Assembly (NCBI GenBank): GCA_051715345.1
Contig: JBPXJQ010000040.1
Location: 92 to 64,091 of the forward strand
Direction of reading: 5' to 3'
Length of the DNA stretch: 64,000 nucleotides
From: Candidatus Blackallbacteria bacterium
GTDB lineage: Bacteria; Cyanobacteriota; Sericytochromatia; UBA7694
Under the pieces are notes generated by a model. It was not told the origin of the DNA. It searched no databases and saw nothing but the letters and a program-made list of their open reading frames with translations. Of the stretch, positions 1-64,000 are shown one piece after another; the first letter of the stretch is position 1, and every line of letters starts with the position of its first letter. Both the position numbers and the translations under genes were made by a program.

Positions 1-2
1 GG

Positions 3-2534
3 CAGGTAAAGGATTGTGGCGAGCCGTGGGACACGCTTTTGAGCGAGGCCTTGGCCATTCAGCCCGCTCAGCGACCGCGGGAGATTGGGGTATGGTGGGG
101 CAAAAGTTTTGGTGTTGACTCAGCAGGTGGAGGAGAGAAAAAATGTCCTTATTGTGCTGAACTAATCAAGACCGAAGCCATAAAATGTCGGTTTTGTGGA
201 GAGTATTTAAACCTTTCTTCGCAATCAAAAGGTTCAGAGCAGATACGTGATTCAGAAAAAATAAGAGAGCAAACCTATCCGACTTCTGATTTTCAGACGC
301 TTATTGGAATCGACTTTGGCACATCATCCTCAAGAGTGTCTATTTTTAAAAATGGTAAACCCATTATTATCCCAAATCAATTGGGAGAAAAACATACCCC
401 TTCTATGATTGCCTGTACTCCCAGTGGAAAGTGGCTGGTAGGAGAGGCCGCGAAGAAACAAATGATTGAAAACCCCCAAAATACAATTTGGGGAATGAAA
501 CGCTTAATCGGTCGCAATTGGCAAGAAACTAAACAAGAACGAAAATATGCGCCTTATCAAACCATCCATCAAGTTGATAATTCTGTCAATCTTTATCTGA
601 TGGGTCAAAACTATTCTTTAGCAACACTTATAGCCATGTTACTGAGCAAATTAAAGCAAGATGCAGAAGTCTACCTCGGTGCAAAGGTCTCCCAGGCAGT
701 GTTGAGTAAACCAAGCTATTTTGATTATGCTCAATGTTTGGCTCTCCAAGAAGCCTGCAAAATTGCAGGTTTAGAAGTCTTCCGGTTTGTTCATGAAGGC
801 ACGGCAAATGCGTTGGCTTATGGTTTTCATAAAGAAGAAGAGGAAACGATTCTGATTTTTGATTTGGGCGGCGGAACCCTTGACGTTTCCATTCTGGAAC
901 TCGGTGATGGTGTCTTTGAAGTCAAAGCCACCAGTGGGAATAACCACCTCGGTGGGGATGACTTTGACGAGCGGATTATCGACTGGTTGATCGATGAATT
1001 TAAACGCGATCAGGGCGTGGATCTGTCCAAAGACAAAATGGCCCTACAACGTTTAAAAGAAGCCGCAGAAAAAGCCAAAATTGAGCTGTCCTCTGTGTTT
1101 GAAACCGATGTCTATCTGCCGTTTATCACCGTAGGTCAAACCGGCCCAAGACACTTGAATGTCAAATTGACCCGCGCCAAATTTGAAGCTATTGCAGCCG
1201 ACCTGATTGAAGGTACCATGGGGCCCCTGAGGGCAGTCATAGCAGACTCCGGCCTAAATGCCCGCCAGATTGACAAAGTGATTCTGGTCGGGGGATCTAC
1301 CCGTATTCCAGCTGTTCAGAAAGCGATCCGCAAACTCGTCAATAAAGAACCCTTCAAAGGGGTTAATCCCGATGAAGCCGTTGGCATGGGTACAGCCATT
1401 CAAGCAGGTATATTCAGTGGTGAAGTCAAAGACGTGCTCTATCTGGATGTCACCCCACTGAGTCTCGGACTTGAAACCCTCGGCGGTGTATTTACCCGCA
1501 TCATTGAGCGCAACACCACCATTCCGACCAGCAAAAGCCAGATCTTTTCAACGGCCTCAGATGGTCAGACCAGCATTGATGTTCAGGTCTTACAAGGGGA
1601 ATGTGAAAGGGCCTCAGACAACAAAGCCCTGGGCAGCTTAACCTTCGAAAATATCCCTCCCGCTCCGCGTGGGATTCCCCAAATCGAAGTCACCTTTGAC
1701 ATCGATCCCTGGGAGATTGTCCACGTCAAAGCAAAAGACCTAAGCACAGGCTCTGAAAAAAGAATCGTCTTATCATCATTAAACAAAAGTTCATACAAAT
1801 ATATTCCCGTCCCGAATCACTTATCATTAGCAGAATGTGCAATACAACGAGTATTTCAAAACAGCCTGAAAATGGACTTTGTATTGATCGACTCAGGACA
1901 TTTTATAATGGGCAGCCCGGCAATTGAGGCCGGAAGATCAGAAGATGAAACCCAGCACCGTGTGACTTTGACGAATGGTTATTATCTACAAACCACGCCT
2001 GTGACTCAAGGCCAATGGGAGGCACTGATGAGGAACAATCCCAGTCATTTTAAAGGAAAAGATTTGCCTGTTGCGAATGTGAGCTGGAATGATTGCCAGG
2101 ATTTTATTAAGAAACTGAACCAAAAGGGAGAGGGCCAATACCGTTTGCCGACAGAGGCCGAGTGGGAATACGCTTGCCGAGCGGGGAGCCAGAGTGCCTA
2201 TTGTTATGGAGATACTATTGCGACATTGGGCAAGTATGCCTGGTATGTTGGTAATTCAGATGGTCATACGCATCTTGTCGGAGAGAAAAAGTCCAATGCA
2301 TGGGGCCTCTATGATATGCACGGCAATGTCTGGGAGTGGTGCCAAGATTGGTATGGGGCTTATCCTACAGCATCGTTGAAAGACCCGCAAGGCCCTGATA
2401 ATGGCGATACCCGCGTTCATCGCGGCGGTAGCTGGGGCGATGTAGCTCACCACTGTCGCTCTGCGTATCGCGGAAGGTGCCACCCTGAGTACGGTCACTA
2501 CGGCCTGGGGTTTCGTCTTCTCAGGTCATTGTAA
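3..2534 (+). CDS. 5'-partial multidomain protein: end of probable Ser/Thr kinase domain, Zn ribbon, Hsp70/DnaK-like domain (no lid), FGE-sulfatase (SUMF1) domain
   Basis: Frame is open from position 3, upstream of the TTG at 39. Zn ribbon [20 protein letters not shown]; Hsp70 motifs [31 protein letters not shown]; FGE motifs [40 protein letters not shown]. Confidence 0.85.
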
Positions 2535-2567
2535 CGCTATGCTCTGGTTGGTGAGCTTGGCGGGTCC

Positions 2568-3251
2568 TTACCCATTTTCAACCGAAGAGGGACTGGTTTT
2601 GATTTTGGAGTTTCTAATGACCATTTCTTCCAAGGTCGCTGCCCCTCTCCGTTCTTGAAGACCGCTTAAAGAAATTGCCCCCCTTTTCATTTGAATCGAA
2701 AAACCTTTGCCTTGGTTGGCATAGGCTTGTTCAAGTAAAATGGGTGTGTAGCGATTACTGAGACAGTGAATTTGTTGATTACTTGAGCCACGCCAGGGCA
2801 ATGTGTCATCGTACAGAGCCGAAATAAAGGGACCATCAACCAACAGATCGGTAAGGCTCAACATGGCCATGACTTCTGGTTTATTTTGCTTTTTAAGATA
2901 TTTAAGGGTATAGCCTGTATAAACCATGCTGGATAACCCCAGGTCAAGCACAGTCTCCAAAAGAGGTAGTAAGGCTTCTGCCTGTTCTGTGGGTTCTCCT
3001 CCCAGAATACTGATGCCTTCAACAGGCTCTGAAGCCAAATGAACGATTTGTCGCAAGCGATTTTCAATTTCTTCGGTTGTATAGGTATAACCGCCTTCTG
3101 TATCCAAAAAATGTGGGTTAAGACAGGTTTCTGTACAGCGTAAGCGGCATCCCTGTGTCCAAAGACCAATACGCCATCCCGGCCCATTGTGCAAGGTGGC
3201 TCGCAAACTTTCAAGCGGATGACCCAGTTTTAGAAGGAGATGCGCTGACAC
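2568..3251 (-). CDS. NrdG-like radical SAM protein (4Fe-4S single cluster domain)
   Basis: NGPGWRIGLWTQGCRLRCTETCLNP, GISILGGEP, YTGY, DLLVDGPF, WRGSSNQ. Confidence 0.85.
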   Translation of the reverse strand: MSAHLLLKLGHPLESLRATLHNGPGWRIGLWTQGCRLRCTETCLNPHFLDTEGGYTYTTEEIENRLRQIVHLASEPVEGISILGGEPTEQAEALLPLLETVLDLGLSSMVYTGYTLKYLKKQNKPEVMAMLSLTDLLVDGPFISALYDDTLPWRGSSNQQIHCLSNRYTPILLEQAYANQGKGFSIQMKRGAISLSGLQERRGAATLEEMVIRNSKIKTSPSSVENG

Positions 3252-3257
3252 GGTGAT

Positions 3258-5057
3258 TTAACCCAACCCTAATTGGGAATAGGCTGCTATCCCCGTTTCA
3301 ATATCAACCCCTTCAATGGTCATGAGTTTCTCATTACTCATCTGCTCCACATTGCTTTTGGCCAGTCGGGATTTATACGCGCTTTCTGTTTTTTCAAAGA
3401 ATTGCCGCACATTTCTGCCGTTGCCAAAATTGTCTCCTTTTGTTTCGTGCATCCTCTGCAAAAATGTTTGGGCTTTGTGTTGGGCCTCATCTGTCATGTG
3501 ATATCTCTTTTGAACCATGGAAACAAAGATCTCAAAGAGCTCCTCATCATCATAGTCTTCAAAATCGATATATTCTGTAAAACGGCTTTGAAGACCCGGA
3601 TTGGCGTTGATAAAGGTTTTCATTTCCAGTTTATATCCGGCCACAATGCAGATGAACTTGCCATGATCATCTTCTAAACGTTTCAGCAAAGCATTGATCG
3701 CTTCCATCCCAAAAGCATCATTTTCTCCCTGAATTAGATCATAGGCTTCGTCAATAAATAGAACGCCCCCCATGGCTGAGTCGATCACCCCATGAGTTTT
3801 TGGAGCTGTATGCCCTACATACGCGCCCACCAACCCAGAACGCCCCACTTCCACCAGCTTGTTTTCGGGCAGAACACCCATTGTTTTAAAAATATTGGCC
3901 ATTAATCGGGCCACCGTGGTTTTACCTGTCCCCGGATTACCTGTAAAAACATAATGAATTCCTGAATCCGGATTGGCTTTCATGCCATCGAGCAATTGAT
4001 TGACTTGCTGCTTAACACCTTTGAGACCAATCAGCTGATTAAGTGTTGACAGGGCTTCTTCGATTCCATTTTTTTCAGTTGTAATTTCTATCTTTGGAGA
4101 ATCATTTTTTTTATTATCAGAATTTTTTTTAAAGAATATATCCATTAGAGGTTTTTTTTGACCTTCTTTTTCATTTGAATATACATTATTCTTGATTTGC
4201 TGTTGAGAATTGGTTTGCATTTTAATGTCGTTAAATGAATCAGAGGGAATATAGCTCCATAGAATTAGGGTTTGATTGTCCGTTTCCCCATTTTTCACAT
4301 ATGTTTCCATTATTTTGTCAGCTATTTCATTATCTGAATGGCATGTTTTGAATATCTCTTCTATTTGGAATTCCCTTAAATTACCGATCACGCCGTCACT
4401 ACACATCAAAAGTTTATCTTGAGGTTGCAGTTCGCATTGAAAGAAGATCTTATCATCACTTGGAATCGGTTTATCCATCCCCACATAAAACTCCAAAGTA
4501 CTTTTACCTTCATGAAAATAGTACATTTCAGGCGATATCACGCCAGACCGTACTAATGCCCCCGCAACGGTATGTTCTTTGGTCACAAGCTCAAGTTTTT
4601 GAATTGCATGATGATAGATATAAACTGGGCTGTCACCTAAGTAAATGCCATATATTTTATTTCCATCAATTAATACGATGTCCAACGTGCTGCCACATTT
4701 TCCCCAATTATTGTTTGCAGCCATTTTTGCGACAAATTGATTACTCAGATCCAATGCTTCGCGCAAGGTCCCTAAAACGAGATTTGAATCAAATGGAGTA
4801 GGAGCGTCAACCCTATTCAGTACTCTTTTTAAGACAAAATTATCAAAGCACTTGTTAGCTGTTTTTACCAAGGCCTGTTGACTGGCCAGCTCTCCATGTT
4901 CGTGCCCTCCCATGCCATCGGCCAAAGCGAATAGTATGACAGACCGTTCACACCAAGCCGGCATAAACTCAAAGCCCATGACACTATCTTCATTATTCTC
5001 TCGACCATTGACAACGGAGCGCACAACCCATCGACTAAACTGGTTGGATTCTGCCAT
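3258..5057 (-). CDS. PP2C Ser/Thr phosphatase fused to SpoVK/CbxX-type AAA+ ATPase
   Basis: PP2C motifs ADGMGG, LGDS, CSDG, DNQT; AAA motifs LIGLKGVK, GNPGTGKTT, LFIDEAY, NPGLQSRF, FGNGRNVR. Confidence 0.9.
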   Translation of the reverse strand: MAESNQFSRWVVRSVVNGRENNEDSVMGFEFMPAWCERSVILFALADGMGGHEHGELASQQALVKTANKCFDNFVLKRVLNRVDAPTPFDSNLVLGTLREALDLSNQFVAKMAANNNWGKCGSTLDIVLIDGNKIYGIYLGDSPVYIYHHAIQKLELVTKEHTVAGALVRSGVISPEMYYFHEGKSTLEFYVGMDKPIPSDDKIFFQCELQPQDKLLMCSDGVIGNLREFQIEEIFKTCHSDNEIADKIMETYVKNGETDNQTLILWSYIPSDSFNDIKMQTNSQQQIKNNVYSNEKEGQKKPLMDIFFKKNSDNKKNDSPKIEITTEKNGIEEALSTLNQLIGLKGVKQQVNQLLDGMKANPDSGIHYVFTGNPGTGKTTVARLMANIFKTMGVLPENKLVEVGRSGLVGAYVGHTAPKTHGVIDSAMGGVLFIDEAYDLIQGENDAFGMEAINALLKRLEDDHGKFICIVAGYKLEMKTFINANPGLQSRFTEYIDFEDYDDEELFEIFVSMVQKRYHMTDEAQHKAQTFLQRMHETKGDNFGNGRNVRQFFEKTESAYKSRLAKSNVEQMSNEKLMTIEGVDIETGIAAYSQLGLG

Positions 5058-5095
5058 ATTCTCACCTTTAATAATTTCTCTCTTTAAAAAAATAA

Positions 5096-5911
5096 CTAAT
5101 GGGTGCCTGCACTGATCGTTTTACCCAACGACATCAGAACTTTTTCAAAATTATCTGACCGCTTACTAAAATCATCACCCTTTCCGAGGTCGAAAACCAT
5201 ACCACTGCCAACTTCCTGGGTGAGGCGAAGATAAACATTGGCCCAGGGTTCCGAAGGGCGTGTGACAGCATAGAATTGTGTCAGTCCGACACTCTTTATT
5301 GCTGCAATAACTTCATCGATGGATTTTGTTTCACGATCGGGAATATGAGGAGGGGCATCCGTGATAAGAACAACACAGCGATTTTTTTCTTGGAAAGGCT
5401 GTTTTAATGCAAGCATTATGGCATCTAGACTGCTTTCTCTTTCATCATCCCGGGTAAATTTATCACGACCACCTTCAGCTTTGAGGCAACTGGCTATATT
5501 TCTAAAAATTTCAGGCTGATTGGTAAAAACCTCTCCATTAAAGCGATGCAAAATATGTTCCTGATTCACGGTTCGATCTCTGAACTCTACCAACCCAACA
5601 CGTGCCCGAACTTTTGCTTTTTCAATCGAGTTGACAAAGTTGACGATCGAGTTTTTAATTGCTTCAATTTCCCCACCCATACTGCCTGTGCAGTCCAGGA
5701 CAAACATGATATCCACCCGACGTCCTTTTTCAATGTCTCCCATCATCTCCGTAAGAGCACCCAGGTCTATATCTTTTTTTCCCCGTTCCGATTTAGTCGC
5801 AGGTGGGGTATTTAAGTTTGGCTTGGGAGTCGAACTTAATGAACTCCCACATGAAGAACAAATAGGGGTACCGTCCTCTTCCAGTTGAGAACAATTTGGA
5901 CACTCTAACAT
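5096..5911 (-). CDS. Zn ribbon plus vWA domain protein
   Basis: CPNC...CSSC N-terminus; MIDAS-type DIMFVLDCTGSM, VGLVEFRD, VVLITDAPPH. Confidence 0.85.
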   Translation of the reverse strand: MLECPNCSQLEEDGTPICSSCGSSLSSTPKPNLNTPPATKSERGKKDIDLGALTEMMGDIEKGRRVDIMFVLDCTGSMGGEIEAIKNSIVNFVNSIEKAKVRARVGLVEFRDRTVNQEHILHRFNGEVFTNQPEIFRNIASCLKAEGGRDKFTRDDERESSLDAIMLALKQPFQEKNRCVVLITDAPPHIPDRETKSIDEVIAAIKSVGLTQFYAVTRPSEPWANVYLRLTQEVGSGMVFDLGKGDDFSKRSDNFEKVLMSLGKTISAGTH

Positions 5912-6005
5912 ACTGCAGACTCATCCTTTACATCTTGTATTATTTTTTTAAGAGAACAAATCGCAAATAAATATCTGACCTTTACCCGTTTCAGAGGACA
6001 CACAG

Positions 6006-6857
6006 TTAAGCAACTTTTCGCTGCTCGAACTGCTCTGGGCTGAGATAGCCCAAAGTTGAATGAAGTCTTTGCCGATTGTAAAAAACCTCAATATACTCGA
6101 AAATTGTGCTGGAGGCCTCTTTCCGAGACTCAAACACTCTATCACAACATTCCAGTTTTAGAGTGCCAAAAAACGACTCAGAACACGCATTGTCATAACA
6201 ATTCCCCTTTCTGCTCATACTTTGAGCCATTCCATAGCCCTTCAAATGCTCTTGAAACGATTGCGAAGCATATTGTGAACCACGATCTGAATGAAACAAC
6301 AGCCCCGGCTCTATACTTCTGCGTTGCAGAGCCATATCCATAGCGCTTGTGACCAGCTCTGTTTCCATTGTTTGAGACATACTCCAACCAACCACTTTTC
6401 GAGAACTCAAATCCAGTACAATAGCCAAATAAAGCCAGCCTTCACGAGTTGGAATGTACGTTATATCTCCAGCCCAGACACGGTTCATGTCCATAACTTG
6501 AAACTGGCGGTTCAAGAGATTTTCAGCCACTGGCCGTGAATGGTTTGAATCTGTTGTGCTTACTCGCTTTCGCTTCAATTTTGCTCTGAGATTGTTCTCT
6601 CGCATAATCCGAGCCACTCGATTGTGCCCCACAAAGTAGCCTTGTTGCCGCAAACTGGCTGTAATACGAGGGCTTCCGTAGCATTTACGGCCTTGGTCAT
6701 AGATTTCTTTTACCTTGGTCAGCAAAAACGAATTTTCCTGAACGCGTTTGCCAGGTAAACGTTTTAAATGACGGTAAAAGCCACTCTTACTAACTTCTAG
6801 CAATTCTGTCATGCGTTGCACCTTAAATTGCTTGGTATGGTCTGAAATCCACTTCAT
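6006..6857 (-). CDS. IS3-family transposase OrfB (DDE integrase core)
   Basis: YGSPRI, WAGDITYI, LDLSSRKVVGW, FHSDRGSQY, GNCYDNACSESFF, YNRQRLHSTLGYLSP. Confidence 0.95.
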   Translation of the reverse strand: MKWISDHTKQFKVQRMTELLEVSKSGFYRHLKRLPGKRVQENSFLLTKVKEIYDQGRKCYGSPRITASLRQQGYFVGHNRVARIMRENNLRAKLKRKRVSTTDSNHSRPVAENLLNRQFQVMDMNRVWAGDITYIPTREGWLYLAIVLDLSSRKVVGWSMSQTMETELVTSAMDMALQRRSIEPGLLFHSDRGSQYASQSFQEHLKGYGMAQSMSRKGNCYDNACSESFFGTLKLECCDRVFESRKEASSTIFEYIEVFYNRQRLHSTLGYLSPEQFEQRKVA

Positions 6858-7196
6858 ACGTACTTGTGATTCTTCTGGGAGAAGATCTCTAAGGCTTTTT
6901 TTGCCTCAGTTGTTGGCGACAGAGGAGCCTTACAACTGTGGACCGCATAGCGCTATTTCCCTATCCTCCTTAAGGTTGGCGTTTTCTCGGCGCAACCGGG
7001 CCAATTCAGCTTCTTGGGCGGTCATATTGCCATTGCCTCTAAAAGCCTCTTCTCCAGATTGTTTCTGCTCTTGGCGCCATCGGTATACCATGTTTGATGG
7101 AATCCCAAGACTTCTTGCGGCCTGGGCACCACCCACTTGCTCTGCAAGGGCCAAGGCTTCCAGTTTAAATTCTTTACTGTATTTTTTATTTGCCAT
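6854..7196 (-). pseudogene. IS3 OrfA, disrupted by a 49-bp insertion (premature stop at 6930)
   Basis: KYSKEFKLEAL HTH and ELARLRRENANLKEDREI zipper. The expected tail KKALEIFSQKNHKYV* resumes out of frame after the insert. Confidence 0.8.
6903..6951. repeat. 49-bp hairpin repeat element, copy inside IS3
   Basis: GCCT-CAGTT-GTTGGCG-ACAGAGGAG-CCTTAC-AACTG-TGGACCGCATAGC; matches copies at 26694-26858. Confidence 0.8.
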
Positions 7197-7265
7197 GTTT
7201 TCTTTACCTTCTGTTTTAAGTGTAAACCTCTCTTCTCAGGTGTCCACTTTTTTAGGTAAAGGTCA

Positions 7266-7691
7266 GTATGGCATTGACCCGATGCATGTCCCAAACGGCC
7301 TGTAACAGTTGGCGAAAGATTTCTTTCTTTTGTTCATTGTTTATTACTTTGGATTCAATTTGCGATTCGAGGTTACTGCCCTCAATATATTCCATTAAAA
7401 CCAGATAAATCTGTTCCGTCCAGCGATTAAATCCGAGAGTCTTTGCGATATGGTCTGAGGGAATTTTGAGTGTTGCTTCTCTTTCTACCCGTTGGGCCAA
7501 ATTGCCCAAATCCCCTTTCCCGCTCAAATTAATGCATTTTAGAGCGTATTTACATTTGAATGGGTATTTTCTGCCAGCCAAACCGAACCAAAAGCGCCAT
7601 TACCTAAACACTCACCCAATCGAACTTCTTTTACTGGATGGATATCGACAGGGATAAGTCCACCCTTAAAAAGATTTAGCGTTTTAGACAT
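7266..7691 (-). pseudogene. Ser/Thr protein kinase, frameshifted near 7550 and truncated by IS3
   Basis: ATG at 7691 gives ...LGNGAFGSVWLAENTHSN (Gly loop), then a stop at 7539-7541. Another frame continues KYALK...EREA...LVLMEYIEG...QLLQAVWDMHRVNAI and ends at the IS just before the HRD motif. Confidence 0.88.
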
Positions 7692-8505
7692 TCAATACCG
7701 CCTTTTATATTTTTCAGAAAACAGATCATCGTTATTGTCGTATATCGTTGAAATTAAGCTCTATGCTTACGGGTTTAGGGTATTAATGTGATTAGCAAAG
7801 GCAGAAGTGGCAAGGCCTCCTGGAAAGGATGTATGGTTGATTTGTTCAGACACAGCCCTCCCGATCCCAAAGGAGGTTTGAGAACAAGTTACCATGCAAC
7901 CACTCACCTGCCTACCCCCTTTTTGCAGAATGGCCCTTGTAGGACTTCGTTCGCAGTTCAAATGAGACCATTTACCGATCTTTTCCTGGCTCTTGGTCTT
8001 GCAAATAAAAAATTTTGGCCCCGGCAATCTCAGTACACTCAGCCGTAAGATAAATGTCATCAGCTATGATCAAATGCCTCATTCATTGGCTGAACACCAC
8101 TATAAAGAACTTGATATCGATTTTATACCAGATACCAACAAAGCTCCTTCAATCAAGCCTGTGACAATCGGAAAACCTTCAGAATTTTGTCTTGAGAACA
8201 CACATCAAGGTTTTTGATTCCCTATACTTTGGCTGTGTTTTGTCTGTGGACAATGAGATAACGGTGCGCTGTTGCCCACTGAGCAGGTGGAGATGAATAT
8301 CAACACAGCCTTTCGCCCCCAAAAGCAGTTTTTACTAACCCTCTCTACTGGCAGGACACGGCCAACCAGGTGATCTGGGTCAAGATGCGCACCCCCCTGA
8401 CACAACAGGCATTGCCAGTTGGCACCCCGCCCAATGACGAGGTGCTGTATCAGCCCTACCGGCTATTTATCGAAGGCTAGTTCAGGCTTGGCAGCGGAGA
8501 GTGAG

Positions 8506-9054
8506 TTAGGCTCCCGCTGCCAAGCCGAGCATGACTGCCAAAGCGGCAAAAGCCATGGCCAGACCAAAGATAATCGTAAAATAAACAACCATCATCACCA
8601 CAATCGTGATCACGGTCTGAAAATTGGAGATGTCCAGCCCTTGGCGCACGGCAATAAAATAGGTGCAAAGCGACCAAATGCCACCAATCAAGCCAGCAAT
8701 GGCACCCACGCCAGGAATAAAAGCCAAAACCCCCAAAGCCATGGGAGCTTGGGCAAAGCCGAGCACCCGCAGCATTTCTTGATGGGTGGCTTCGGCCTGG
8801 CCTTTAAACAGACTGGTACCTACTTTGTAGGTGACCCAAGCCCCAACCCACCAGCCAATCAAAGCACCCACAAGTGAGGCACCGGCCCCAGCGATCCCGC
8901 CGCCTTGACCCGAGCTTAATCCCGTCCCAATGGCACCCAAAACAGCGACCACGCCGACGACGGCCATGGCCTGGCTCATAGCAGACTCATCGTGTTCAAT
9001 CTCCTCATAGGTGGGGATATCCAATTTGAGGATCCCGATCAGACGTTGCATCAT
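8506..9054 (-). CDS. YIP1-family membrane protein
   Basis: YEEIEHDESAMSQA, LRVLGFAQAP, AVRQGLD; about five hydrophobic segments. Confidence 0.75.
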   Translation of the reverse strand: MMQRLIGILKLDIPTYEEIEHDESAMSQAMAVVGVVAVLGAIGTGLSSGQGGGIAGAGASLVGALIGWWVGAWVTYKVGTSLFKGQAEATHQEMLRVLGFAQAPMALGVLAFIPGVGAIAGLIGGIWSLCTYFIAVRQGLDISNFQTVITIVVMMVVYFTIIFGLAMAFAALAVMLGLAAGA

Positions 9055-9143
9055 GGCTCAAAACTCCTTGTATTTTTGCTCAAGTATAGCTGCTGCCCAT
9101 TCAGAAGTCGGTGCAGTTTGTCGCAATTGAAAACCTTTCAGGC

Positions 9144-9176
9144 TTGACCCTCCCCTTACGTGATAGTTTATCTATT
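9144..9176 (+). promoter_or_regulatory. MerR (Mta/TipA)-type promoter/operator with long spacer
   Basis: TTGACC-CTCCCCTTACGTGATAGTT (19 bp)-TATCTA directly upstream of a MerR/TipAS gene; resembles the mta-type promoter layout from memory. Confidence 0.5.
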
Positions 9177-9195
9177 AAAGACATGGAGGTGAGCC

Positions 9196-9711
9196 ATGTA
9201 TCAAGTCAAAGAACTGGCCCAATGGGGTGGCGTATCCATCCGTACCCTGCATCACTACGACCAAACAGGCCAAAGAATGAAAATCAAGGAGATGTTTAAA
9301 GGCATGGACAAACAAGCGATTGAAGCCCACAAAGAAAAATATGCCCAAGAGGTGGAGGAGCGTTGGGGACAGACCCCTGCCTATAAACAGAGCCAACAAA
9401 AGACCGCCCATTATACAGCCCAAGACTGGGAGCGCATTCAGGCCCGCACAGCTGCGATTTATGAACAGATCGTGGCCGGCATGAGCCGGGGCCATGCTGA
9501 TCCCGAGGTACAGGCGGCTGTAGCGGATTTGCGTCAAAGCTTTTGTGATTATTATTATGATTGCACCCCTGAAATTTTTAAGGGGCTGGGTGAGATGTAT
9601 CTGGCTGATGAACGCTTCACAGCTTTTTACGAAAACATACAACCCGGATTGACGGCTTTTTTAAGCCAGGCAATTGCACATTATTGTGAACATTTGCCAG
9701 AGTCAAACTGA
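9196..9711 (+). CDS. MerR/TipAS (Mta-like) protein with most of the DNA-binding and coiled-coil region missing
   Basis: MYQVKELAQWGGVSIRTLHHYD joined directly to the TipAS domain (YAQEVEERWG, YDCTPEIFKGLGEMYLADERF); RBS GGAGG. Confidence 0.8.
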   Translation: MYQVKELAQWGGVSIRTLHHYDQTGQRMKIKEMFKGMDKQAIEAHKEKYAQEVEERWGQTPAYKQSQQKTAHYTAQDWERIQARTAAIYEQIVAGMSRGHADPEVQAAVADLRQSFCDYYYDCTPEIFKGLGEMYLADERFTAFYENIQPGLTAFLSQAIAHYCEHLPESN

Positions 9712-9721
9712 GCCGAATCAG

Positions 9722-9753
9722 ACGGGAAGAAACGACTTTTCTTCCCGTTTTTT
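9722..9753 (+). terminator. Rho-independent terminator
   Basis: ACGGGAAGAAA-loop-TTTCTTCCCGT followed by a T run. Confidence 0.75.
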
Positions 9754-9840
9754 CGTGGACATCGCCATCCAATCTTGGCCTTAGCTGTATAATTAGAAAG
9801 TCGTTTTTGGTAACACTATTCAGCTGGTTGGGGATGCCCT

Positions 9841-12231
9841 ATGTCGCAAAAGAAATACTGTATCAACTGTTTTTGTATCCTCAATGCTGAGGTGACGATC
9901 TGCTCGCGCTGCAAATACACCCAGGTCCTCGAAGAAAGCCCACTCTATCTCAAGCCCCCTGTGCGCTTGATGGACCAGTATTATGTGGGCCGTGTGCTCG
10001 GTCATGGGGGGTTTGCGATTACCTATCTGGCCTATGACCGCAATTTGGGCATGTTGGTGGCGATCAAAGAGTACTTCCCGATTGAATTTGCGACCCGCGA
10101 CAGCGAAGATCTCTCAGTGGTGCCTTTTATTGGCAAAGCGGCAGAACTCTTTCAGGCTGGCAAAGACAAATTTTTGAAAGAGGCCCGCCTGCTGGCCAAT
10201 TTCCGCAGCCCGAACATCGTCAAAATTCGCCAGTATTTCACAGCTTATAATACCGCATATTTTGTGATGGAGTATCTCACGGGCCAGACCCTGAACCAAT
10301 ACATCAAAGAGCAGGGGGGGAAATTGCCCTTTGCCCGTGTACGCGAAATTTTAATGCTTTTGCTGGATGCCCTCGACGAAGTGCATGAAAATGCAATTTT
10401 TCACCGGGATATTAAACCGGATAATATCTACCTCACAGCCAAAGGGGACCCAATTCTGCTGGATTTTGGCGCAGCCCGCCAGAGTCTCTCTTCGCAGACC
10501 ACCCATCTGCTCTCGTTTTTAACCCCCGGTTTTGCAGCGGCCGAGCAATATTCCACCAATGGCGTTCAAGGCCCCTGGACAGATATCTACTCCTTGGCGG
10601 CCACGGTCTATTACGCCCTGACAGGCGTCTTGCCGCCGGTGCCCTCCGATCGCTTGCTCGGAGATGCAGAGCTGATTGCCCCCTCCAAACTGGGTTCGGA
10701 TATCTTGCCCCGCGACGAAGAATGGCTGTTAAAAGCCCTGTCTTTGCAGTGGAGTCAGCGTCCAGGCAATATCAAAGCCTGGCGCGCAATGATCGAAGAG
10801 CCGCTCAACAATATCCATTTTGACATCGACACCCAAATTCGCAATGCCGAAGAAAATTTCACCAAAATTGCAGTATTGCCCAAACTCACCCATCAAATTC
10901 TCACCCCCCAAGACGAGCAATTGATCTATGATTCTGCGGCATTTATGGCCATTTCTGCCGAACGGGTCAAGGCCCTGATCGAAAAGGCCCTGAATGATAC
11001 CGGTTCCAAACGGGGGCATACTCCCTGGTGGGAAGCCGAAGAGGCAAAAAAAGAAGCAGAGCAAAAACGCCTGGAAGAAGAAGCACAGCAAGAATCCGAT
11101 CGCCTGCTCGAAGAACAGGAGAAACAAAAACAAGCCGAAGAAATCGCGAAAAGGGAAGCCGAGTTACAACGCAAAGAAGCCGAATTGCGCCAAAAAGAGG
11201 CCCATTTGCGCCGGGAAGAAGAACTGCAGCGCCGGGAAGAGGAGTTGCGCCAAAAAGAAGCCGAATTGCTGCGCAAGGCCCAAACCCCAGCAGAGGCAAC
11301 ACCCCCTGCCCCGCCCCCCAAAGCCGCTCAGCGCAATCTTTCGAATCAGGATCTTGAAGATCTGGCAGATCTCTCTGATGAACTCGAAGATCTGGTCAAA
11401 CTCTTTGAAACCCCCTCTGCGGATCCGATTAAAGCGCCACAAGCGTCACCCCGTGCCACCCTCGATGCCCATTACGCCAAATTGGCAAGCAAACTCTCAG
11501 ATATTCCCGTTTCAAAAACCCGCTTGATTGTGCCGGGTCCCTTGCCCTCACGCATCAGCAATGGCTTGGGCATGGATTTTGTCTTGATCACTCCCCCACC
11601 CCCCGACTCAGCCAAGGCATTTTCGGTGGGTCCCCCGGAGTGGGGCTTTCAACCCCTCTCACAACGCGCCTTTTATCTGCAGGCCACCCCCGTCACCCAG
11701 CGCCATTGGCAGATGTTGATGTACAACAATCCCTCGCAATTTAACGAAGATCCGCTTTTGCCCGTTGAGCAAGTCAGCTGGGACGATTGCCAGCTCTTTG
11801 TGATTCGCATGAATCAATTCCAAGAGGCCCATTATCGCCTGCCGACCGAAGTGGAGTGGGAATATGCCTGTTCGGGCTGCAACCAAAAGAAATACCTCTT
11901 TTGTGAATCGGAATCTGAACTGGGTCACCATGGCTGGTATGCCGAAAACGCCCATCAGCACACCCATCCGGTGGGCATGAAACGCGCCAATCCCAATGGT
12001 CTGTTTGATGTTCTCGGCAATGTCTGGGAATGGACCCAAGATCCCTTCATCCCCCTGACAGAACCCCAAGCGCCAGGCCCGACGAATCGCAAACGCCTGC
12101 CTCAGCGCACGGCCCGAGGCGGGGGTTGGAACACCTCTGCAGCCACTTTCCAGGCCCGGGCCAGAACCGGTGAAGTGCCCCATCAGCGCAAACCCGATCT
12201 CGGCTTTCGACTGGTGATTGAGATTGTCTAA
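9841..12231 (+). CDS. Ser/Thr kinase with Zn ribbon, coiled coil and FGE-sulfatase domain
   Basis: CINC..CSRC; LGHGGFAITY, VAIKEY, HRDIKPDN, LLDFG, DIYSL; EAELRQK heptads; YRLPTEVEWEYAC, GNVWEW, LGFRL. Confidence 0.92.
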   Translation: MSQKKYCINCFCILNAEVTICSRCKYTQVLEESPLYLKPPVRLMDQYYVGRVLGHGGFAITYLAYDRNLGMLVAIKEYFPIEFATRDSEDLSVVPFIGKAAELFQAGKDKFLKEARLLANFRSPNIVKIRQYFTAYNTAYFVMEYLTGQTLNQYIKEQGGKLPFARVREILMLLLDALDEVHENAIFHRDIKPDNIYLTAKGDPILLDFGAARQSLSSQTTHLLSFLTPGFAAAEQYSTNGVQGPWTDIYSLAATVYYALTGVLPPVPSDRLLGDAELIAPSKLGSDILPRDEEWLLKALSLQWSQRPGNIKAWRAMIEEPLNNIHFDIDTQIRNAEENFTKIAVLPKLTHQILTPQDEQLIYDSAAFMAISAERVKALIEKALNDTGSKRGHTPWWEAEEAKKEAEQKRLEEEAQQESDRLLEEQEKQKQAEEIAKREAELQRKEAELRQKEAHLRREEELQRREEELRQKEAELLRKAQTPAEATPPAPPPKAAQRNLSNQDLEDLADLSDELEDLVKLFETPSADPIKAPQASPRATLDAHYAKLASKLSDIPVSKTRLIVPGPLPSRISNGLGMDFVLITPPPPDSAKAFSVGPPEWGFQPLSQRAFYLQATPVTQRHWQMLMYNNPSQFNEDPLLPVEQVSWDDCQLFVIRMNQFQEAHYRLPTEVEWEYACSGCNQKKYLFCESESELGHHGWYAENAHQHTHPVGMKRANPNGLFDVLGNVWEWTQDPFIPLTEPQAPGPTNRKRLPQRTARGGGWNTSAATFQARARTGEVPHQRKPDLGFRLVIEIV

Positions 12232-12787
12232 GCACTCGCCTTCAGGGCTGATTGAAATTGAGAGCAATACAGAAACCTGGCAGGCCCAGAGTTTGCCCCT
12301 GCCCTGGAACCATCCGGCCTTGCGCAAACAGCTGCAAAAAACAGCGGGTTTGGCAGGCCTGGCTTTGCTTTTGGCGGTCTTGGAGTTTCAAACGGTACTG
12401 ACTGCGGGCATTCGCGGTTTTTTTCCGGGCCTGCTGGGCTTGGGGGCGTTTGTGCTGTTGATGGGGCTGATGCGCCATCGGGAACAGGTCGTGGAAGTGC
12501 GGGTCGATGCCAGACAGATTCAGATTTGGGAAGGCCCTCTGAATGAGCGTGGACTGGCCAGGGCTGAAGCGGAACAGACAGGCGTCACGGGCTATGCTGG
12601 CCTGAGCATTCCCCGCGAAGCTGTGGCTCAAATTGAAATGGGGCAGGCCGCCACGGGCCGGATCCGCTCCTTGCCGGTCTTGCAATTGAGACTCAAAGGG
12701 CAAAACGAGGCCATTTGTATCGGCAGTGGGCTGCCAGAAGCCGATTTGGATTGGCTCAAAACAGACCTCAAAGATTGGCTCAGCTGA
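12218..12787 (+). CDS. Hypothetical membrane protein
   Basis: Two hydrophobic helices plus a soluble C-terminus; in line with the kinase gene; start uncertain. Confidence 0.55.
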   Translation: MRLSKHSPSGLIEIESNTETWQAQSLPLPWNHPALRKQLQKTAGLAGLALLLAVLEFQTVLTAGIRGFFPGLLGLGAFVLLMGLMRHREQVVEVRVDARQIQIWEGPLNERGLARAEAEQTGVTGYAGLSIPREAVAQIEMGQAATGRIRSLPVLQLRLKGQNEAICIGSGLPEADLDWLKTDLKDWLS

Positions 12788-12806
12788 GGCCGTGTTAAAA
12801 TACAGT

Positions 12807-13568
12807 ATGCCTCTCCCCTATCGTCAATTGCCCGTTTTACTCCTACTGACTGTCTTGCTCCAGGCCCAGACAGTCCCCCTGACGGGCGTGATCGAGCAAA
12901 TTACCTCACAACAGCAGCTGAATATTGCTTCGGGAGAACTCAAAGGGCAAACGGTGCTGCGGCTCAGCAGCGTGCCTGCCAAAACCATGCGGGTCTATTT
13001 TCCCAGCAACCGGGTCTTGAACCAAGTCAGTTTGGGCGGCCAGCCCCTGCGCTTTAACCACCAGGGTGGCTTTTTGACCATTTTTATCGAAGGCCAGAGT
13101 TCCGCCCCCAATCAACCCCAAAACATGCGTTTGAGTTATAGCTCCAAACAAGAGAGTGTCCAAGGCCCCTCTCCACTTTTTGAACTCGAAAATTACCGCT
13201 TAAATTATGTGCTACAAACCGCTTCGGGTGTGTTTAAGGCCCAGAGCCACTTTCAACTCAAAGGCAAAAAAACGGCAGCCTCAGGCATGCCCACATTGCC
13301 TGCGCCCCGCACCATTCACTTGGCCCTGAACCGGGTCTTTACCGTCGAAGCGGTTCAAAGTGGGGGCCGGGCCTTGGCCTTTCAGCACAGGCAAGGCCAA
13401 CTCAGAATCCAATTGCCAGGCCCACTGACCGCCGGTCGTTCGTATTCCCTCGAAGTGCGCTACAGTGGTAAACTTCCAGCAGGCAATAAATACCAAATTT
13501 GGGACATGCCCTTCGGTGGCGGCCCCTATTATTATCCCGCCCATCCCCTTTTGCCTGGAGCTTATTAG
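12807..13568 (+). CDS. Secreted protein with two tandem domains resembling the M1 aminopeptidase N-terminal beta domain
   Basis: Signal peptide after ATG 12807; internal repeat NRVL.QV...G..L.F.HQ.G.L.I....Y.S; no HExxH. Confidence 0.55.
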   Translation: MPLPYRQLPVLLLLTVLLQAQTVPLTGVIEQITSQQQLNIASGELKGQTVLRLSSVPAKTMRVYFPSNRVLNQVSLGGQPLRFNHQGGFLTIFIEGQSSAPNQPQNMRLSYSSKQESVQGPSPLFELENYRLNYVLQTASGVFKAQSHFQLKGKKTAASGMPTLPAPRTIHLALNRVFTVEAVQSGGRALAFQHRQGQLRIQLPGPLTAGRSYSLEVRYSGKLPAGNKYQIWDMPFGGGPYYYPAHPLLPGAY

Positions 13569-13579
13569 GAGCCTCTCAA

Positions 13580-14917
13580 ATGTCTGCCACAGCCTCAGAA
13601 ACCCCTTTGCCGACGATCTCTGCCCCAATTAAAAATCAGCCCCGCAGCGTGGCTTTTTTGGCCCTGGGCTGTCGGCTGAATCAGGCAGAAGAGAGCACCT
13701 ACCGCGAACACAGCCTCGAAAGTGGCTGGAAGATCGTGGATTTTCGCCAGGTGGCAGACATCTATATCGTCAATACCTGTGCTGTGACCCTCGAAGCCGA
13801 GCGGCAATCGCGCCAAATGATCCGCCAGGCCCGGCGGCGCAACCCGCAGGCCACGGTGGTGGTAACCGGCTGTGCTGGGCGCTCCTTGCAGGGCCACCCC
13901 GAAATGGAGGGTGTGGCGGATCTGTATATTCCCAATCTCGACAAAGAGCAATTGGTGCCTCAATTGCGGCAGTTTTTGGGCGAAGAGTTACATCCCCACT
14001 TTGAGCGGCCCTTTCCGCCTGTGGCGGAGTCCCGCACCACACGCCTAAATCTCAAGGTCGCGGATGGCTGTTTTGAATCCTGCGCCTTTTGCATTATTCC
14101 CGCCCGGCGCGGCACGGTGCGAAGCTTGCAAATCGACGAGATTATCAAACGGATTCAATTGGCTGAGACCCTGGGCTACCAAGAGGTGGTCCTCACCGCC
14201 GTGCATCTCGGGGCCTTGGGCCACGAGCAAAACCGCCACGATCTGGACTTGCTCTTTGAGCGCATCAACAGCGAGACGACGATGCCCGCTGTGCGCCTGA
14301 GTTCGATTGACCCCCACGAAATTTCCCCACGCATGATCGCGGCTCTGGCCGCTTCGCCCCGGCTCTGTCCGTTTTTGCATATTCCGATTCAAAGTGGCTC
14401 CGATGCCATCTTGCAGCGCATGCGCCGCCGCGATACCTCCGCCGGCATTCGTGAGACAGTCTTGGCCCTCAAAGCCGCGATTCCCGGCATTTCGCTGACG
14501 ACAGACATGATTGTCGGTTTTCCGGGTGAAACAGATGAAGATTTTGAAGCCTCTTATGCCCTGATGGCCGAACTCGGCATTCACAAAATCCACGTCTTTC
14601 CTTTCTCAGTGCGGCCTGGCACCCGTGCCGCATATATGAAAGACAAATTGCCCGAGGCCCTGATTCAGGAGCGCACACAAAAATTGCTCGAACTCAGCCG
14701 TGTCCAGCAAAAGGCCTGGATTGAGAGCTGGCAGGGCAAAGAGGCCCCGGTTTTGATCGAAACGATCACTTCAGATGGGGTGGGCAAAGGCTATACGCCT
14801 CATTATTTGCGCGTGCAGGTGCCCGGCTGCAGCCAAGCGGATCACAATACCTTTTTGCCTGTCACGATCACCGGTGCACTTTGGGAGCAGGAAGTGGCGC
14901 TGGGGACACGACTCTAG
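13580..14917 (+). CDS. mtaB: tRNA methylthiotransferase MtaB
   Basis: LGCRLNQAE, VNTCAVT, VVTGC, radical SAM motif GCFESCAFC, HIPIQSGSD, HVFPFSVRPGT; ATG 13580 follows AGGAG. Confidence 0.88.
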   Translation: MSATASETPLPTISAPIKNQPRSVAFLALGCRLNQAEESTYREHSLESGWKIVDFRQVADIYIVNTCAVTLEAERQSRQMIRQARRRNPQATVVVTGCAGRSLQGHPEMEGVADLYIPNLDKEQLVPQLRQFLGEELHPHFERPFPPVAESRTTRLNLKVADGCFESCAFCIIPARRGTVRSLQIDEIIKRIQLAETLGYQEVVLTAVHLGALGHEQNRHDLDLLFERINSETTMPAVRLSSIDPHEISPRMIAALAASPRLCPFLHIPIQSGSDAILQRMRRRDTSAGIRETVLALKAAIPGISLTTDMIVGFPGETDEDFEASYALMAELGIHKIHVFPFSVRPGTRAAYMKDKLPEALIQERTQKLLELSRVQQKAWIESWQGKEAPVLIETITSDGVGKGYTPHYLRVQVPGCSQADHNTFLPVTITGALWEQEVALGTRL

Positions 14918-14947
14918 GGACACAGCTCCAAGCCCAGAATCGAAGGC

Positions 14948-15526
14948 TTAAGCCGATTTGGAGTTGGCTTTTTTATTGGCTTTTTGAAGTTTGGGAAAGA
15001 AAAACAAATAGAGCCCGCTCAGCCAGAGTGAAAGCAGAATCAGGCCCGAGGGCAAAAAGACAGCCTTGCGAACAACGGGGTGAAAGAAATCCCCTTCGTG
15101 GAATTTCTGCAAAACGCCGCTAAGGCGAAATTGATGGTGGAGCAAATCGCCACTGCTGGCATCGAACTGATATTCGAAATCGTTTTTCAGGCGCACCTGG
15201 TAGACCCCTTTGCCAGGATTAAAAATCACCGAACCCACATCTTTCCAGCTTTTGACCTCGGCCTCAGGCAGGCCTTTGAGTTTGGTCAAAAGGGCCTCAT
15301 GGGTAAACTGGGGACTGCTCAAAGCGACGCTGCCTGTGCGGGTTTTGGGTTGAACCCATTCAAAGTCTCCCCGCACGATCAGCAAAATACCCGTGATGAT
15401 CGTAATCAAAAGCGGAAGGGCAATCACCAAAGCAGCGCGACGGTGCCAGACCCGGCCTGTGGCAAAAAAGCGGCGGCCCAAAGACAGTTGAGGGGTGGGT
15501 TTCGATGTAGGGGTAGATTCAGTCAT
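14948..15526 (-). CDS. PepSY-associated TM helix membrane protein
   Basis: WHRRAALVIALPLLITIITG, LQKFHEG, LSGLYL; start placed at ATG 15526. Confidence 0.8.
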   Translation of the reverse strand: MTESTPTSKPTPQLSLGRRFFATGRVWHRRAALVIALPLLITIITGILLIVRGDFEWVQPKTRTGSVALSSPQFTHEALLTKLKGLPEAEVKSWKDVGSVIFNPGKGVYQVRLKNDFEYQFDASSGDLLHHQFRLSGVLQKFHEGDFFHPVVRKAVFLPSGLILLSLWLSGLYLFFFPKLQKANKKANSKSA

Positions 15527-15733
15527 TGCTAGCTCCAAGGCGGGAAGCCTTTTTGATCTTAAATTCAAGGAAACATAAGCATTATAGCACCGTAAGCTCA
15601 GCAAATCGGTCAGCAAAGTATCCAGCTTAAACGGCAAAAATGGCGAAATGAAAAGAACCCCCACCGGCAGAACCGGCAGGGGTTAATTTAGCTGTACTCT
15701 AAATAATTTAGAAAAAAACTTAGGCTTAGGTAT

Positions 15734-16003
15734 TTAGGGTTTGGGGGTTTTGGTGGGTTTGGGGCAGGGATGACGGCCATCATCGGGACAGGGATGGCGG
15801 TCGGTGTCTGCATCTACAGCCACGAAACTGTGAGCAGGGGGTGGGGTTTTGCTGGGTTTGGGGCAGGGGTGGCGGCCATCACCGGGACAGGGATGGCGAT
15901 CAGATTCAACAGCCACAGCGGCCTGATAAGAAGTGGAAAGGGTCATTTGGGTGCCGATCAAAGCAGTCAGGGCAGCCAGGGCAACAAAAAGGGTACGTGC
16001 CAT
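15734..16003 (-). CDS. Small secreted peptide with two DRHPCPxDGRHPCPKP cassettes
   Basis: RBS GAGG, signal peptide, duplicated His/Cys/Pro-rich cores. Confidence 0.75.
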   Translation of the reverse strand: MARTLFVALAALTALIGTQMTLSTSYQAAVAVESDRHPCPGDGRHPCPKPSKTPPPAHSFVAVDADTDRHPCPDDGRHPCPKPTKTPKP

Positions 16004-16118
16004 TTGAATAAAACCTCACAAAACAAATTTTAGAGTATCAGTTAAGATCAATATTAATCTATTCTTAACACAAAGTAAATAGATTTTTGATTATTTTAAG
16101 TATAAATGATTTAAATTG

Positions 16119-16141
16119 TAATTGCAAATCATTTGCAATTA
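16119..16141. promoter_or_regulatory. Perfect 23-bp palindrome, Fur-family-like operator
   Basis: TAATTGCAAAT-C-ATTTGCAATTA in the AT-rich divergent intergenic region. Confidence 0.6.
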
Positions 16142-16197
16142 AGTTCTCATTTTGAACAAGTGCTGCTAAAATGAATCCCAATACTCGACAGATCCGG

Positions 16198-16902
16198 ATG
16201 CCCATGTTAAAAATTTCTGCTTTGCGCAAAGAATACAAAGACAAAACCGCCCTGGTCGGCCTTGATTTGGATGTGCCCGCGGGGGATATCTTCTGCCTGC
16301 TTGGCCCCAATGGGGCAGGCAAAACAACCACCGTCAATCTGCTCTTAAATTTTATTCAGCCCAGCTCTGGCAGCGCCACCATCAACGGCTTTGATGTCAC
16401 CCGTCAGGCCCTCGAAACCAAAAAGCACCTGGCGTATATCCCCGAATTGGTGATGTTGTACAAACACCTCAACGGCTTGGAAAATCTGGAATACTTCAGC
16501 TCTTTGGCAGGTCACCGCTATGACCGCAGCCAATTGGGCGATTTTTTAAAACGGGCCGGATTGCCGCTGGAGGCCCATGCCCGCCCAGTCGGCGGCTATT
16601 CCAAAGGCATGCGTCAAAAAGTCGGCATTGCCATGGCGATTGCCAAAAAAGCCGGATTGCTGATTCTCGATGAACCCACCTCGGGGCTCGACCCCAAGGC
16701 GTCTTGGGAGTTTTCGGAATTGCTCAAACAACTCGCGGGCGAAGGATCCGCGATTTTTATGGTCACCCACGATCTGTTTCGCGTCAAAGAAATGGGGGCC
16801 CGCGTGGGCATTCTCAAAGCGGGCGAATTGGTGGCCCAGATGAATACCGAAGAGATCAACCACAGCGACCTCGAACAGGTCTATTTGAAGTATATGCATT
16901 AG
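16198..16902 (+). CDS. ABC transporter ATP-binding protein
   Basis: GPNGAGKTT, YSKGMRQ, ILDEPTSGLDP, VTHD. Confidence 0.93.
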   Translation: MPMLKISALRKEYKDKTALVGLDLDVPAGDIFCLLGPNGAGKTTTVNLLLNFIQPSSGSATINGFDVTRQALETKKHLAYIPELVMLYKHLNGLENLEYFSSLAGHRYDRSQLGDFLKRAGLPLEAHARPVGGYSKGMRQKVGIAMAIAKKAGLLILDEPTSGLDPKASWEFSELLKQLAGEGSAIFMVTHDLFRVKEMGARVGILKAGELVAQMNTEEINHSDLEQVYLKYMH

Positions 16903-16906
16903 CCCC

Positions 16907-18331
16907 ATGCAAGCAGATATCATCGGCATCATCGCTCAAAAAGAATTCAAGCAGGTCTGGCTCGATGGCCGCTTTCGCTGGATCTTTGGCATCTTATTGC
17001 TCCTGTTCGGCTTGGCTGGCTGGGCGGGTTTCAGCCAGCAGCAGGATTACCGCTCCCAATTTGAACACGCCATGCACGAACAGCGTGAACTCTGGGTCAA
17101 CAAAGGTGAGATGAACCCCCACTCGGCTGCCCACCACGGTATGCATGTGTTTAAACCGGCTTCATTGGTGGCTGCGCTTGATCAAGGCCTGCAGGCCTAT
17201 TTGGGGGTCTCGCTCTTTTTGGAGGCCCACAAACAAAACCAAAGCCGCTATCGCCAAGCCGAAGACGGCACCGTCTTGCAGCGCTTTGCCATTATGAACG
17301 CCGCCACCGTGGCCGAGGTCATGGTGCCCCTGATGATTATTCTCTTGAGTTTTGGGGCTTTTGCCAGTGAGCGCGAAAGCGGAACACTGCGCCAATTATT
17401 GAGTCTGGGTCTGCCCCCCAGCCAGCTCTGGCTGGGAAAGATGCTCGGCCTCAGTGCCAGTTTGGCCGTGCTTTTGCTGCCTTTGGCCCTGCTCGGGTTG
17501 GGCACGCTTTGGCTCGCTGGGGGAGCAGAGACCTTTGTCAGTGGGGCCCCGCGCCTGCTGAGTTGGCTGGGCTTACACGCCCTCTATTGGCTCTTGTTTT
17601 TGTGGGGCGGTTTGCTGATCTCTGCCCGCTGTCGCACAGCCCGCTTGGCCCTGCTGCTTTTGTTGGCCTTTTGGTTCAGCAACAGTTTTGTGGGTCCCCG
17701 TTTGGGCATGATGGTGGCTTCGCTTTTGCACAAAGCCCCCACTTCGGTTGAATTACAAGCGGCGATTGAAGCCGACGCAGCGAAAGTCATGGACTGGGAC
17801 ACGCGCACGCAAAAAGTGGAAGCGCGGCTCTTGAAGCAATACGGCGTAAAAAAAATCCAAGACCTGCCCGTCAATCCCGCGGGTTTGATTCTGGCCGATG
17901 CCGAACTTGACGATGCCCGCGTCTACCAAATCCATCTCGACCGCTTGCAAAACGACTGGCAAAACCAGTGGCGGGTCTTTGCCAAACTGGGCCTTCTGCT
18001 GCCTGGCATGGCTGTGCAAAACCTCTCAATGGGTCTTGCCGGAAGCGATTGGCAGCACCACCGCCACTTTGCGGCGGCCGCAGAGGCCTACCGCCTGGAC
18101 TTTGTGCAGCGCATGAATACCGATGTGAGCCGCAAAACCCAGGCTGTGGATGCCTATGAATACACCGCCGGCAAAGAGCTCTGGGAGGCGGTCAAACCCT
18201 TTCACTACGATTTACCTGCCCTGGCCTGGGTCTGGCAGCAACAACTGAGCGGCCTGCTGATCCTGGCCGGCTGGACCCTGCTCTTGGCCCTGCTCACCCC
18301 GTTGGCTCTCAAACGCATGCCGGTGGACTGA
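16907..18331 (+). CDS. ABC-2 permease, DUF3526 type
   Basis: NPHSAAHHG, FLEAHKQN, ERESGTLRQLLS, LAGSD..HH.HF..AAE.YR. Confidence 0.85.
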   Translation: MQADIIGIIAQKEFKQVWLDGRFRWIFGILLLLFGLAGWAGFSQQQDYRSQFEHAMHEQRELWVNKGEMNPHSAAHHGMHVFKPASLVAALDQGLQAYLGVSLFLEAHKQNQSRYRQAEDGTVLQRFAIMNAATVAEVMVPLMIILLSFGAFASERESGTLRQLLSLGLPPSQLWLGKMLGLSASLAVLLLPLALLGLGTLWLAGGAETFVSGAPRLLSWLGLHALYWLLFLWGGLLISARCRTARLALLLLLAFWFSNSFVGPRLGMMVASLLHKAPTSVELQAAIEADAAKVMDWDTRTQKVEARLLKQYGVKKIQDLPVNPAGLILADAELDDARVYQIHLDRLQNDWQNQWRVFAKLGLLLPGMAVQNLSMGLAGSDWQHHRHFAAAAEAYRLDFVQRMNTDVSRKTQAVDAYEYTAGKELWEAVKPFHYDLPALAWVWQQQLSGLLILAGWTLLLALLTPLALKRMPVD

Positions 18332-18338
18332 GGAAAAA

Positions 18339-19802
18339 ATGTCTATTTCATTGCTGTTTACCCTGATGCGTCACGAATGGCGCATATTGCGCAAAGAAGT
18401 CATTCTGGTCGTGGGTCTCTTGGGATTCTGCTTCTTTCTGGGTGGTCTCAACGGCGCTTACCAATTGCAAATCCTGAACCAGAGCCAGGCCGAATTGGCA
18501 CAAAAAGAACAGCAGCGCCTGGGCAAAGAAATCGCCAAGGCCCGCAGCGAAGAGGCCCAGTTTCAACAAGAGGGCATGCCACTCACGCGCTATGGCAAAT
18601 CGGCACGCAATCCCTTTAAAGTGGCCCAAAAAGGTTCCCAAGCACTTTTGCCGCCTGGCCCACTGGCATCGCTGGTTTTGGGGCAGACAGATTTGCAGCC
18701 GCTCTCAACCCAAATCAGCCTGACCCATGTCGAAAATTTGCCCCGGCAAGAACAATTGCATCACCCCTTGGGCCTGTTCTTGGGCCAATTTGATCTGGGA
18801 TTTGTCTTGATCTGGCTCTTGCCCTTGTTTATCCTCGGTTTGAGTTTTGACATTCTGGCCACTGAGCAAGAAAACGGCAGTTTGCGCATGTTGCTTTCGA
18901 TGCCGATCTCGCTGCAACAATTGGCCCTGGGCAAAATTTGTATGCGGGCAATAGTCTTGACCGAGGCAATCGTGATTGGGCTCTTGTTGGTGAGCCTGGG
19001 CCAAGGTCTGGACTTGCGCCAGCCAGAGATTCTGACCCGCTGGCTGGGACTGCTGGGTCTCACCCTGCTCTATGGTGCAGGGTGGTTTGCCCTGGCGCTG
19101 TGGGTCAATAGCCGCAAACGTCCAGCGGCCACCCAGGCCACAATCCTGGCCCTGATCTGGCTGGCTGTGCTCTTTGTCGTGCCTGCCAGCCTGAACCTGG
19201 CGCTCTCCGCGCTTTATCCTTTGCCCTCGCGGGTGGAGTTCACCCAGGCCACGGCCAAAGCCAGTGAAAAAGTTCGCAATGCCAGCAGTCAGCTTTTGGG
19301 CAAGTATTTTGAGGATCACCCCGAACTCAGCAGCAGCAAACGAGACGAAGCCGAGTTTAATTTGCTGCAATTGGCCAAAGAAGACCTGATTGGCCAAGAG
19401 ATCACCCCCGTGGTGGCCGCGTTCCGCGCCCAATTGGCCAAACAGCGCCAGGTCTTGCAAAACCTGCAATTTCTCTCACCGGCTTTGGCCACCCAGGCCG
19501 CGTTCAACCGCTTGGCAGGCACAGGCCATGAGCGTTTAGAGGCCTACCGCAACGGGGTCGAAGCCCACCAAAAAGCCTGGCGCGATTGGTTTACGCCGCG
19601 CATTCGCGACAATCTCGCTGTGCAGGTGTCGGACTACGCGCGATTGCCTGTCTATCGCTGGCAAGAGCCGGCCCCCAGCGGAGCTAAACTCTCAGGGCAA
19701 TACAGTTTGGGGCTGACGGCTGTCTACCTGGCCCTGATTGTGCTTTTGCTCGGATACCGGGCTCTCAAGGCCTATCAAAATTACCAGGTTGTGGACAGTT
19801 AA
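18339..19802 (+). CDS. ABC-2 permease, DUF3526 type
   Basis: GQTDLQP, HPLGLFLGQFDLGFV, EQENGSL, LAGTG. Confidence 0.85.
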   Translation: MSISLLFTLMRHEWRILRKEVILVVGLLGFCFFLGGLNGAYQLQILNQSQAELAQKEQQRLGKEIAKARSEEAQFQQEGMPLTRYGKSARNPFKVAQKGSQALLPPGPLASLVLGQTDLQPLSTQISLTHVENLPRQEQLHHPLGLFLGQFDLGFVLIWLLPLFILGLSFDILATEQENGSLRMLLSMPISLQQLALGKICMRAIVLTEAIVIGLLLVSLGQGLDLRQPEILTRWLGLLGLTLLYGAGWFALALWVNSRKRPAATQATILALIWLAVLFVVPASLNLALSALYPLPSRVEFTQATAKASEKVRNASSQLLGKYFEDHPELSSSKRDEAEFNLLQLAKEDLIGQEITPVVAAFRAQLAKQRQVLQNLQFLSPALATQAAFNRLAGTGHERLEAYRNGVEAHQKAWRDWFTPRIRDNLAVQVSDYARLPVYRWQEPAPSGAKLSGQYSLGLTAVYLALIVLLLGYRALKAYQNYQVVDS

Positions 19803-19946
19803 TGCACACAGTCAGCCTTGCTGGGGCTCTGTACTGAGCCTCTGTTCTGGGCTCCGAGCCTGTGTTATTATCTCTATTCTGATTTCAACGCTGACTGACC
19901 TTTCGTTAGAGTTACAAATGACTGCAATGATTCAAGGAGATTTATT

Positions 19947-20828
19947 ATGAACACTTCACGGATTTGGCTCTCTGCCACTCTCTTGCTGGCCCTGGCAGCC
20001 TGTAACGGACAAAATCTGCCCAGCACACTTCCGACTTCGCTGCCGAGCAATTTGCCCGCCCTGATTCGCCCCTCGGGAACACCAAATACCACTCCGGCAC
20101 CTGGCTCAGCTGTTGCGAATGCCCCTGTCACCGCGACCGCTCCAGTAACCCCCCCTGCCACTGGTCAAGGTGAGATCAAAGTCGTGGGCGCTGATCTGTT
20201 TAATAAATACACGGTCAATTACCGCACAGGCATGAAATGGGTTTACAGCTTAAAAATGCCCGGATTCAGCCTGCCCAGCCTGCCTGCCATTCCCGGTTTT
20301 ACCACCACCCAGCTGCCGAGCAATTTGAGTGATCTCTTGAATATTGGCAGTGGTGGCTCCTCCGGTGGCACATCCGGTGGCAGCGGCAACAGCAATGGCG
20401 AGTTGGGAGAAATGACCATGGAAGTCACAGCCGTGCAAGGCGACTTGGTCACAATGGCCACAGCCGTAAAAATGAACTTGAATCTTCCCGGTGGCGCGCC
20501 TTTCAAGCCCACTGAAACCACCTTTTCCAAAGCTGAACCGCAAAAGCTCTACAGTGTCCTTGCCCAAAGTGGCAATACCAACGGCACCTATACCTATAGC
20601 CTGATTGCAGCCGAAAGTCTGACAGTGGCTGCAGGCAGCTATAACGCAGATAAAATCTCGGGCAAATTGCAAGCCGTCAGCAGCACAGGTGCTGGCGATG
20701 TGAACTCTCAACAAGATTCATTGCTCTGGATGGCCAATCAGGTCGGCATGGTCAAACAAGAGACCAAAACGGTCACAGCGGGTATTTCCTCTACGACGGT
20801 CTTGGAACTCAAAAGCTTTACACCCTAA
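19947..20828 (+). CDS. Hypothetical lipoprotein
   Basis: Lipobox LAAC; C-terminal TVAAGSY...WMANQVGMVK beta domain; RBS GGAG. Confidence 0.75.
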   Translation: MNTSRIWLSATLLLALAACNGQNLPSTLPTSLPSNLPALIRPSGTPNTTPAPGSAVANAPVTATAPVTPPATGQGEIKVVGADLFNKYTVNYRTGMKWVYSLKMPGFSLPSLPAIPGFTTTQLPSNLSDLLNIGSGGSSGGTSGGSGNSNGELGEMTMEVTAVQGDLVTMATAVKMNLNLPGGAPFKPTETTFSKAEPQKLYSVLAQSGNTNGTYTYSLIAAESLTVAAGSYNADKISGKLQAVSSTGAGDVNSQQDSLLWMANQVGMVKQETKTVTAGISSTTVLELKSFTP

Positions 20829-20858
20829 GTTTGTAAAGCAAGCTCAAGACGCCAAGGG

Positions 20859-22154
20859 CTAAGGCAGGGTATAGTTCAGGTCTTTTTTGTAGAGCTGTTT
20901 GACCCGGCGATCAAACAGGGTTTTGTGAATTTCGGGAATGCTGTCACCAAAGAGATCCGACTTTGACAAACCGGCCCGCAAAGCCAGACCCAAATGAACC
21001 TCTGCCTTGCCTGTGATGCGTTTTTGTGAACCCACCACGGTCACTTTGGAGACCAGATCCCCATCGAGGTAAGAACTGGCTTCCACATAGGGCCCGATCA
21101 TGGCCGCAATTTCACTTTCCACACGCAAACGGGGCAGGTGCAAGCGGGAGAGAACCCGGCCCGTAAATTCCAGTTTGGGATCTTTGATCAGGCCCCCATA
21201 ATCATAGTCAAACGCAGACTTGAAGTCGGGGCTCTGGGAGAAATTCTGAGCCTTCATTTCGACGGCCACTTTGAGGCGGCCATTGACCTGTCCTCCCAAC
21301 TCCACAGAGCCCGTACCCTGATGGCCCCATTCCAAGGCCGCCCCCGGCTTGATAAAAATGGTCAGGGGAATCGGCCCAATCGCGGTCACAATCAAAAAGG
21401 TTTTAAAATTGACATTGCCAATCGGTTTCAAAACCAGACCCGTTTGGGGGGCCACTGCTGGCGGTACCTGTTGGGTGGCCCAAGGCGTGGTCGGCGTGGC
21501 TGGATTGAGGGTACTGAGGTTGACCCGACTGGTGATGTCCCAGGTCAATTTTAGTTCGGGAGCCAGACGCACAAACAGCGCTTTGCCGTTTTCCAAGCGA
21601 ATCTGCACGTCTGAGAGATCGGGTTGGGCACGCAGAGCGGATTCCACGGTGACAAAACCCAATTGGAAGGTGCGGCGGTCCAATTCAATCGGCTTGATCA
21701 TCTCTGGGTTGTTGACCCCAGAAAGGTCCAATTCCTGAAAAGCATCAGCCAAGCTGGCGTTGGTGGTTTGCACCAGGGTTTGCCCATTTAGCTCTTGACG
21801 AGATAAAACGCGCCGCAAAAAAGCCTGGCCCTCGCTGCTGCGGCCGATTAAAATCTCTCCGGGTTGAAAGACCCGCATACCCCGAAAGACCAATTGCCCT
21901 GGCAAGGCGCGCAGTGGCTGGTTGATCGGCTCTTGTAAAACACGGGTCTGAGACTGCAAACGGTAAGTCTGGCGACTGGGAGAGGTATTTTGAACACTGG
22001 CGGATCTTAATAAAGCAGGGTTAGCGCCATTTGTGGCGGAATTTAAACTTGACGCGGAAAGAGGCGAGGAAAGAGGCGAGAAAAAAGGCGCAGATTGGCA
22101 AGCCGTCAACGCAGTGGTGATACACAGAGCGGGAAACAGAGCTGAAAACTTCAT
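20859..22154 (-). CDS. Hypothetical lipoprotein
   Basis: Lipobox LTAC; beta-rich 431-aa ORF. Confidence 0.75.
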   Translation of the reverse strand: MKFSALFPALCITTALTACQSAPFFSPLSSPLSASSLNSATNGANPALLRSASVQNTSPSRQTYRLQSQTRVLQEPINQPLRALPGQLVFRGMRVFQPGEILIGRSSEGQAFLRRVLSRQELNGQTLVQTTNASLADAFQELDLSGVNNPEMIKPIELDRRTFQLGFVTVESALRAQPDLSDVQIRLENGKALFVRLAPELKLTWDITSRVNLSTLNPATPTTPWATQQVPPAVAPQTGLVLKPIGNVNFKTFLIVTAIGPIPLTIFIKPGAALEWGHQGTGSVELGGQVNGRLKVAVEMKAQNFSQSPDFKSAFDYDYGGLIKDPKLEFTGRVLSRLHLPRLRVESEIAAMIGPYVEASSYLDGDLVSKVTVVGSQKRITGKAEVHLGLALRAGLSKSDLFGDSIPEIHKTLFDRRVKQLYKKDLNYTLP

Positions 22155-22327
22155 CTTTGGGCCTCTTTGGAACCAGACTTAATAATCTAATAATACTTAT
22201 TTAATAAAGATAACAATTTATCTGGGCCATTTCAAGCCCCCCCCTAAGCAAGATTTGGCTGTTTTTTGAGATATAGAGATTATCTGAGATTTAATCTCTT
22301 TTTAAAGAAAGCTATTTTTTCACCCCT

Positions 22328-22858
22328 ATGCAAATTTCCCCCCAGCGAGCGACCATTCAGGGCCAAAAAATTGGCATCCATGACAGTGGGCTCTTCGACC
22401 GCGAAGACACTCTCACGGTGGGCAAGCCCCTGGCCCAGAAACTCAACGCCCGCGAAGCCCAAGAACTGGCTTTCCGCACTCCTGGCGCGGAGCTCATTGT
22501 TCGCACTTCAGGTGATCCTGGCCTGAACCATTTGCACGGGGAAATGCGCCAAAACCCACTGGAAGCTTACGACGTCTATGCCATAGCGGTCATTGATCGC
22601 AACGGGGCCCCTGTGCCAGACAAAGTGCTAAACGTGGCTGAATTGATCTCAGCTGTGAGCATTGAAGCGGCCTTGATCAACCGCTTTGAAGATCCCAAAA
22701 CGGGGATTGTCCCTGCAGGTTTAACCCTGGCCAGCTCTGATCGGAAATTGGCGGATCTCAAGCTCAAAGGGGGGGAAATTTTGGAGCGGCAGCTCTATAC
22801 CTTGGTCAGCGCGGTTTCAGCTCCGGCTGTAGGAACGAACTCAATCAGGAGAAATTAA
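22328..22858 (+). CDS. Hypothetical protein
   Basis: 176-aa ATG ORF filling the interval; no motif recognised. Confidence 0.55.
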   Translation: MQISPQRATIQGQKIGIHDSGLFDREDTLTVGKPLAQKLNAREAQELAFRTPGAELIVRTSGDPGLNHLHGEMRQNPLEAYDVYAIAVIDRNGAPVPDKVLNVAELISAVSIEAALINRFEDPKTGIVPAGLTLASSDRKLADLKLKGGEILERQLYTLVSAVSAPAVGTNSIRRN

Positions 22859-22868
22859 GTGCCTCCTT

Positions 22869-23078
22869 CTAAAGATATTTGCGGATCACAATCGGAACAG
22901 CCATCAAGACCAGGCTCAACAGGCTCAAAAGAATCAGATTGGGAATAAAATAAGGGACAAAACAGAGCAAAAAGCCAACCAACATCGCCGGTGCATCACT
23001 TTGTTTTCTGCCGTACAAAAAGTAGCCCCCGCCAATCGCACCCAGGAGCATCCCCACCCACAGTGCCGACTCATCCAT
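22869..23078 (-). CDS. Small membrane protein
   Basis: MDESALWVGMLLGAIGGGYFLYGRKQ...PYF pattern of a conserved small hydrophobic family. Confidence 0.65.
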   Translation of the reverse strand: MDESALWVGMLLGAIGGGYFLYGRKQSDAPAMLVGFLLCFVPYFIPNLILLSLLSLVLMAVPIVIRKYL

Positions 23079-23269
23079 TTTTAATTCGAATCCTTTTTCG
23101 CCAAGTTTTTCGGCGCGCATTTCAGCAAGAGTCTCAGCTTAAGCTTAACAAAATTCAGGTCTTTGAACAGGTTTGCTCAAGTCTTGCTAAACTAAAAGAA
23201 TGTAATCTGAACAAATCCGAGTCTCAAGCCCACAGGGTGAGCGGTATAGATTTTCAAGGAGTCTGAATC

Positions 23270-24844
23270 ATGTCTCACACCTTATTTGGCTTACCACAGG
23301 TTTTGCTCACACGCAAAACAACCCAGCTCGCAACATTCGCGACCATTGCATTCACCACAGGCCTGACTGTTTTCAACCCGAATGCAGGGGCGGCAGAGAC
23401 GCCAAGACAGAGCAGCACTATCCGCATTAACGCCCAAGCAGAGACCCGGCCCTTTCCCCATTTCTGGGAAACCATCTTTGGCTCTGGGCGCGCTATCTTG
23501 AGTCTGCGTGAAAGTTTTCGCGACGATCTCAAGACGGTCAAAGATGTGACAGCCATGGCGTATGTGCGGCCCCATGCCATTTTTCACGATGAAATTGGGA
23601 TCTATGATGAAGACGCCCAAGGCCAGGCTGTCTACAATTTTTCGTACATCGATCAGATCTACGACGGCCTGCTCGAACAGGGTGTGCGGCCCTTTGTCGA
23701 ACTGAGTTTTATGCCCCGCAAATTGGCCTTGCATCAGACAGAACACGCCTTTTGGTACAAACAAATTACCGCTCCGCCCAAAGATTGGCAAAAATGGGAG
23801 GCCTTGATTGAGGCCTTTACCCGCCACTTGGTGCAGCGTTATGGCGTGGCTGAGGTCTCTCAGTGGTATTTTGAAGTCTGGAATGAGCCCAATATTGACT
23901 TCTGGTCGGGAGAGCCCAAAGCGGCTAGCTATTACGAACTCTATGCCCGGGCCGCAAAAGCCGTCAAACGCGTCAGTCCGCTCCTGCGCATCGGGGGGCC
24001 CGGGACGGCCCAAGCCGCCTGGGTGGACAGCTTTATTCAGTACTGTGTCGATCACAATTTGCCGCTGGATTTTGTCACAACCCATGTCTATGCCAATGAT
24101 TCAGCCCAGGATGTGTTTGGCACCCAAGAAGTGATTCCTCGCAAAACCATGGTGGCCCGTTCGGTCCAAAAGGTCTATGATCAGGTCAAACGCTCCCCTC
24201 GGCCCGATTTGCCGATTATCTGGAGTGAATACAATGCCTCGTATAAAAATGAGGTGGCCGTTACCGATTCCGCGTTTATGGGCCCCTGGCTGGCCCACAA
24301 TATCAGCCTCTCTGATGGCAAGGTTGCGGCCATGTCTTATTGGACTTTTTCAGATGTCTTTGAAGAATTTGGGGTGGTCAAAAAACCCTTTTATGGGGGG
24401 TTTGGCCTGATTGCGGCAGGCAATATTCCCAAGGCCTCTTTTAATGCCTTTCAATTGCTGCATCAGCTCGGCACAAGGCGGATTCCGATTGAAACAGACC
24501 AGCTCTTGGCGACCCGCCGAGAGGATGGTTCTTTGGCCATTGCCGCCTGGAACTACGCCGAACCCGAGGCGATGGGCAGCCCATTACACCTGCGGCTGCA
24601 ATTCAGTGGTTTAAAAGGGCTCAACAAAGTCTTGATTCAGCAAGTGGATCCTGAACACGGCTCGGCTTTGGCCACCTGGGAAAAACTGGGCAAACCCAAC
24701 TTCCCCAGCCGCGAAGAGCTGGTTCAATTGCGGGCAGCAGCCCAAATGCCAGCCCCCCGTGTGCTCGCACTGAAAGGCCCCAGCGATCAGCTCGAATTGG
24801 AACTGCCCGCCCATGCTTTGGCTTTGATTGAAGTGGTTCCCTGA
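23270..24844 (+). CDS. GH39 glycoside hydrolase (beta-xylosidase-like)
   Basis: PFVELSFMP, FEVWNEPN (acid/base), WSEYN (nucleophile), SYWTFSDVFEE. Confidence 0.92.
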   Translation: MSHTLFGLPQVLLTRKTTQLATFATIAFTTGLTVFNPNAGAAETPRQSSTIRINAQAETRPFPHFWETIFGSGRAILSLRESFRDDLKTVKDVTAMAYVRPHAIFHDEIGIYDEDAQGQAVYNFSYIDQIYDGLLEQGVRPFVELSFMPRKLALHQTEHAFWYKQITAPPKDWQKWEALIEAFTRHLVQRYGVAEVSQWYFEVWNEPNIDFWSGEPKAASYYELYARAAKAVKRVSPLLRIGGPGTAQAAWVDSFIQYCVDHNLPLDFVTTHVYANDSAQDVFGTQEVIPRKTMVARSVQKVYDQVKRSPRPDLPIIWSEYNASYKNEVAVTDSAFMGPWLAHNISLSDGKVAAMSYWTFSDVFEEFGVVKKPFYGGFGLIAAGNIPKASFNAFQLLHQLGTRRIPIETDQLLATRREDGSLAIAAWNYAEPEAMGSPLHLRLQFSGLKGLNKVLIQQVDPEHGSALATWEKLGKPNFPSREELVQLRAAAQMPAPRVLALKGPSDQLELELPAHALALIEVVP

Positions 24845-26238
24845 TGTTCAATTACTTAAAAAGAGTGGGCAGGCCTGGTGCATTGCTCTTGGCAGCGCTG
24901 GCGCTTTCGTCAGGTCTCGGTCTTTCCAGCTGCCAGGGTGTGGCTCTGCGTGCTCCCTCACTGGCCCCCACCCGAACCACCGCTGCCGCTGTCAGACAGA
25001 ACGCCGCCCAAGCCAATGCCTCGCTCTATCCCCAAACCACACTGACCCGCGACGATGAGGCTTTTCTCGAAGATCTCTCGCGGCGTTCCTTTCGCTATTT
25101 TCTCGAACAGGCAGATCCCAAAACCGGACTGGTGCTGGACCGCGCCCACACCGATGGCAGCACAAATGGCGAGCGGATTGCCAGCACTGCGGCCACAGGT
25201 TTTGGCCTAACAGCCCTGTGTATTGCCGCTGAACGCGGTTGGATTCAGCCCAGCACAGCCCGTGAGAGGGTGGTCAATACCCTGACATTTTTGCTCAAGC
25301 GTGTGCCACATCAGCACGGCTGGATGCCCCATTTTATCGACCAGGTGACCGGCGAACGGCGTTGGCAAAGTGAATATTCATCGATCGACACGGCTCTGTT
25401 GTTGGCCGGGGTCTTGAGTGCCCGTGGCTATTTTCAGCACGATGCTGAAATTGTGGCACTGGCCACCCAATTGTATCAGCGCGTGGATTTTAAGTGGATG
25501 CTCAATGGCCATGCCGGTCTGCTTTCCCATGGTTGGAGCCCTGAGCAGGGGTTTATTCCCACCCGCTGGGATACCTACAGCGAACATCTGATCCTGCAAA
25601 TGCTGGGTTTGGGCTCTCCCACCCACGCTTTGCCGCCCAGTGCCTGGCAAAGCTGGCAGCGCACGGGTCTGAGCTATGGGGGCTATACCTATCTCAACGC
25701 GGGCCCGCTGTTTACGCATCAATTTTCTCACAGCTGGCTGGACCTGCGCCATTTGCACGACTCTGTCCCGCCTTACACAGATTTTTTCGCCAATTCGGTC
25801 AAAGCCACCCGGGCCCATAAGGCCTTTAATCTGAGTTTGGCCCCCGAATTTCCGGGTTACAGTGATACGATTTGGGGCATTACCGCCTCCGACAGCGCCA
25901 AAGGTTATGTGGCCTGGGGAGGTCCTCCGCGCACGCCTGAAATTGATGGCACGGTGGTTCCCTGTGCCGCTGGCGGCTCGTTGATGTTCTCACCCGAAAT
26001 CACGATCCCAGCCCTGCGGGCCATGGCTGCTCGCTATGGTGCCAAAATCTATGGCCGCTACAGTTTCAGCGATGCCTTTAATCCCAATACCGGCTGGGTC
26101 AACCCTGATGTGATTGGCATTGACCTGGGGGTGACTTTGTTGAGTGCCGAAAACTTGCGCACAGGCCATGTTTGGAAGTGGTTTATGCGCAATCCAGAAA
26201 TAGCAAAAGCGTATCAGGCGGCGGGATTGACCCGTTGA
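24844..26238 (+). CDS. Glucoamylase-like / GH144 (DUF3131) lipoprotein, putative beta-1,2-glucanase
   Basis: TGLVLDR, STAATGFGL, SSIDTALL, PLFTHQFSH, WGITASD, IGIDLG. Confidence 0.85.
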   Translation: MFNYLKRVGRPGALLLAALALSSGLGLSSCQGVALRAPSLAPTRTTAAAVRQNAAQANASLYPQTTLTRDDEAFLEDLSRRSFRYFLEQADPKTGLVLDRAHTDGSTNGERIASTAATGFGLTALCIAAERGWIQPSTARERVVNTLTFLLKRVPHQHGWMPHFIDQVTGERRWQSEYSSIDTALLLAGVLSARGYFQHDAEIVALATQLYQRVDFKWMLNGHAGLLSHGWSPEQGFIPTRWDTYSEHLILQMLGLGSPTHALPPSAWQSWQRTGLSYGGYTYLNAGPLFTHQFSHSWLDLRHLHDSVPPYTDFFANSVKATRAHKAFNLSLAPEFPGYSDTIWGITASDSAKGYVAWGGPPRTPEIDGTVVPCAAGGSLMFSPEITIPALRAMAARYGAKIYGRYSFSDAFNPNTGWVNPDVIGIDLGVTLLSAENLRTGHVWKWFMRNPEIAKAYQAAGLTR

Positions 26239-26335
26239 ATGTCCTGGCTCAAAGGCCTTAGTTAGTGAGGCGTTGAGGCACTTAGGCCTTAAATCTATGA
26301 TGGATCAGTTCTGAAGGGTGGGGCAATCTGCTCCG

Positions 26336-26473
26336 GTTGGCGCAAGGCTCTGAAGTTCGGGCCGCTCACTGCGCACATCCATGTGCTGCGCTCGCTAATG
26401 CGCGACCCGCGTCGGATCCATCCGTGGGCCACGGGCCGCGCAATTGCCCTCTTTTTTCAGAGCCTTGGCCAAC
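26336..26473. repeat. MITE/REP-like unit A
   Basis: Ends GTTGGCGCAAGGCTCTGAA ... TTCAGAGCCTTGGCCAAC; internal hairpins. Confidence 0.65.
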
Positions 26474-26591
26474 GGAATGAATTGTCTTTGGTTTTTTTGC
26501 CTACAGGTTTTTGATTTTTTTTGGTTTTGGAATAGGTTGAGGGATTTGTCAAACCATCAAAGTGACCTAGCCCCATTTGAGTGGTCACCCC

Positions 26592-26939
26592 GTTGGCTCA
26601 GGCCCTGAAAAGTGAAGGCAACAGGAACCCCGCCGGTCCAGGATGGACAAAGGCGGGGTGACTCTTAAGCGCTTCTTACAGAGCCAAAGGCGAGCTTTGG
26701 CTGTTGGCGACAAGCCTTGGCTGTTGACGAGGAACGAGTTTTACAGCCAAGGACAGCATTGCTAGGAGCCTTACAGCCATAGACAGCATTGCTGTATAGA
26801 AGGCGCTTGCCTGAGCCGTTGGCGGCTTTGCCGACTTTACGGCTTAGGACAGCATAGATACTTAGCACCGCAGGTGCTGTAGCGAATGGAGCACACGATG
26901 TGCGAAATGAGCGGCCTGAACTTCAGGGCCTTGTGCCAA
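26592..26939. repeat. MITE/REP-like unit B, inverted relative to A and expanded by nested 49-50 bp hairpin elements
   Basis: Ends GTTGGCTCAGGCCCTGAA ... TTCAGGGCCTTGTGCCAA; 26880-26939 is a near reverse complement of 26337-26397; hairpin copies at 26694-26792 (outer), 26714-26762 (inner) and 26809-26858. Confidence 0.7.
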
Positions 26940-27116
26940 GAGAAGCTATCCACCCATTTTGGGTTTTGTTCTTCGATCCGCGCTCTTAAGATGCAAAGGT
27001 TTTGCCTAAACCGAAAACCAACCCCCTAAAACCTATCACCCCATCCCCCCTTGGGTCGGCTGGTATAATAAAAAGGTAATCAGACAAAAAAGTCTGGACG
27101 ACCAAAGGAGAAGACC

Positions 27117-28835
27117 ATGGGCAACCTCACCGTTTCCAATGAACTGTATTTAAGCGGGTTAGATGCCCTGCTTCAGGGTCAGGCGCCTGTGGCTCTGCGC
27201 GCCCCCCACGGCAACGAATTGCACTGCAAGGGCTGGATACAAGAAGCCGCCTTGCGCATGCTGCTGAATAACCTCGATGCCGAAGTGGCCGAAAAGCCGG
27301 AAGAACTGCTGGTCTACGGTGGCAGCGGCAAAGCGGCCCGCAATTGGGAGAGCCTGCGTCAGATTGTCAAAACCCTGATGAATCTCGAAAACGACGAAAC
27401 CCTTTTGGTGCAGTCGGGCAAACCTGTGGGCGTGTTTAAATCCCACCCCGATGCCCCCCGTGTCTTGATCGCCAATTCCAATTTGGTGCCCCATTGGGCG
27501 ACCTGGGAAAAATTCCGCGAATTGGAAGCACTCGGCCTAATGATGTACGGCCAGATGACGGCAGGAAGCTGGATATACATTGGCACCCAGGGCATTTTGC
27601 AGGGCACCTACGAAACCTTCAGGGCTGTGGCCGAAAAACATTTTCATGGCAGCCTCGAAGGCCGTCTCTGTGTGACCGCCGGTCTCGGAGGCATGGGCGG
27701 CGCTCAGCCCCTGGCGATCAAAATGAACGGCGGTGTGGCCCTCTGTATCGAGGTCGACCGCAAACGGATCGAACGCCGGATGGAAACACGCTACCTGGAC
27801 CAATGGTATGAAGACGTAAATACTGCGATCGACCAGGCCATCGAAGCCAAACGCAATGGTTGGGCCCGCTCGATAGGTGTGCTGGGCAACGCCGCCGAAA
27901 TTTTGCCTGAACTTGTCAATCAGGGGATTGTGCCTGATGTGGTCACCGACCAGACCAGTGCCCACGATCCGCTCAATGGCTATGTGCCTGCTGAATACAG
28001 CCTGCAAGATGCCGAACACCTGCGCAGGGCCGATCCCGAGCATTATATAAAGTTGTCGATGCACTCGATGGTGCGCCATGTCGAAGCGATGATCACCCTG
28101 CAAACCCGTGGTTCAGTGGTCTTTGACTATGGCAATAATATCCGCCAACAGGCCTTTAACCGTGGCTTGGAAAGGGCTTTCGCCTTTCCGGGCTTTGTGC
28201 CCGCGTATATTCGCCCGCTGTTCTGTGAGGGCAAAGGCCCCTTCCGCTGGGCAGCGCTTTCGGGCAATCCCGAAGACATCTTCCGCATCGACGAGCTGAT
28301 TCTCGATGAATTTGCCTATGACGAAGGCCTGATCAAATGGATTCACCTGGCCCAGGATCAGGTTGCCTTCCAAGGTCTGCCCGCCCGCATCTGCTGGCTG
28401 GGTTATGGGGAACGGGCCCGTTTGGGCAAACGCATCAACGACCTTGTCGCCAGTGGCGAAGTCTCGGCCCCGATTGTGATTGGCCGCGACCACCTGGACT
28501 GTGGTTCGGTGGCTTCGCCCAACCGCGAAACCGAAGCCATGTTGGACGGCAGTGACGCCGTTTCCGATTGGGTCTTTCTCAATGCCATGATCAACGCCGT
28601 GGGCGGCGCCTCTTGGGTCTCGATCCACCATGGCGGTGGGGTCGGAATTGGCTATTCCCAACACGCAGGCATGGTGATTGTGGCTGATGGCAGCAAAGAA
28701 GCCGAAGCCCGATTGGAGCGGGTCTTAACCAGTGATCCAGGCATGGGCATTATTCGCCATGTCGATGCCGGTTATCCCGAAGCCGAAGCCGCCGCGCGCC
28801 ATCATGGGGTGCGCATCCCGATGTGGGAACAATAA
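27117..28835 (+). CDS. hutU: Urocanate hydratase
   Basis: [60 protein letters not shown]. Confidence 0.98.
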
Positions 28836-28842
28836 AACCACC

Positions 28843-29766
28843 ATGAAATTGCTGACTTTTCGGGCGGTTGGCGCCGCGCCCCGTGCCGGACTCTTGCTTG
28901 AACGCCAGGGTCAACCCAAGGTCGTGGATCTGGCCCAGGCCGCGACCAAACTCTGCCACTTAAACCTGCCCGACACCACCCTTGCTTTGCTTCAGGCCGA
29001 TCCTGGCCTGAAGCTTACCCGGCGTGTCTTTGAGGCGCTCAACAGTACCCAATCAGGGGAACAGACCCCAGGTTTTGAACTGGCTGAGATTCAGCTTTGC
29101 CCGCCGGTGATGTTTCCGGGGGCGATGCTGGACTTTTATACTTTTGAGCAGCACGTGGCCACCTGCCGGGCCAAACGGGGGCTGGAAGTGGTGCCAGAAT
29201 GGTACCAATACCCGGTCTATTACAACGGCAACCCCCGCGCTTTAATCGGCCACGGGGCCGATGTGGCCTTTCCCAAGGGCGAGAGCAAACGCGATTACGA
29301 GCTGGAATTGGCGATTGTGATTGGCAAAGAGGGCCGGGATATTCCCGTTGAAAGTGCCGAGGAATATATTGCGGGTTATACCATTCTCAACGATTGGAGT
29401 GCCCGCGCCATTCAGGCCGAGGTCATGAAGATCGGCCTGGGCCCCGCCAAAGGCAAAGACTTTGCCAGCAGTTTGGGCCCTGTGCTGGTGACGCCCGATG
29501 AGATCGGCGATCCCCGCAATTTAACGATGTTGGCCCGGGTCAATGGTGAAGAGTGGTCACGGGGCAATTCGGGCAGCAGCTTTTATACCTTTGCCCAGAT
29601 GATCGCCTTTGCCTCCGAAGGTGTCACACTGTATCCAGGGGATTTGCTCGGTTCTGGCACGGTCGGCACCGGCTGTGGCCTGGAACTGGACAAATTTCTC
29701 CAACCGGGTGACAGGGTTGAATTGGAGATCGAAAAGATCGGGATCCTCACCAATCGCGTGGTTTAA
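28843..29766 (+). CDS. Fumarylacetoacetate hydrolase family protein
   Basis: DFYTFEQH, DYELELAIVIGK, NDWSAR, KGKDF, GDLLGSGT. Confidence 0.92.
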   Translation: MKLLTFRAVGAAPRAGLLLERQGQPKVVDLAQAATKLCHLNLPDTTLALLQADPGLKLTRRVFEALNSTQSGEQTPGFELAEIQLCPPVMFPGAMLDFYTFEQHVATCRAKRGLEVVPEWYQYPVYYNGNPRALIGHGADVAFPKGESKRDYELELAIVIGKEGRDIPVESAEEYIAGYTILNDWSARAIQAEVMKIGLGPAKGKDFASSLGPVLVTPDEIGDPRNLTMLARVNGEEWSRGNSGSSFYTFAQMIAFASEGVTLYPGDLLGSGTVGTGCGLELDKFLQPGDRVELEIEKIGILTNRVV

Positions 29767-29769
29767 GCT

Positions 29770-30567
29770 TTGCGTTTAAAGTCAAAGACAACCACAGAAT
29801 CTCTGCTGCGGGTCTTGGTCTGGGACGAAAATCCCGGCCATGTGCCCCAGGCCGTCTACCCCGAGGGCATACGTGAAACCCTGGCCCAGCTTTTAAGGGC
29901 CCAGTTCTTAAGTACTCCATGTTTTAACGGGTCCCCAGAAAGCGCTTGGGCGATTAATACGGCCCATCTCGATCAGCCTGAACAGGGTCTGCCAGATGCC
30001 CTTTTGGCGGAAACAGACGTCTTGGTTTGGTGGGCCCATTTGCGCCATGCCGAACTGTCTGACAACCGCACAGCGGCCATTGTTGAAGCGGTTGAAACAC
30101 GGGGCCTGGGCCTGGTTGTCTTGCACTCGGCCCATTATGCCAAACCCTTTTTGCAATTGCTCAAGGCCACGGGCCATCTCAAAGGCGGCTGGCACGAAAT
30201 TGGCCAGCCCGAAGAAATTCGGGTTTGCGCGCCCCAACACCCCATTGCCCAAGGCATTTCAGACTTTACACTCCCAGCTGAAGAGATGTATGGCGCGCCC
30301 TTTGAGGTGCCCGCGCCCGAATGCCTGGTTTTTCAATCGTATTTCCCACAGGCCCAGCGCTTTTTTCCCTCGGGACTGGCTTGGAGCGTGGGGGCAGGCA
30401 TCGATCCGAATTTTGCATCTGGCCCCGGAGGGGGACTAGGTCAAGGCGAGGGCCAAGGCCGCATCTTTTATTTTAGGCCAGGCCATGAGGCCCATCCCAC
30501 CTATTTCCATCCCCAGGTACAGGCCCTGCTCTTGAATGCCGTGTGCTGGGCAGGCCACAGAATTTAG
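29770..30567 (+). CDS. ThuA-like protein
   Basis: VLVWDEN, DVLVWWAH, VVLHSAH, EEMYG, FYFRPGHE. Confidence 0.85.
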   Translation: MRLKSKTTTESLLRVLVWDENPGHVPQAVYPEGIRETLAQLLRAQFLSTPCFNGSPESAWAINTAHLDQPEQGLPDALLAETDVLVWWAHLRHAELSDNRTAAIVEAVETRGLGLVVLHSAHYAKPFLQLLKATGHLKGGWHEIGQPEEIRVCAPQHPIAQGISDFTLPAEEMYGAPFEVPAPECLVFQSYFPQAQRFFPSGLAWSVGAGIDPNFASGPGGGLGQGEGQGRIFYFRPGHEAHPTYFHPQVQALLLNAVCWAGHRI

Positions 30568-30585
30568 CCTGGATAGCGCGTTATT

Positions 30586-31056
30586 TTAGTGGGATTCAGC
30601 CACACGGCTGGGATAGAGTTTGACATGGGAGCGCTCGGCCACGGGTTCGCCGGGCAGGCCCCAGAAATAGGTATAACTCAGGGCGCCCCCTTGGTGCAGG
30701 GTGATTAAAATGCGCTCGCGAAAGCCCTCTGAACCGAGCAAATCGCCATGTTCAAAGGTCAAAACATGTTCGCCCATGCTGTTGTACTCTTCTGAGACCA
30801 AGGCATGAGCGACCAGACCGGGGGTATTGTTGCTGATCACCCAGAGGTGAATCAAACCACTGGGATCGGGGGCCAAATAGGTGTGTTCGTGGTGCAAAAG
30901 AGCGGCTTCGCGGCTGGCGGTATATTCCAGCCGCAGGCCATTGCAATGGGCCAGGGGCTCCAGTTTTAATTCTCCCTGAAACCCGTCTCCGTCATGGGCA
31001 ACCCCTTGTCCAATATACCGGCCCTGGCGGTCGCCCAAAATTTGTATCAGACCCAT
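30586..31056 (-). CDS. Hypothetical protein
   Basis: RBS GGAG; 156-aa beta-rich ORF. Confidence 0.6.
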   Translation of the reverse strand: MGLIQILGDRQGRYIGQGVAHDGDGFQGELKLEPLAHCNGLRLEYTASREAALLHHEHTYLAPDPSGLIHLWVISNNTPGLVAHALVSEEYNSMGEHVLTFEHGDLLGSEGFRERILITLHQGGALSYTYFWGLPGEPVAERSHVKLYPSRVAESH

Positions 31057-31077
31057 TGCATTGCTCCTGCCTGTTGA

Positions 31078-31689
31078 TTACTTCAATTCAATTTCAAGTG
31101 TGTATTCGCCGTCCACATCGGCAGGCCCTGTGACCCCAATCAACACATTATACGGGTTGGTGGTGGAATTGAGGGTCACGACACGGTGAAAACCGGGCTG
31201 GCCGACGCGGGCCACATCGTCTTGAAAGCTGGCTTCACAGCTGACCGCTGACGAAATTTTGGGGGGAATGTCAAAGCGGGTGGTTCCGATCTGATAGGCA
31301 TAGAGGCTCATATTTGCACTGCTGTCTTTGGGAATCACGCGGATCACCATTTCGGTGCGGGCGGGCATTTCTACCGAATAAAAGGTGTGGTAGCCCCGAA
31401 ATTTGCTGTTTTGGGTGGCGGTGAAACAGGCCATTGAGCTACTGGAGGCCCAAGACAGATCGCTGACTTCGACACTGTTGTCAAAATTGCCTTGCACAGA
31501 GACCGTTTGCTTGGTTTTGACATCGATCTTTTTGACAGTGCTGGGCCAGGTTTTGGTCGCTGTGACGGTGTTTGAACTGCCTGAACTGCTGCTATTGGTG
31601 CCTTCAAATACTTTGGCCAAATTGGCAGGGGTGTCGCAGGCGCTGAGCAGTAAAAACGAGGCAACGACAAGTGTGAGCGATTTTTTCAT
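31078..31689 (-). CDS. Hypothetical lipoprotein
   Basis: MKKSLTLVVASFLLLSAC lipobox. Confidence 0.75.
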   Translation of the reverse strand: MKKSLTLVVASFLLLSACDTPANLAKVFEGTNSSSSGSSNTVTATKTWPSTVKKIDVKTKQTVSVQGNFDNSVEVSDLSWASSSSMACFTATQNSKFRGYHTFYSVEMPARTEMVIRVIPKDSSANMSLYAYQIGTTRFDIPPKISSAVSCEASFQDDVARVGQPGFHRVVTLNSTTNPYNVLIGVTGPADVDGEYTLEIELK

Positions 31690-31774
31690 AAACATTCCTC
31701 AATGACGTGGTTATAAGCCTTTTGGCGAGACGTTCCATTTTAACACGCTGTAAGAACAGGTGAAAGAGCCGGAT

Positions 31775-32902
31775 CTACACCACATTCAGACACAGCCCCT
31801 CAAAATCCAAAGCCAACTCAAGCGGCGCGATCCCCTGCGCACGCCAGTTTTGAGAGAGTTCTGCGAACAAGGCGGGATCACCCAAGGCCAGGCCGCAGTC
31901 TCCGCCCCCTGCCCCCGAAGATTTGGCTGCCAGCCCTTGGGCCTCTGCAGCCGCAATCAAAGCGACCAGGGCCGGCGTCTCGATCGGTGAGAGAAAATCT
32001 ATTTGCAACTCCTGCAAGAGGTGGCGGTATTGACCCACTGCTTGCAAGAGGGGAGCGTTCTGCCCCTCGATGAGAGCAGAACGGGCAGCTGAGGTGGCTG
32101 CGTTGGCGCTGAAGAGAAAGCGCATCCAGCACTCAGGGTCTTTTTCTTTGAGGTAGCTGATCTCTTCGAGAAAATCCAGGGTGGCAGCAGGATGGCCTGT
32201 CCAGCCCACTTTCAGGCCCAAGTCTGAAGGCCAGGGCAGTTTTTCAATGCCTAATAAGGGCCAATTCACTTCCAGCAGCTTGTTCAAGGGCAAAGCACCT
32301 GGTTTGAGCCAGGAGGCGTCATAGCGCCGGTAACAGGTCACACTGCCAAAGATCACTGCAGCCAGATCGGCGCCACTGCCCCCGCCCTGTGAGCCGCCCT
32401 GTGAGCCGCCCTGTGAGCCACTGTGGGCCAGGGTTGCCAATTTAAACAGTTTTAAACGGGCTTCGTGGCTTTCAAAGGTCTCGCCATGAAAGGCCAACAC
32501 CGCCGCCAAAACGGCCACGGTGACGGCTGCACTGCTGCCCAGCCCCAGTTTGGCCCCGCTGCTGTGCAAATCCGACTGCAGGTGCAGTTGAAAGGGAACA
32601 ATCGCCTGATCCAAACTGCCCAGATAGGCAAAGGCCCATTGCAGGGCCTCACCAACAAAATTGAGTTTGTCGGACTGATTTTCAGCAGGTGTTTGCCAGA
32701 CAATCTGGCCCTGTTCATAACCAAAGCCGATCACGGCTTCTGGCAGCAAATCTGTTTGCAGCGAAAACTGCTCAGCGGGGGCAATTTCCGCATCTAAATA
32801 GCGTTGAAAACTCAAGAGCAAGGCCTGACTGCCAGGCTCTAAAATGGCATATTCGCCCAATAAAAACAGTTTGCCAGGCACCCGCAATTTGAGCGATTTC
32901 AT
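31775..32902 (-). CDS. mvaK2: Phosphomevalonate kinase (GHMP family, Gram-positive type)
   Basis: PGKLFLLGEYAILEPG, KLGLGSSAAVTV, GWTG.PA.T, KSSGAGGGDCG; start overlaps the mvaD stop (ATGA). Confidence 0.88.
   Translation of the reverse strand: MKSLKLRVPGKLFLLGEYAILEPGSQALLLSFQRYLDAEIAPAEQFSLQTDLLPEAVIGFGYEQGQIVWQTPAENQSDKLNFVGEALQWAFAYLGSLDQAIVPFQLHLQSDLHSSGAKLGLGSSAAVTVAVLAAVLAFHGETFESHEARLKLFKLATLAHSGSQGGSQGGSQGGGSGADLAAVIFGSVTCYRRYDASWLKPGALPLNKLLEVNWPLLGIEKLPWPSDLGLKVGWTGHPAATLDFLEEISYLKEKDPECWMRFLFSANAATSAARSALIEGQNAPLLQAVGQYRHLLQELQIDFLSPIETPALVALIAAAEAQGLAAKSSGAGGGDCGLALGDPALFAELSQNWRAQGIAPLELALDFEGLCLNVV
32382..32417. repeat. 12-bp tandem repeat x3 (CCGCCCTGTGAG) within the kinase CDS
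   Basis: Encodes SQGG three times, just before GSGAD. Confidence 0.85.
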
Positions 32903-33912
32903 ACAGCCGGCACCAGAAACGCACCGGGCCCCGGTCGGCAGGGAATGAGGGCCTTGAGTTCGTGCCAATGGGCCAAGGCAGCCTGAAAACGGGGCCAATC
33001 GCGTTCTTGCATCAATACCTTGAGGTTGGGTCCGGCATCTATCGTGGCATAACATTCCAAACCAGATTGCCGCAATTCCCGAATCCGGGCCAATAATTCC
33101 AAGGTTAAAGGCATCCAGTAGATCACCGCCGGGCGCGAGGCCAGGGCTGTGGCATGCATTTTGAGCGCATTGTGTTCCATCAGCTCACCCAGGGCACTAA
33201 AATCGCGGGAGGAAATCGCTTGCCGCATCTGTGCCAGATCTTCGTCGATTGAGGCCAACCAGGCAGGATACAGGGGCGAGGTATTCACGGTTTGGGCCAT
33301 GCCGTCGCCCGAAGACAAAGCCTTGGGCAAATCGTTTAAAACCAATACGGCCATACAGAGATCCCAGTCGGGTTTTTCCACGAGGGGAATGGCATAAGAA
33401 TCAGCCCCATCAGCGGCTTCTCCGCGCTGCCACTCGGCAAAGCCGCCAAAGAGCGAGCGACAGGCCGAGCCTGAGCCTTGCCGGGCCAGCTTGGAGAGTT
33501 CTGGTCGAGAGCGTTCAAGACCTGCGGCGGCAGTTGCCGCCAAGGCCAAGGCCGCAAAACCCGATGCCGAGCTGGCCAAACCGGCCCCAGTGGGAAAATT
33601 ATTCTCACTTTCGATCTTGGCGGCACCAAGATAAGTCTTGCTGGCGCCTGCTGCTTGGTGGCGCAGCAAATCGAGCAAACGCTGAACCTTCAGGCGCATG
33701 GGTTCGCTTGCCAATTGCCCATTGAGCCAGAGTTGATCGGGCCCATTTGATTCGCTGTAGGTCACACGGGTGCGGGTCCAGAGTGCATCAAGGGTCAGCG
33801 AAATGCTGCCATTTTGGGGCAATTTGAGGGCCTCGTCGCGTTTGCCCCAGTATTTGATCAGGGCAATATTGCTGTGGGCCTGGGCCAAGGCACTTTTTAC
33901 AAGTTGTGTCAC
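32899..33912 (-). CDS. mvaD: Diphosphomevalonate decarboxylase
   Basis: NIALIKYWGK, NNFPTGAGLASSASG, GSGSACRS, TIDAGPN. Confidence 0.95.
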   Translation of the reverse strand: MTQLVKSALAQAHSNIALIKYWGKRDEALKLPQNGSISLTLDALWTRTRVTYSESNGPDQLWLNGQLASEPMRLKVQRLLDLLRHQAAGASKTYLGAAKIESENNFPTGAGLASSASGFAALALAATAAAGLERSRPELSKLARQGSGSACRSLFGGFAEWQRGEAADGADSYAIPLVEKPDWDLCMAVLVLNDLPKALSSGDGMAQTVNTSPLYPAWLASIDEDLAQMRQAISSRDFSALGELMEHNALKMHATALASRPAVIYWMPLTLELLARIRELRQSGLECYATIDAGPNLKVLMQERDWPRFQAALAHWHELKALIPCRPGPGAFLVPAV

Positions 33913-34334
33913 AGGGTGTCTTTCTGTGGATTCATCGGTGGTTTGAGCTTGCGCGGGGGGCGGCCCCGGCGGCGGGGCGAAATGGCACGGGTGTTTTTGC
34001 TCTGCAGGCGCTTCACACAGCGGCTCATGGTGGCAATGCTGAGCTGGATCTGCGCGGCTTCAGCAAAGCGTTCACAGAGATCTTGCAGAGTGGCTTGGGG
34101 ATGGGCCTGAATGATTTGTGAAAGCAGGTCCATGCCTTCGTCATCCACACGCAGCTTTTGCCCACCGCCTCTGGGTTTGGGTTCGATGCTGCCTTTTTCA
34201 CGGTACTGTTTCACCAATGCCAGCACAAAACTCAGGCTCACTTCAAAACGGGCGGCAATCGCCCGCATGGAGCCTTGCTGGTTGAGGTAGGCCTGAAGGA
34301 CGCGAATGCGTAGGTCTTCGGAATAGGGTTTCAT
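33909..34334 (-). CDS. IS630-family transposase N-terminal HTH protein without a DDE domain
   Basis: MKPYSEDLRIRV...IAARFEVS...PKPRGG...HPQATLQDL; C-terminal RRRGRPPRK. Confidence 0.75.
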   Translation of the reverse strand: MKPYSEDLRIRVLQAYLNQQGSMRAIAARFEVSLSFVLALVKQYREKGSIEPKPRGGGQKLRVDDEGMDLLSQIIQAHPQATLQDLCERFAEAAQIQLSIATMSRCVKRLQSKNTRAISPRRRGRPPRKLKPPMNPQKDTL

Positions 34335-34379
34335 GGGCTGCTTTTTATCAAGTGTGCTGTAGTTTCAGAATAACACAGA

Positions 34380-34814
34380 CTAGAATGGCTTCACCACGGC
34401 CAGAATCACGACCACAAAGAGAACCAGAGTGGGCAATTCATTGATCAGCCGGGCCTGTTTGGAAGTCAGCTTGCAGCTGCCTGCTTCCAGCTGTTTGCGC
34501 ACCTTGGCGGCGTAATGGTGATAGCCCATTAAACCAATCACAAACAGCAATTTGACATGAAACCAGCCGCTTTTCATAATCACGGGCCAACGGGCGGCAA
34601 TCAGGCCACAGCCCAACAACAATGACACCATCATTGCGGGATTCATAATAATGCGCAGCAATTTGCGCTCCATCACAGCCAGGGTCTGTTTGACCTCGTC
34701 GGAAGTGGCTTCGATGTGATAGACGTAGAGCCTAAAGATATAAAAGAGGCCAGCAAACCAAGCCACCACGGCAATAATGTGAAAGGCTTTGAGCCAAAGA
34801 TAGAGTTGGGCCAT
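34380..34814 (-). CDS. hemJ: Protoporphyrinogen IX oxidase HemJ
   Basis: WLKAFHIIAVVAWFAGLFY, MERKL, WFHVKL, NELPT, KPF. Confidence 0.93.
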   Translation of the reverse strand: MAQLYLWLKAFHIIAVVAWFAGLFYIFRLYVYHIEATSDEVKQTLAVMERKLLRIIMNPAMMVSLLLGCGLIAARWPVIMKSGWFHVKLLFVIGLMGYHHYAAKVRKQLEAGSCKLTSKQARLINELPTLVLFVVVILAVVKPF

Positions 34815-34999
34815 GAAATCAAGTGCTCCTGTGTTCGGTCAAGATTGAGTTGCTAGCAGTATCCCCCGCGCAGGCTTGATTGGACAAGGCGTTTACAGGT
34901 GCTTTGGTGATACAATGAACGGGCTGTTTTTTTGTAAATACTGGCCGTTTTATGTATTTATTATGTGTACAACGGGCTTAAATAGAAAGTGATGTCCCA

Positions 35000-36349
35000 A
35001 TGAAAAAAACACTTTTGACCTTTTTCTTTGGCCTCCAGTTCTCCACATCCGCCCTGGCTGCAAATCTGCCCCCAGAAATTATGGCCTCGGCAGCCCAACG
35101 GGTGGAATATGGCCTCAACCCAGCCCTGGCGATTGTCTATCTCGAAAAGGGGCAGCTCCCAGTGATTCACACCTGGGGCAGACGCAATTTGAGCCCCCAA
35201 TCAGAGGCCATTACGGCACAAACGTCGTTTGAATTGGGCAGTTTGAGCAAACTTTTCACCGCCCTCGAAGCAGCGCTCTTGATCGAACAAAAAAAACTCA
35301 GCCCCGAACAAAATCTCAAGGCCTTTTGGCCCAGCAGCTGGGGTGTTTTGCCCGCTTCGCTGGAAAATATCTCACTGCAGTCGCTGCTGGCCCACCGCTC
35401 GGGACTGCCCCGCTTGCCAGATAATTTTGCCCCAGCCAATCCCGACGACCCTTACCAGGACTATTCCAGACAGAATTTATTGCAATTTTTGTCAGGCTTT
35501 GCGCCCGAAAAAACACCCGCCGCCTATAGCTATTCCAATTTGGCCTACGGCCTCTTGGGCGCTTTGGAAGCAGCACTGAGTGGCAGCCCCAATTACAATA
35601 GCTTATTAAGCCGCGATCTGTTTTCACCCCTGGGCATGAAATCGACAGGCAGCGCCGCTCCTGTGCCACCCCAATTTTTGGCACAGCCCCATTTTGATGG
35701 CATTGCTGTGCCCGCCTGGACCTTTTCCGAGGAAACAGCCGGGGCCGGAGCCTTGCGCTCGAATGCCGAAGACATGGCCCGCTTTTTGCAGGCCCAATTA
35801 GCTCCGCCGCCCACGCTCCTGGGCAAGGCGATCCAACGCAGCCAAATGCGCCTGCCCGGTGAAGACAAACCGCATGTGGCTTATGCTTGGCATATCGTGG
35901 ATTATAAAGGCAGTACGTTGCTTTTTCACAACGGCCAAACAGGCGGATCGCTGAGTTTTATTGGCCTCGACCTCAAACAGGGCAAAGGTGCTGTCGTTTT
36001 AACCAACAATACCGATGCCGTCGAAGATCTCGGCTTGCGCCTGCTCAACCCCAACTCCCCACTGCGCACCATCAAGGACCTGCGCAGGCCGACCGCCACA
36101 CTCGAAAACTATACCGGCCAATACCAACTCGCGCCAGGCATGGTGTTTACCATTACCCAGGCAGCAGGTTATTTACAGGCCCAACTCACAGGGCAACCCG
36201 CGCTGCGGATTTTCCCAACCGACAAGCCCCATCAATTTAAATACCAAGCCGTGGAAGCCGCTTTGACCTTTCAAAGCGACGACAAGGGCAAAATCACAGG
36301 CTTAAATTTGGAGCAAAATGGCCAAACCCATGGGGCCGGGAAAATTTAG
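35000..36349 (+). CDS. Serine hydrolase (AmpC/beta-lactamase-related) with DUF3471-like C-terminus
   Basis: FELGSLSK (SxxK), LLAHRSGL, YSYSN, HNGQTGG; signal peptide. Confidence 0.88.
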   Translation: MKKTLLTFFFGLQFSTSALAANLPPEIMASAAQRVEYGLNPALAIVYLEKGQLPVIHTWGRRNLSPQSEAITAQTSFELGSLSKLFTALEAALLIEQKKLSPEQNLKAFWPSSWGVLPASLENISLQSLLAHRSGLPRLPDNFAPANPDDPYQDYSRQNLLQFLSGFAPEKTPAAYSYSNLAYGLLGALEAALSGSPNYNSLLSRDLFSPLGMKSTGSAAPVPPQFLAQPHFDGIAVPAWTFSEETAGAGALRSNAEDMARFLQAQLAPPPTLLGKAIQRSQMRLPGEDKPHVAYAWHIVDYKGSTLLFHNGQTGGSLSFIGLDLKQGKGAVVLTNNTDAVEDLGLRLLNPNSPLRTIKDLRRPTATLENYTGQYQLAPGMVFTITQAAGYLQAQLTGQPALRIFPTDKPHQFKYQAVEAALTFQSDDKGKITGLNLEQNGQTHGAGKI

Positions 36350-36354
36350 TACCC

Positions 36355-36810
36355 TTACCCGGTGTGTTGCATCGCTTCGGTTTTGATCACCTTGTAGCGC
36401 AATTGCTTTTTGGCATAATAATACTCGACAGTCATGACCTGGATTTGCTCTGGCCCAATCGGCGTGGCAGCTTCAAAGCTCAGAAAGTCTTTTTTCCAGC
36501 TGACCACAGGCTCTTTGCCACGGGCCACATAGGTCTGGATGTGGTGGTATTTTTTGCCATCAAAAAAATAATAGGCGTAATAGAAAAAATCGCCGTGATT
36601 GCCTTCGTCACGCAGGATCAATTGGCGTTTTTTATCTGGGCTGACATAGGTTTTAACCGTGCTGCCTTTGGGCAATTTGGCCACAGTTTCAGTGACCGTT
36701 TCTGTCTGCCAAACCGGGGGAGACGTCGCCCAGGCGGGGAAAGACAGTAAACTCAAAGACAAAAGAGCTGGTAAGAGAGACTTAGCCGTTTTCAACTTAA
36801 ACATGTTCAC
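36355..36810 (-). CDS. Hypothetical secreted protein
   Basis: Signal peptide ending AWA. Confidence 0.6.
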   Translation of the reverse strand: MNMFKLKTAKSLLPALLSLSLLSFPAWATSPPVWQTETVTETVAKLPKGSTVKTYVSPDKKRQLILRDEGNHGDFFYYAYYFFDGKKYHHIQTYVARGKEPVVSWKKDFLSFEAATPIGPEQIQVMTVEYYYAKKQLRYKVIKTEAMQHTG

Positions 36811-36861
36811 AGGGTGGCACTCTTTTCGTGTGAAGGTGCTTCATTTTAGCAGAGAAGCCCT

Positions 36862-37773
36862 TCAAATAAACATCAAGATCCGTTCCAAGCCCACACCACT
36901 GATCAGGCAATTTAAATGCCGATCCCCCCGCAATTCTGCCGCCCAGGGCACCAAGCCACAATCCGCCAGTTCCAAGGTTTGCTCCCCGAAGCGGGCATAG
37001 GTCTTGATCTGAAAACCCTGGTAATAGTCACTGCCCGTTTCGGATTGCAATTCTGCCTGAAATTCACCGCTGTGTTGCAAACACTCCCAAAGGGCCAAAC
37101 CCACCTGTTTGCGCGCAGATTTGAGCCAGAATTTGAGACTCATGTCGTGCAAGCCAAAATGTTGAAACAGGGCCTTTTGTAAAACCAGATGTTTTAAAAC
37201 GGCTTCGAGCACAGGTTCCGTTGCTCGGGTCTGCACAAGTGAACAGGCCGCCAACATCTGAAAATGGGCATAGCGCCCAGGCCCTTCAAACAAGGCTGTT
37301 CGCAGGGTGCGGTGAGAGCAAATCCAATGCAGTTCAGGTGCTTTGGACTGCATTTGCTCGGCAGCCATCAACAGGCAAAGTAAATTGCTGGGATCGGCGA
37401 TCACTTCACAATTACGCAGAGCAGAAAGCACGTTGTTTTGATTGATTCGCCCATAGACCGCAGACGAGCCCAAAGGGGTAACCGGCCCCAATTCGATGGG
37501 CTTAAAGCCCAATGCGGCAGCCAATTTGAGCGCATCTAACTCCCCTTCTTTGAGCGTCAGCGGATCCAAGGTTGAAGGCACAACCAAGCGATTCTGAGAC
37601 AGGCCGGCCAAGAGATCCGCCGGGCGCAATTTGGCGATTTTCTGGCGATAGACCTCCAGCAGCAAACTGCTCAACTCCCCTTGGCTGAGGGTATTTGCCA
37701 GCTGCTCGACCAAGTCTGGGATACCCACTTTGGCCAAAATTTTCTTGAGGGCCGGGTGATTGGGTTCAGGCAT
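36862..37773 (-). CDS. Hypothetical protein with class II aminoacyl-tRNA synthetase-like motifs
   Basis: HRTLRT...HFQML (motif 2-like), LELADCG, ISGVGLERI (motif 3-like). Confidence 0.6.
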   Translation of the reverse strand: MPEPNHPALKKILAKVGIPDLVEQLANTLSQGELSSLLLEVYRQKIAKLRPADLLAGLSQNRLVVPSTLDPLTLKEGELDALKLAAALGFKPIELGPVTPLGSSAVYGRINQNNVLSALRNCEVIADPSNLLCLLMAAEQMQSKAPELHWICSHRTLRTALFEGPGRYAHFQMLAACSLVQTRATEPVLEAVLKHLVLQKALFQHFGLHDMSLKFWLKSARKQVGLALWECLQHSGEFQAELQSETGSDYYQGFQIKTYARFGEQTLELADCGLVPWAAELRGDRHLNCLISGVGLERILMFI

Positions 37774-37784
37774 GGGGATTGTCC

Positions 37785-38345
37785 TCAGGCCTCTGGCAGT
37801 TTGAGGCCAAAATGCTTTTGGATCACACCAACATAATGGGCGTCACCGATGGGCCAAGGTTGTTCGAGCAGGTATTCTTTGCGCTCCCAGAGGGTGCGCA
37901 GGTTTTCAGCCCGTTCCTCAAAATCGTCTCCACCTTCGTCTTCGACGATGAATTTGAGCATTTCCAAAGCCTTGGCCAAATTGGCCTGGGAAAAAAGGCT
38001 ATTGTCTTCCCAAGGCTCTCTCTCGCCGGCCACGGCCAACCAGGTACTTTCACTGCCATCGGAACTCCAGCAGAGCTTGCGCAATAATTGCCCCTCACGG
38101 CTGTGTTCGTAATCAAATTGGTCATTGCGTGAATCGATACAGAGAAAGATCACCTCACCAAAACGGGCTGAAAGATCCAAGGTAAAATCGTCATCTCCTT
38201 CAAAGAGCCCATCGACAAAATCGTTGCCATAATTGCAGACCTTCCAGTCTGAATCGGGAGGGGTTTGAATACGTGCAAAGCGTTTGCGGAGTTGCTCATC
38301 GCTGGCGGTGGTCTTGAGAAAATAAGCGCTATAAAAGACACCCAT
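37785..38345 (-). CDS. Acidic hypothetical protein
   Basis: 186-aa ORF after RBS GGAG; cotranscribed with the next gene; start at 38345 or slightly upstream. Confidence 0.65.
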   Translation of the reverse strand: MGVFYSAYFLKTTASDEQLRKRFARIQTPPDSDWKVCNYGNDFVDGLFEGDDDFTLDLSARFGEVIFLCIDSRNDQFDYEHSREGQLLRKLCWSSDGSESTWLAVAGEREPWEDNSLFSQANLAKALEMLKFIVEDEGGDDFEERAENLRTLWERKEYLLEQPWPIGDAHYVGVIQKHFGLKLPEA

Positions 38346-38469
38346 GTCAAATCGTTCTCCTTGCCTGAATAACGTATAAAGAGCTGCGAACTGCTAAAAC
38401 CTCACTCATCATACGCTTTTCAGAAAAAAAAACAAGGTCTTCAGCCCAATTTGGACTTTAAAGCGCGTT

Positions 38470-39423
38470 TTATTCCAGGTGATCCTGAATTTGATTGACC
38501 ACGGCAATCATATTGGCATAGGGGCCCGAGAGCGGGGAAATATCTATCTGTGCTAAATCCAAATCGTCGAGTTGATCGGCAATCAAATCACAGTGATCCA
38601 CCAAATGATCCCATTCTGTATCGAAGTCAAAATCGCTCAAAGCAGCCCTTACTTTCTGCAAAAGTCCGAAAGCCCGTTGATTGAGTTCATCGATACGCTG
38701 AAAGACCGTCTGAAGTTGTTCTGACTGTTGGCGGGCGCGGTTAAATCGCATCAAAAGTATTTCCAGGGGTCGGGCCTTCTTTTGCAATTCAGCTATATCC
38801 ATTTCCGTTTCAAGCAGTTTCAATTTGGTTTGCAATTGGGCATACTCGGTTTGTAATTGGCTGCATTCTTGGCACAGTTTTTTATAATCCTCAGCTGAAA
38901 GCGTTGGGCCCATCCCAGAGAGTCCGCTGTTCATCAGCCCTTGCACTTTTTGGTAGAGGTATTTTTCGATCTGGGCATAAAGCAGATCAAAATCTTGGGC
39001 GGCGTCAGGCCCGGCCTGAAATGGTTCTATCTTCGCAACAGGTCTGGGATCTGTGGCTGCGCTGGTATTCTCAGACAAAAAGGCGAGATAGAGCAAGACA
39101 TCGGGATTTTGGGCATCGATTTCTTGGGCCAGTTTGAGGTATTTCAGGGCCTGTCTGTCATCCTGAAAAACCAAAAAAATCCGGGCCAGATGCAGATAGG
39201 GATCGATTTGATGCCGGGTCGCTTGAATGGCGTCCATAAGCAGGTGACAGGCCTGAATCACCCTTTCACGGTTGTGGTAATTTTCTTTTTCGGCCAGGCC
39301 CAACAATGCCAGAGCCTGACCACAGGCCAAACTTGAGAAGTGTTCCCGCTCTTGGCGCTGCTGCTCCAATTCGCTGCTCTTTGCCAGGGTTTCCAAATTG
39401 AGGGGCATACTCAACGATCTCAC
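38470..39423 (-). CDS. TPR plus helical-bundle protein, paralog of 54394-55248
   Basis: DPYLHLARIFLVFQDDRQALKYLKLAQEIDAQN; C-terminal HCDLIADQL; start may be ATG 39408. Confidence 0.75.
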   Translation of the reverse strand: MRSLSMPLNLETLAKSSELEQQRQEREHFSSLACGQALALLGLAEKENYHNRERVIQACHLLMDAIQATRHQIDPYLHLARIFLVFQDDRQALKYLKLAQEIDAQNPDVLLYLAFLSENTSAATDPRPVAKIEPFQAGPDAAQDFDLLYAQIEKYLYQKVQGLMNSGLSGMGPTLSAEDYKKLCQECSQLQTEYAQLQTKLKLLETEMDIAELQKKARPLEILLMRFNRARQQSEQLQTVFQRIDELNQRAFGLLQKVRAALSDFDFDTEWDHLVDHCDLIADQLDDLDLAQIDISPLSGPYANMIAVVNQIQDHLE

Positions 39424-39447
39424 TTATTTTGTTTTTTTTCAGTCCTT

Positions 39448-40701
39448 TCAAGCGGAATAAGGCATATCTGCACCTTTGACACCAATATTGTAAAACATTT
39501 GCAAATAGTCGGTTTGACCCTCTTGGGCATCGAGTTGGGTGGCCAAAGAGCGCTGGAATTTTTTGTCGTCGGACACGCTATAGGTTTTGTTGTCGTCATT
39601 TGCCCCCAGCGAACGGCGCAGCATCATGCGTGGACTTGCCGGAGATTCAGCCATGCCTTGAGCCGGCCCCAAATAATTGACCAGGGCCCGTGCGGCTTGG
39701 TAACCCATTTCGGTCTCCATTTTGACCTGGCCATGGGCATCTTGACGGGTGGTGACTTTGAGCTTGCCATACCCGCTGCCGATTTTCTCTTTGCCGACAC
39801 TGGCACCTGAACGGTCAACCCCTGTGACGGCATAGTCTTGGGCCGTTGAAGAGGCGGTCGAGAACAAGCTGCTGCCTGCAGTTTTAATCCCTGAATCTAT
39901 CGCTGCCGCTGCTGTGTATCGCACACCCATGGCCCCAATTTGCGCTCCCACCCCACTGGCCAGTGAAGACGAGGCCCCAGTCAAAGCAGGGGCGATTTGG
40001 GTTCCGGGCACAAAAGCCACCGCCGTGGTAGCGACCGAAACCGCACCGCTGATAGCTTGGGTATTGCGTTTGCTCTTTTCATGGGCTCCCAGCGACTGCG
40101 CTATTTGCAAAGCCAAACTATTGCCCGTTCGCTCAGCATGGCGGGCAATGCCGTTGAGGGCCTCTTTGTTTTTGTGGGCCCGCACGGCATCTTTGCCATA
40201 GACACAAATATTGACCAAGGGCAACATTCTGGCGACATTTTTTTTAAAGCGGCCCCCATCGACAGAGCCTTCACTTTTGCCGCAGGCCTGCAAAAACCGC
40301 TGGCCCATCGAAGGACTAAATTTTTCCAGAATTTTGCCAAATTTGGGATCGTGCATGGCATCAACCAAATGCCCGGCATTTTTAACTTCTTGGCTGGGTT
40401 TGCTGGCCTGAATACGTGCCAATTGGGTGACTGAACGGGTGACCGCTTGGGGATTTTGAATGCTCGCCAGTTCAGCACTGCGGGCCTGGGGAGAGGAGAG
40501 ATCAGGCGCTTTGCTGGGGGGCTGGGGAGGGGCGTAGCTGGGGCGTGGGCCCAGGGTCTTTTCTGAAGCCGAAACAGGCGCACTGGGAGCGGTAGCTGGA
40601 GTCGCCGGGGTTGGCTGAACTGACTTGGAGGGTGATGCTGGCTGTGTTTTGGGGGTGGGTGGGGTATAGCTGCTGCCTCCACCGATTTTTAGATTTCCCA
40701 T
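39448..40701 (-). CDS. Effector-like hypothetical protein with Pro/Ser/Thr-rich N-terminus and Gly/Ala-rich hydrophobic region
   Basis: RBS GAGG; about 75 low-complexity residues; AISGAVSVATTAVAFVPG...GVGAQIGAMGV. Confidence 0.7.
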   Translation of the reverse strand: MGNLKIGGGSSYTPPTPKTQPASPSKSVQPTPATPATAPSAPVSASEKTLGPRPSYAPPQPPSKAPDLSSPQARSAELASIQNPQAVTRSVTQLARIQASKPSQEVKNAGHLVDAMHDPKFGKILEKFSPSMGQRFLQACGKSEGSVDGGRFKKNVARMLPLVNICVYGKDAVRAHKNKEALNGIARHAERTGNSLALQIAQSLGAHEKSKRNTQAISGAVSVATTAVAFVPGTQIAPALTGASSSLASGVGAQIGAMGVRYTAAAAIDSGIKTAGSSLFSTASSTAQDYAVTGVDRSGASVGKEKIGSGYGKLKVTTRQDAHGQVKMETEMGYQAARALVNYLGPAQGMAESPASPRMMLRRSLGANDDNKTYSVSDDKKFQRSLATQLDAQEGQTDYLQMFYNIGVKGADMPYSA

Positions 40702-40887
40702 GATTCAATTACCTCTTTTTCTCTGCTTTCAGCTTAAAAGCCGAAACTGAATCATGGCTGGTGGCCCTTTAAACAGGGCCTTTGGATTGACTTAAAGTTT
40801 GCTTAAAACCCCAATTATCCCAAAGGCCCTGTTCGCAAGACAAAAAAACAACGATTAGACTGAGGGGTTGAAGACCTTTGCAAAAAT

Positions 40888-41328
40888 TTAAACGGCAGCA
40901 GGTTCATTCCCCCCTGCGGCCCCCCGCAGCCGTGCCCGATTCAAAACCACGGCCTCACCACGCAAAGTGACTGTTCCACTGCTATCTTCAATCCAGGTTT
41001 CGATTGTGGCGCGGGATTTCTCGATGCTGCGAATCTGAAAATGGGCCCGATACACCGTGTCGACATACATGGGCGCTTTGAATTCCAGGTTTTGCGACAG
41101 ATAGACCGTGCCGGGCCCCGGAAAATCCATGCCCAACACCCGCGAAAAAACAGAGGCTGAAAGCATTCCGTGCATAATCGGCCGTTTAAACAGCGTTTGC
41201 GCAGCATAGTCAGGGTCCAAATGCAGGGGATTGGCATCCCCGCTGATACGCGCAAACGCGATCACGTCTTCTTGGCTAAAACACACTTCTGAGCTGAATT
41301 GAGCTCCCACAGTTAAAATTTCGGTCAT
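40888..41328 (-). CDS. MaoC-family dehydratase
   Basis: FARISGDANPLH, HGML, PGPGTVYLSQ. Confidence 0.92.
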   Translation of the reverse strand: MTEILTVGAQFSSEVCFSQEDVIAFARISGDANPLHLDPDYAAQTLFKRPIMHGMLSASVFSRVLGMDFPGPGTVYLSQNLEFKAPMYVDTVYRAHFQIRSIEKSRATIETWIEDSSGTVTLRGEAVVLNRARLRGAAGGNEPAAV

Positions 41329-41364
41329 AAGATCTCCTTAAATCTGGCTCCTTAATCGGGCCAC

Positions 41365-42567
41365 TTAATCGGGGTAAAGCAGGTATTTTTGGCGCAGGGT
41401 TTTGTATGCGTTCAAATCAGCCTGCCAGCTTTGGCGAATTTGCGCTTCAGACTGACCGGCCTGTATGGCCGTGCGCAATTGGGCTGTGCCTGCAAGTTTG
41501 TCAAAGAAGGGATTAAAAAATGTGGCGGGCTGCGAACCCTGATGGTATAACCCGATCAAAAAGTCCAAATTTAAGCCACCTGCGGGTACAGTGCGCAAAT
41601 CCCAGCCATAACAGAGCTGGTTTTCGTACATCGGGTGCAGGGCTTTGCCGGGCAGGCTGACAGGCGTGAATTGAAAGGGGCCCGTCGCGGGATCGGGTTG
41701 GCCGATGACCTGAAAGGGAAAAGGCGTGCCCCGTCCCACGCTGATACCTGTGCCTTCAAAGAGCCCCAACGAGGGATAGAGTCTGACGGCCTGGGCATTG
41801 GGCAAATTGGGAGAAGGGGGCACCGGCAAAGAATAGGGAGTGCTGTGAGAATAGGAAGCCACAGGCACCACCGTCAGCGCACAAACACCGTTTTTGAGCC
41901 ATTTTTCGCCATTGATCATCTGGGCCAATTCGCCCACAGTCAGGCCATGTAAAAGCGGAATCGGGTGCAAGCCCACAAAAGATTTCAGTGAGGGCTCTAA
42001 AAGGGGCCCATCGACAAAGGCCCCATTGGGATTGGGCCGGTCGAAGACGACCAGGGGTTTGCGATTTTGGGCACAGGCTTCCATGACATAGTGCAGGGTG
42101 GAGATATAGGTGTAATAGCGCACCCCCACATCTTGGAGATCAAAGACGAGCAGGTCAATCTCTTTCAGGGCCTCAGGTGAGGGCTGCTTCTGCTCGCCAT
42201 AGAGTGAGACCACCGGCAATTGGGTAATTGGGTCTTTGCCATCGACTATCTGGGCTCCGGCTTCGGCTTCGCCGCGAAAGCCGTGTTCGGGGGCAAAGAC
42301 CTTTCTGACCGGCACCTTGTTTTGCAATAGATAATCAAGCAGATGTTGTTTTCCGACGCGACTGCTGGGATTGGCCACCAGTCCCACTTTGCGGTTTTTG
42401 AGCAGGGGCAGGTAGCGCGAAGGCTGTTCGGCGCCTGGGCGAATGGAAACATTGGGCAAGCGCTCAACAGATGTGGCCCAGGCCTGAGAGGCAGGCACAA
42501 ACAGCCCCACACAGAGCGAGAAAAACAGGCAGGCCCCACTGCTTACATGGCTGAAAATCCGCTTCAT
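41365..42567 (-). CDS. namZ: Exo-beta-N-acetylmuramidase NamZ (DUF1343)
   Basis: FAPEHGFRG, FDLQDVGVRYYTY, DRPNPNG, HGLTVGELA, PSPNLP, SVGRGT. Confidence 0.9.
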   Translation of the reverse strand: MKRIFSHVSSGACLFFSLCVGLFVPASQAWATSVERLPNVSIRPGAEQPSRYLPLLKNRKVGLVANPSSRVGKQHLLDYLLQNKVPVRKVFAPEHGFRGEAEAGAQIVDGKDPITQLPVVSLYGEQKQPSPEALKEIDLLVFDLQDVGVRYYTYISTLHYVMEACAQNRKPLVVFDRPNPNGAFVDGPLLEPSLKSFVGLHPIPLLHGLTVGELAQMINGEKWLKNGVCALTVVPVASYSHSTPYSLPVPPSPNLPNAQAVRLYPSLGLFEGTGISVGRGTPFPFQVIGQPDPATGPFQFTPVSLPGKALHPMYENQLCYGWDLRTVPAGGLNLDFLIGLYHQGSQPATFFNPFFDKLAGTAQLRTAIQAGQSEAQIRQSWQADLNAYKTLRQKYLLYPD

Positions 42568-42702
42568 GGCAACGTCCCCCGCAAAAAGAGTTTGATCATC
42601 TTTGTTCGTTTGCTCTTTCAAGTGTAATGCTATTTGAGAGCAGCCACCAGAATGTTATGCTGAACGGCATTCAGATTCTGCAAGTGAGATTTAGGAGAAT
42701 TT

Positions 42703-44043
42703 ATGGCTGACGGCAGAAAACGCAGTGACTTACGTCCCGGCCTCAAGGTGCAAATTGTCCTCAAACAGGATCAACGCAGTGGCAAGCTGACCTCGGGTGT
42801 GGTGCAAGAGATTCTCACCCCATCAGCCAATCACCCCCACGGAATCAAAGTTCGGCTCAGCGATGGCCAAGTTGGGCGGGTCAAGCAGATCCTTTTGGGG
42901 CTCTTGCTTCCGGGTCTATTGCTGTTGGGGCTGGCGGGACTCACAGCCACTTCAGCGACGTCTGCGCCTCGCCAATACACAGATCTGCGCCAAGTGACCT
43001 TTGCGCAGCTCAAAGCCAATCAAACGATCACACTGGACTTAAAACCCGGCGAACAGTCATTGCTCTTTTATGCCCATGCCCAGAGCAAAACAGAAAAATT
43101 GACACTCTTAGAGATCACAGGCCCCGATGACGAATTGCTTCATAGCTACGATCCGGAAGAAGACACGCTCGAAGGGGAGCATTTACAAGAAAGCATTGAC
43201 AATACTGGGGAATTGAGTGTGTATTTACCAATCTCCCCCCAACATGCCTTACAACCAGGCAAATACACTTTCAAAGTCAAGTCTGATTCAGGCCAGCCAC
43301 TCAAAGACGCTGGGGCTATTTTACGTACAGGCTCCCTCAAAGGCAAGCAGGCAATTGACATGACGTTTTGGATATTGAGCCAAAACAAAGCCCTGCAAAC
43401 GCCCCTCACTTACCAAAAATATGTCAGCGATGTGCGCAAACAGATCAACCAGATCATTCAGCCCCATGGCCTACACATGGGCAAGATCAATGTCAAAGTG
43501 GGTACCTCGGCCATGATTCAGGCCTATTCAAAGTTGCAACCCAGCGACGAAGATAAATTTGATTCAGACATTTGCCAAGACCTGGCCAAACGCACCGACG
43601 GTTATCGCCAGCTCAATGTCGCTATTTTGGACCAAATTATGCGCACCCCCAAGGAAATTGAAGACGACGCTGCTGAAAGTGTCGGCTATGCGCTGGGTAT
43701 GCCCGGCCTCTTGCCGCTGCCAAACTCACGCTGGTCCTGTGTGGTCATCGCCTACGATGCAAAAGATCCCCATCAGGGGGGTACCCTTTGGCACGAAAGT
43801 TCACATATGATGGGGGTCGTACACACCACCGAAAGTGACGGTGAGGGCTTTGATCCACTTTCAGACACCCCTGAATGCCCCGCCGCAAAATTCGACAAAG
43901 ACAAAGACGGCTTGGTCGATAGCGAAGAATGTGCCCAAATCGATGCCTCCAATTATATGTTTTGGGAAGGCGATGGCAAAGGCATGACCGCCCAACAGGC
44001 CTGGGTCTTAAAGCGGCACCCCCTCTTTTATCCTGTACCTTAA
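42703..44043 (+). CDS. YwbE (DUF2196) domain fused to a hydrophobic segment and a zincin-like extracellular domain
   Basis: IVLKQDQRSGKLTSGVV...HPHGIKVRL.DGQVGRV; WHESSHMMGVVHT; DKDKDGLVDSEE; NYMF. Confidence 0.75.
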   Translation: MADGRKRSDLRPGLKVQIVLKQDQRSGKLTSGVVQEILTPSANHPHGIKVRLSDGQVGRVKQILLGLLLPGLLLLGLAGLTATSATSAPRQYTDLRQVTFAQLKANQTITLDLKPGEQSLLFYAHAQSKTEKLTLLEITGPDDELLHSYDPEEDTLEGEHLQESIDNTGELSVYLPISPQHALQPGKYTFKVKSDSGQPLKDAGAILRTGSLKGKQAIDMTFWILSQNKALQTPLTYQKYVSDVRKQINQIIQPHGLHMGKINVKVGTSAMIQAYSKLQPSDEDKFDSDICQDLAKRTDGYRQLNVAILDQIMRTPKEIEDDAAESVGYALGMPGLLPLPNSRWSCVVIAYDAKDPHQGGTLWHESSHMMGVVHTTESDGEGFDPLSDTPECPAAKFDKDKDGLVDSEECAQIDASNYMFWEGDGKGMTAQQAWVLKRHPLFYPVP

Positions 44044-44058
44044 AGTGCTTAACGCGTC

Positions 44059-45003
44059 TTATTCTGGCCCCAACGAGGCCTGTAATTTGCGCATACGCCC
44101 ATAAAATTCAAGCGCCTTTTGCCACTTTCTCAGGCCCCAAAAAGGACGGGCCAAAACCGTCTCCACCCGTTTTTGGGCCTCAGGGGTGGGCATGCGAAAG
44201 ATAAAGAAACTGCGCAAAGAAGCCTGAAAAATAAAGTCAAAATGGGCATGCACCTGTTTTTCTAATTCCACCTCACGCAAGAGTCCGGCTTGGGCAAAGA
44301 AATCCTCCCACCAGCGGGAACTGCTCCAGGTCAAATGCCCCATGGCCGGGATCGGCGGTTCGAGCTGGTCGGCCAGCAAATAGGCAAAAGGCTGATGCTG
44401 TTCCAGGGCTTCGCGGTTCTCAGCCAATTCCAGTGGAAAGGTCTCGCCAAAGACGCGATCTCTGCCATAAGCGGGAATGACAAAATAAAACAGGGAATTG
44501 GGCGCGCAGCAGGTGAGCAATTGTGCCAGGGTGGACGCCAGTTGTTGGGGCAAAAGATGTTCCCAGATATCAAAGCCGAGCAGGGTATCAAAGTGCAGGC
44601 CTTGGGTCTGGTAATTTCCAAGCAAAGTATCAATCGGACCCAAATCAATCCGTGCTTTGACAAGCGCTGGCGCAAAGGCCAAAGCCCCTTCGGAAAACTC
44701 AATCCCTTTGACCGTCAAATGGGGGTTCTGACAAAAAGGGGCCAAAATATCCCCGCGTCCACAGCCCAACTCCAAGATCGACCTGGGCCTTAAAAAATCC
44801 ACAACCGTGGAAATAAACAGATTGCGGATTTTGACCTTGCCCCGGCGGTAGCCCGAATGGCGCTGAAAATAGTCAGAGCCATAATAATCTGTCTCCAAAA
44901 TCGACTGCAGCAGGTCCAGATAATCCTGCTCCGACTCAATTTGAATCACAGGCATCTCGGCCGCATCAGGGGTGTGCAGGGTTTTGAGCTTATGTATTTT
45001 CAC
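44059..45003 (-). CDS. Class I SAM-dependent methyltransferase
   Basis: ILELGCGRG, GIEFS, FDIWEHL. Confidence 0.8.
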   Translation of the reverse strand: MKIHKLKTLHTPDAAEMPVIQIESEQDYLDLLQSILETDYYGSDYFQRHSGYRRGKVKIRNLFISTVVDFLRPRSILELGCGRGDILAPFCQNPHLTVKGIEFSEGALAFAPALVKARIDLGPIDTLLGNYQTQGLHFDTLLGFDIWEHLLPQQLASTLAQLLTCCAPNSLFYFVIPAYGRDRVFGETFPLELAENREALEQHQPFAYLLADQLEPPIPAMGHLTWSSSRWWEDFFAQAGLLREVELEKQVHAHFDFIFQASLRSFFIFRMPTPEAQKRVETVLARPFWGLRKWQKALEFYGRMRKLQASLGPE

Positions 45004-46009
45004 GTTTTAAATCCTTCACCGCAGGTCCGATTATTTCAATTTTATTGGTCCAGAGATAGCCCGAAAAATCGGTGGGCACCTGTTTGAGCTGTTCCAGGGT
45101 GTCAATGCCTGCCGTGCCCGGATCACCCTGGGCATAAGGCCCCAAGAGAATCACTTCGCTGCCCACGGCTTGCAGACGCATCAAGAAAAGATTTGGCCAG
45201 CCCCAAAGCCAAGGCGCCACGTTGAGGGGCACCATGACCGGGGTTTTGCGGCAAGCTTGAGGTACCCAACCGCTCCAGCCCAGGGCCAGGTATTGGCCCA
45301 GACACTGCATCAGCCCCTTGCGCGACCAGACCTTGAGAGCTGCCTGTGGGGGGTGTTTTTGCTCGGGCGCATTGAGCAAATGTGCGGCACGAAAGCTTGG
45401 GACATCGCCGCCATAGGCCCCCCAAACCAATTTGCGCCAAGCAGGGTTTTTGCGCAGGCGTTCGGCCAGCATATCTGCCTCGCGGGCCTCGTTGCTTTTA
45501 AAATTGATCAAAAACCGTCCCTGCGGAAACGCGGAAAAGACCATTTCCAAAGTGGGCATCAGGCCTTTGCCGCGCCCACGCAGGGGAAAACTGCGTCCCC
45601 CATCAGCGGTATAGCCGTACCCCAGATCGCGGCTTTTGAGATAGGCCCAATTCTGCTCACGGGTCACGCCTGTGCCATCAGTGCGACAATCGAGGGTCCA
45701 ATCGTGTAGCACGGCCAAATGCCCATCGCGGGTGGGGTGTATATCCAGTTCAACCACCGAAGCCCCTGCAGCAAAAGCAGCGGCCATAGAGGGCAAGGTG
45801 TTTTCAAGATAGGTGTGAGTGGGCGGTTCTATGCGCTGGGCAGTGCAGGTGTCGGATTTCAGCCCCTGGCGGTGAAAAGTCTGATGCACCCCCCGGTGAG
45901 AGAGCAATTTCAATCCCCCCGGCACAGAACCGACCCGCCAAGCGGCATTCCAAAGATAGACCGCCAGCAGCACAAACAATCCACCCAGAAATAGCTTCAG
46001 TTTTGGCAT
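44990..46009 (-). CDS. Glycerophosphodiester phosphodiesterase family protein
   Basis: SHRG, ENTL, VELDIH, HDWTLDCRT, WTNKIE. Confidence 0.9.
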   Translation of the reverse strand: MPKLKLFLGGLFVLLAVYLWNAAWRVGSVPGGLKLLSHRGVHQTFHRQGLKSDTCTAQRIEPPTHTYLENTLPSMAAAFAAGASVVELDIHPTRDGHLAVLHDWTLDCRTDGTGVTREQNWAYLKSRDLGYGYTADGGRSFPLRGRGKGLMPTLEMVFSAFPQGRFLINFKSNEAREADMLAERLRKNPAWRKLVWGAYGGDVPSFRAAHLLNAPEQKHPPQAALKVWSRKGLMQCLGQYLALGWSGWVPQACRKTPVMVPLNVAPWLWGWPNLFLMRLQAVGSEVILLGPYAQGDPGTAGIDTLEQLKQVPTDFSGYLWTNKIEIIGPAVKDLKRENT

Positions 46010-46091
46010 GGCTTTTTGTCTATACAGATTTTGAGCTGAATTATACCATTCTCAAAATTCAAAGCTTGTATTGAGAAAACCCAGTGGCGCG

Positions 46092-47249
46092 TTAGTCTAT
46101 TTTGCGAACCCTGTGATTGTCGCGGTCGGCCACGTAGAGGGCATTTTCGCTACAAAAGATCCCGGTCGGGCCATTGACCTTGCCCTCCGACAGCGGGCCA
46201 TCGACAAAACCCGGTGGAATACCGCGAATCAGGCTGGTGATTGTGCCATCGTTTGCCATTTTGCGCACGGCATTGCCGTTAAATTCGACAAAATAGAGAT
46301 TGCCCGCTTTGTCACTGCAGAGCGAAACAGGGCTGTTTAAAAGGGCCTCTGCAGGTGGGCCGTCTGTGGCTCCCTGGCTGCGGGCCCCAGCGCCGACCAC
46401 CGTGCTAACTGTGCCATCAGCCGCAATCAGACGAATGGCATGATTGCCGTCATCGGCCACATACAGCCCCTTGGCAGTCATATGCACATCGGTCGGGCGG
46501 CGAAACAGCGCCGCTGCGCCTGGGCCGTCTTTGAGGCCATTGCTGTTATCTGCTGCCCCCGCCAAGGTGGAGACCTCTCCACTGGGAGAGATTTTGCGAA
46601 TTAAGTTATTGGTCTGGTCGGCCACATAGAGATTGCCTTCGGCATCGCGATCCAGGCCTGTGGGGCTAAAAAAGCTGGCCTCCAGCGCAGGCCCATTGGC
46701 AAAGGCATTTTTGCCATTGCCTGCGATGGTCGAAACAGTGCCGTCAGGGGCAATTTTGCGAATGCGGTGATTGCCCGAATCCGCCACATAGAGGTTGCCC
46801 TGGAGATCCAAAACCAGATCCCAGGGATTGCGAAATTGGGCCTGATCGCCCGCCCCGTCTTTGTAACCCGCCACACCCGTTCCAGCGAAGGTGGTCACGC
46901 CACTGGCTGTAATTTTGCGAATCGTGTGGGCGCCTTCATCGGCAATATACAGCGTGCCTTTGCCATCGCTGACCACCCCTGTGGGTGCATAAAAGCGCGC
47001 TTCTTCAAGCGTTCCATCTTTGCTCACTTGCTCGCGGGTGCCCGCCACGGTGGAAATTTTACTCAACACGGGCAGCATCAAACCCGGCTCAGCCGTGGGC
47101 GAGGGTGCAGCAAATGCGGGGCTGCTTGCAGGATTTGCGGTGGTCCCTGTACTGGGGGAGGAGCTGGCGGGATTGGAATTGCTGGCCGGTGTAGCGGCGC
47201 TGCAAGCGGTCAGACAAAGAACGAGCAAGAGGGGGGATAGCTGGCGCAT
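46092..47249 (-). CDS. NHL-repeat lipoprotein
   Basis: Lipobox LTAC; repeated F..P.G...D..GNLYVAD..NH.IRKI. Confidence 0.92.
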   Translation of the reverse strand: MRQLSPLLLVLCLTACSAATPASNSNPASSSPSTGTTANPASSPAFAAPSPTAEPGLMLPVLSKISTVAGTREQVSKDGTLEEARFYAPTGVVSDGKGTLYIADEGAHTIRKITASGVTTFAGTGVAGYKDGAGDQAQFRNPWDLVLDLQGNLYVADSGNHRIRKIAPDGTVSTIAGNGKNAFANGPALEASFFSPTGLDRDAEGNLYVADQTNNLIRKISPSGEVSTLAGAADNSNGLKDGPGAAALFRRPTDVHMTAKGLYVADDGNHAIRLIAADGTVSTVVGAGARSQGATDGPPAEALLNSPVSLCSDKAGNLYFVEFNGNAVRKMANDGTITSLIRGIPPGFVDGPLSEGKVNGPTGIFCSENALYVADRDNHRVRKID

Positions 47250-47332
47250 CTGAGAAAAACTCCTTTAGCTGTGCGGAATGAATCCATTGTACAGGAGCAC
47301 ACTGAAAAAACCAGGGAGGTTTTTTGCTTGTT

Positions 47333-47911
47333 TCAACGAAAAAGCCAGCGGTGAACCAGTTTGGTATAGCGCGGCATAACCACATAAACCATATTAAACA
47401 CCACCAGCCCCGTCACACAGAGTGTTGCCAGATAGTGATTCTGGGGCAGCCCCACCCCTTGCAAAAGCGGCAAAACAATCAGGGGCATGAGCAAGACCAA
47501 GGGGTAAATCGCCGACCAGGTAATCAAAAATTGTTTCCAGCGCACAGGCAATTTGGCCTTGGCGCCTTCGGGGGCAAACCAAAAATCCAATCCGCTGCGC
47601 ACAAAGAAATCATCGTCGCCCGAGAGCAAAGGCAAGACTTCTGCGATCAGGCGTTTGCGGTCCTCTGAGAACAACCAGTTCTGCAACTGGTCGTGGGTAT
47701 CAAAGCGGATAATCACCGTATAGGTCAGGGTCAGATCGGGAATCGGGCGAATCACCTGCCAATCCAAAATACCTGGATAACTGCGGCAAATCGGCCCAAT
47801 TTCATGCAACCAGGCATCGTATTGGCTGTGCATACCATCGCGGACGCGGTGGGTGATGACCGCGGTGGCCCCCGCATCGGCTGTGCCGGTCACGTGAATT
47901 TCGTTTGTCAA
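47333..47911 (-). CDS. Antibiotic biosynthesis monooxygenase-like membrane protein
   Basis: VITHRV, IIRFD...LQNW, SGLDFWF, RWKQFL.TW..IYP, VVMP; TTG start. Confidence 0.8.
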   Translation of the reverse strand: MTNEIHVTGTADAGATAVITHRVRDGMHSQYDAWLHEIGPICRSYPGILDWQVIRPIPDLTLTYTVIIRFDTHDQLQNWLFSEDRKRLIAEVLPLLSGDDDFFVRSGLDFWFAPEGAKAKLPVRWKQFLITWSAIYPLVLLMPLIVLPLLQGVGLPQNHYLATLCVTGLVVFNMVYVVMPRYTKLVHRWLFR

Positions 47912-48116
47912 AACCGTCTCTCCTCTGGGGTTCGGCGCAGATTTTAGGGCAACTTTCCGCCTTCATTATATCGGTTTGGATGTTAAGCTTGTGAATCTCC
48001 CCGCTCTTAGAAAGGCGCCAGATGACCCACAAATGGCCTGTGTACTGTTGTTTTTTGCCGTGCGCGGCGAAACAGATCTCCGCAAGTTTTTCCCCACAAT
48101 TGGTAAAATACCCCCC

Positions 48117-49091
48117 ATGAATTCCGCCAGCCAAGATCACTTAAGCCAGCTGCCTGTGCTGCGTTATTTCCCGTTTGAATCCGGCAAATACGACATTTCC
48201 ACACCTGGTTTATTCCATCTTCAGGTCGAAACAGAAACGCCTGAAAAACGGCTCTTTCAAATTGACCAAAGCTATCCACTTTATCTGCAAAACAAAGCAC
48301 ACTGCCGCCAAGAAAACATCAACAAATATTATTTGGAACAAGATTTGGACCCGGCCTGTCAACGTGTAGTGAATCAGACAATCGTGGACCATCTCTGCAG
48401 GGCCTACCCGCAGTGGTTTCAATTTGAGCAACAGAGCTTAAACTGCCGTTTGAGTGGAGATCAACTCAAACTCTCAGCCAAGTTTGAATTACAAGCACAC
48501 CCCTTATACCTGAATCTGTTTGATGCCTTGGCCTCTCAGCTGCAAGAAGATCTGGCCATTTGGCAATTGCAGGGAGACCAAGACTGGCTGGCTGCCTTAC
48601 ACGTCTGTGCCCCCAATTTTTGGGCCCCGGCTGAAAAAATTGGCAAAACCTTTGCCGAGGTGCATCAATCTGTGCCGGGCATGGCAGCCCAGCGCGGGAA
48701 TTATCTGCCGATGCTCAAAGGCCTGATTCAGAAACCTGCTTTTTATCGCTTTATTTGGGACCTCAAAACCAGCTCCCGACTGAATCACCACCCCTTGGCC
48801 CCGGCAGATATCTTGCCTGAAAAATGGCCATTTCCGCCCTTTTCACTGGGCGCACCCGAACTGTACGTGCGCGTCGAAAGGCAGGTTCTCTATGGTCTGC
48901 CTGCTTGCCAAGCCGTGCTCTTTGCCATTCGCACTTATCTCTACAAAGTTGAAGATCTGGATTTAGCTGGTTTGACGGGTCTCAAACAGGCCCTGGGGAC
49001 CATGAGGCCTGAGTTAATCGCCTACAAAAATCTGGATAAGAGCCGAGGGGACATACAAAGCTGGCTACAAGCATTGATCGCTCAAAAATAG
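48117..49091 (+). CDS. DUF3445 / heme-dependent oxidative N-demethylase alpha-like protein
   Basis: LQEDLAI, VCAPNFWAPAEKIGK, VHQSVPG, YVRVERQ, LFAIRTY. Confidence 0.82.
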   Translation: MNSASQDHLSQLPVLRYFPFESGKYDISTPGLFHLQVETETPEKRLFQIDQSYPLYLQNKAHCRQENINKYYLEQDLDPACQRVVNQTIVDHLCRAYPQWFQFEQQSLNCRLSGDQLKLSAKFELQAHPLYLNLFDALASQLQEDLAIWQLQGDQDWLAALHVCAPNFWAPAEKIGKTFAEVHQSVPGMAAQRGNYLPMLKGLIQKPAFYRFIWDLKTSSRLNHHPLAPADILPEKWPFPPFSLGAPELYVRVERQVLYGLPACQAVLFAIRTYLYKVEDLDLAGLTGLKQALGTMRPELIAYKNLDKSRGDIQSWLQALIAQK

Positions 49092-49109
49092 GCTGTTTTG
49101 GGAATATAA

Positions 49110-49275
49110 CAGTCATTTCTGGGGAGCGCGCGGAGCTAAATGGCTCCCCATTCCAGTCGCCCAGGCATTTGTCGGTCTTCAGCCCGGAGGCGAGCAACAG
49201 GGCTTCGATCTCTGGTCGGGACCAAAAGCGCAATTGGCTGTGAGAGGTCAGGCGTTCATGGGCAAATTGGTAGTT
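49110..49275 (-). pseudogene. 3' remnant of a SAM-dependent methyltransferase gene
   Basis: YQFAHERLTSHSQLRFWSRPEIEALL..SG......GDWNGEPF....SPEM matches a methyltransferase C-terminus; no N-terminal part. Confidence 0.55.
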
Positions 49276-49674
49276 TTACGCAGGGATGGGCGAGAGCAAA
49301 TCCCAGAGATTGCCATAGAGGTCTTCAAAGACGGCAACAGTGCCATAGGGCTGCTCTTGGGGTTCGCGCACAAAGCGAATGCCCTTGGCCCGCATGGCCT
49401 CATAATCGCGCCAGAAATCGTCGGTGCGCAGAAAAAAACTGACCCGGCCCCCGGTCTGATTGCCGACAAAAGCGACTTGTTCGGGCTGAGAAGGACGGGC
49501 CAGCAGGATATTTGTGCCAGTGGAACCGGGGGGAGCCACCACCACCCAGCGTTTGTCCTGTTCGGGGATATAGGTGTCTTCGAGCAAGTCAAAGTGCAGC
49601 TTTTGGGTAAAAAAGGCAATCGCTTCATCGTAGTCATCAACGAGCAAGGCCACAGAGACAATATTCTGGATCAT
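49276..49674 (-). CDS. VOC/glyoxalase family protein
   Basis: VDDYDEAIAFF, KRWVVVAPPG, GNQTGGRV, YGTVAVFEDLYGNLWDL. Confidence 0.92.
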   Translation of the reverse strand: MIQNIVSVALLVDDYDEAIAFFTQKLHFDLLEDTYIPEQDKRWVVVAPPGSTGTNILLARPSQPEQVAFVGNQTGGRVSFFLRTDDFWRDYEAMRAKGIRFVREPQEQPYGTVAVFEDLYGNLWDLLSPIPA

Positions 49675-49694
49675 GGATTACATCAACTTTCGTG

Positions 49695-50216
49695 TCATTG
49701 CTTTTGAAATATCTCGTTCAGAGTGTCTTGCACCAGATGTTTGGGGCTTGAATCGTTTGCCGCAAAAACCTGTTTTAGCTCTTTGGCGAGGAATTTGGGA
49801 TAGACATTCGATTTTTCAAGCTCATCTGGCGCGACCCATTTAAAGTTATGCCATTTGCCATTTTCGCAAATTTTGAATTCGGATTGGGCAAAAAGTAAAC
49901 TTTCAGGTTGTAATTCCACACGGTAATACAGACAGAGTTCGTGGAATTTCTCCTGAGAGACGTCTTCGACAAAGAACTGCTCGTTGATCCAGAGCAATTT
50001 GGCAAAGGCCATCTCAGCTTGAAGTTCTTCTTTGAGTTCTCTGCGCAGGGCCCTTTCACTGGGTTCATGCAGCCCAACCCGCCCGCCCGGAAGGTAATAA
50101 TAGGGCAATCCCGGCTCGCTCATCACAAGCACATGCTCTCCCTTCAGGATCACAGCAGCGACGCGGTAGTTAAACCGGCCTTGGTCGGTCACAAAAGTGA
50201 GATCAGTCATGGCCAT
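49695..50216 (-). CDS. NUDIX hydrolase
   Basis: LPGGRVGLHEPSERALRRELKEEL Nudix box. Confidence 0.9.
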   Translation of the reverse strand: MAMTDLTFVTDQGRFNYRVAAVILKGEHVLVMSEPGLPYYYLPGGRVGLHEPSERALRRELKEELQAEMAFAKLLWINEQFFVEDVSQEKFHELCLYYRVELQPESLLFAQSEFKICENGKWHNFKWVAPDELEKSNVYPKFLAKELKQVFAANDSSPKHLVQDTLNEIFQKQ

Positions 50217-50227
50217 GGTCGCGCCTG

Positions 50228-51310
50228 TTATAAATTGCTCAAAAGTGAGGGCAGACCTTTTAACAAATCTGAGGCGGAGGGCTCGCCCTCGCCCCCATTG
50301 TCCCCATTTGCGCCACCGCTCCGGCCAGAAGACAGCGCCATCTTCAAACCCTTGGCAAAGTCGGGATTGTCTTTACAGGCGGGGGGAATTCTGGAGACAT
50401 CGGTTTTGCCGCAGGTTGTTACATCTGCGCCTAATTTGGCGCATTTGCCAAAGGCCACTCCGATCTCATAACAATTGACATTCTGATTCGCAGACAGAGA
50501 GAGAGGGGATGTTTTGGGTAAACGGGCCTGGACCACTTTCAGGCGCTGGGCAGCGTCTTTGTATCTGGGTGCATAATTGACAATCGCTGCGTAGGCTTCT
50601 TTGGCCTGGGCAAAGCGACCCTGCAGTTGGGCATTGATTCCCAGCTTATAACTGGCTTCCAACCATTGTTTTTTTTGTTCAAATTCCCGGTTTTGTTCGC
50701 GCACAGCGAGGTATTGGCTTACCATATTCAAACGTTTTTGGGCGTCTTTGTAATTTGCTTTCAGCGCCAAAACACGTTGGTAATTGGTTTTGGCCTGGGC
50801 AAACTGGCCATTGAGCTGTTGATCATAGGCCTGGGCATAGGTTGTTTTGAGGGTGTCTTCCAATTGCTTCTGCTGGTGGCTCTCATAGGCTTTTTTGGCT
50901 TGGGGATAGAATTTTTGCTGTTCTTTGAATTTGGGATTGACGGCTTGGACTTGAGCCAAGGCGTAATAGGCGCGGGGATAGTCCTTTTCTTGCAGGGCCT
51001 TGACCCCCAATTCGTACAGGGCCTCAATAGGGGCATTGTCTTTGGCCTGCATCAAAGCCCCAATCGTTTGGTCATATTCTGTGGCTTTTTTTTCTTTGAG
51101 CCATTCCAACTCTGCTTTGAGGCTGGCTTGGGCTTTATTGAGGTTTTCCTCGCGCCAAACGTGTTTTTTGACCTGTTTCTGCAATTGTTTGTTTTCAGTC
51201 TGAAGCGAATGAATATTTAAATAGCCCCATAATCCCATGGCTGCGGCGCTCAGCAAACAGCCAAGCGCAAAGGGGATCAGCTTTTCTTTGAAAGTTTTCA
51301 TGTTTTTCAT
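50228..51310 (-). CDS. Membrane-anchored TPR protein
   Basis: N-terminal TM helix; repeats QFAQAK..Y........YKDA; four-Cys C-terminal segment. Confidence 0.75.
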   Translation of the reverse strand: MKNMKTFKEKLIPFALGCLLSAAAMGLWGYLNIHSLQTENKQLQKQVKKHVWREENLNKAQASLKAELEWLKEKKATEYDQTIGALMQAKDNAPIEALYELGVKALQEKDYPRAYYALAQVQAVNPKFKEQQKFYPQAKKAYESHQQKQLEDTLKTTYAQAYDQQLNGQFAQAKTNYQRVLALKANYKDAQKRLNMVSQYLAVREQNREFEQKKQWLEASYKLGINAQLQGRFAQAKEAYAAIVNYAPRYKDAAQRLKVVQARLPKTSPLSLSANQNVNCYEIGVAFGKCAKLGADVTTCGKTDVSRIPPACKDNPDFAKGLKMALSSGRSGGANGDNGGEGEPSASDLLKGLPSLLSNL

Positions 51311-51508
51311 TTCCCTTTCAGAGTGTATCACACTGCCTGGATTGAAAGGCCTGAGCAACGTTTCAGGAGTCTCTGTTTACACTATTTCAGTGGGTTCGAT
51401 GGCCTGCATGAAAGATCATTTCCGGGGAATGTTCTGGATTCAAAGACAAACTGGCCGTGCAAGATCTTCGCAGGGAGCAGTCATTGTGTTTATTCCCATG
51501 AGCAACTT

Positions 51509-51817
51509 CTAGCCAGAAATATAGGCTCCTAGCCCGAAAAGTATCAAGTAAACTCCGAAACAAAAACAAGACAACGAAACAAACCAAAAAAAGGGTCTGC
51601 GGCGGTCCGTTTTTTCAAACGGATTGGTTTCATTTTGAAAGAGCTTTCCAGAAAAAAACAAGCTCCAAAAAAGCTTTGCTCGCTCTTTGTTGCTGCCCCA
51701 GAGATACAACCGCCCTGTAATAATCATTACAAAAGACATGATTACAAGGTACATTCCACCTACAGAGAATAACAGATAAAACGGATCGTGATACATAAAA
51801 TCCCTAAAATAATTCAA
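51509..51817 (-). CDS. Small hypothetical membrane protein (AT-rich)
   Basis: Two hydrophobic segments; follows the TfoX gene; start uncertain. Confidence 0.5.
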   Translation of the reverse strand: MNYFRDFMYHDPFYLLFSVGGMYLVIMSFVMIITGRLYLWGSNKERAKLFWSLFFSGKLFQNETNPFEKTDRRRPFFWFVSLSCFCFGVYLILFGLGAYISG

Positions 51818-51828
51818 AAAAGTTTATC

Positions 51829-52176
51829 TCATACTTCTTCTTGCCTTTTGTGTGGCTTGCGCTGCTTTTTGGCAGGGCTGGGCAATTCTGCTGCCGTAAT
51901 CTGAATTAATTGGCAGAGCCAGTCCGCGTCTTGGATATTGGCTTGAATCAGAAAACAGGGCTTGGCCCCAGGATAAGGACTGGCCTCGACCGGTTCTTGT
52001 ATCAGTGCCCGCCCGCCGGGGGTGGGTTTGACGAACAGTTGGTTGTCTGAGATCAGCGCGACAATTTTGTCACCAGCATAGAGGGCATACTCCCCAAACA
52101 TCTTTTTGGGGGCGATATTATCGAGGCTTTTGAGTTGTCCGATGACACTTTCAACAAATTCAGGATCTGAGGCCAT
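51829..52176 (-). CDS. TfoX/Sxy N-terminal domain protein
   Basis: KKMFGEYALY, DNQLFVKPT, PYPGAK. Confidence 0.88.
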   Translation of the reverse strand: MASDPEFVESVIGQLKSLDNIAPKKMFGEYALYAGDKIVALISDNQLFVKPTPGGRALIQEPVEASPYPGAKPCFLIQANIQDADWLCQLIQITAAELPSPAKKQRKPHKRQEEV

Positions 52177-52309
52177 GCATCATTTTTCCTTTTATTTCAC
52201 AAATTTGACTCTGTACCAACGTACCAGAAAAAACCCCGCAACAAAATAGCCTCCCCCCATTTGCTAAAATGGGGGAATTAATCCTGTCTGTCTAAAAGAG
52301 AGGCCAGCG

Positions 52310-52795
52310 ATGAGCAATTGGATCTCCAACAAGAAAGCCCAGGTCGAGATGGGGCTGAGCAACGGGGCCACCGCTGTTTTACTCAGCCTCTTGCTCTTGG
52401 CGGGCTCAGATTTGGCCGAGACGCCTTGGGAACAAGCCTGTATCACCTGGTTGAGCGAGCAGGACCAAAGTATTTTTGGCTTGGGTGTCGTGAGTTTCGA
52501 TCTCGATCAGCTGGCTTGGCAGCGGGCAGACTTTGACAGGCAAAAGGCTTTTTTACTCCGAACGGTGGATCTCGCTTTGATGCGGCATCGCTGGGAGCTG
52601 CTGGACTATGATCCCCCTGCGGGCCCAGATTTTTTGCGGGAATTTCGCAGTGTCTTGGAGAGTTATGATCGCGAGATGATTGACTCAGACAAAGACTGGG
52701 ATTGGTTTCAAGCCCCCGAGCGCTTTGAAAAATGCCCCCAGCACCAGGTCTTTCAACACGCCAATGGCTGTCTCATTTGCCACGATGCCGCTTAA
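52310..52795 (+). CDS. Hypothetical protein with C-terminal Cys/His cluster
   Basis: RBS GAGG; CPQH...H..GCLICH. Confidence 0.65.
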   Translation: MSNWISNKKAQVEMGLSNGATAVLLSLLLLAGSDLAETPWEQACITWLSEQDQSIFGLGVVSFDLDQLAWQRADFDRQKAFLLRTVDLALMRHRWELLDYDPPAGPDFLREFRSVLESYDREMIDSDKDWDWFQAPERFEKCPQHQVFQHANGCLICHDAA

Positions 52796-52816
52796 ATTGA
52801 ACCGGCTCCGGCTATT

Positions 52817-53374
52817 TTAAGTTTGGGCCTGTGCCAAGTTCAGCAATTGCTTGAGACAGACTTCTGGGCTCATTTTATCTGTTTCAATCTGCAACGCATA
52901 ATCCATGCCCTGGTGTACCCGTTTGAATTGGACTTTTGCCAAACCGATTTCCCGGTCTCGCCTTAATTTTTCCCGTTTTTCCAGGGTTTCGAGGCCACAG
53001 AAGACCCCCACAAAACGCACCGGATAGGCAGTCAACTTTTGAAGGAGATCGTCTCTCCACTCGGGCTCTTGCAGCACATGATCGACAATCACGTTTTGCC
53101 CTGCCTGCAAATAGGTGCGGATCAGGTCATGAAAAGAGAGCACAAATCCATGCAAGAGATAACCACTCAAGGGATGTTTGTTTTCAGCAGATTGAGCCAA
53201 AATAGGGACATATTTTTGTTGGTATGCCTCCATCAGAAGCTGCAAATGGGTATCAACGGCCAAATAGTGATAATCGGGCACTGCTTTTAAAAATGCCTGG
53301 GCTAGCGTGGTCTTTCCGGAGCTAGAAGCACCATTTAAAACCAGGGCATGGGCGTGGGGATTGGTTTTAGACAT
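52817..53374 (-). CDS. Chloramphenicol phosphotransferase-like P-loop kinase
   Basis: LNGASSSGKTT, VIVDHV, VGVFC...E.RE..R.DR..G.A. Confidence 0.85.
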   Translation of the reverse strand: MSKTNPHAHALVLNGASSSGKTTLAQAFLKAVPDYHYLAVDTHLQLLMEAYQQKYVPILAQSAENKHPLSGYLLHGFVLSFHDLIRTYLQAGQNVIVDHVLQEPEWRDDLLQKLTAYPVRFVGVFCGLETLEKREKLRRDREIGLAKVQFKRVHQGMDYALQIETDKMSPEVCLKQLLNLAQAQT

Positions 53375-53380
53375 TCTTGA

Positions 53381-54013
53381 TTATATCCGCCGTCCCACCA
53401 ACATGCCATCGCGGATACTGAGCATGGTGCACTCCACCCGTGGGTCTTGGGCTGCCCGTTTGTTCATGCCATCCACTGCCGCGGCGGTTTCAGATTCAGG
53501 GTTTAAGGCGCGGCCCCCCAAGAAGACATTGTCAACCACAATCAGACCTCCGGGGTTGAGCATGGGCACACAGGCTTCCCAATAATGGGGGTAATTGTGT
53601 TTGTCGGCATCAATAAAGATCAGGTCAAATTGACCTTCGAGTTGGGGCAGGGTATCCAAAGCGGCACCGAGCTTCAATTCAATTTTTGAACCATGGGGTG
53701 AACGGGCCCAAAACTCTTGGGCAATGGCGGTGGTATCGGGGTCGGTATCCAAGGTGATCAAATGGCCATCAGCGGGCAAAGCCTCAGCCATGGCCAAAGC
53801 GCTATAACCTGTAAAGCAACCCAATTCCAGCACCCGTTTGGCGCCGCTGGTTTGAATCAGCATGCGCAAAACACTGGCCTCCAAAGGACCCACCAGCATA
53901 ATCGCCCATTCGGTGCGTGCATGGGTGGCCTGAAAGAGTTCATCTAAAAGGGGGGAAGGACTGTGGCTGTGGCGTTCGCAGTAGGTATCCAGTTCGTTGG
54001 CAATTAAAGGCAT
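53381..54013 (-). CDS. O-methyltransferase (COMT/CCoAOMT-like)
   Basis: LELGCFTGYSAL, FDLIFIDADK, GGLIVVDN, IRDG. Confidence 0.92.
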   Translation of the reverse strand: MPLIANELDTYCERHSHSPSPLLDELFQATHARTEWAIMLVGPLEASVLRMLIQTSGAKRVLELGCFTGYSALAMAEALPADGHLITLDTDPDTTAIAQEFWARSPHGSKIELKLGAALDTLPQLEGQFDLIFIDADKHNYPHYWEACVPMLNPGGLIVVDNVFLGGRALNPESETAAAVDGMNKRAAQDPRVECTMLSIRDGMLVGRRI

Positions 54014-54137
54014 GGTGTTGCTCCTGTTTGTTTGCGCCAGATTGTTTGGGCGCTGTTTGATTATTTTCAGTTTATGAGCAAATTTCTATCTGAACAATAG
54101 ATAACGATAGATAGTTAGCATCGAAATCATCGATATA

Positions 54138-54181
54138 AAGCGACCACACAAGCGACCACACAAGCAACCACACAAGTGACC
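54138..54181. repeat. 12-bp tandem repeat, about 3.7 copies (AAGCGACCACAC)
   Basis: Directly visible; no spacers between copies. Confidence 0.85.
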
Positions 54182-54393
54182 TTTCAGTTGACAGCCATTC
54201 CGCAATTCATGTGTTTGAAAATTGAGTTGAATTTATTTGCCTTTGGTCAGCTATTTCTTTGATATGTATCATTGTCGCACTCCCGCCACAGACATCCCCC
54301 GAAACCCTTGATAAACACAGGAACAGAGCCCTTTTTGGGGCCCAAGATCTGCCTGTTAAAATAAGAGTAGAGCCAGACCCGGAGGTGAATCTC

Positions 54394-55248
54394 ATGAACA
54401 AATTAGAAGAACTTGAAGATTTAAAAGGCAGTCTGTCGGATCAGCGCCATGCCATCGCCACCCAAGCGTTTGAACAGGGTATGAATCGCTTTGCTCAAGC
54501 CCAAGCAGCGGGGTTTAACGACCCCAGCCAATTGCGGGAAACATGTCAGCTTTTACTCGACGCCATTCGCCACCAACACCATCTGCCCGACCCTTACATT
54601 GCCTTGGCGTATTTGATGCTGCTGCTGGATAACCGCAGCGCAGCGTTGCACTACCTCGCCGAAGCCCTGCGCATCGATCCGGGCAATCCCAGTGCAGCCA
54701 GCTTGAGTCAGCTGATTCATACAGACAGCACCCCCCGGCAGGTGAATCCGCACTTTGAACATCGCTTTGAGGCCTTGTTGGAAAAGACCATCCGAGAAAT
54801 TTCTCAATCCCCGCCGCCCGAACCCTGTGCCGAAGAGGAAGGCCTTCGACAACTTGAGGCACAGGCCATCGCTTTGCGCCGCCAATACGATGAACTCTCA
54901 GATCTCGCTTTGCCCGAGGAGCGAGAGAAGCTGCCTCCCATTGCCAAGCGGCTGGAACTCTTTGAAAAAGCCCTGCAGCTGTCTTGCGAATTGCAAGAGG
55001 TACACACGCGTCTGATCGAAGAGCAGGACACAGCTGCCAGTTTAGATCTGCTCACAGAGTCGAATGCGCCCTTGGCGGGACAAGAGCTGGTCCAAACCCT
55101 CAGCCATTGCGATGAGTTGGCCGACGAAATCAACGCCCTTGAATCGATTGGAATTCCGGTATCTGAACTCGAAGCAGATTACGCAAAACTCGCTGACACC
55201 GTGGAGCAGGTACAAACACACCTGCATGAGAAAGGAGTAAATTTATGA
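54394..55248 (+). CDS. TPR plus helical-bundle protein, paralog of 38470-39423
   Basis: RBS GGAGGT before ATG 54394; DPYIALAYLMLLLDNRSAALHYLAEALRIDPGN; HCDELADEI. Confidence 0.8.
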   Translation: MNKLEELEDLKGSLSDQRHAIATQAFEQGMNRFAQAQAAGFNDPSQLRETCQLLLDAIRHQHHLPDPYIALAYLMLLLDNRSAALHYLAEALRIDPGNPSAASLSQLIHTDSTPRQVNPHFEHRFEALLEKTIREISQSPPPEPCAEEEGLRQLEAQAIALRRQYDELSDLALPEEREKLPPIAKRLELFEKALQLSCELQEVHTRLIEEQDTAASLDLLTESNAPLAGQELVQTLSHCDELADEINALESIGIPVSELEADYAKLADTVEQVQTHLHEKGVNL

Positions 55249-57275
55249 ATATCGGCATACATCGCGTCACATCTGGTGCCTCCCCCAGTGTACCAGCTGC
55301 GGTTCCACAGGCACCACAGTCACCGGGAGTGACCCCCGCAACCGCTCCACCCAGCACGGCCAAACCCAGCACGGCCATGCACGCCCAGATTCAGCAAAGT
55401 CAAACCCAAACGGCGGTCCTGCGCAACCTCACGGCCCCGCAATTGCCCGAAGCGGTCATGGCTCAAGCCCAAGAACATGGGGCCGATCAGATTCAACGGG
55501 TGGCTGCCCGGCCGGGCGTCTTGGCGTGGCTCAAAGCGTCAAGTCTTGGGCATTTCTTTGCGAAACTATTCACCACGCCCCCTCCACCGCCCTATGCCCG
55601 AGGCACCCTCAACATACCTGAGGGAACAGTGCCTGAGCGGGTTCAGGATCCAGGCATCAAAGGCAAATTTGCCCACGCGACCCGCATCTACAAAACAGAT
55701 CCCACGCAGCTCCGGGGAGATCTCTCCCCTGGCGATTTTCTGGATGTCTCAAAAGGGGAGCACTGTACCTATAGCCGCACCGCTAATCCCCATATTCTGG
55801 CTGTCGAAAAATACCACCACGATGACGATGACAATCTGGTCTTTGACTTCAAAGGTTATGTCTATACCCGCGACATTGCCTCCCACTTCCAGGCCCGCAG
55901 CCACAAGGCCCTGGATGAAAACGCGGCTCTGTTCCCACATCCCCCCAGTGTTCGGGATATCAAACAGGGGGCCATTGGCGATTGTTATTTCATGGCTGGC
56001 CTTGCAAGCATTGTGGCCCAAAAGCCCGAGGCTGTAAAAGACATGATTCGTGACAATGGAGATGGCACAGTCACTGTGAAATTATTTGATGTCAAAACCG
56101 CCGAGGGTCAGAAGACCTTTGCGCCCAAATACCTGACCTTTGATAAATCCGTTTTACACACCGACTTTGCCATTCGCGAGCACGCCAGCAAAGAGGCCCC
56201 CTGGGTGGCGCTGTTGGAAAAAGCCTATGCCATTCACACAGGTTCTTACGCCCGCATGGGAGAAGGGGGTTTCGCCAGCGATATCTACGAAACCCTGCTG
56301 GGTCAGCCTGCAATTAAACAGGAGATCCAGGCCACTCCCCTGTCTGCCGCTCTGCGGCAAGCCTTTGTCTTGCCCAGCAGCCAAGAACAAGAGCGGGATC
56401 CACAAGTCCGTGAGTTGGCGCTGTTTATGCAAGCCATGGTTCCCAGGGCCCAGGCGCTGATCGAACAGGAAAAAAGCGGCCCGGTCACCCGTGAAGCCAT
56501 CCATGAATTGGTTTCGGCCCAGTCTCCCGTGCGTTTGGGAGACCCTCAGACCCTGAGCGCAATTCGCACAGCTTTGCGGGCCGATCATCTCGAAACGCCT
56601 GAGTTGACCAAGAGCCTGATCTCTGCTTGGCGGGATCTGCCGCCGCTGACAAGCCGTGAAGCCGTGATCGACGCCTTAAAAAGGGTCACCCCCCCACTCT
56701 CAGAGGCCGTTCAGCAGAGTATTCTCAAAGTAGCTTCTCCGCTGACTCTGAGCCCTGAAAACCAGCAGCGATTGCTGCATCTGCTCGAACCACAACTTTC
56801 TGGGGCCCGGGGCTCTGGAATCTATGCAGACAGCCAAAAGACCCTTTTCGAACAAATTCAGGCCGGCTTGGCCGCAGGCAAACCCATGGGAACAGGCTCT
56901 CGCCATACCCTTGCTGCGGAAGATGGTGAGGCCGGAGGGGTCGGCACGGCTGGAGAAGAGGTCATTCATGGGTTGGTAGGGGGCCACGATTTTGCGATCA
57001 CAGGTGCAGTAGAATTGCGGCCAGGGGATCGGGGTTATCCGGGTCCCGCAGATGGCCCTCCCTTGCGTTTTGTGCGATTGCGCAACCCCTGGGGAGATAT
57101 GTCAGAGACCTTGTCTGGGGTGCTGAATGCCACAGGCATACTCAGTTACGGTGCGCGGGAATACCGCTTTAACCGCGAAACAGGCAAACTCGAGGCCCAT
57201 GCCACCCACGGGGCAGAATACCTCTGTGAATTAAGTGATTATACGCGCAACTTTGAGCATATTTACTCCACTTAA
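55245..57275 (+). CDS. Calpain-like (peptidase C2) cysteine protease with low-complexity N-terminus
   Basis: QGAIGDCYFMA (Cys), WVALLEKAYA, GHDFAI (His), RLRNPWG (Asn). Confidence 0.88.
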   Translation: MNIGIHRVTSGASPSVPAAVPQAPQSPGVTPATAPPSTAKPSTAMHAQIQQSQTQTAVLRNLTAPQLPEAVMAQAQEHGADQIQRVAARPGVLAWLKASSLGHFFAKLFTTPPPPPYARGTLNIPEGTVPERVQDPGIKGKFAHATRIYKTDPTQLRGDLSPGDFLDVSKGEHCTYSRTANPHILAVEKYHHDDDDNLVFDFKGYVYTRDIASHFQARSHKALDENAALFPHPPSVRDIKQGAIGDCYFMAGLASIVAQKPEAVKDMIRDNGDGTVTVKLFDVKTAEGQKTFAPKYLTFDKSVLHTDFAIREHASKEAPWVALLEKAYAIHTGSYARMGEGGFASDIYETLLGQPAIKQEIQATPLSAALRQAFVLPSSQEQERDPQVRELALFMQAMVPRAQALIEQEKSGPVTREAIHELVSAQSPVRLGDPQTLSAIRTALRADHLETPELTKSLISAWRDLPPLTSREAVIDALKRVTPPLSEAVQQSILKVASPLTLSPENQQRLLHLLEPQLSGARGSGIYADSQKTLFEQIQAGLAAGKPMGTGSRHTLAAEDGEAGGVGTAGEEVIHGLVGGHDFAITGAVELRPGDRGYPGPADGPPLRFVRLRNPWGDMSETLSGVLNATGILSYGAREYRFNRETGKLEAHATHGAEYLCELSDYTRNFEHIYST

Positions 57276-57348
57276 TGGATCCTTCGTTCACGATTTCCGA
57301 GTGACCCTTGCGTTGATCCTGAACGGGGCAAAAGGTATACTCAAAGCT

Positions 57349-57939
57349 ATGAAAGCCTATTCTGAAGCCTGCGAGCGCAACAAAGGACCGATACTTGCTG
57401 TATTGAAGCCGCTGCTGCAAAAGAGCCAAGCCGTACTTGAAATTGGCAGCGGTACGGGTCAGCACGCCGTGCATTTTGCGCGGGAGCTGCCGCAGCTCAC
57501 TTGGCATGCCAGTGATCAGGCTGTGCATCACCCAGACCTTCGCGAAAGGTTCGCCGAAGCCGCTTTGCCAAATCTTCGCGGCCCTGTGTTGCTCGACGTG
57601 AGCCAGCCCGACTGGCCAGCGCTGCGTGTTGACTTCATCTTCTCGGCCAATACCCTGCATATCATGGACGAAAAAATGGTTGCGGATTTTTTTGCGGGGG
57701 TGGCACAGCTTTTGCCTGCACAGGGCCAGTTGGCAGTCTATGGGCCGTTTAATCAGGCGGGGCAATTCACAAGTGAAGGCAATGCCAATCTAGATGCCTG
57801 GGCCAAAAGCACCTTTCCAGGGGGTGGGATCAAAGATCTGGAGGCTGTGTTGGCCCTGGCGCTGAACCATGGACTGAATTTGCAGCAAAACCATGCCATG
57901 CCTGCCAATAACCGCCTGCTGCATTGGCTTCGGGATTGA
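57349..57939 (+). CDS. DUF938 SAM-dependent methyltransferase
   Basis: SEACERNKGPIL, VLEIGSGTGQH, YGPF, MPANN. Confidence 0.9.
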   Translation: MKAYSEACERNKGPILAVLKPLLQKSQAVLEIGSGTGQHAVHFARELPQLTWHASDQAVHHPDLRERFAEAALPNLRGPVLLDVSQPDWPALRVDFIFSANTLHIMDEKMVADFFAGVAQLLPAQGQLAVYGPFNQAGQFTSEGNANLDAWAKSTFPGGGIKDLEAVLALALNHGLNLQQNHAMPANNRLLHWLRD

Positions 57940-57961
57940 TGAAGCCAGAGACTTGTGGCGA

Positions 57962-59404
57962 TCAGCGTTGCGAGGTCTTGAGCGCCGGATTCTTGATCAC
58001 TGGGTTCATGAGTACTGGGTTCTTTTCAAAGAAAGGCACCTGGTAGATTTCTGCCTGACTTTTCCAGGCTTCTCCCAATTCAAAGCCCGTTTGATTCTCT
58101 CGTTTGATCAGCAATTTGGCGGCGGTTAAATGGGCCAAAGCCTCTTCCACCATCGGTAAAAAACAGTCAGGGTGTTGGACCACAAAGGCCTTGGGATTGG
58201 CAAAGCGCAGACCGTTCTGTTGAGACGCTGCGTGAAGCAATTGTGAATAGGCCTGTTGCAGCGGCTGAAAAAGGCATTTTAATAGGGCCTGCAATGGTTC
58301 ATTGTGAGGGGAGAGCGTCGCAGGTCGGCTGAAGCGCTCCGAAAAACTGTTGCTGCTAACATGGTGCAAGATTACCGGGTGATGGGGCGAAAGCGCCAAA
58401 AGGTCAGGAAAAAACAGGTGCATCCACTGGTAGCGCAAGGTATACTCTGTTTTGAAATCCAGCAGGGAAAGATCTTCGAGCGGGCTTTCGAGTACCGTCC
58501 CACCGCGGGCCTGAACAGCTTCGCTCAGGCTTTGCAGGGTATAACCCAATTCGGGGTGAAAATGCAAAAAAGCGCGCAAATGGTAAGTGCTGACAACATA
58601 ATTTTCTTGCAGTTCTTTCATCACAGCAAGGCTGACGGCATGGACATCACTCTCGGGTTCCATCGTCACGGGTTCTCCACAGACCAAGTGGACCCTGCCA
58701 ATTTTGATCTGGTCATTGAGCAGTTTTAGGCTCCAGTTAAGCAGCGGTCCCAGTCTCATTGTGGGTTTGGGGCCGCCTTGAAGTTCTCTCATCAAAGCGT
58801 CTTCTTCGGGCACCCGGTCGTAATTGATGGTGATCGGCAAAAGCGTACAGCCCACACCCGTTTGCTGAAGTGCGCGCAACAAGCCGCGTTTGGGGGGCAG
58901 GCACTGACGGGCCCGGCTGCGGGTGCCTTCGATAAATATTTCCAGAGTTTGCTGGGCATCCACCAATTGCCTGAGTTGGGCATTTAATTCGGGATCCGCT
59001 TTGCCTTGGCCCCGTTTAAGATAAAAGGCATACGCCTGTTTGAGCAACCAGCCCAAAAACGGCAATTTTCCCAATTGTAAATCGGCGGCAATATACGGGA
59101 TCGAAATTTTGAGTTCGGGATGGGCAAAACAGAGATAAGAGCAGACCAAAAAATCCATCATGCTGCGGTGCGTGGGCGCCAAGACAACCAAATGACCTGG
59201 CGCGATTTGGGCCGTGGCCTTTTCAAAGCTCAATTTGTCAAAGGTGATGCTCGAACAGCCTTTGCGAAAGGCCTTGCGCAAGACAAAACCAAGCAGGCGT
59301 ATGGCCCAATTGCCATGGGGGGCACGGCAGACCCACTTCAGATCTGTGTAAGCATCTTGGTATTCGGCTCCAGCGAGCAGGGTTTCACGGTTATTTTTCA
59401 GCAT
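57962..59404 (-). CDS. Glycerol-3-phosphate/DHAP acyltransferase (PlsB-like)
   Basis: PTHRSMMD (HX4D), AFYLKR, FIEGTRSR, PITINYD. Confidence 0.82.
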   Translation of the reverse strand: MLKNNRETLLAGAEYQDAYTDLKWVCRAPHGNWAIRLLGFVLRKAFRKGCSSITFDKLSFEKATAQIAPGHLVVLAPTHRSMMDFLVCSYLCFAHPELKISIPYIAADLQLGKLPFLGWLLKQAYAFYLKRGQGKADPELNAQLRQLVDAQQTLEIFIEGTRSRARQCLPPKRGLLRALQQTGVGCTLLPITINYDRVPEEDALMRELQGGPKPTMRLGPLLNWSLKLLNDQIKIGRVHLVCGEPVTMEPESDVHAVSLAVMKELQENYVVSTYHLRAFLHFHPELGYTLQSLSEAVQARGGTVLESPLEDLSLLDFKTEYTLRYQWMHLFFPDLLALSPHHPVILHHVSSNSFSERFSRPATLSPHNEPLQALLKCLFQPLQQAYSQLLHAASQQNGLRFANPKAFVVQHPDCFLPMVEEALAHLTAAKLLIKRENQTGFELGEAWKSQAEIYQVPFFEKNPVLMNPVIKNPALKTSQR

Positions 59405-59519
59405 AAAATGGATGTCAGCGTCCTGACTTTGATTTCACTTTTGGGGGCAGACAGCGGGTGATTTTCAACACTTTTCAATATAACATTGTTCAGATGCTTA
59501 TTCATAAAAATTGTGCGAG

Positions 59520-59541
59520 ACTGCCCCAAGGGCGGGGCAGT
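59520..59541 (-). terminator. Hairpin downstream of ppc, possible terminator
   Basis: ACTGCCCC-6 nt-GGGGCAGT; no clear U tract. Confidence 0.4.
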
Positions 59542-59545
59542 TGAC

Positions 59546-62245
59546 TTAGCCCGTATTTTTTAACCCACTTGAGATTGAATTGATAACACTGAGTGCTTGG
59601 GTGAGTAATTTTTCTTTTTCAGGGTTACTTTCATCAGGAACCTCTCGCCACTGTTTCAGATATTTGATGTGCAATTGATGTAATACGCTTAGCTTTTCAT
59701 TTCTCCATTTTAAATTGTCGTATTGACCTTGTCTGCGATGGGTTGCGTGATCAGCAAACAGTTCTTCAATTAAGTTGAACCCATTTTCATAATCACTCAG
59801 AATTTTGCCCATGAACAGTTCTCGCTCGGCCTTATCTTCATCTAACTGCGCATACAGATTCATCATCTCAGAATTAGCAAGAATCAAATTCGTTTCACTC
59901 TGAATCATCAAAAACTTAAAAAATGGCCAATCATTGATGCTTAACTTTAATGCTTCAAAGTCTTGCGGTTTTTCGGCTTTTAATGTTTTTAAGGCTTCGC
60001 CTAATCCATACCAACCCGTAATGCTGATACGAGAGAGGTTCCAGCTAAAAACCCAAGGAATGGCTCTGAGATCTTTTAAAGTCCTTGTGCCCGTTCGTCT
60101 GGCTGGTCTGGAGCCAATTTTACTTCTTTCAAGCACATCAATACAGGTCACTTTGCTGTAAAAATCAATAAATCCTGGCGTATCAATTAAATTCCGATAA
60201 TGCTCATAGGATTTTTGAGCTAAAAATTCGATTGTTTCAAATGGGTATAATTTTTTTTCTATCGGATTCTGACTTATTAGCATTTGTTTGGCTACACCCG
60301 ACGCCAGGGCATTGAGGTTATAAGTTGCGGTAAGAGGATTTCCAAATAGTTGAGCTACGGTTTCACCTTGAACCGTTATTTTAATCGCTCTATTGACGGT
60401 ATTTGCCGGCATGCTTTCTAAAAATCGGTGGTATTTCCCCCCTCCTCTACTGATGGTTCCACCTGTTCCGTGGAAAAAATAAATGTTGATATTGTTTTTT
60501 CTTCCCACTTCTGAGAGTTCTTTCTCAGCTTTAAACAAATTCCATTTACTGGCAATGGTTCCACCGTCTTTATTACTATCGCTATAACCCAACATGACTT
60601 CTTGTTGATCAATCATTTTGGCTGCTCTTGCTTGGGTTATCGGATGTTTCAGAAAATGCTCTAAAATGATGGGGCCCTGTTGAAGGTCTTCAATGGTTTC
60701 TAAAAGGGGAACGACTCTGATATTTGTGAAAAGCAACTGGGTTTCACGCATCAGCAGGTACACCACCAATAAATCACTGAGATTTCGAGTCATGCTAATG
60801 ATAAAAGAACCAATGCCATCCGAACCATATTGATTAATATGGTTTCGAACTACCCGGTAACAATCCAAGACATTATCAGCTTCAGGGCCATATGAAACTG
60901 TAATATCTGTAATGGGTGAGTTATTTTCCAGTGCGTTGTTTAAAAAATTCAAGCGTTTTTCTTCGTTCCAATTTTCAAAATCATACGATTCAACACCATT
61001 CACTTTCAGGATTTGTGAAATGGCCTTGTCGTGAAATGAACTGTTTTGACGAATATCTAATTTGGCCAAATGAAATTCAAAACAACTTAACATTCTTTCG
61101 ATAGAAAAAAGTGAACCTTCAGCGATACCTTTCATACCGTTTTCAATCAGGATTTCTCTTAAGAATTTGAGTTCATTTTGAAGATCTTTGCTTGATTTAT
61201 AATATGAATTTGAATCTGAATATTCATTTGAAATCGTATTTTCTAATTTAGCGACCAATAAACTTACATATTGCCGCCAAGGTTCATATGGATTTCTTTT
61301 TAGAGCGTTTTCCCCTTTTAAGCCCAATGCTTTTGACTTATTCTCAATCGCTTCAGATAACTTATAGGGTACCGGATTGCTGATCGCAGAAATTGAAAGC
61401 TGAGAAATCAAAAGCTCAAGTTTTGTTTTCAAGAGAGAAAGAGCTATTTTCCTTTGTAACAAAAGCGTTTCTTGGGTAATGCCAGGCGTGACAAACGGAT
61501 GTCCATCTCGATCCCCACCCACCCAACTACCAAAAGTAAATTTTGGCAGTACATTCGGATTCATGATTTTGGAGCGATTAAAGCCCATTTTAATCCAGGA
61601 TGCTATCAGTTGCTGGTCACTTCTCTCTAAAACATTCGGAAAAACCTTAGTCAAATAGTATAAAATATTCGATCTTTCATCTACGATACTTGGTTTTTCA
61701 AGATAAATTTCTCCTGTTCTCCACCATCTTTCCAATAAATTAATAATTTTTTCGCTTATTGTTTCTTGTTCAAGATGACTCAGTGAGGTATTTTCTCGTT
61801 GGATTAAAAGCAGATATAATTCACGATGAATTTCAATGACAGTCACTCTTTTGGCTTCTGTTGGGTGGGCTGTCAGCACAGGCATGACATGTGTGTCTGA
61901 AATGACCTTTAAGATTTCATCCTCAGAGATGCCCTGGTCTTTCCAAAGCTGAAAGGCCTCTGCCCATGAACCTCTGACAGAAGAAATACTCTCTTGGTTT
62001 TCCAATTGTCTGCGATATTGGGTGGCCGCATTTTCTTCTACCAATGTCATTAATTGAAAGTAAATGCTTAAGGATTGAATGACTTTATCACTCGCTAACT
62101 GTTCATATTCAAACTCAGAAAAGGTGTTGCTTTTAATCAATGAAACAATGTCCGGTTCATTGATTCTGGCTAACATTTCAACATAACAATCAATGATGAA
62201 ACTTCTGTCTTTGGTCAGCTTTTCAAAAGAGCTAGACTTTTTCAT
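59546..62245 (-). CDS. ppc: Phosphoenolpyruvate carboxylase
   Basis: VLTAHPTE, GSWVGGDRDG, EVMLGYSDSNKDGG, LRAIPWVFSW, C-terminal GLKNTG. Confidence 0.96.
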   Translation of the reverse strand: MKKSSSFEKLTKDRSFIIDCYVEMLARINEPDIVSLIKSNTFSEFEYEQLASDKVIQSLSIYFQLMTLVEENAATQYRRQLENQESISSVRGSWAEAFQLWKDQGISEDEILKVISDTHVMPVLTAHPTEAKRVTVIEIHRELYLLLIQRENTSLSHLEQETISEKIINLLERWWRTGEIYLEKPSIVDERSNILYYLTKVFPNVLERSDQQLIASWIKMGFNRSKIMNPNVLPKFTFGSWVGGDRDGHPFVTPGITQETLLLQRKIALSLLKTKLELLISQLSISAISNPVPYKLSEAIENKSKALGLKGENALKRNPYEPWRQYVSLLVAKLENTISNEYSDSNSYYKSSKDLQNELKFLREILIENGMKGIAEGSLFSIERMLSCFEFHLAKLDIRQNSSFHDKAISQILKVNGVESYDFENWNEEKRLNFLNNALENNSPITDITVSYGPEADNVLDCYRVVRNHINQYGSDGIGSFIISMTRNLSDLLVVYLLMRETQLLFTNIRVVPLLETIEDLQQGPIILEHFLKHPITQARAAKMIDQQEVMLGYSDSNKDGGTIASKWNLFKAEKELSEVGRKNNINIYFFHGTGGTISRGGGKYHRFLESMPANTVNRAIKITVQGETVAQLFGNPLTATYNLNALASGVAKQMLISQNPIEKKLYPFETIEFLAQKSYEHYRNLIDTPGFIDFYSKVTCIDVLERSKIGSRPARRTGTRTLKDLRAIPWVFSWNLSRISITGWYGLGEALKTLKAEKPQDFEALKLSINDWPFFKFLMIQSETNLILANSEMMNLYAQLDEDKAERELFMGKILSDYENGFNLIEELFADHATHRRQGQYDNLKWRNEKLSVLHQLHIKYLKQWREVPDESNPEKEKLLTQALSVINSISSGLKNTG

Positions 62246-62416
62246 ACTTAAATATCCAATTCTAGTGGTGGGAAAGATGATTATACAACACATTTTATTG
62301 TCTGACGACAGGCCACAGCGATCGTCATTTCTTCATCAATAGATTATTTTAATTGCAAGAAACTGTGTTCAATGACTATACTTCATTGCTGTTTAACAAA
62401 TATCAAGGAAGATAAC

Positions 62417-63421
62417 ATGATTAAAGCGTATGCTGCATTTGAAGCCGGAGGAGAACTTAAACCTTTTGAATATGATCCGGGTGAACTTAAACCGAATGAA
62501 ATAGAAATAGAAGTTGCCTCCTGTGGTATTTGCCACAGTGATCTGAGTATGATTAACAATGAATGGGGGTTTAGCCAGTATCCCTTGGTTGCTGGTCATG
62601 AAGTCGTCGGATTTGTCTCTCAATTGGGCAGCCAAGTGAATGGTTTTACGATCGGTCAACGGGTCGGACTGGGTTGGCATTCTGGCTATTGTAATCAATG
62701 TGAAGATTGCAAAAACGGAGATCAAAATCTTTGCACCCAGGGGCAGGGAACAATCGTTGGGCGTCATGGCGGTTTTGCGGATAAAGTTCGGGCACAGGCC
62801 TCCAGTGTCGTACCCATTCCCGAAGCTATCAATGAGATTTCGGCGGGCCCTCTGTTTTGTGGTGGAATTACTGTTTTTAATCCCCTGGTTCAATTTGAGG
62901 TCAAGCCAACTGATAAAGTGGCGGTGATCGGCATTGGGGGCCTGGGACATATGGCTTTACAGTTTCTCAACGCCTGGGGCTGTGAAGTAACCGCATTTAC
63001 TTCGAGTGAATCCAAACGAGAAGAAGTAAAAAAGCTAGGTGCTCATCATGTCCTAAATTCACGTGATCCCGAAGCGATTCGAAAAGCAGCAAGAAGCTTT
63101 GACTTGATTATTTCTACTGTCAACGTCAAATTGGACTGGAATACCTACTTGGGAACGCTCAAGCCAAAAGGCCGTTTACATCTGGTGGGTGCGATATTAG
63201 AACCGCTGGATATCAGTGTCTTTAATTTGATGCCTGCACAGCGTTCGATCTCGAGTTCCCCTGTTGGGAGTCCGGCAACGATTGCAAAAATGCTCGACTT
63301 TACGGCCCTTCACCATTTGGATCCTGTGGTTGAAACCTTTCCCATGGAAAAAATCAACGAAGCGATCGCGCATCTGGCATCCGGCAAAGCCCATTACAGA
63401 GTTGTGCTGACCAGAGAATAA
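62417..63421 (+). CDS. ahr: NADPH-dependent aldehyde reductase / Zn alcohol dehydrogenase
   Basis: [41 protein letters not shown]; RBS AAGGA. Confidence 0.85.
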
Positions 63422-63435
63422 TAGAACGCGCTTAA

Positions 63436-63999
63436 TCACCGAGGCTTGCGCTTGATCCCGCGCACAGCCTCGGCCTGCAGCGGGTCATCAGGCCAATAAT
63501 GGCGGGGATAACGCCCTTTGAGTTCTTTTTTGACCTCGGGATAGGTCTCCCGCCAAAAGCTGGCCAAATCGCGGGTGACCTGCACTGGGCGCATCGCGGG
63601 TGAAAGCAGGTGAATCAGCAGCGGCACCTGCCCACCCGCGATCCGGGGGGTGGCGTGGAGGCCAAAGAGTTCTTGCAAACGGGCCGCCAGTACAGGCTCT
63701 TCGCCGCTGTAATCGAGGCGAATTTGCGAGCCGCTGGGCACAGGCATATGGGTGGGGGCTGCCGCTTGCAACTCCGCCAGACGGGCATAACCGAGGTGGT
63801 TTTCCAGGGCCTGTTGCAATAAATCAGGGCTGATGGCGTCCAAGCGTTGTAAACCGCTCAAAAAGGGCAAGAGCCAATCGCCCAGGTCGCGGGCCAGGGC
63901 TGCATCGCTCAGATCGGGCCAGTGCTCAGGCAAGACCCGGTGCAAAAATGCGACCCGCTCGCGCCATTGCAACAAATGGGGGTTCCAGGGCAATTTGGC
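63436..63999 (-). CDS. hrpB: ATP-dependent helicase HrpB, C-terminal part (5'-partial)
   Basis: WPDLSD, VPSGS...LDY, RLQELFG, LLSPA.RPVQVT.DL.SFW, ELKGRYPRHYWPDDP. Confidence 0.92.
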   Translation of the reverse strand, partial: AKLPWNPHLLQWRERVAFLHRVLPEHWPDLSDAALARDLGDWLLPFLSGLQRLDAISPDLLQQALENHLGYARLAELQAAAPTHMPVPSGSQIRLDYSGEEPVLAARLQELFGLHATPRIAGGQVPLLIHLLSPAMRPVQVTRDLASFWRETYPEVKKELKGRYPRHYWPDDPLQAEAVRGIKRKPR

Positions 64000-64000
64000 A

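Follow-up and report, generated by a model that had tools for sequence, protein, structure and literature searches.

Organization of the locus

The locus lies at positions 2568-7691 of the window, the 64,000-nucleotide stretch of a Candidatus Blackallbacteria genome that was analysed, and consists of a Ser/Thr kinase remnant, a Zn-ribbon-vWA gene, a gene for a PP2C-AAA+ fusion and a radical SAM (rSAM) gene, all on the minus strand. The features of the locus and its surroundings were as follows:

2568-3251, minus strand: NrdG/PFL-AE-like radical SAM protein, 227 aa (Pfam Fer4_12/Radical_SAM)
3258-5057, minus strand: fusion of PP2C with an AAA+ module of the SpoVK/CbbX/EccA class, 599 aa (Pfam, NCBIfam)
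5096-5911, minus strand: Zn-ribbon and VWA protein, 271 aa (Pfam VWA_4/VWA/VWA_2, Zn_ribbon_3)
5912-5975, minus strand: spacer, 64 bp, with a promoter-like site at 5939-5966
5976-7265, minus strand: IS3-family element, 1290 bp (transpos_IS3, terminal inverted repeats)
7266-7691, minus strand: Ser/Thr kinase remnant (Pfam Pkinase, three-frame translation)
3-2534, plus strand: kinase C-lobe, Zn ribbon, Hsp70 and FGE-sulfatase (FGS) gene (Pfam)
9841-12231, plus strand: Ser/Thr kinase and FGE-sulfatase (FGS) context gene (Pfam)

An earlier note on this DNA had described four co-oriented, AT-richer genes with the last three separated by only 38 and 6 bp, and this description was borne out. All four genes were present on the minus strand, their domain assignments agreed with the Pfam and NCBIfam matches, and the ORF coordinates left 38 bp between the vWA and PP2C-AAA+ genes (5058-5095) and 6 bp between the PP2C-AAA+ and rSAM genes (3252-3257). 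The GC content of 2568-7691 was 0.425 versus 0.510 for the genome and was even (0.40-0.46) over the vWA, PP2C-AAA+ and rSAM genes, a low value that gives the cluster a foreign-looking composition. The ORFs of these three genes were intact and all catalytic motifs were kept. Contigs from an RNA library (X6) matched the rSAM, AAA, PP2C, vWA and kinase remnant sequences at 96-100% identity, which is a weak hint of transcription as RNA-library contigs can be carried-over DNA. The 64 bp that separate the IS from the vWA gene contained a promoter-like site that is treated as a lead only, because the number of such sites in the region (14) was not above that in shuffles (10.1 ± 3.4).

The gene at 3-2534 is convergent with the rSAM gene, with 33 bp between its end and the stop codon of the latter. 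No stop interrupts its frame up to the contig start, which cuts the C-lobe, and the frame includes sequence resembling kinase subdomain IX; the gene's membership of the system is uncertain.

Decay of the kinase gene

The kinase gene was inactivated in three ways, by a frameshift, an IS3 insertion and the loss of everything past the N-lobe, in keeping with the earlier note's view of a disarmed copy. Translation from the ATG at 7691 gave 50 codons including the glycine loop and then a stop, while three-frame translation showed that the remainder of the N-lobe reads on in another frame, and a frameshift was therefore placed near 7550-7560. Pfam Pkinase was matched over positions 24-118 only, in the ORF 7252-7581, and the gene is cut at 7265/7266, directly ahead of the catalytic loop, with the C-terminal two thirds missing. 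The remnant was 39% identical to an STK-FHA kinase (locus L149) belonging to one of the intact triads described below.

The 1290-bp element between the kinase and vWA genes, which the earlier note did not mention, was assigned to the IS3 family by its transposase (transpos_IS3, NF033516, 360 bits versus a cut-off of 160), its two ORFs (orfA, 6930-7196; orfB, 6006-6857) and its 11-bp terminal inverted repeats (TGACCTTTACC). The sequence flanking the element showed no duplication of the target site (flanks ...CATAC / GATAT...). The element was present as a single copy in the assembly, and the same element, its ends matching exactly, was found in other surroundings on a contig of 14,871 nt from run X3.

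The PP2C-AAA+ fusion and the vWA protein

The region 3258-5057 is one open frame in which Pfam placed PP2C_2 (residues 20-229), AAA (370-499) and AAA_lid_6 (523-586). The PP2C part corresponds to approximately 4257-5057 and the AAA+ part to approximately 3258-4040, with a low-complexity linker between them, and the translation includes the PP2C metal motifs, a Walker A motif (GNPGTGKT) and a Walker B motif (VLFIDEAY). The PP2C part scored 131 bits with the NCBIfam Stp1/IreP model, below the cut-off of 230, and the AAA part was nearest to SpoVK, CbbX and EccA (242, 218 and 209 bits versus cut-offs of 423, 467 and 459, NCBIfam). The AAA part resembles these proteins in its single AAA module with AAA_lid_6 and intact Walker motifs but differs in its N-terminal PP2C domain and its rSAM partner, and it was rejected as an equivalog of SpoVK, CbbX or EccA as all three scores were far below the cut-offs. 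Standalone PP2C relatives aligned to 4257-5045 of the window and the AAA part aligned to AAA genes adjoining rSAM homologues, while a PP2C-AAA fusion was found in one of the 120 PP2C relatives listed, the window's own. The vWA protein (5096-5911) matched Zn_ribbon_3 (residues 1-23) and VWA (67-213), kept a MIDAS-type motif (DCTGS), and had homologues that were 48-51% identical in four genomes.

The phosphorylation triad and TerY-P

A PP2C, STK-FHA and ZnR-vWA triad was syntenic, in that order, in four other genomes of the phylum. The window's gene order differs, as PP2C comes first in the intact triads and is last and fused in the window. The triad kinase ended in FHA and the Zn ribbon was carried by the vWA protein in both intact relatives scanned (L148 and L150), and kinase-FGS genes of the same kind as that at 9841-12231 adjoined the triad in L148, L149 and L151. 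The intact triads were located among ordinary genes (ABC transporter, Fur, pyrophosphatase), and no AAA+ or rSAM gene was found by them in the flanks retrieved from the four genomes. With four intact triads free of AAA+ and rSAM genes and the fusion seen only here, the proposal of one conserved "expanded TerY-P" operon of four genes was not supported. The synteny comparison recommended in the earlier note was positive for the AAA+-rSAM pair and for the triad, each on its own, and negative for the two together.

TerY-P triads combine vWA, PP2C and a Ser/Thr kinase that ends in a Zn ribbon or an OB fold, according to the accessible part of PMC11090510 (citing Anantharaman et al. 2012 and Gao et al. 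2020). The same text regards them as a phosphorylation switch coupled to a variety of effectors, with some versions working as stand-alone anti-phage systems (PMC11090510). Compared with that partial account, the window has the same three domain types in one operon, with VWA_4/VWA/VWA_2 matches and a MIDAS-type motif in the vWA protein and PP2C_2 and PP2C matches with catalytic motifs in the phosphatase, but its kinase is a stump, its PP2C is fused to AAA+, and its relatives have FHA on the kinase and the Zn ribbon on vWA. TerY-P membership was rejected on the kinase, which lacks its C-terminus in the window and ends in FHA in the relatives. Of the suggested DefenseFinder/PADLOC check, PADLOC was run, and presumably its version 2 contains TerY-P models. 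The kinase stump matched PD-T4-6, mad6 and Stk2 kinases and the PP2C-AAA+ protein gave generic AAA matches, while there were no matches for the PP2C part, the vWA protein or the rSAM protein. For Deinococcus radiodurans, a preprint (bioRxiv 10.64898/2026.01.23.701218) presents a vWA-STPK-FHA-PP2C operon as a signalling module. Compared by description, from the accessible part of that preprint, the operon shares all four domain types with the phylum's intact triads but differs in having FHA both as a protein of its own and in fusion with PP2C; no AAA+ or rSAM appears in that part.

The radical SAM enzyme

The rSAM protein matched Pfam Fer4_12 (1.2e-31), and its nearest NCBIfam model was NrdG (TIGR02491) at 97 bits versus a cut-off of 126.1, with other NrdG models scoring lower. 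The cluster motif is CX3CX3C (C35, C39, C43) in place of the CX3CX2C of the radical SAM superfamily, with one extra residue between the second and third cluster cysteines relative to PFL-AE, and the GGEP SAM motif is kept. All 72 of the 72 closest clusters had CX3CX3C, as did 18 further loci and 31 of the 149 best representatives examined. With its three cysteines and GGEP motif retained, activity of the enzyme is plausible.

An AF2 model of the protein (pLDDT 86.6) gave PFL-AE (8fo0/3cb8) as the best Foldseek matches, followed by QueE and viperin-like enzymes. Among solved structures, PFL-AE was nearest both in the sequence-profile comparison (E 4e-13) and in fold. The protein shares its fold and SAM-binding motifs with the glycyl-radical activases PFL-AE (PDB 3cb8, 8fo0) and NrdG, but it differs from them in scoring below the PflA and NrdG cut-offs, in its CX3CX3C motif and in the lack of a glycyl-radical enzyme in the genome. 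The earlier statement that the window holds no glycyl-radical enzyme can be extended to the whole 6.2-Mb assembly (93.8% complete), in which none was detected by PF13597 (NRDD) or PF01228 (Gly_radical). The window's proteins lack a glycyl-radical motif and yielded no substrate candidate for the rSAM enzyme. A function as an NrdG ribonucleotide-reductase activase was rejected, with a score below the cut-off, no NrdD in the genome and placement in a separate clade.

In a midpoint-rooted tree built by quick search, the protein fell in a 96-row clade apart from NrdD-linked and phage NrdG (SH-aLRT 100), and within it in a rare CX3CX3C subclade (SH-aLRT 98). The clade alignment showed a conserved C-terminal extension of its own. 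Using a generic AAA profile, with which three NrdD-linked rows scored positive too, a same-strand AAA-like ORF was located within 4 kb in 59 of the 96 clade rows (13/19 CX3CX3C, 46/76 canonical), while an NrdD-like ORF was found within 4 kb in none of the 96. The AAA+ gene was directly upstream of the rSAM gene at L101, L102, L104, L105 and L108, where it was 43-49% identical to the window AAA (tblastn), and AAA+ proteins of other classes occupied the equivalent position at L103, L107, L109 and L111. The AAA+-rSAM adjacency is conserved across phyla, and the pair recurs in many bacteria and is barely studied. This large clade, in which NrdD is lacking, adjoins AAA+ proteins of several classes, at loci bearing marks of conflict systems. 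No PP2C, vWA or kinase gene was present in the seven CX3CX3C-rSAM loci with at least 3 kb of upstream sequence. The distribution is very patchy: the rSAM gene was absent from five of five same-genus genomes, the CX3CX3C form occurred in two of the phylum's 401 genomes, the window's own included, and the rSAM gene in 1 of 401 genomes of the phylum to which a Gemmataceae genome belongs.

FtsH ternary systems and conflict-type neighbours

In its accessible part, Kaur et al. 2020 (PMC7159879) predicts that a distinct rSAM of FtsH ternary systems modifies a peptide effector, and counts kinase with PP2C and vWA, Hsp70, and FGS as variable components of these systems. A sister branch to the window's rSAM subclade appears to be formed by the rSAM proteins of these systems. 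A Gemmataceae relative adjoining Pfam fvmX6, FtsH and fvmX7 fell in the same 96-row clade, in another subclade, its link to the Kaur family being by Pfam markers only, and the canonical relative at L038 adjoins a protein with an inactive plus an active FtsH-type AAA+ as well as fvmX domains. As far as the accessible text goes, the window is similar in having a PFL-AE/NrdG-like rSAM without NrdD that adjoins AAA+ and a vWA-type protein. It differs from the MoxR-vWA arrangement in that its AAA+ is of the SpoVK/CbbX class and MoxR, FtsH-type double AAA and fvmX are lacking: no MoxR-type match was found among the window ORFs from 1 to 36 kb, the vWA protein is a standard ZnR-vWA and not the divergent type of those systems, and Pfam detected neither fvmX nor an inactive plus active FtsH-type AAA+ protein in the window.

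Other conflict-type neighbours were seen in a set of example loci. EAD10 was located near an rSAM relative in a cyanobacterium, and DO-GTPase2 and DUF4407 were downstream in CX3CX3C rSAM loci. Relatives were also found on conjugative or mobilizable plasmids, including a Moellerella conjugative plasmid with a MkoA-like helicase, PIN, a 431-aa protein, an AAA_2 protein and rSAM, with ArdA adjoining, and a Calothrix plasmid where an Hsp70 gene adjoins a canonical relative.

Interpretation of the locus

The reading we favour, at a probability of roughly 55%, is that the locus is a horizontally acquired, partly decayed chimera of a phosphorylation cassette and an AAA+-rSAM output pair, of the conflict type. 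The first module would consist of the Ser/Thr kinase (with FHA in intact relatives), PP2C and Zn-ribbon-vWA, and the second of the SpoVK/CbbX-class AAA+ and the PFL-AE/NrdG-like rSAM. The kinase and PP2C would set the phosphorylation state of the complex by reversible phosphorylation, vWA would serve as the adaptor to AAA+, and AAA+ would remodel or unfold a protein or peptide substrate, from which the rSAM, through its 4Fe-4S cluster and SAM, would abstract hydrogen. The outcome may be glycyl-radical-type chemistry, leading to backbone cleavage in oxic cells, or peptide modification. The PP2C-AAA+ fusion would couple the off-switch straight to the motor, and in the present copy this scheme would have lost its kinase and retained vWA, PP2C-AAA+ and rSAM. 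We infer a conflict role from the neighbours of the relatives, and such a system is probably used against phages or other invaders. The earlier note's general idea, that AAA+ and radical SAM belong to a conflict or signalling system that is so far uncharacterised, fits these findings.

The join between the modules may be an accident of IS-driven rearrangement and not a working design, because the modules occur together, and the fusion occurs among the 120 PP2C relatives listed, only here. It is conceivable, although unlikely, that the entire locus is accidental junk in which IS-mediated rearrangement threw the triad and the AAA+-rSAM pair together, leaving a functionless fusion in a decaying locus. 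This would agree with the departure from the gene order of the four intact triads, the frameshift, IS and deletion in the kinase without a target duplication, and the same IS in other contexts elsewhere, but the three intact ORFs with all their catalytic motifs, their tight 6 and 38 bp spacing, their even GC and their coverage by RNA-library contigs argue against it.

A nucleotide or nucleic-acid target, where the rSAM would be QueE- or viperin-like or cause radical DNA damage and AAA+ would be a sensor or loader, is considered improbable. Canonical relatives are in an operon with a helix-hairpin-helix (HHH_3) protein and AAA+ in Actinomycetota, Melainabacteria and Clostridia, QueE and viperin-like enzymes appear in the fold search, and DUF5591, which we take to be a domain of tRNA-guanine transglycosylase-like proteins, occurs on 1 of 18 longer relatives; however, these enzymes rank after PFL-AE, a protein activase and the best match by sequence and fold, and no HHH protein was found in the window or the CX3CX3C loci scanned.

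In a housekeeping reading, AAA+-rSAM would mature or repair a cellular enzyme encoded elsewhere, much as Rubisco relies on CbbX and NrdD on NrdG for activation, and the triad would be a common signalling cassette for growth or stress. This would suit the nearest characterised families, an enzyme activase and glycyl-radical activases, the ordinary genes around intact triads and the signalling role given to the Deinococcus operon in the accessible part of its description (bioRxiv 10.64898/2026.01.23.701218), but it is a poor prospect given a genome without a glycyl-radical enzyme, the very patchy distribution, the foreign composition, and relatives that have conflict-system neighbours and reside on conjugative or mobilizable plasmids.

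Gene content and composition of the locus

The segment 2568-7691 carries four co-oriented genes on the minus strand, as the earlier note had described, and their limits and domains were borne out by the ORF list together with Pfam and NCBIfam matches.

7266-7691, minus strand: protein-kinase fragment, the most upstream of the four
5096-5911, minus strand: Zn-ribbon and vWA protein (vWA), 271 aa
3258-5057, minus strand: N-terminal PP2C followed by C-terminal AAA and AAA_lid_6 (PP2C-AAA), 599 aa
2568-3251, minus strand: Fer4_12/radical SAM protein (rSAM), 227 aa, the most downstream

The intergenic gaps between the vWA, PP2C-AAA and rSAM genes, taken from the ORF coordinates, were 38 and 6 bp as described, and the AT-richer composition reported for the region was confirmed by GC content, which is 0.425 for 2568-7691 and 0.510 genome-wide (6.2 Mb). 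The closest curated NCBIfam families for the AAA part of PP2C-AAA were SpoVK, EccA and CbbX, each under its cut-off, and that for the rSAM was NrdG (97 bits against a cut-off of 126). A MIDAS-type motif is retained in the vWA sequence, and the translation retains the metal-binding motifs of the PP2C domain and both Walker A and Walker B of the AAA+ domain.

Contigs from an RNA library matched all genes of the locus at 96-100% identity, a weak hint that the locus is transcribed. The PP2C/AAA junction was bridged by no contig piece among those listed, and such gaps in cover carry no weight for or against the fusion. Promoter and terminator scans of the region gave counts not above those of shuffled sequence.

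Decay of the kinase gene and the IS3-family element

The statement that this copy is disarmed was upheld by a frameshift, an insertion and a loss of sequence in the kinase gene. The ORF begins with an ATG at 7691 and runs for 50 codons to a stop, after which the N-lobe resumes in another frame, which places a frameshift at about 7550-7560. At 7265/7266, immediately ahead of the catalytic loop, an IS3-family element of 1290 bp (5976-7265) cuts the gene; its transposase scored 360 bits against an NCBIfam cut-off of 160. Since just 64 bp separate the element from the start of the vWA gene, the catalytic loop and everything downstream of it have been lost. The element ends in 11-bp terminal inverted repeats and a target duplication is absent, which is consistent with a deletion adjoining the IS.

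The element is single-copy in the assembly, and it recurs with identical ends, in different surroundings, on a 14,871-nt contig from an unrelated sequencing run (X3). In the window copy the orfA stop (6930) precedes an A-run, CAAAAAAAG (about 6895-6902; region 6885-6960), the usual site of frameshifting in IS3 elements. The X3 copy has three indels at 6902-6953 relative to that of the window, which may be damaged as well. In another run (X8), a 470-nt contig agrees with 5770-5976 apart from 2 differences and continues with 263 nt unlike the IS; it may represent an allele without the insertion.

A conserved phospho-triad and a PP2C-AAA fusion

Homologues of the vWA protein (48-51% identity) were located in 4 other genomes of the 401 searched in the phylum, and PP2C, kinase and vWA occurred together in 4/4 of these, which identifies the triad as a real, conserved cassette. 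The order in loci L148 and L150 was a standalone PP2C (273-275 aa), an STK-FHA kinase (398-402 aa) and a ZnR-vWA protein (274-282 aa), and kinase-FGS or kinase-TPR genes adjoin the intact triads. In alignment, the standalone PP2C covers residues 5-267 of the window PP2C-AAA. No AAA+ or rSAM gene was found in the fetched flanks of the four intact triads. The window triad is rearranged and joined to an AAA+–rSAM pair, a combination found nowhere else with the searches used.

The earlier note had proposed an expanded TerY-P-like operon, the definition of TerY-P used here being that in part of PMC11090510. That proposal is supported in part: the triad is syntenic and AAA+–rSAM adjacency recurs, but their union was seen at none of the intact triads. 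No PADLOC model matched the rSAM or the vWA protein.

Among 120 listed PP2C relatives (329-1049 aa), only the window's own protein contains an AAA domain, while a whole-protein search with PP2C-AAA was swamped by tandem SpoVK ATPases and was uninformative on the fusion. That the fusion arose by accident, within a decaying island, is an explanation of real weight.

The radical SAM family and its cluster motif

Glycyl-radical activase-like enzymes normally partner anaerobic metabolic enzymes. The reported lack of a glycyl-radical enzyme in the window extends to the whole genome (93.8% complete), where neither the NrdD family nor a glycyl-radical domain was found. The rSAM is single-copy in the genome and was assigned by family look-up to the Fer4_12 family, commonest in Planctomycetota. 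Its AF2 model was confident (pLDDT 86.6), with PFL-AE and then QueE as the top solved structures.

Profile alignment with PFL-AE placed one inserted residue between cysteines 2 and 3, giving the spacing CX3CX3C. In a protein search the nearest relatives, 44-57% identical, formed a compact set of 72 clusters, beyond which the score drops; CX3CX3C was present in 72/72 of these closest clusters and the more distant matches carry the canonical CX3CX2C. When 1.84 billion representatives were searched, 31 of the best 149 examined had CX3CX3C, all within the top 36. This is a small subfamily and a rare one, detected in 2/401 genomes of the window's phylum (its own included), 0/5 of its genus and 1/401 in the phylum to which a Gemmataceae genome belongs. 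Pfam searches of 18 longer rSAM relatives showed the CX3CX3C forms to be without informative fusion, and no description of a CX3CX3C cluster site was found in the literature searched.

Maximum-likelihood analysis of 116 rows by a quick search (midpoint root; 5 rows under 120 aa left out) gave two clades, separated with an SH-aLRT of 100. One comprised 20 rows of NrdD-linked and phage NrdG proteins. The other comprised 96 rows. Within 4 kb an NrdD-like ORF was present in 0/96 and an AAA-like ORF on the same strand in 59/96, a count scored with a generic AAA profile that 3 NrdD-linked rows also match and on contigs many of which are short. The CX3CX3C rows, 19 in all and including the window, grouped as a single clade (support 98).

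AAA+ neighbours of rSAM homologues

A first neighbourhood test, using tblastn with the window proteins on 80 loci, returned no AAA or vWA and was too insensitive for AAA; it was replaced by a profile search, which detected an AAA-like ORF in 50/95 rSAM loci, the AAA+ habit being shared by canonical-motif relatives. In the 18 further CX3CX3C loci an AAA+ gene lies immediately upstream of the rSAM wherever the sequence is long enough. It is of the SpoVK class in L101, L102, L104, L105 and L108 (43-49% identity to the window AAA by tblastn) and of other AAA+ classes in L103, L107, L109 and L111.

Over the ~10 kb surrounding the rSAM, L101, L105 and L107 have about 9-10 genes in common, arranged as an operon that is nearly without Pfam matches and looks like a large uncharacterised system. 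Proteins of 770-901, ~520, ~150, ~247, ~160-195 and ~474 aa precede a ~600-aa AAA protein with a conserved N-domain, which is followed by the rSAM, a DO-GTPase2-like protein, DUF4407 and proteins of 960-1460 aa. The AF2 model of the ~474-480-aa protein is a long coiled coil with a small C-terminal domain; a structure search with the 474-aa model returned helical bundles only, its matches leaving the small domain uncovered. By hhalign the window has only the AAA part in common with this operon. Identification of the ~600-aa proteins' N-domain as PP2C was unsupported, only the AAA part being aligned, as was that of the ~480-aa upstream protein as a vWA (probability 0.3%).

Among canonical relatives, L013, L037 and L042 (Actinomycetota, Melainabacteria and Clostridia) have an operon of an HHH_3 protein, rSAM and AAA+, and the HHH_3 partner hints at a nucleic-acid link. 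A nucleic acid or nucleotide as rSAM substrate is accordingly an alternative of real weight. A cyanobacterial canonical locus includes an EAD10 protein, a Moellerella conjugative plasmid carries a MkoA-like helicase, PIN, a 431-aa protein, AAA_2 and rSAM adjoining ArdA, and a Calothrix plasmid carries Hsp70, a TPR protein, rSAM and a double AAA. At a Gemmataceae locus the canonical rSAM is adjoined by an FtsH and the Pfam markers fvmX6 and fvmX7, by which it resembles the FtsH ternary systems. These systems, according to sections of Kaur et al. 2020 (PMC7159879), have a 'distinctive' radical SAM protein akin to that of Memo-AMMECR1 systems and predicted to modify a peptide effector; the same sections list kinase with PP2C and vWA, Hsp70 and FGS domains as variable parts of related GTPase-centred systems. 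Beyond this one passing mention, nothing on an AAA+-linked orphan activase in defence was apparent in the literature searched, mostly at title or listing level.

The only other genome of the window's family with a CX3CX3C rSAM (L088, G019:C228, 2061-6409) has it beside a diversity-generating retroelement with RVT_1, bAvd and an HRDC protein that begins with a match to an FGS C-terminus, and also has a 407-aa protein without Pfam matches. The idea taken from this locus, that the window's FGS-domain genes are retroelement targets, was rejected: bAvd was not found in the genome, the three RTs present are on other contigs, and near-repeats of 131 nt in the 3' part of the FGS sequence mismatch at all four bases and not at A only.

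The glycyl-radical motif R[VI]xG[YFW] was found in none of the window's proteins. In other loci it had 8 scattered matches where about 3 would be expected on a rough estimate; these did not make it a substrate mark, and the two near a C-terminus are in non-homologous proteins. No rSAM substrate candidate emerged from this motif search of the window and other loci.

Interpretation

The best-supported reading is that the locus is an islet of foreign DNA that brought together a Ser/Thr phospho-switch and a conflict-type AAA+–radical-SAM output pair, with the kinase disabled later. From what is known of the families, phosphorylation would gate the AAA+, the vWA protein could act as an adaptor, and the AAA+ would present a protein or peptide from which the rSAM would abstract hydrogen. 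A housekeeping maturation role for the AAA+–rSAM pair has real weight as an alternative.

A bolder proposal, to which we give roughly one chance in five, is that NrdD-less activase-like rSAMs and AAA+ partners form a widespread effector class, in which an unfoldase hands over a phage or self protein and a backbone radical leads to a site-specific cut in air (a 'kill switch'); the window would hold a version with a CX3CX3C enzyme and a motor gated by Ser/Thr phosphorylation via PP2C-AAA+.

The window copy itself is damaged and unique. Judged from sequence, it appears to point to a broad clade of AAA+-coupled activase-like rSAMs and to an unusual CX3CX3C subclade. The clade seems to have traded its metabolic-enzyme partner for AAA+ ATPases in mobile, conflict-type loci, and spans Planctomycetota, Cyanobacteriota, Actinomycetota, Bacillota, Myxococcota and enterobacterial plasmids. 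Its rSAM substrate, once identified, would bring new chemistry to prokaryotic immunity or protein quality control. The contributions of the window are a natural PP2C-AAA fusion pointing to phospho-regulation of an AAA+ motor and a non-canonical subclade relevant to radical-SAM enzymology.

Other genes in the window

The frame at 3-2534 (plus strand) is open to the first base of the contig. Its single product has a complete Hsp70 (643 bits) preceded by a kinase C-lobe and a Zn ribbon and followed by an FGE-sulfatase (FGS) domain, an unusual architecture that is truncated by the assembly. A kinase N-lobe at the end of another contig (C8) might be the start of this gene. A second radical SAM gene at 13499-14917 (plus strand) has UPF0004 and Radical_SAM domains, a pair typical of MiaB/RimO-type methylthiotransferases, and seems an ordinary gene with no link to the locus. 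Mevalonate-pathway genes (diphosphomevalonate decarboxylase-like and GHMP kinase) at 31775-33912 (minus strand) and, further along, urocanase and glycoside hydrolase genes are ordinary chromosomal context of higher GC.

Follow-up and report, generated by a model that had tools for sequence, protein, structure and literature searches.

A small hairpin repeat carried as a cassette at the frameshift site of an IS3-family insertion sequence

In a 64,000-nucleotide stretch of the genome of a Candidatus Blackallbacteria bacterium (hereafter: the window), the orfA gene of an IS3-family insertion sequence is interrupted directly before its frameshift site, and our analysis supports the view that the interrupting segment belongs to a dispersed family of small structured repeats, being one copy of a palindromic repeat that is restricted to this lineage. 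In its IS3-borne form this repeat is a cassette that is common to several IS3 lineages at exactly the same junctions. We assign a probability of about 0.7 to an account with the following elements: the repeat is specific to the lineage, the cassette came to this genome inside the arriving IS, its core was later converted, new copies are inserted by an HUH-type enzyme or by template switching, and the family spreads by hitchhiking on IS elements. In what follows, G000 denotes this genome (a 6.2-Mb assembly) and G001-G012 denote other genomes of the bacterial family. The relevant features of the window are as follows:

5976..7265, minus strand: IS3-family insertion sequence, with ends set by alignment with five related copies
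6930..7196, minus strand: orfA, cut to 88 aa by a TAA within the insert (from the open reading frames)
6895..6902, minus strand: A7G slippery site of the programmed -1 frameshift (TTTTTTT at 6896-6902 on the plus strand)
6006..6902, minus strand: frame of orfB, which extends without a stop over 299 codons from the slip site, or 283 aa when counted from the ATG at 6857
6903..6953, plus strand: hairpin repeat copy with a span of 51 bases (net 49 nt) and with the IS3-type 5' end and tail
26694..26793, plus strand: two family copies, 26714-26763 being inserted in the loop of 26694-26713 + 26764-26793; absent from the orthologous spacer of G004 and G003
26809..26859, plus strand: third family copy (51 nt), likewise missing from that spacer in G004 and G003; its junction has no more than one ambiguous T

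A blastn search of the assembly found a single full-length copy of the host IS in G000. Its terminal inverted repeats are clear in the alignment of related copies (TGACCTTTACC...GGTAAAGGTCA), and a possible 3-bp duplication, TAT (5972-5974 and 7267-7269), appears only if the ends are moved one base outward; the other copies have none. Both products carry traits of the IS3 family, OrfA matching HTH_Tnp_1 (Pfam, 5.5e-13), as expected of the HTH domain of orfA, and OrfB matching HTH_21 and rve (Pfam, 1.6e-28), as expected of the DDE core. The two genes lie in the 0 and -1 frames, as read in the relatives of the IS, and the slip motif AAAAAAAG, which corresponds to the A6G/A7G motif characteristic of IS3 elements at the orfA/orfB overlap, is kept in every aligned copy. 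The relatives of OrfB that were found by scanning genome contigs are at most 58% identical to it and come from many phyla. The IS is located near the 3' end of a short protein-kinase-like frame on the minus strand (window 7267-7691 and 5948-5975), which is itself in two overlapping pieces (7539-7691 and 7252-7581). The G+C content between 4000 and 8000 is lowered to 0.40-0.44, versus about 0.53, and this points to an island that was acquired or is decaying.

Read on the minus strand, the interrupted region comprises the end of OrfA as ...EDREI, 51 bases (6953 down to 6903), the motif AAAAAAAG (6902-6895) and then KKALEIFSQK. In relatives that lack the insert, i.e. the IS copy of G008 and ten metagenome copies, the site has the form ...GAGATTC|TAAAAAAAGCC, which encodes EDREILKKA. 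The net gain amounts to 49 nt, because two of the 51 bases replace the first two bases of the Leu codon. A preliminary description of the window, made from its letters, had recognized 49 extra nucleotides (6903-6951) with a stop immediately 5' of A7G and had deduced the arrangement EDREI-x-KKALEIFSQK, and both observations agree with the empty relatives. OrfA ends here at 88 aa, compared with 96-97 aa in the empty relatives and 114 aa in those with an in-frame cassette. As a result of the 49-nt insert, orfA and orfB of the window copy now share one frame, with only a TAA and a TGA between them, within 17 codons. This single frame and the stable hairpin at the stops could be taken to mean that ribosomes read through or hop over the two stops and that the window copy is still expressed; this reading is extremely improbable, as the 49-nt form occurs in this one copy only and is derived, and we see no reason to think that the stops are read through. 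Of the sampled words, the listed RNA runs contain a fraction of 0.05 at most.

The same site was compared in all full IS copies from the genomes of the family, and five of the six (one each in G000, G004 and G002, and two in G007) are filled, that of G008 being empty. All ten metagenome copies are empty at the slip site as well; another 10 of the 20 metagenome stretches had been dropped as unrelated sequences that merely contain the 18-mer. The cassette is present also in more distant IS3 lineages, in G010 and on contig C176 of G007, and as two fragments in G012; altogether, IS3 relatives in at least five other genomes carry it (G004, G002, G007 with three copies, G010, and G012 with the fragments). 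Its junctions are identical everywhere (ATCT|GCGC and GC|AAAAAAA), and its tail, GACCGCATMGCGCA, is seen only in IS3-borne copies: a search with the looser pattern GAYCGCATMGCGC returned 21 matches in 13 genomes, and the 13 outside IS3 are ordinary coding sequence. The standard cassette has 51 nt and adds 17 residues between the zipper region of OrfA and the slip site, closing neither frame. In G004 and G002, which hold the only fully open filled copies, it measures 51 nt net, is in frame and free of stops, and leaves an OrfA of 114 aa and an open OrfB frame. The cassette of G010 is one base short, and the copies of G007 are degenerate. Beyond CAMRS the encoded peptide is not conserved. Thus the earlier suggestion that the insert disables the IS holds for the window copy, with its TAA and its OrfA of 88 aa, but not for the cassettes of G004 and G002.

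Since the same cassette with the same junctions is present in several IS3 lineages, it probably entered this genome inside the IS. Three public contigs bear on this point. Over about 1240 bases of the backbone, the IS on contig X1 and that in the window differ by only 4 substitutions; within 6907-6953, where X1 has a cassette of the G004 type, the differences amount to 8 substitutions and 2 indels. Contig X5 crosses the IS end (7265/7266) into the flank of the window (6925-7350, 14 differences) and carries the loop and arm of the G004 type (51 nt). The 349-nt contig X4 is identical to 6567-6902 and continues with 13 bases of the empty-site form, so that it may represent an empty allele of the window's own IS type, the evidence being weak at a depth of 3.8. 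The X1 copy has one T fewer in the slip run (window 6896-6902), which places its OrfB beyond the reach of a -1 shift; the missing T may be a homopolymer error or a second route of copy decay.

The insert of the window copy has a composite character. Its 32-base core agrees at 31 of 32 positions with resident copies on contigs C8, C17 (copy C17b) and C31, but at only 25 of 33 with the IS cassette of G004; its tail, on the other hand, agrees at 13 of 14 positions with the IS type of G004 and at 10 of 14 with the resident type, and its four 5' bases are those of the IS3 cassette (4/4). The preliminary description had proposed that a free copy jumped into the IS after the latter had settled in this genome and thereby killed it, and the nearly identical core could be cited in favor of such an event, together with the broken state of the window copy and the fact that the family does make new insertions. 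However, in its 5' end, its tail and both junctions the insert follows the IS3-borne cassette rather than the resident copies, the nearly identical IS (X1) and the contig from the same locus (X5) carry the 51-nt cassette, and five other genomes (G004, G002, G007, G010 and G012) have the cassette at the same site, which makes the late jump very unlikely. From the chimeric sequence and the comparison with X1 and X5 we infer instead that the core of the insert was patch-converted from a resident copy after the IS had landed. A short templated conversion of this kind would overwrite the core of the hairpin, trim the cassette from 51 to 49 nt and put the TAA in frame; owing to the shortening and the TAA, this single-copy IS would no longer be able to make OrfA or OrfAB. 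The break in the window copy would then be a secondary change inside the cassette, rather than an effect of the cassette in general.

The cassette also appears to have a complex history among the IS elements themselves. In the tree of IS backbones the filled copies fall into two clades, and the sister group of each is an empty clade (supports 0.97-1.0). The copies of G007 are 90.6% identical to six empty metagenome copies and 77-80% identical to the group of G000, G004 and G002; except for a nested piece of 17 nt, however, they have the same cassette as G004. The two filled clades beside empty ones, together with the possible empty allele on X4, indicate that the cassette was gained, lost or transferred more than once. 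Simple excision was considered as the origin of the empty copies and rejected, as removal of the cassette would not restore their TTA/CTA Leu codon. Either the cassette has been copied repeatedly into empty IS3 relatives at the same place, or filled and empty copies convert each other. The IS3 copies on contigs C32 and C45 of G007 (loci L014 and L011) share three related inserts of 17-18 nt, of the type TACCCAWA.GGGCA, one within the hairpin cassette and two in orfB. These mini-inserts were rejected as a second repeat family, since the pattern is hit no more than 6 times in G007 and 5 of these hits fall within the two IS copies.

As to the family to which the cassette belongs, the core motif proposed in the preliminary description has 3 matches in the window, versus 0.05 expected, and none of 100 shuffles reached 3. 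A profile built from the four copies found 10 places in G000 at E<=0.001 (nhmmer). A structural alignment of 14 copies from four genomes was then used to build a covariance model, R1. The shape common to the 14 copies, whose unit length is about 45-53 nt, consists of a variable stem of 10 bp, an inner stem of 3 bp in its loop, and a 3' tail with a mini-hairpin of 3 bp; the loop carries the conserved GTTGGCGA and CCTTAC around the inner stem. In the alignment 90.5% of the cells are paired, compared with 22-46% in slid controls, 9 of the 16 pairs change on both sides, and the covariation score was reached by none of 500 shuffles, so that the claim of arms that differ in sequence and stay complementary is confirmed on 14 copies. 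Stem cells with G.T (7) and A.C (5) are about equally frequent; hence this comparison favors neither strand, and neither RNA nor DNA, as the carrier of the structure. The fold energies of the hairpins are lower on the plus strand.

Model R1 has at least 13 hits in G000, which bears out the expectation of further genomic copies, and finds hits in 12 of the 13 genomes of the bacterial family (0-33 per genome), these counts being lower bounds, as scoring was limited to 150 candidates per genome and contig ends cut into many of the hits' surroundings. With the same limit of 150 candidates per genome, none of 34 genomes from other families of the class has a hit. In Rfam there was no match at the gathering score in the window, and none even at E<=1 in 26600-26900 and 6800-7050. 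Our literature search, which is no proof of novelty, found no description of 45-53-nt hairpin repeats that lack target-site duplications and lie inside IS3 or TnpB genes.

The three copies reported 20 kb away from the IS are real and occupy 26714-26763, 26694-26713 + 26764-26793, and 26809-26859. The orthologous spacer upstream of the urocanase gene in G004 and G003 is without all three of them. The nested pair sits in the loop of yet another intergenic palindromic repeat, which is uninterrupted in G004 and G003 and has the form AAGCGCTTCT..CAGAGCC..GCGATGCTTAGAAGGCGCTT. This palindrome is one of at least two other families of small intergenic repeats that surround the hairpin copies (window 26620-26700 and 26793-26880; contigs C53, C63, C17 and C37 of G000), the second being a G+C-rich, terminator-like hairpin (CCCCGCC...GGCGGGG). 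Downstream of genes, these small repeats are combined into mosaic arrays.

Members of the family are insertion-polymorphic, produce no target duplication, and nest in each other's loops as well as in other repeats. The orthologous IS605 tnpB gene of four genomes of the same genus contains three different family insertions, none of which is found in the other orthologs: G000 has one of 50 nt, G003 one of 51 nt, which is reversed in orientation, and G004 and G005 have one of net 45 nt in common. Similarly, the IS3 copy of G002 has an extra family copy of 45 nt in orfB, absent from the other 14 aligned copies, and its frame is open through both inserts. Filled and empty sites thus exist and copies nest in one another; the insert is not native to all copies of the IS, and further copies and empty sites are found, as the preliminary description had anticipated. 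Seven junction pairs (the IS3 site, three in tnpB, the nested copy and two intergenic ones) were inspected, and they have neither a target duplication, with at most one ambiguous base, nor a common 4-5-nt target or other flank motif 5' of the insertion. This bears on the possibility that a DDE transposase, e.g. that of a nearby IS3, IS630 or IS66, moves the repeat in trans as a classical MITE. The copies are indeed often found in or near such elements, but the absence of a duplication from all 7 pairs and the lack of terminal inverted repeats resembling IS ends, in a unit that is a stem-loop with an asymmetric tail, argue against DDE-type mobilization and make this explanation highly improbable.

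Family copies are often located inside transposase genes, and most of the insertions that were measured keep the reading frame. Among the 30 best model hits, which are no random sample, 13 are in or beside transposase genes (five in TnpB, six in IS3, one in a PD-(D/E)XK transposase and one DDE-associated); within G000, 2 of 14 copies lie in such genes. Measured against the empty site, four of five insertions are multiples of three (51, 45, 51 and 45, versus 50), and the TnpB frame is open through the inserts in G003, G004, G005 and loci L139 and L167. The tnpB of G000 is broken, the only IS605 of this genome (tnpA + tnpB, contig C62, locus L123:1621-1671) holding the 50-nt copy.

Several single loci are worth describing separately. 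In G003 (C248:29737-31069, L139) there are four model hits within 1.3 kb, three of them inside one open TnpB frame of 504 aa. The peptides encoded by three independent TnpB inserts are similar (TDGDSI-like), which suggests a preference for one orientation and frame. In G001 (C76:13651-13809, L150) an IS3-like orfB contains three and a half head-to-tail copies of a 53-nt member, which indicates that the repeat can amplify in tandem too. In G011 (C49:1702-1751, L146), orfA of a different IS3-family element ends in an A8 run, and a family copy follows about 10 nt further 3'; hairpins that stimulate frameshifting usually occupy this place.

In intact IS3 copies, 1-5 nt separate the end of the hairpin from the slip site 3' of it. 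In a 70S system, -1 frameshifting is attenuated by hairpins that adjoin A6G on its upstream side (PMC6321510), and on the strength of these published results the hairpin would be predicted to lower -1 frameshifting in the intact copies. One may therefore ask if the cassette is a selected regulatory module that tunes frameshifting, with the genomic copies as its by-products or relatives. The 70S result would suit such a module, as would the fact that at least three IS3 lineages carry the cassette at one and the same position, where intact copies keep it in frame and open, and the location of the L146 copy next to the A8 run. However, the closest relatives of filled copies are empty and look intact (the L119 type has an OrfA of 97 aa and an OrfB frame of 301 codons), the peptide is not conserved past CAMRS, and the family inserts at unrelated places; we consider a selected module unlikely, though by no means as improbable as the alternatives discussed above.

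We tentatively favor a route in which a single strand is processed by an HUH-type enzyme and the product hitchhikes on IS elements. In this mechanism, primary insertion would involve a folded single strand and an HUH/Y1-type enzyme, or else template switching; most of the spread would be due to hitchhiking on IS elements, and the copies would be homogenized by patch conversion. Hitchhiking and patch conversion are the steps supported by the sequence comparisons. A Y1 gene is present in 12 of the 13 genomes of the family and does not track the number of copies: G006 has at least seven hits without a Y1 gene, and G012 has a Y1 gene without a hit. The possible partners named in the preliminary description were looked for in G000. 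There is no RAYT-like arrangement in this genome, whose only Y1 gene is an ordinary IS605 tnpA beside tnpB, without a flanking repeat pair, the only nearby family copy lying inside that tnpB; one IS110-type gene and three reverse-transcriptase genes were found, none of them beside a family copy.

A more far-reaching view, which we regard as doubtful, would make the repeat an enzyme-less 'parasite of parasites' of a kind not described before, living by preference as in-frame cassettes of about 50 nt in transposase genes (the sites in question being the IS3 slip site, IS3 orfB, TnpB and the PD-(D/E)XK transposase), carried from genome to genome by IS elements, copied into empty homologous sites and exchanging its cores by a short, homing-like templated conversion without a dedicated endonuclease, and, at the IS3 slip site, throttling the frameshifting of its host.

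The favored account has several implications. A structured repeat of very small size is able to remain within the genes of active mobile elements when it preserves their frame; IS elements can then transport it from one genome to another, and its sequence can be replaced on the spot by that of other copies. Should complete genomes confirm both the excess in transposase genes and the recurrence at the same site, the family would exemplify spreading without a transposase of its own and would offer a natural test case for the control of IS3 frameshifting by upstream hairpins. For annotation, in-frame inserts of 45-53 nt explain odd extra loops and apparent frameshifts in the IS3 and TnpB genes of this lineage.

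Several known systems resemble the family in part. Like REP and REPIN sequences, its members are short imperfect palindromes, specific to a lineage, present in tens of copies and without target duplication; most of them lie shortly after the end of a gene, interspersed with small repeats of other kinds. Evolution of REPs by gene conversion has long been proposed (PMC3116915), and a REPIN consists of two inverted REPs around a spacer and uses the RAYT gene that REPINs flank (PMC3337134). In contrast, the unit described here is a single asymmetric stem-loop with a tail, its arrays are nested or tandem and not inverted pairs, there is no repeat-flanked RAYT (Y1) gene, and the copies nest and lie inside genes.

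The palindromic elements of Rickettsia (RPE), as described in a review (PMC10969869), lie in frame inside ORFs and are translated as extra peptide segments. They share with our family the occurrence of in-frame palindromic repeats within genes. They differ in being about 150 bp long and in residing in metabolic genes of Rickettsia, unlike the units of 45-53 nt in transposase genes that we find.

Nesting of very small repeats within each other is a feature in common with the small dispersed repeats (SDR) of Nostocaceae, which Elhai et al. (2008) reportedly described as very small, nesting and mobilized in an unknown manner. The SDR unit is 21-27 nt long. The repeat studied here is twice as long and has a two-hairpin shape, and its genome has no Photo_RC gene and no excess of HIP1. 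According to PMC5861425, SDRs occur in Nostocaceae only.

The use of a hairpin and the lack of target duplication also recall HUH transposition and the PATE elements derived from IS200/IS605. Unlike PATEs, however, the family has no fixed tetra- or pentanucleotide 5' of its insertions, the 5' flanks being different at every site, and its hairpin is unlike the one at the right end of the resident IS605, whose tnpB is itself interrupted by the repeat.

Finally, a stable hairpin that ends 1-5 nt 5' of a slippery heptamer is reminiscent of the upstream attenuators of -1 frameshifting, the known examples of which (PMC3639245, PMC4705660 and PMC6321510) are viral or engineered; here, in contrast, the hairpin is a copy of a repeat family in an IS3 element, with a predicted attenuating effect. 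What is most unusual about the family is that it lives inside transposase genes, recurs at a single IS3 site and has its core exchanged.

Follow-up and report, generated by a model that had tools for sequence, protein, structure and literature searches.

How does the intergenic spacer upstream of a hutU gene come to hold hairpin repeats set inside the loops of other hairpin repeats? The question is raised by a 64-kb window, by which we mean the whole stretch of 64,000 nt analyzed. The spacer measures 878 nt, from the end of the upstream gene at 26238 to the start of hutU at 27117 (boundaries from open reading frames), and a BLAST search of 26200-27100 against the whole assembly resolves it into a mosaic of dispersed repeats. 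We coined the names X for a MITE-like repeat, Y for a 64-nt hairpin repeat and H for a hairpin element of 49-51 nt. G000 denotes the genome carrying the window, G000:C17 and the like denote contigs, and G002 to G005 are genomes of the same genus. Three H copies in identical orientation occupy 26694-26858, the inner one within the apical loop of the outer one; the initial annotation had described this nest, with a third copy at 26809-26858 in the same direction, and the sequence bears it out. The nesting has four levels, X containing Y, Y containing the outer H and the outer H containing the inner one, while the third H lies in the 3' arm of Y. The best explanation overall, to which we give a probability of about 0.7 with the involvement of a Y1 transposase in trans included, is that miniature non-coding mobile elements have nested here to a depth of four levels. 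As to its smallest component, H is very probably a precisely inserting miniature mobile element. The segments between 26585 and 26946, all on the plus strand, are as follows.

26585..26663 (+), left part of X, the outermost shell; joined to 26878-26916 in the paralog G000:C56 72909-72994
26664..26693 (+), 5' arm of Y and its loop as far as GGCGA; Y is free of H in G000:C3 and in the G003 and G004 orthologs
26694..26713 (+), 5' stem arm and first loop half of the outer H; with 26764-26792 it makes a full H matching G000:C53 98865-98913
26714..26763 (+), inner H (49 nt and a 3' T) in the apical loop of the outer H; covariance model score 67.6 bits
26764..26792 (+), second loop half, 3' stem arm and tail GACAGCATTGC of the outer H; partial nhmmer match
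26793..26808 (+), remaining loop and 3' stem arm (TGTATAGAAGGCGCTT) of Y; seen in paralogs and orthologs
26809..26859 (+), third H (50 nt and a T), in or after the 3' stem arm of Y; covariance model score 50.3 bits
26860..26877 (+), 3' tail of Y with a small second hairpin (AGCACC..GGTGCT); seen in paralogs and orthologs
26878..26946 (+), right part of X; 50-nt inverted repeat with 26330-26379; seen in paralogs

The outer H entered the Y loop between GGCGA and TG. Searches of G000 with nhmmer return 24 matches to X and seven to Y, and the covariance model recovers H copies at E-values of 1e-8 to 1e-13. A 20-nt word made of stem and tail occurs twice against 0.01 expected, which is above chance. 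Folded as single-stranded DNA, each H copy gives the expected hairpin and the 99-nt composite a hairpin in a loop, with z-scores of -2.3 to -3.9 relative to shuffles. A second complete X is found in the same spacer at 26321-26476, and its arm pairs with 26897-26946 as a 50-nt inverted repeat.

H starts with GC, followed by a 9-nt stem arm, a 'loop' of 20-21 nt (TTGGCGA-N5-GAGCCTTA), the complementary arm and the tail ACAGCATTGC, a conserved 3' end of 10 nt after which a T usually stands. The 9-bp stem varies in sequence with its pairing kept; conservation is found in the apex, TT-GGC-GA-N-NNN-N'-GA-GCC-TTA (GGCGA-N5-GAGCC). Judging from its sequence, the apex would comprise a 3-bp GGC/GCC helix, a putative tandem G.A/A.G pair, one covarying pair and a triloop. 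We aligned 21 distinct H copies from six genomes on this structure. The covarying apex pair is CG in nine copies, GC in six, AU in three and GU in one. Overall, 91.9% of cells are paired compared to 71.4% in shuffles; nine of the 13 pairs vary on both sides, the observed value is matched by none of 500 shuffles, and controls with a slid structure are 30-49% paired. The G at position 1, the C at position 2 and the GAC-G of the tail are invariant in the alignment. One copy in G005 (C8, 119875-119923) has 5' and 3' arms from different subfamilies that do not pair, and may be a recombinant or a collapsed nest. At G001:C76 13651-13808, three full copies and a truncated fourth stand head to tail with a period of 53, so that H can also make direct tandem arrays.

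Exact empty alleles exist for every level of the nest. Paralogs within G000 form a series: X is uninterrupted in C56, carries Y in C3, and carries Y with one H in the Y loop in C53; the window goes further, the loop of that H being interrupted by the inner H and the 3' stem arm of Y being followed by a third. We retrieved and aligned the spacer upstream of hutU from four same-genus genomes, a comparison with relatives that the initial annotation had proposed, and found the elements present or absent as exact blocks. G005 has X only, its left part again joining 26878-26916; G003 and G004 have X and Y with no H; G002 has a different filling. Among the genomes aligned, the three H copies are thus found in G000 alone. 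The uninterrupted H loop, seen in G000 on C53, C17, C8 and C31, reads GGCGACAA/AGGAGCC, the stroke marking the junction. Relative to such copies the inner insert spans 26714-26763, 50 nt made up of 49 nt and a 3' T; the initial annotation had its location right, and its length of 49 bp (26714-26762) is short by this T. Measured against an empty paralogous Y, the third H adds 51 nt (26809-26859 or 26808-26858); it is absent from G000:C53, from G000:C3 and from the G003 and G004 orthologs, and present in Y copies at G000:C63 and G004:C148.

A second locus displays the reciprocal pattern. At G000:C17 the H copy that we call H1 is empty (GGCGACAA/AGGAGCC) and the neighboring H2 holds a nested H after GAGCCTT; at G005:C1 and G002:C304, H1 is filled by the inner copy of the window and H2 is empty. 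Further nests are an H inside a member of a third H subfamily (G003:C176) and an H inside an H-like hairpin (G005:C17/C63), the latter with an empty counterpart at G003:C248. Metagenome contigs from four public runs, at 90% likeness, join exactly at module boundaries, with skips of 50, 51, 165 and 214 nt, and 26714-26763 is among the segments skipped; these joins are consistent with insertion, and paralogs or relatives may be their source. None of the public sequencing runs contains more than 27% of the sampled words, and the parts left uncovered are uninformative.

These alleles bear directly on a simpler history, in which local tandem duplication and divergence produced the three H copies with no insertion at all. 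The stems of the inner and outer H are nearly alike (CCTTGGCTG and CTTTGGCTG), and the head-to-tail array in G001 demonstrates that duplication of H does occur. However, the nested order A1-A1'-A2'-A2 is impossible to obtain from one tandem duplication, the exact empty alleles at every level contradict it, a second locus has this inner copy in this host too, and H interrupts unrelated genes as well. We consider this history extremely improbable. The initial annotation had named tandem duplication with no empty sites as the pattern that would overturn its reading, and the empty alleles are there. Its proposal of repeated, precise insertion with no long target duplication is upheld by the same comparisons, in orthologs as in G000 paralogs: no bases are duplicated at any exact junction between filled and empty alleles. 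Target-site duplication, which together with terminal inverted repeats marks a classical MITE, is thus lacking at all exact H junctions.

The insertions need not have taken place at this locus. H may be mobile in general and a composite Y, already bearing the outer, inner and third H, may have replaced a plain Y here by gene conversion. Composites do exist elsewhere: Y with H1 and the third H at G004:C148, and Y with H1 and the inner copy at G005:C1 and G002:C304. At G000:C63, the 3' half of Y with the third H is 95% identical over 83 nt. Furthermore, a manual count finds about eight differences in 64 positions between the Y of the window and the orthologous Y of G004, including a compensatory change in the stem, and fewer in the flanks. 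On the other hand, no single donor with the exact combination of H1, inner copy and third H was found in the genomes searched, and gene conversion leaves the first origin of the composite unexplained. We regard such a replacement as possible rather than probable; it alters where the insertions occurred, not whether they occurred. The history of the inner copy raises a related point. It has four matches at 67.6 bits, and the three inspected (the window, G005:C1 and G002:C304) represent two loci and one and the same host copy. Its insertion may thus have been one old event, the composite spreading afterwards. The initial annotation had inferred a unit of 49 bp from identical insert lengths at two independent sites; the unit ranges from 49 to 51 nt, and the two sites, where the inner copy is seen solely inside the same host copy, may trace to a single event.

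Insertion into genes is illustrated by the IS3-family element of the window, whose parts are the following.

6006-7196 (-), IS3-family element with orfA (88 aa) and orfB (283 aa)
6903..6951 (+, the IS genes being on the minus strand), H in orfA, just 5' of the A AAA AAA G slippery site

This H had been taken as borne by the IS; the copy exists, and it is inserted into orfA rather than being part of the IS. A 66%-identical IS3 of G003 has no H and reads uninterrupted through ...IILKKALAIFSQKK. In G004:C40 and G002:C19 a 51-nt version of H is read through in frame, as REI-CAMRSSVVRLINSPTTK-AKKALEIFSQ, immediately 5' of the frameshift heptamer. The H of the window, at 49 nt, is two bases shorter than these, and its orfA terminates early. 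No H-free copy of this same IS3 family was found, the G004 and G002 copies both carrying H. IS3 is a target of H and not its source.

A strong association exists with tnpB genes of the IS200/IS605 type, in or beside which H is about 90-fold enriched. Across the twelve family genomes, 27 of 150 listed H matches fall within 800 nt of an OrfB_IS605 domain (Pfam), compared to about 0.2% of the DNA, and an H is close to 22 of 69 tnpB domain matches. Since copies of one IS are not independent, we also counted distinct insertion sites. Ten such sites lie within tnpB coding sequence; eight hold an insert that keeps the frame and has no stop, and two hold one that is out of frame. The in-frame inserts measure 45, 48 or 51 nt; APVVGVGTSRTNGDSIA is one of their translations. 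G000 has a single Y1 transposase gene, located in an IS605 on C62, where tnpA is paired with a tnpB that is split by a 50-nt H; the empty site, GGATAT/TTTGTAC, is seen in 91%-identical IS copies of G004, G005 and G003. The IS605 copies at G004:C4 and G005:C52 gained a net 45 nt from another H, whose insertion site stands empty in G000 and G003. Full IS605 copies with H in tnpB exist, and H occurs in both orientations within tnpB and relative to host genes generally.

Some tnpB sites are occupied across genera: G007 and G011 share one before TAPxAFH, and G004, G005 and G007 share one between PTRK and KPSQTC. Either inheritance or repeated insertion may explain them. At G007:C162 9300-9820, a single tnpB contains four sense-oriented H copies, each from a different stem subfamily; three of them are in frame. 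A solo tnpB on the minus strand of G003:C248 (1851-3365) retains an open frame of 504 residues that takes in three H copies and, at the 5' end, an H-like hairpin; the 3'-most H-like hairpin of this gene recurs in five other tnpB loci of G003 and G005. The sole inverted pair of H copies (G005:C59/C56) also lies inside a tnpB. Two further ideas were abandoned. Ribosomal bypass of a 50-nt gap was dropped, since H occurs in both orientations and most inserts are plainly in frame. Templating of the H stem by its target was suggested by a second GCTCCAG found behind one tnpB insert, a repeat that is missing from the site's two other copies.

What, then, does H recognize? Its known locations are IS genes (IS3 orfA, IS200/IS605 tnpB) and other small hairpin repeats, of which it occupies unpaired loops or arms. 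A search for a target preference, as the initial annotation had proposed, gave the following: among 39 listed copies, partly non-independent, A or T precedes H in 35 and T follows it in 33. No longer target word, and no conserved target of 4-5 nt 5' of H, appears in these 39 copies. The 3' T was already present in the target at the Y loop and in the C62 tnpB, and was added at both H loops. Insert lengths at the junctions vary among 45, 48, 49, 50 and 51 nt.

The covariance model finds 14 H copies in G000. Of the 12 other genomes of the same Candidatus Sericytochromatia family, 11 have H, with 1-34 copies each, and the remaining one, with no match, is 66% complete. Many matches lie at contig ends, so that true copy numbers are probably higher. 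No H was found by the model in 28 genomes of neighboring families of the same order or class.

These observations may be accommodated by a mechanism in which single-stranded H, folded on itself, is the mobile form. An IS200/IS605-type Y1 (HUH) transposase, working in trans, would excise H and paste it into transiently single-stranded DNA, such as hairpin loops, replication forks and excised IS605 circles. Single-strand cut-and-paste by Y1 (HUH) enzymes is known for IS200/IS605. H fits this scheme by its hairpin, its fixed 5' end, its 3' end 10 nt past the stem foot and its insertion with no duplication, as well as by its preference for unpaired loops and its association with IS605. Single-stranded landing targets would account for both the nesting and the enrichment in tnpB, and in-frame copies in IS genes would persist because only still-working IS copies keep multiplying. 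The asymmetry of H between strands fits too, since the opposite strand would have C.T in place of the G.A pairs. The composite of the window may have been built in place, or recombined in from a Y copy already bearing it. Passages in two articles propose movement of the Y1 type for REPs (PMC3733652, PMC6006769).

We hold the Y1 model tentatively, at somewhat less than even odds. A Y1 transposase is present in 11 of the 12 other family genomes; however, G006 (91% complete) has five H copies and no Y1 match, and Y1 genes occur in 12 of the 28 genomes in which no H is found. The ends of the resident IS605 (CTACCAAAT... and ...GTAGTTCAT), compared by eye in four copies, show no likeness to H, and no conserved target of 4-5 nt precedes H, unlike IS608-type insertion. 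In f9, a more distant family with related motifs, we found six weak Y1 (RAYT-like) loci, none of them flanked by motif matches; one weak match lies 1.4 kb away. The variable junction lengths and a T that is either added or shared are unexpected under clean cut-and-paste. The presence of both H orientations in tnpB and the low copy number, 14 in G000, also speak against our overall explanation, and evidence from the genomes examined ties no particular enzyme to H.

Variable junctions, with inserts of 45-51 nt and a 3' T added or shared, would fit elements copied via RNA or through template switching at replication, for instance by nick-primed reverse transcription or microhomology-mediated copy-in. 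The lack of a conserved target word agrees with such copying. The constant 5' GC and constant tail, however, point to defined cleavage, and we find this route unlikely.

H could also be mainly a functional structured RNA or protein-binding hairpin, such as a 3'-UTR stabilizer, a terminator or a tnpB regulator, kept by selection and spread by recombination. The strong covariation and the conserved apex fit a functional hairpin, the hairpin is kept in copies at the same tnpB site across genera, and on G000:C17 arrays of Y and H follow stop codons in the direction of the genes. The same apex also occurs in a repeat of about 90 nt in f9, at other places in f9 and in two viral contigs. However, Rfam 15 yields no match at E <= 1 within 25500-28000, H may run with or against its host genes, genes are interrupted by it and in some cases broken, and its pattern of presence and absence is that of mobile DNA. 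The cover of the region by RNA-library contigs is incapable of showing transcription. We judge a mainly functional hairpin quite unlikely, and retain mobile DNA as the preferred reading of H.

In behavior, H resembles several known families of small repeats. REPs, BIMEs and REPINs are likewise short, hairpin-forming dispersed repeats, mostly intergenic and present or absent among strains, and REPs and REPINs, like H, are thought to move as single strands with no target duplication. Yet H fails the defining tests for REPs and REPINs. It has no GTAG/CGTC at the stem foot, the 21 aligned copies starting with 5' GC and continuing after the 3' foot with GACAGC (reverse GCTGTC). The apex of H is conserved and the stem variable, the reverse of REPs, and copy number is low (1-34 per genome). 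H occurs singly, nested or in direct arrays, whereas REPINs are inverted doublets. Unlike in RAYT/REPtron systems, no Y1 gene is flanked by H, and the lone Y1 gene of G000 is part of an IS605 in which tnpB is itself a target. REPs have been reported inside other palindromes and inside genes, according to passages in two sources (PMC3733652, PMC3116915).

H and the IS200/IS605 elements with their PATE derivatives share the absence of target duplication, hairpin dependence and a strand-specific structure, and H is physically associated with IS605. They differ in that H is one hairpin in place of separate left and right ends, has no conserved target tetranucleotide and bears no likeness to the ends of the resident IS605. 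RPEs (Rickettsia palindromic elements) are longer than H, about 100-150 bp, and lie in housekeeping genes, whereas H lies mainly in transposase genes and other repeats. They are described in part of one article as palindromic, ending in CGTC and lying in frame inside probably working ORFs (PMC3733652). H is likewise in frame and open at eight of ten tnpB sites and in the IS3 orfA of G004 and G002; the IS3 copy of the window and the C62 tnpB copy of G000 are not.

Elhai et al. reportedly found in 2008 that the small dispersed repeats (SDRs) of Nostocaceae, 21-27 nt long, are nested in one another, in MITEs and in ISs. Like H, these are very small mobile repeats of the cyanobacterial phylum; H differs by its 49-51 nt and its two-tier hairpin. 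SDR5 may insert at HIP1, and SDRs are reported as confined to Nostocaceae in a portion of PMC5861425. Nesting itself is therefore not new in kind, REPs in palindromes and genes and in-frame RPEs being already published. Our literature search found no earlier description of repeats in Sericytochromatia, which is not proof of absence. As far as this literature goes, the H family in an uncultured, non-photosynthetic cyanobacterial lineage, its architecture of conserved apex and variable stem, and its mostly in-frame association with tnpB appear to be new.

The way in which the smallest bacterial repeats move is still largely unsettled, and the H family provides clean material for this problem: alleles with and without the insert, exact at several nesting levels; a hairpin recognizable by covariation rather than sequence; and a strong link to tnpB that can be counted and that suggests an enzyme open to testing as well as targets that are single-stranded. 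TnpB is the ancestor of the Cas12 nuclease, and its tolerance of inserts of 15-17 residues at defined positions is relevant to protein engineering. For annotation, H accounts for scrambled-looking intergenic regions and IS genes, and for assembly breaks, in this lineage.

We may also hypothesize that H is a parasite of parasites, using the Y1 enzyme of IS200/IS605 and landing preferentially in its single-stranded transposition intermediates, with some inserts co-opted and an apex that docks a conserved protein. Although we think it rather unlikely, this scenario would imply that tnpB gathers in-frame inserts of 15-17 residues at recurrent sites, and that these inserts are retained because the IS has put the hairpin or the peptide to use, perhaps in expressing tnpB or in processing guide RNA. 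The apex common to f9 repeats and viral contigs would then be the docking site of the conserved protein.

Among 150 genomes sampled evenly from the phylum, f9 is the one other family with matches to the H model, in 14 of 51 genomes and with weaker scores. The f9 genomes are of about 2 Mb, and in one of them, G144, the apex lies within the dispersed repeat of about 90 nt, with 13 model matches. GGCGA-N5-GAGCC with a flanking stem also occurs elsewhere in f9 (G144, G148, G119). Rfam gives chance-level matches only for these related loci. A strict pattern scan of a contig collection, in which records near this genome are perhaps absent, gave no locus. Five pattern matches were obtained in IMG/VR: three are at chance level, and two, at 54 and 32 bits, qualify as complete H-like hairpins. 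The two contigs concerned, L171 and L170, are GC-rich, and their full H-like hairpins have a GACAGCA tail. One of the IMG/VR hairpins is located directly upstream of a gene with lysozyme-like first residues, the sole part on which this resemblance was judged.
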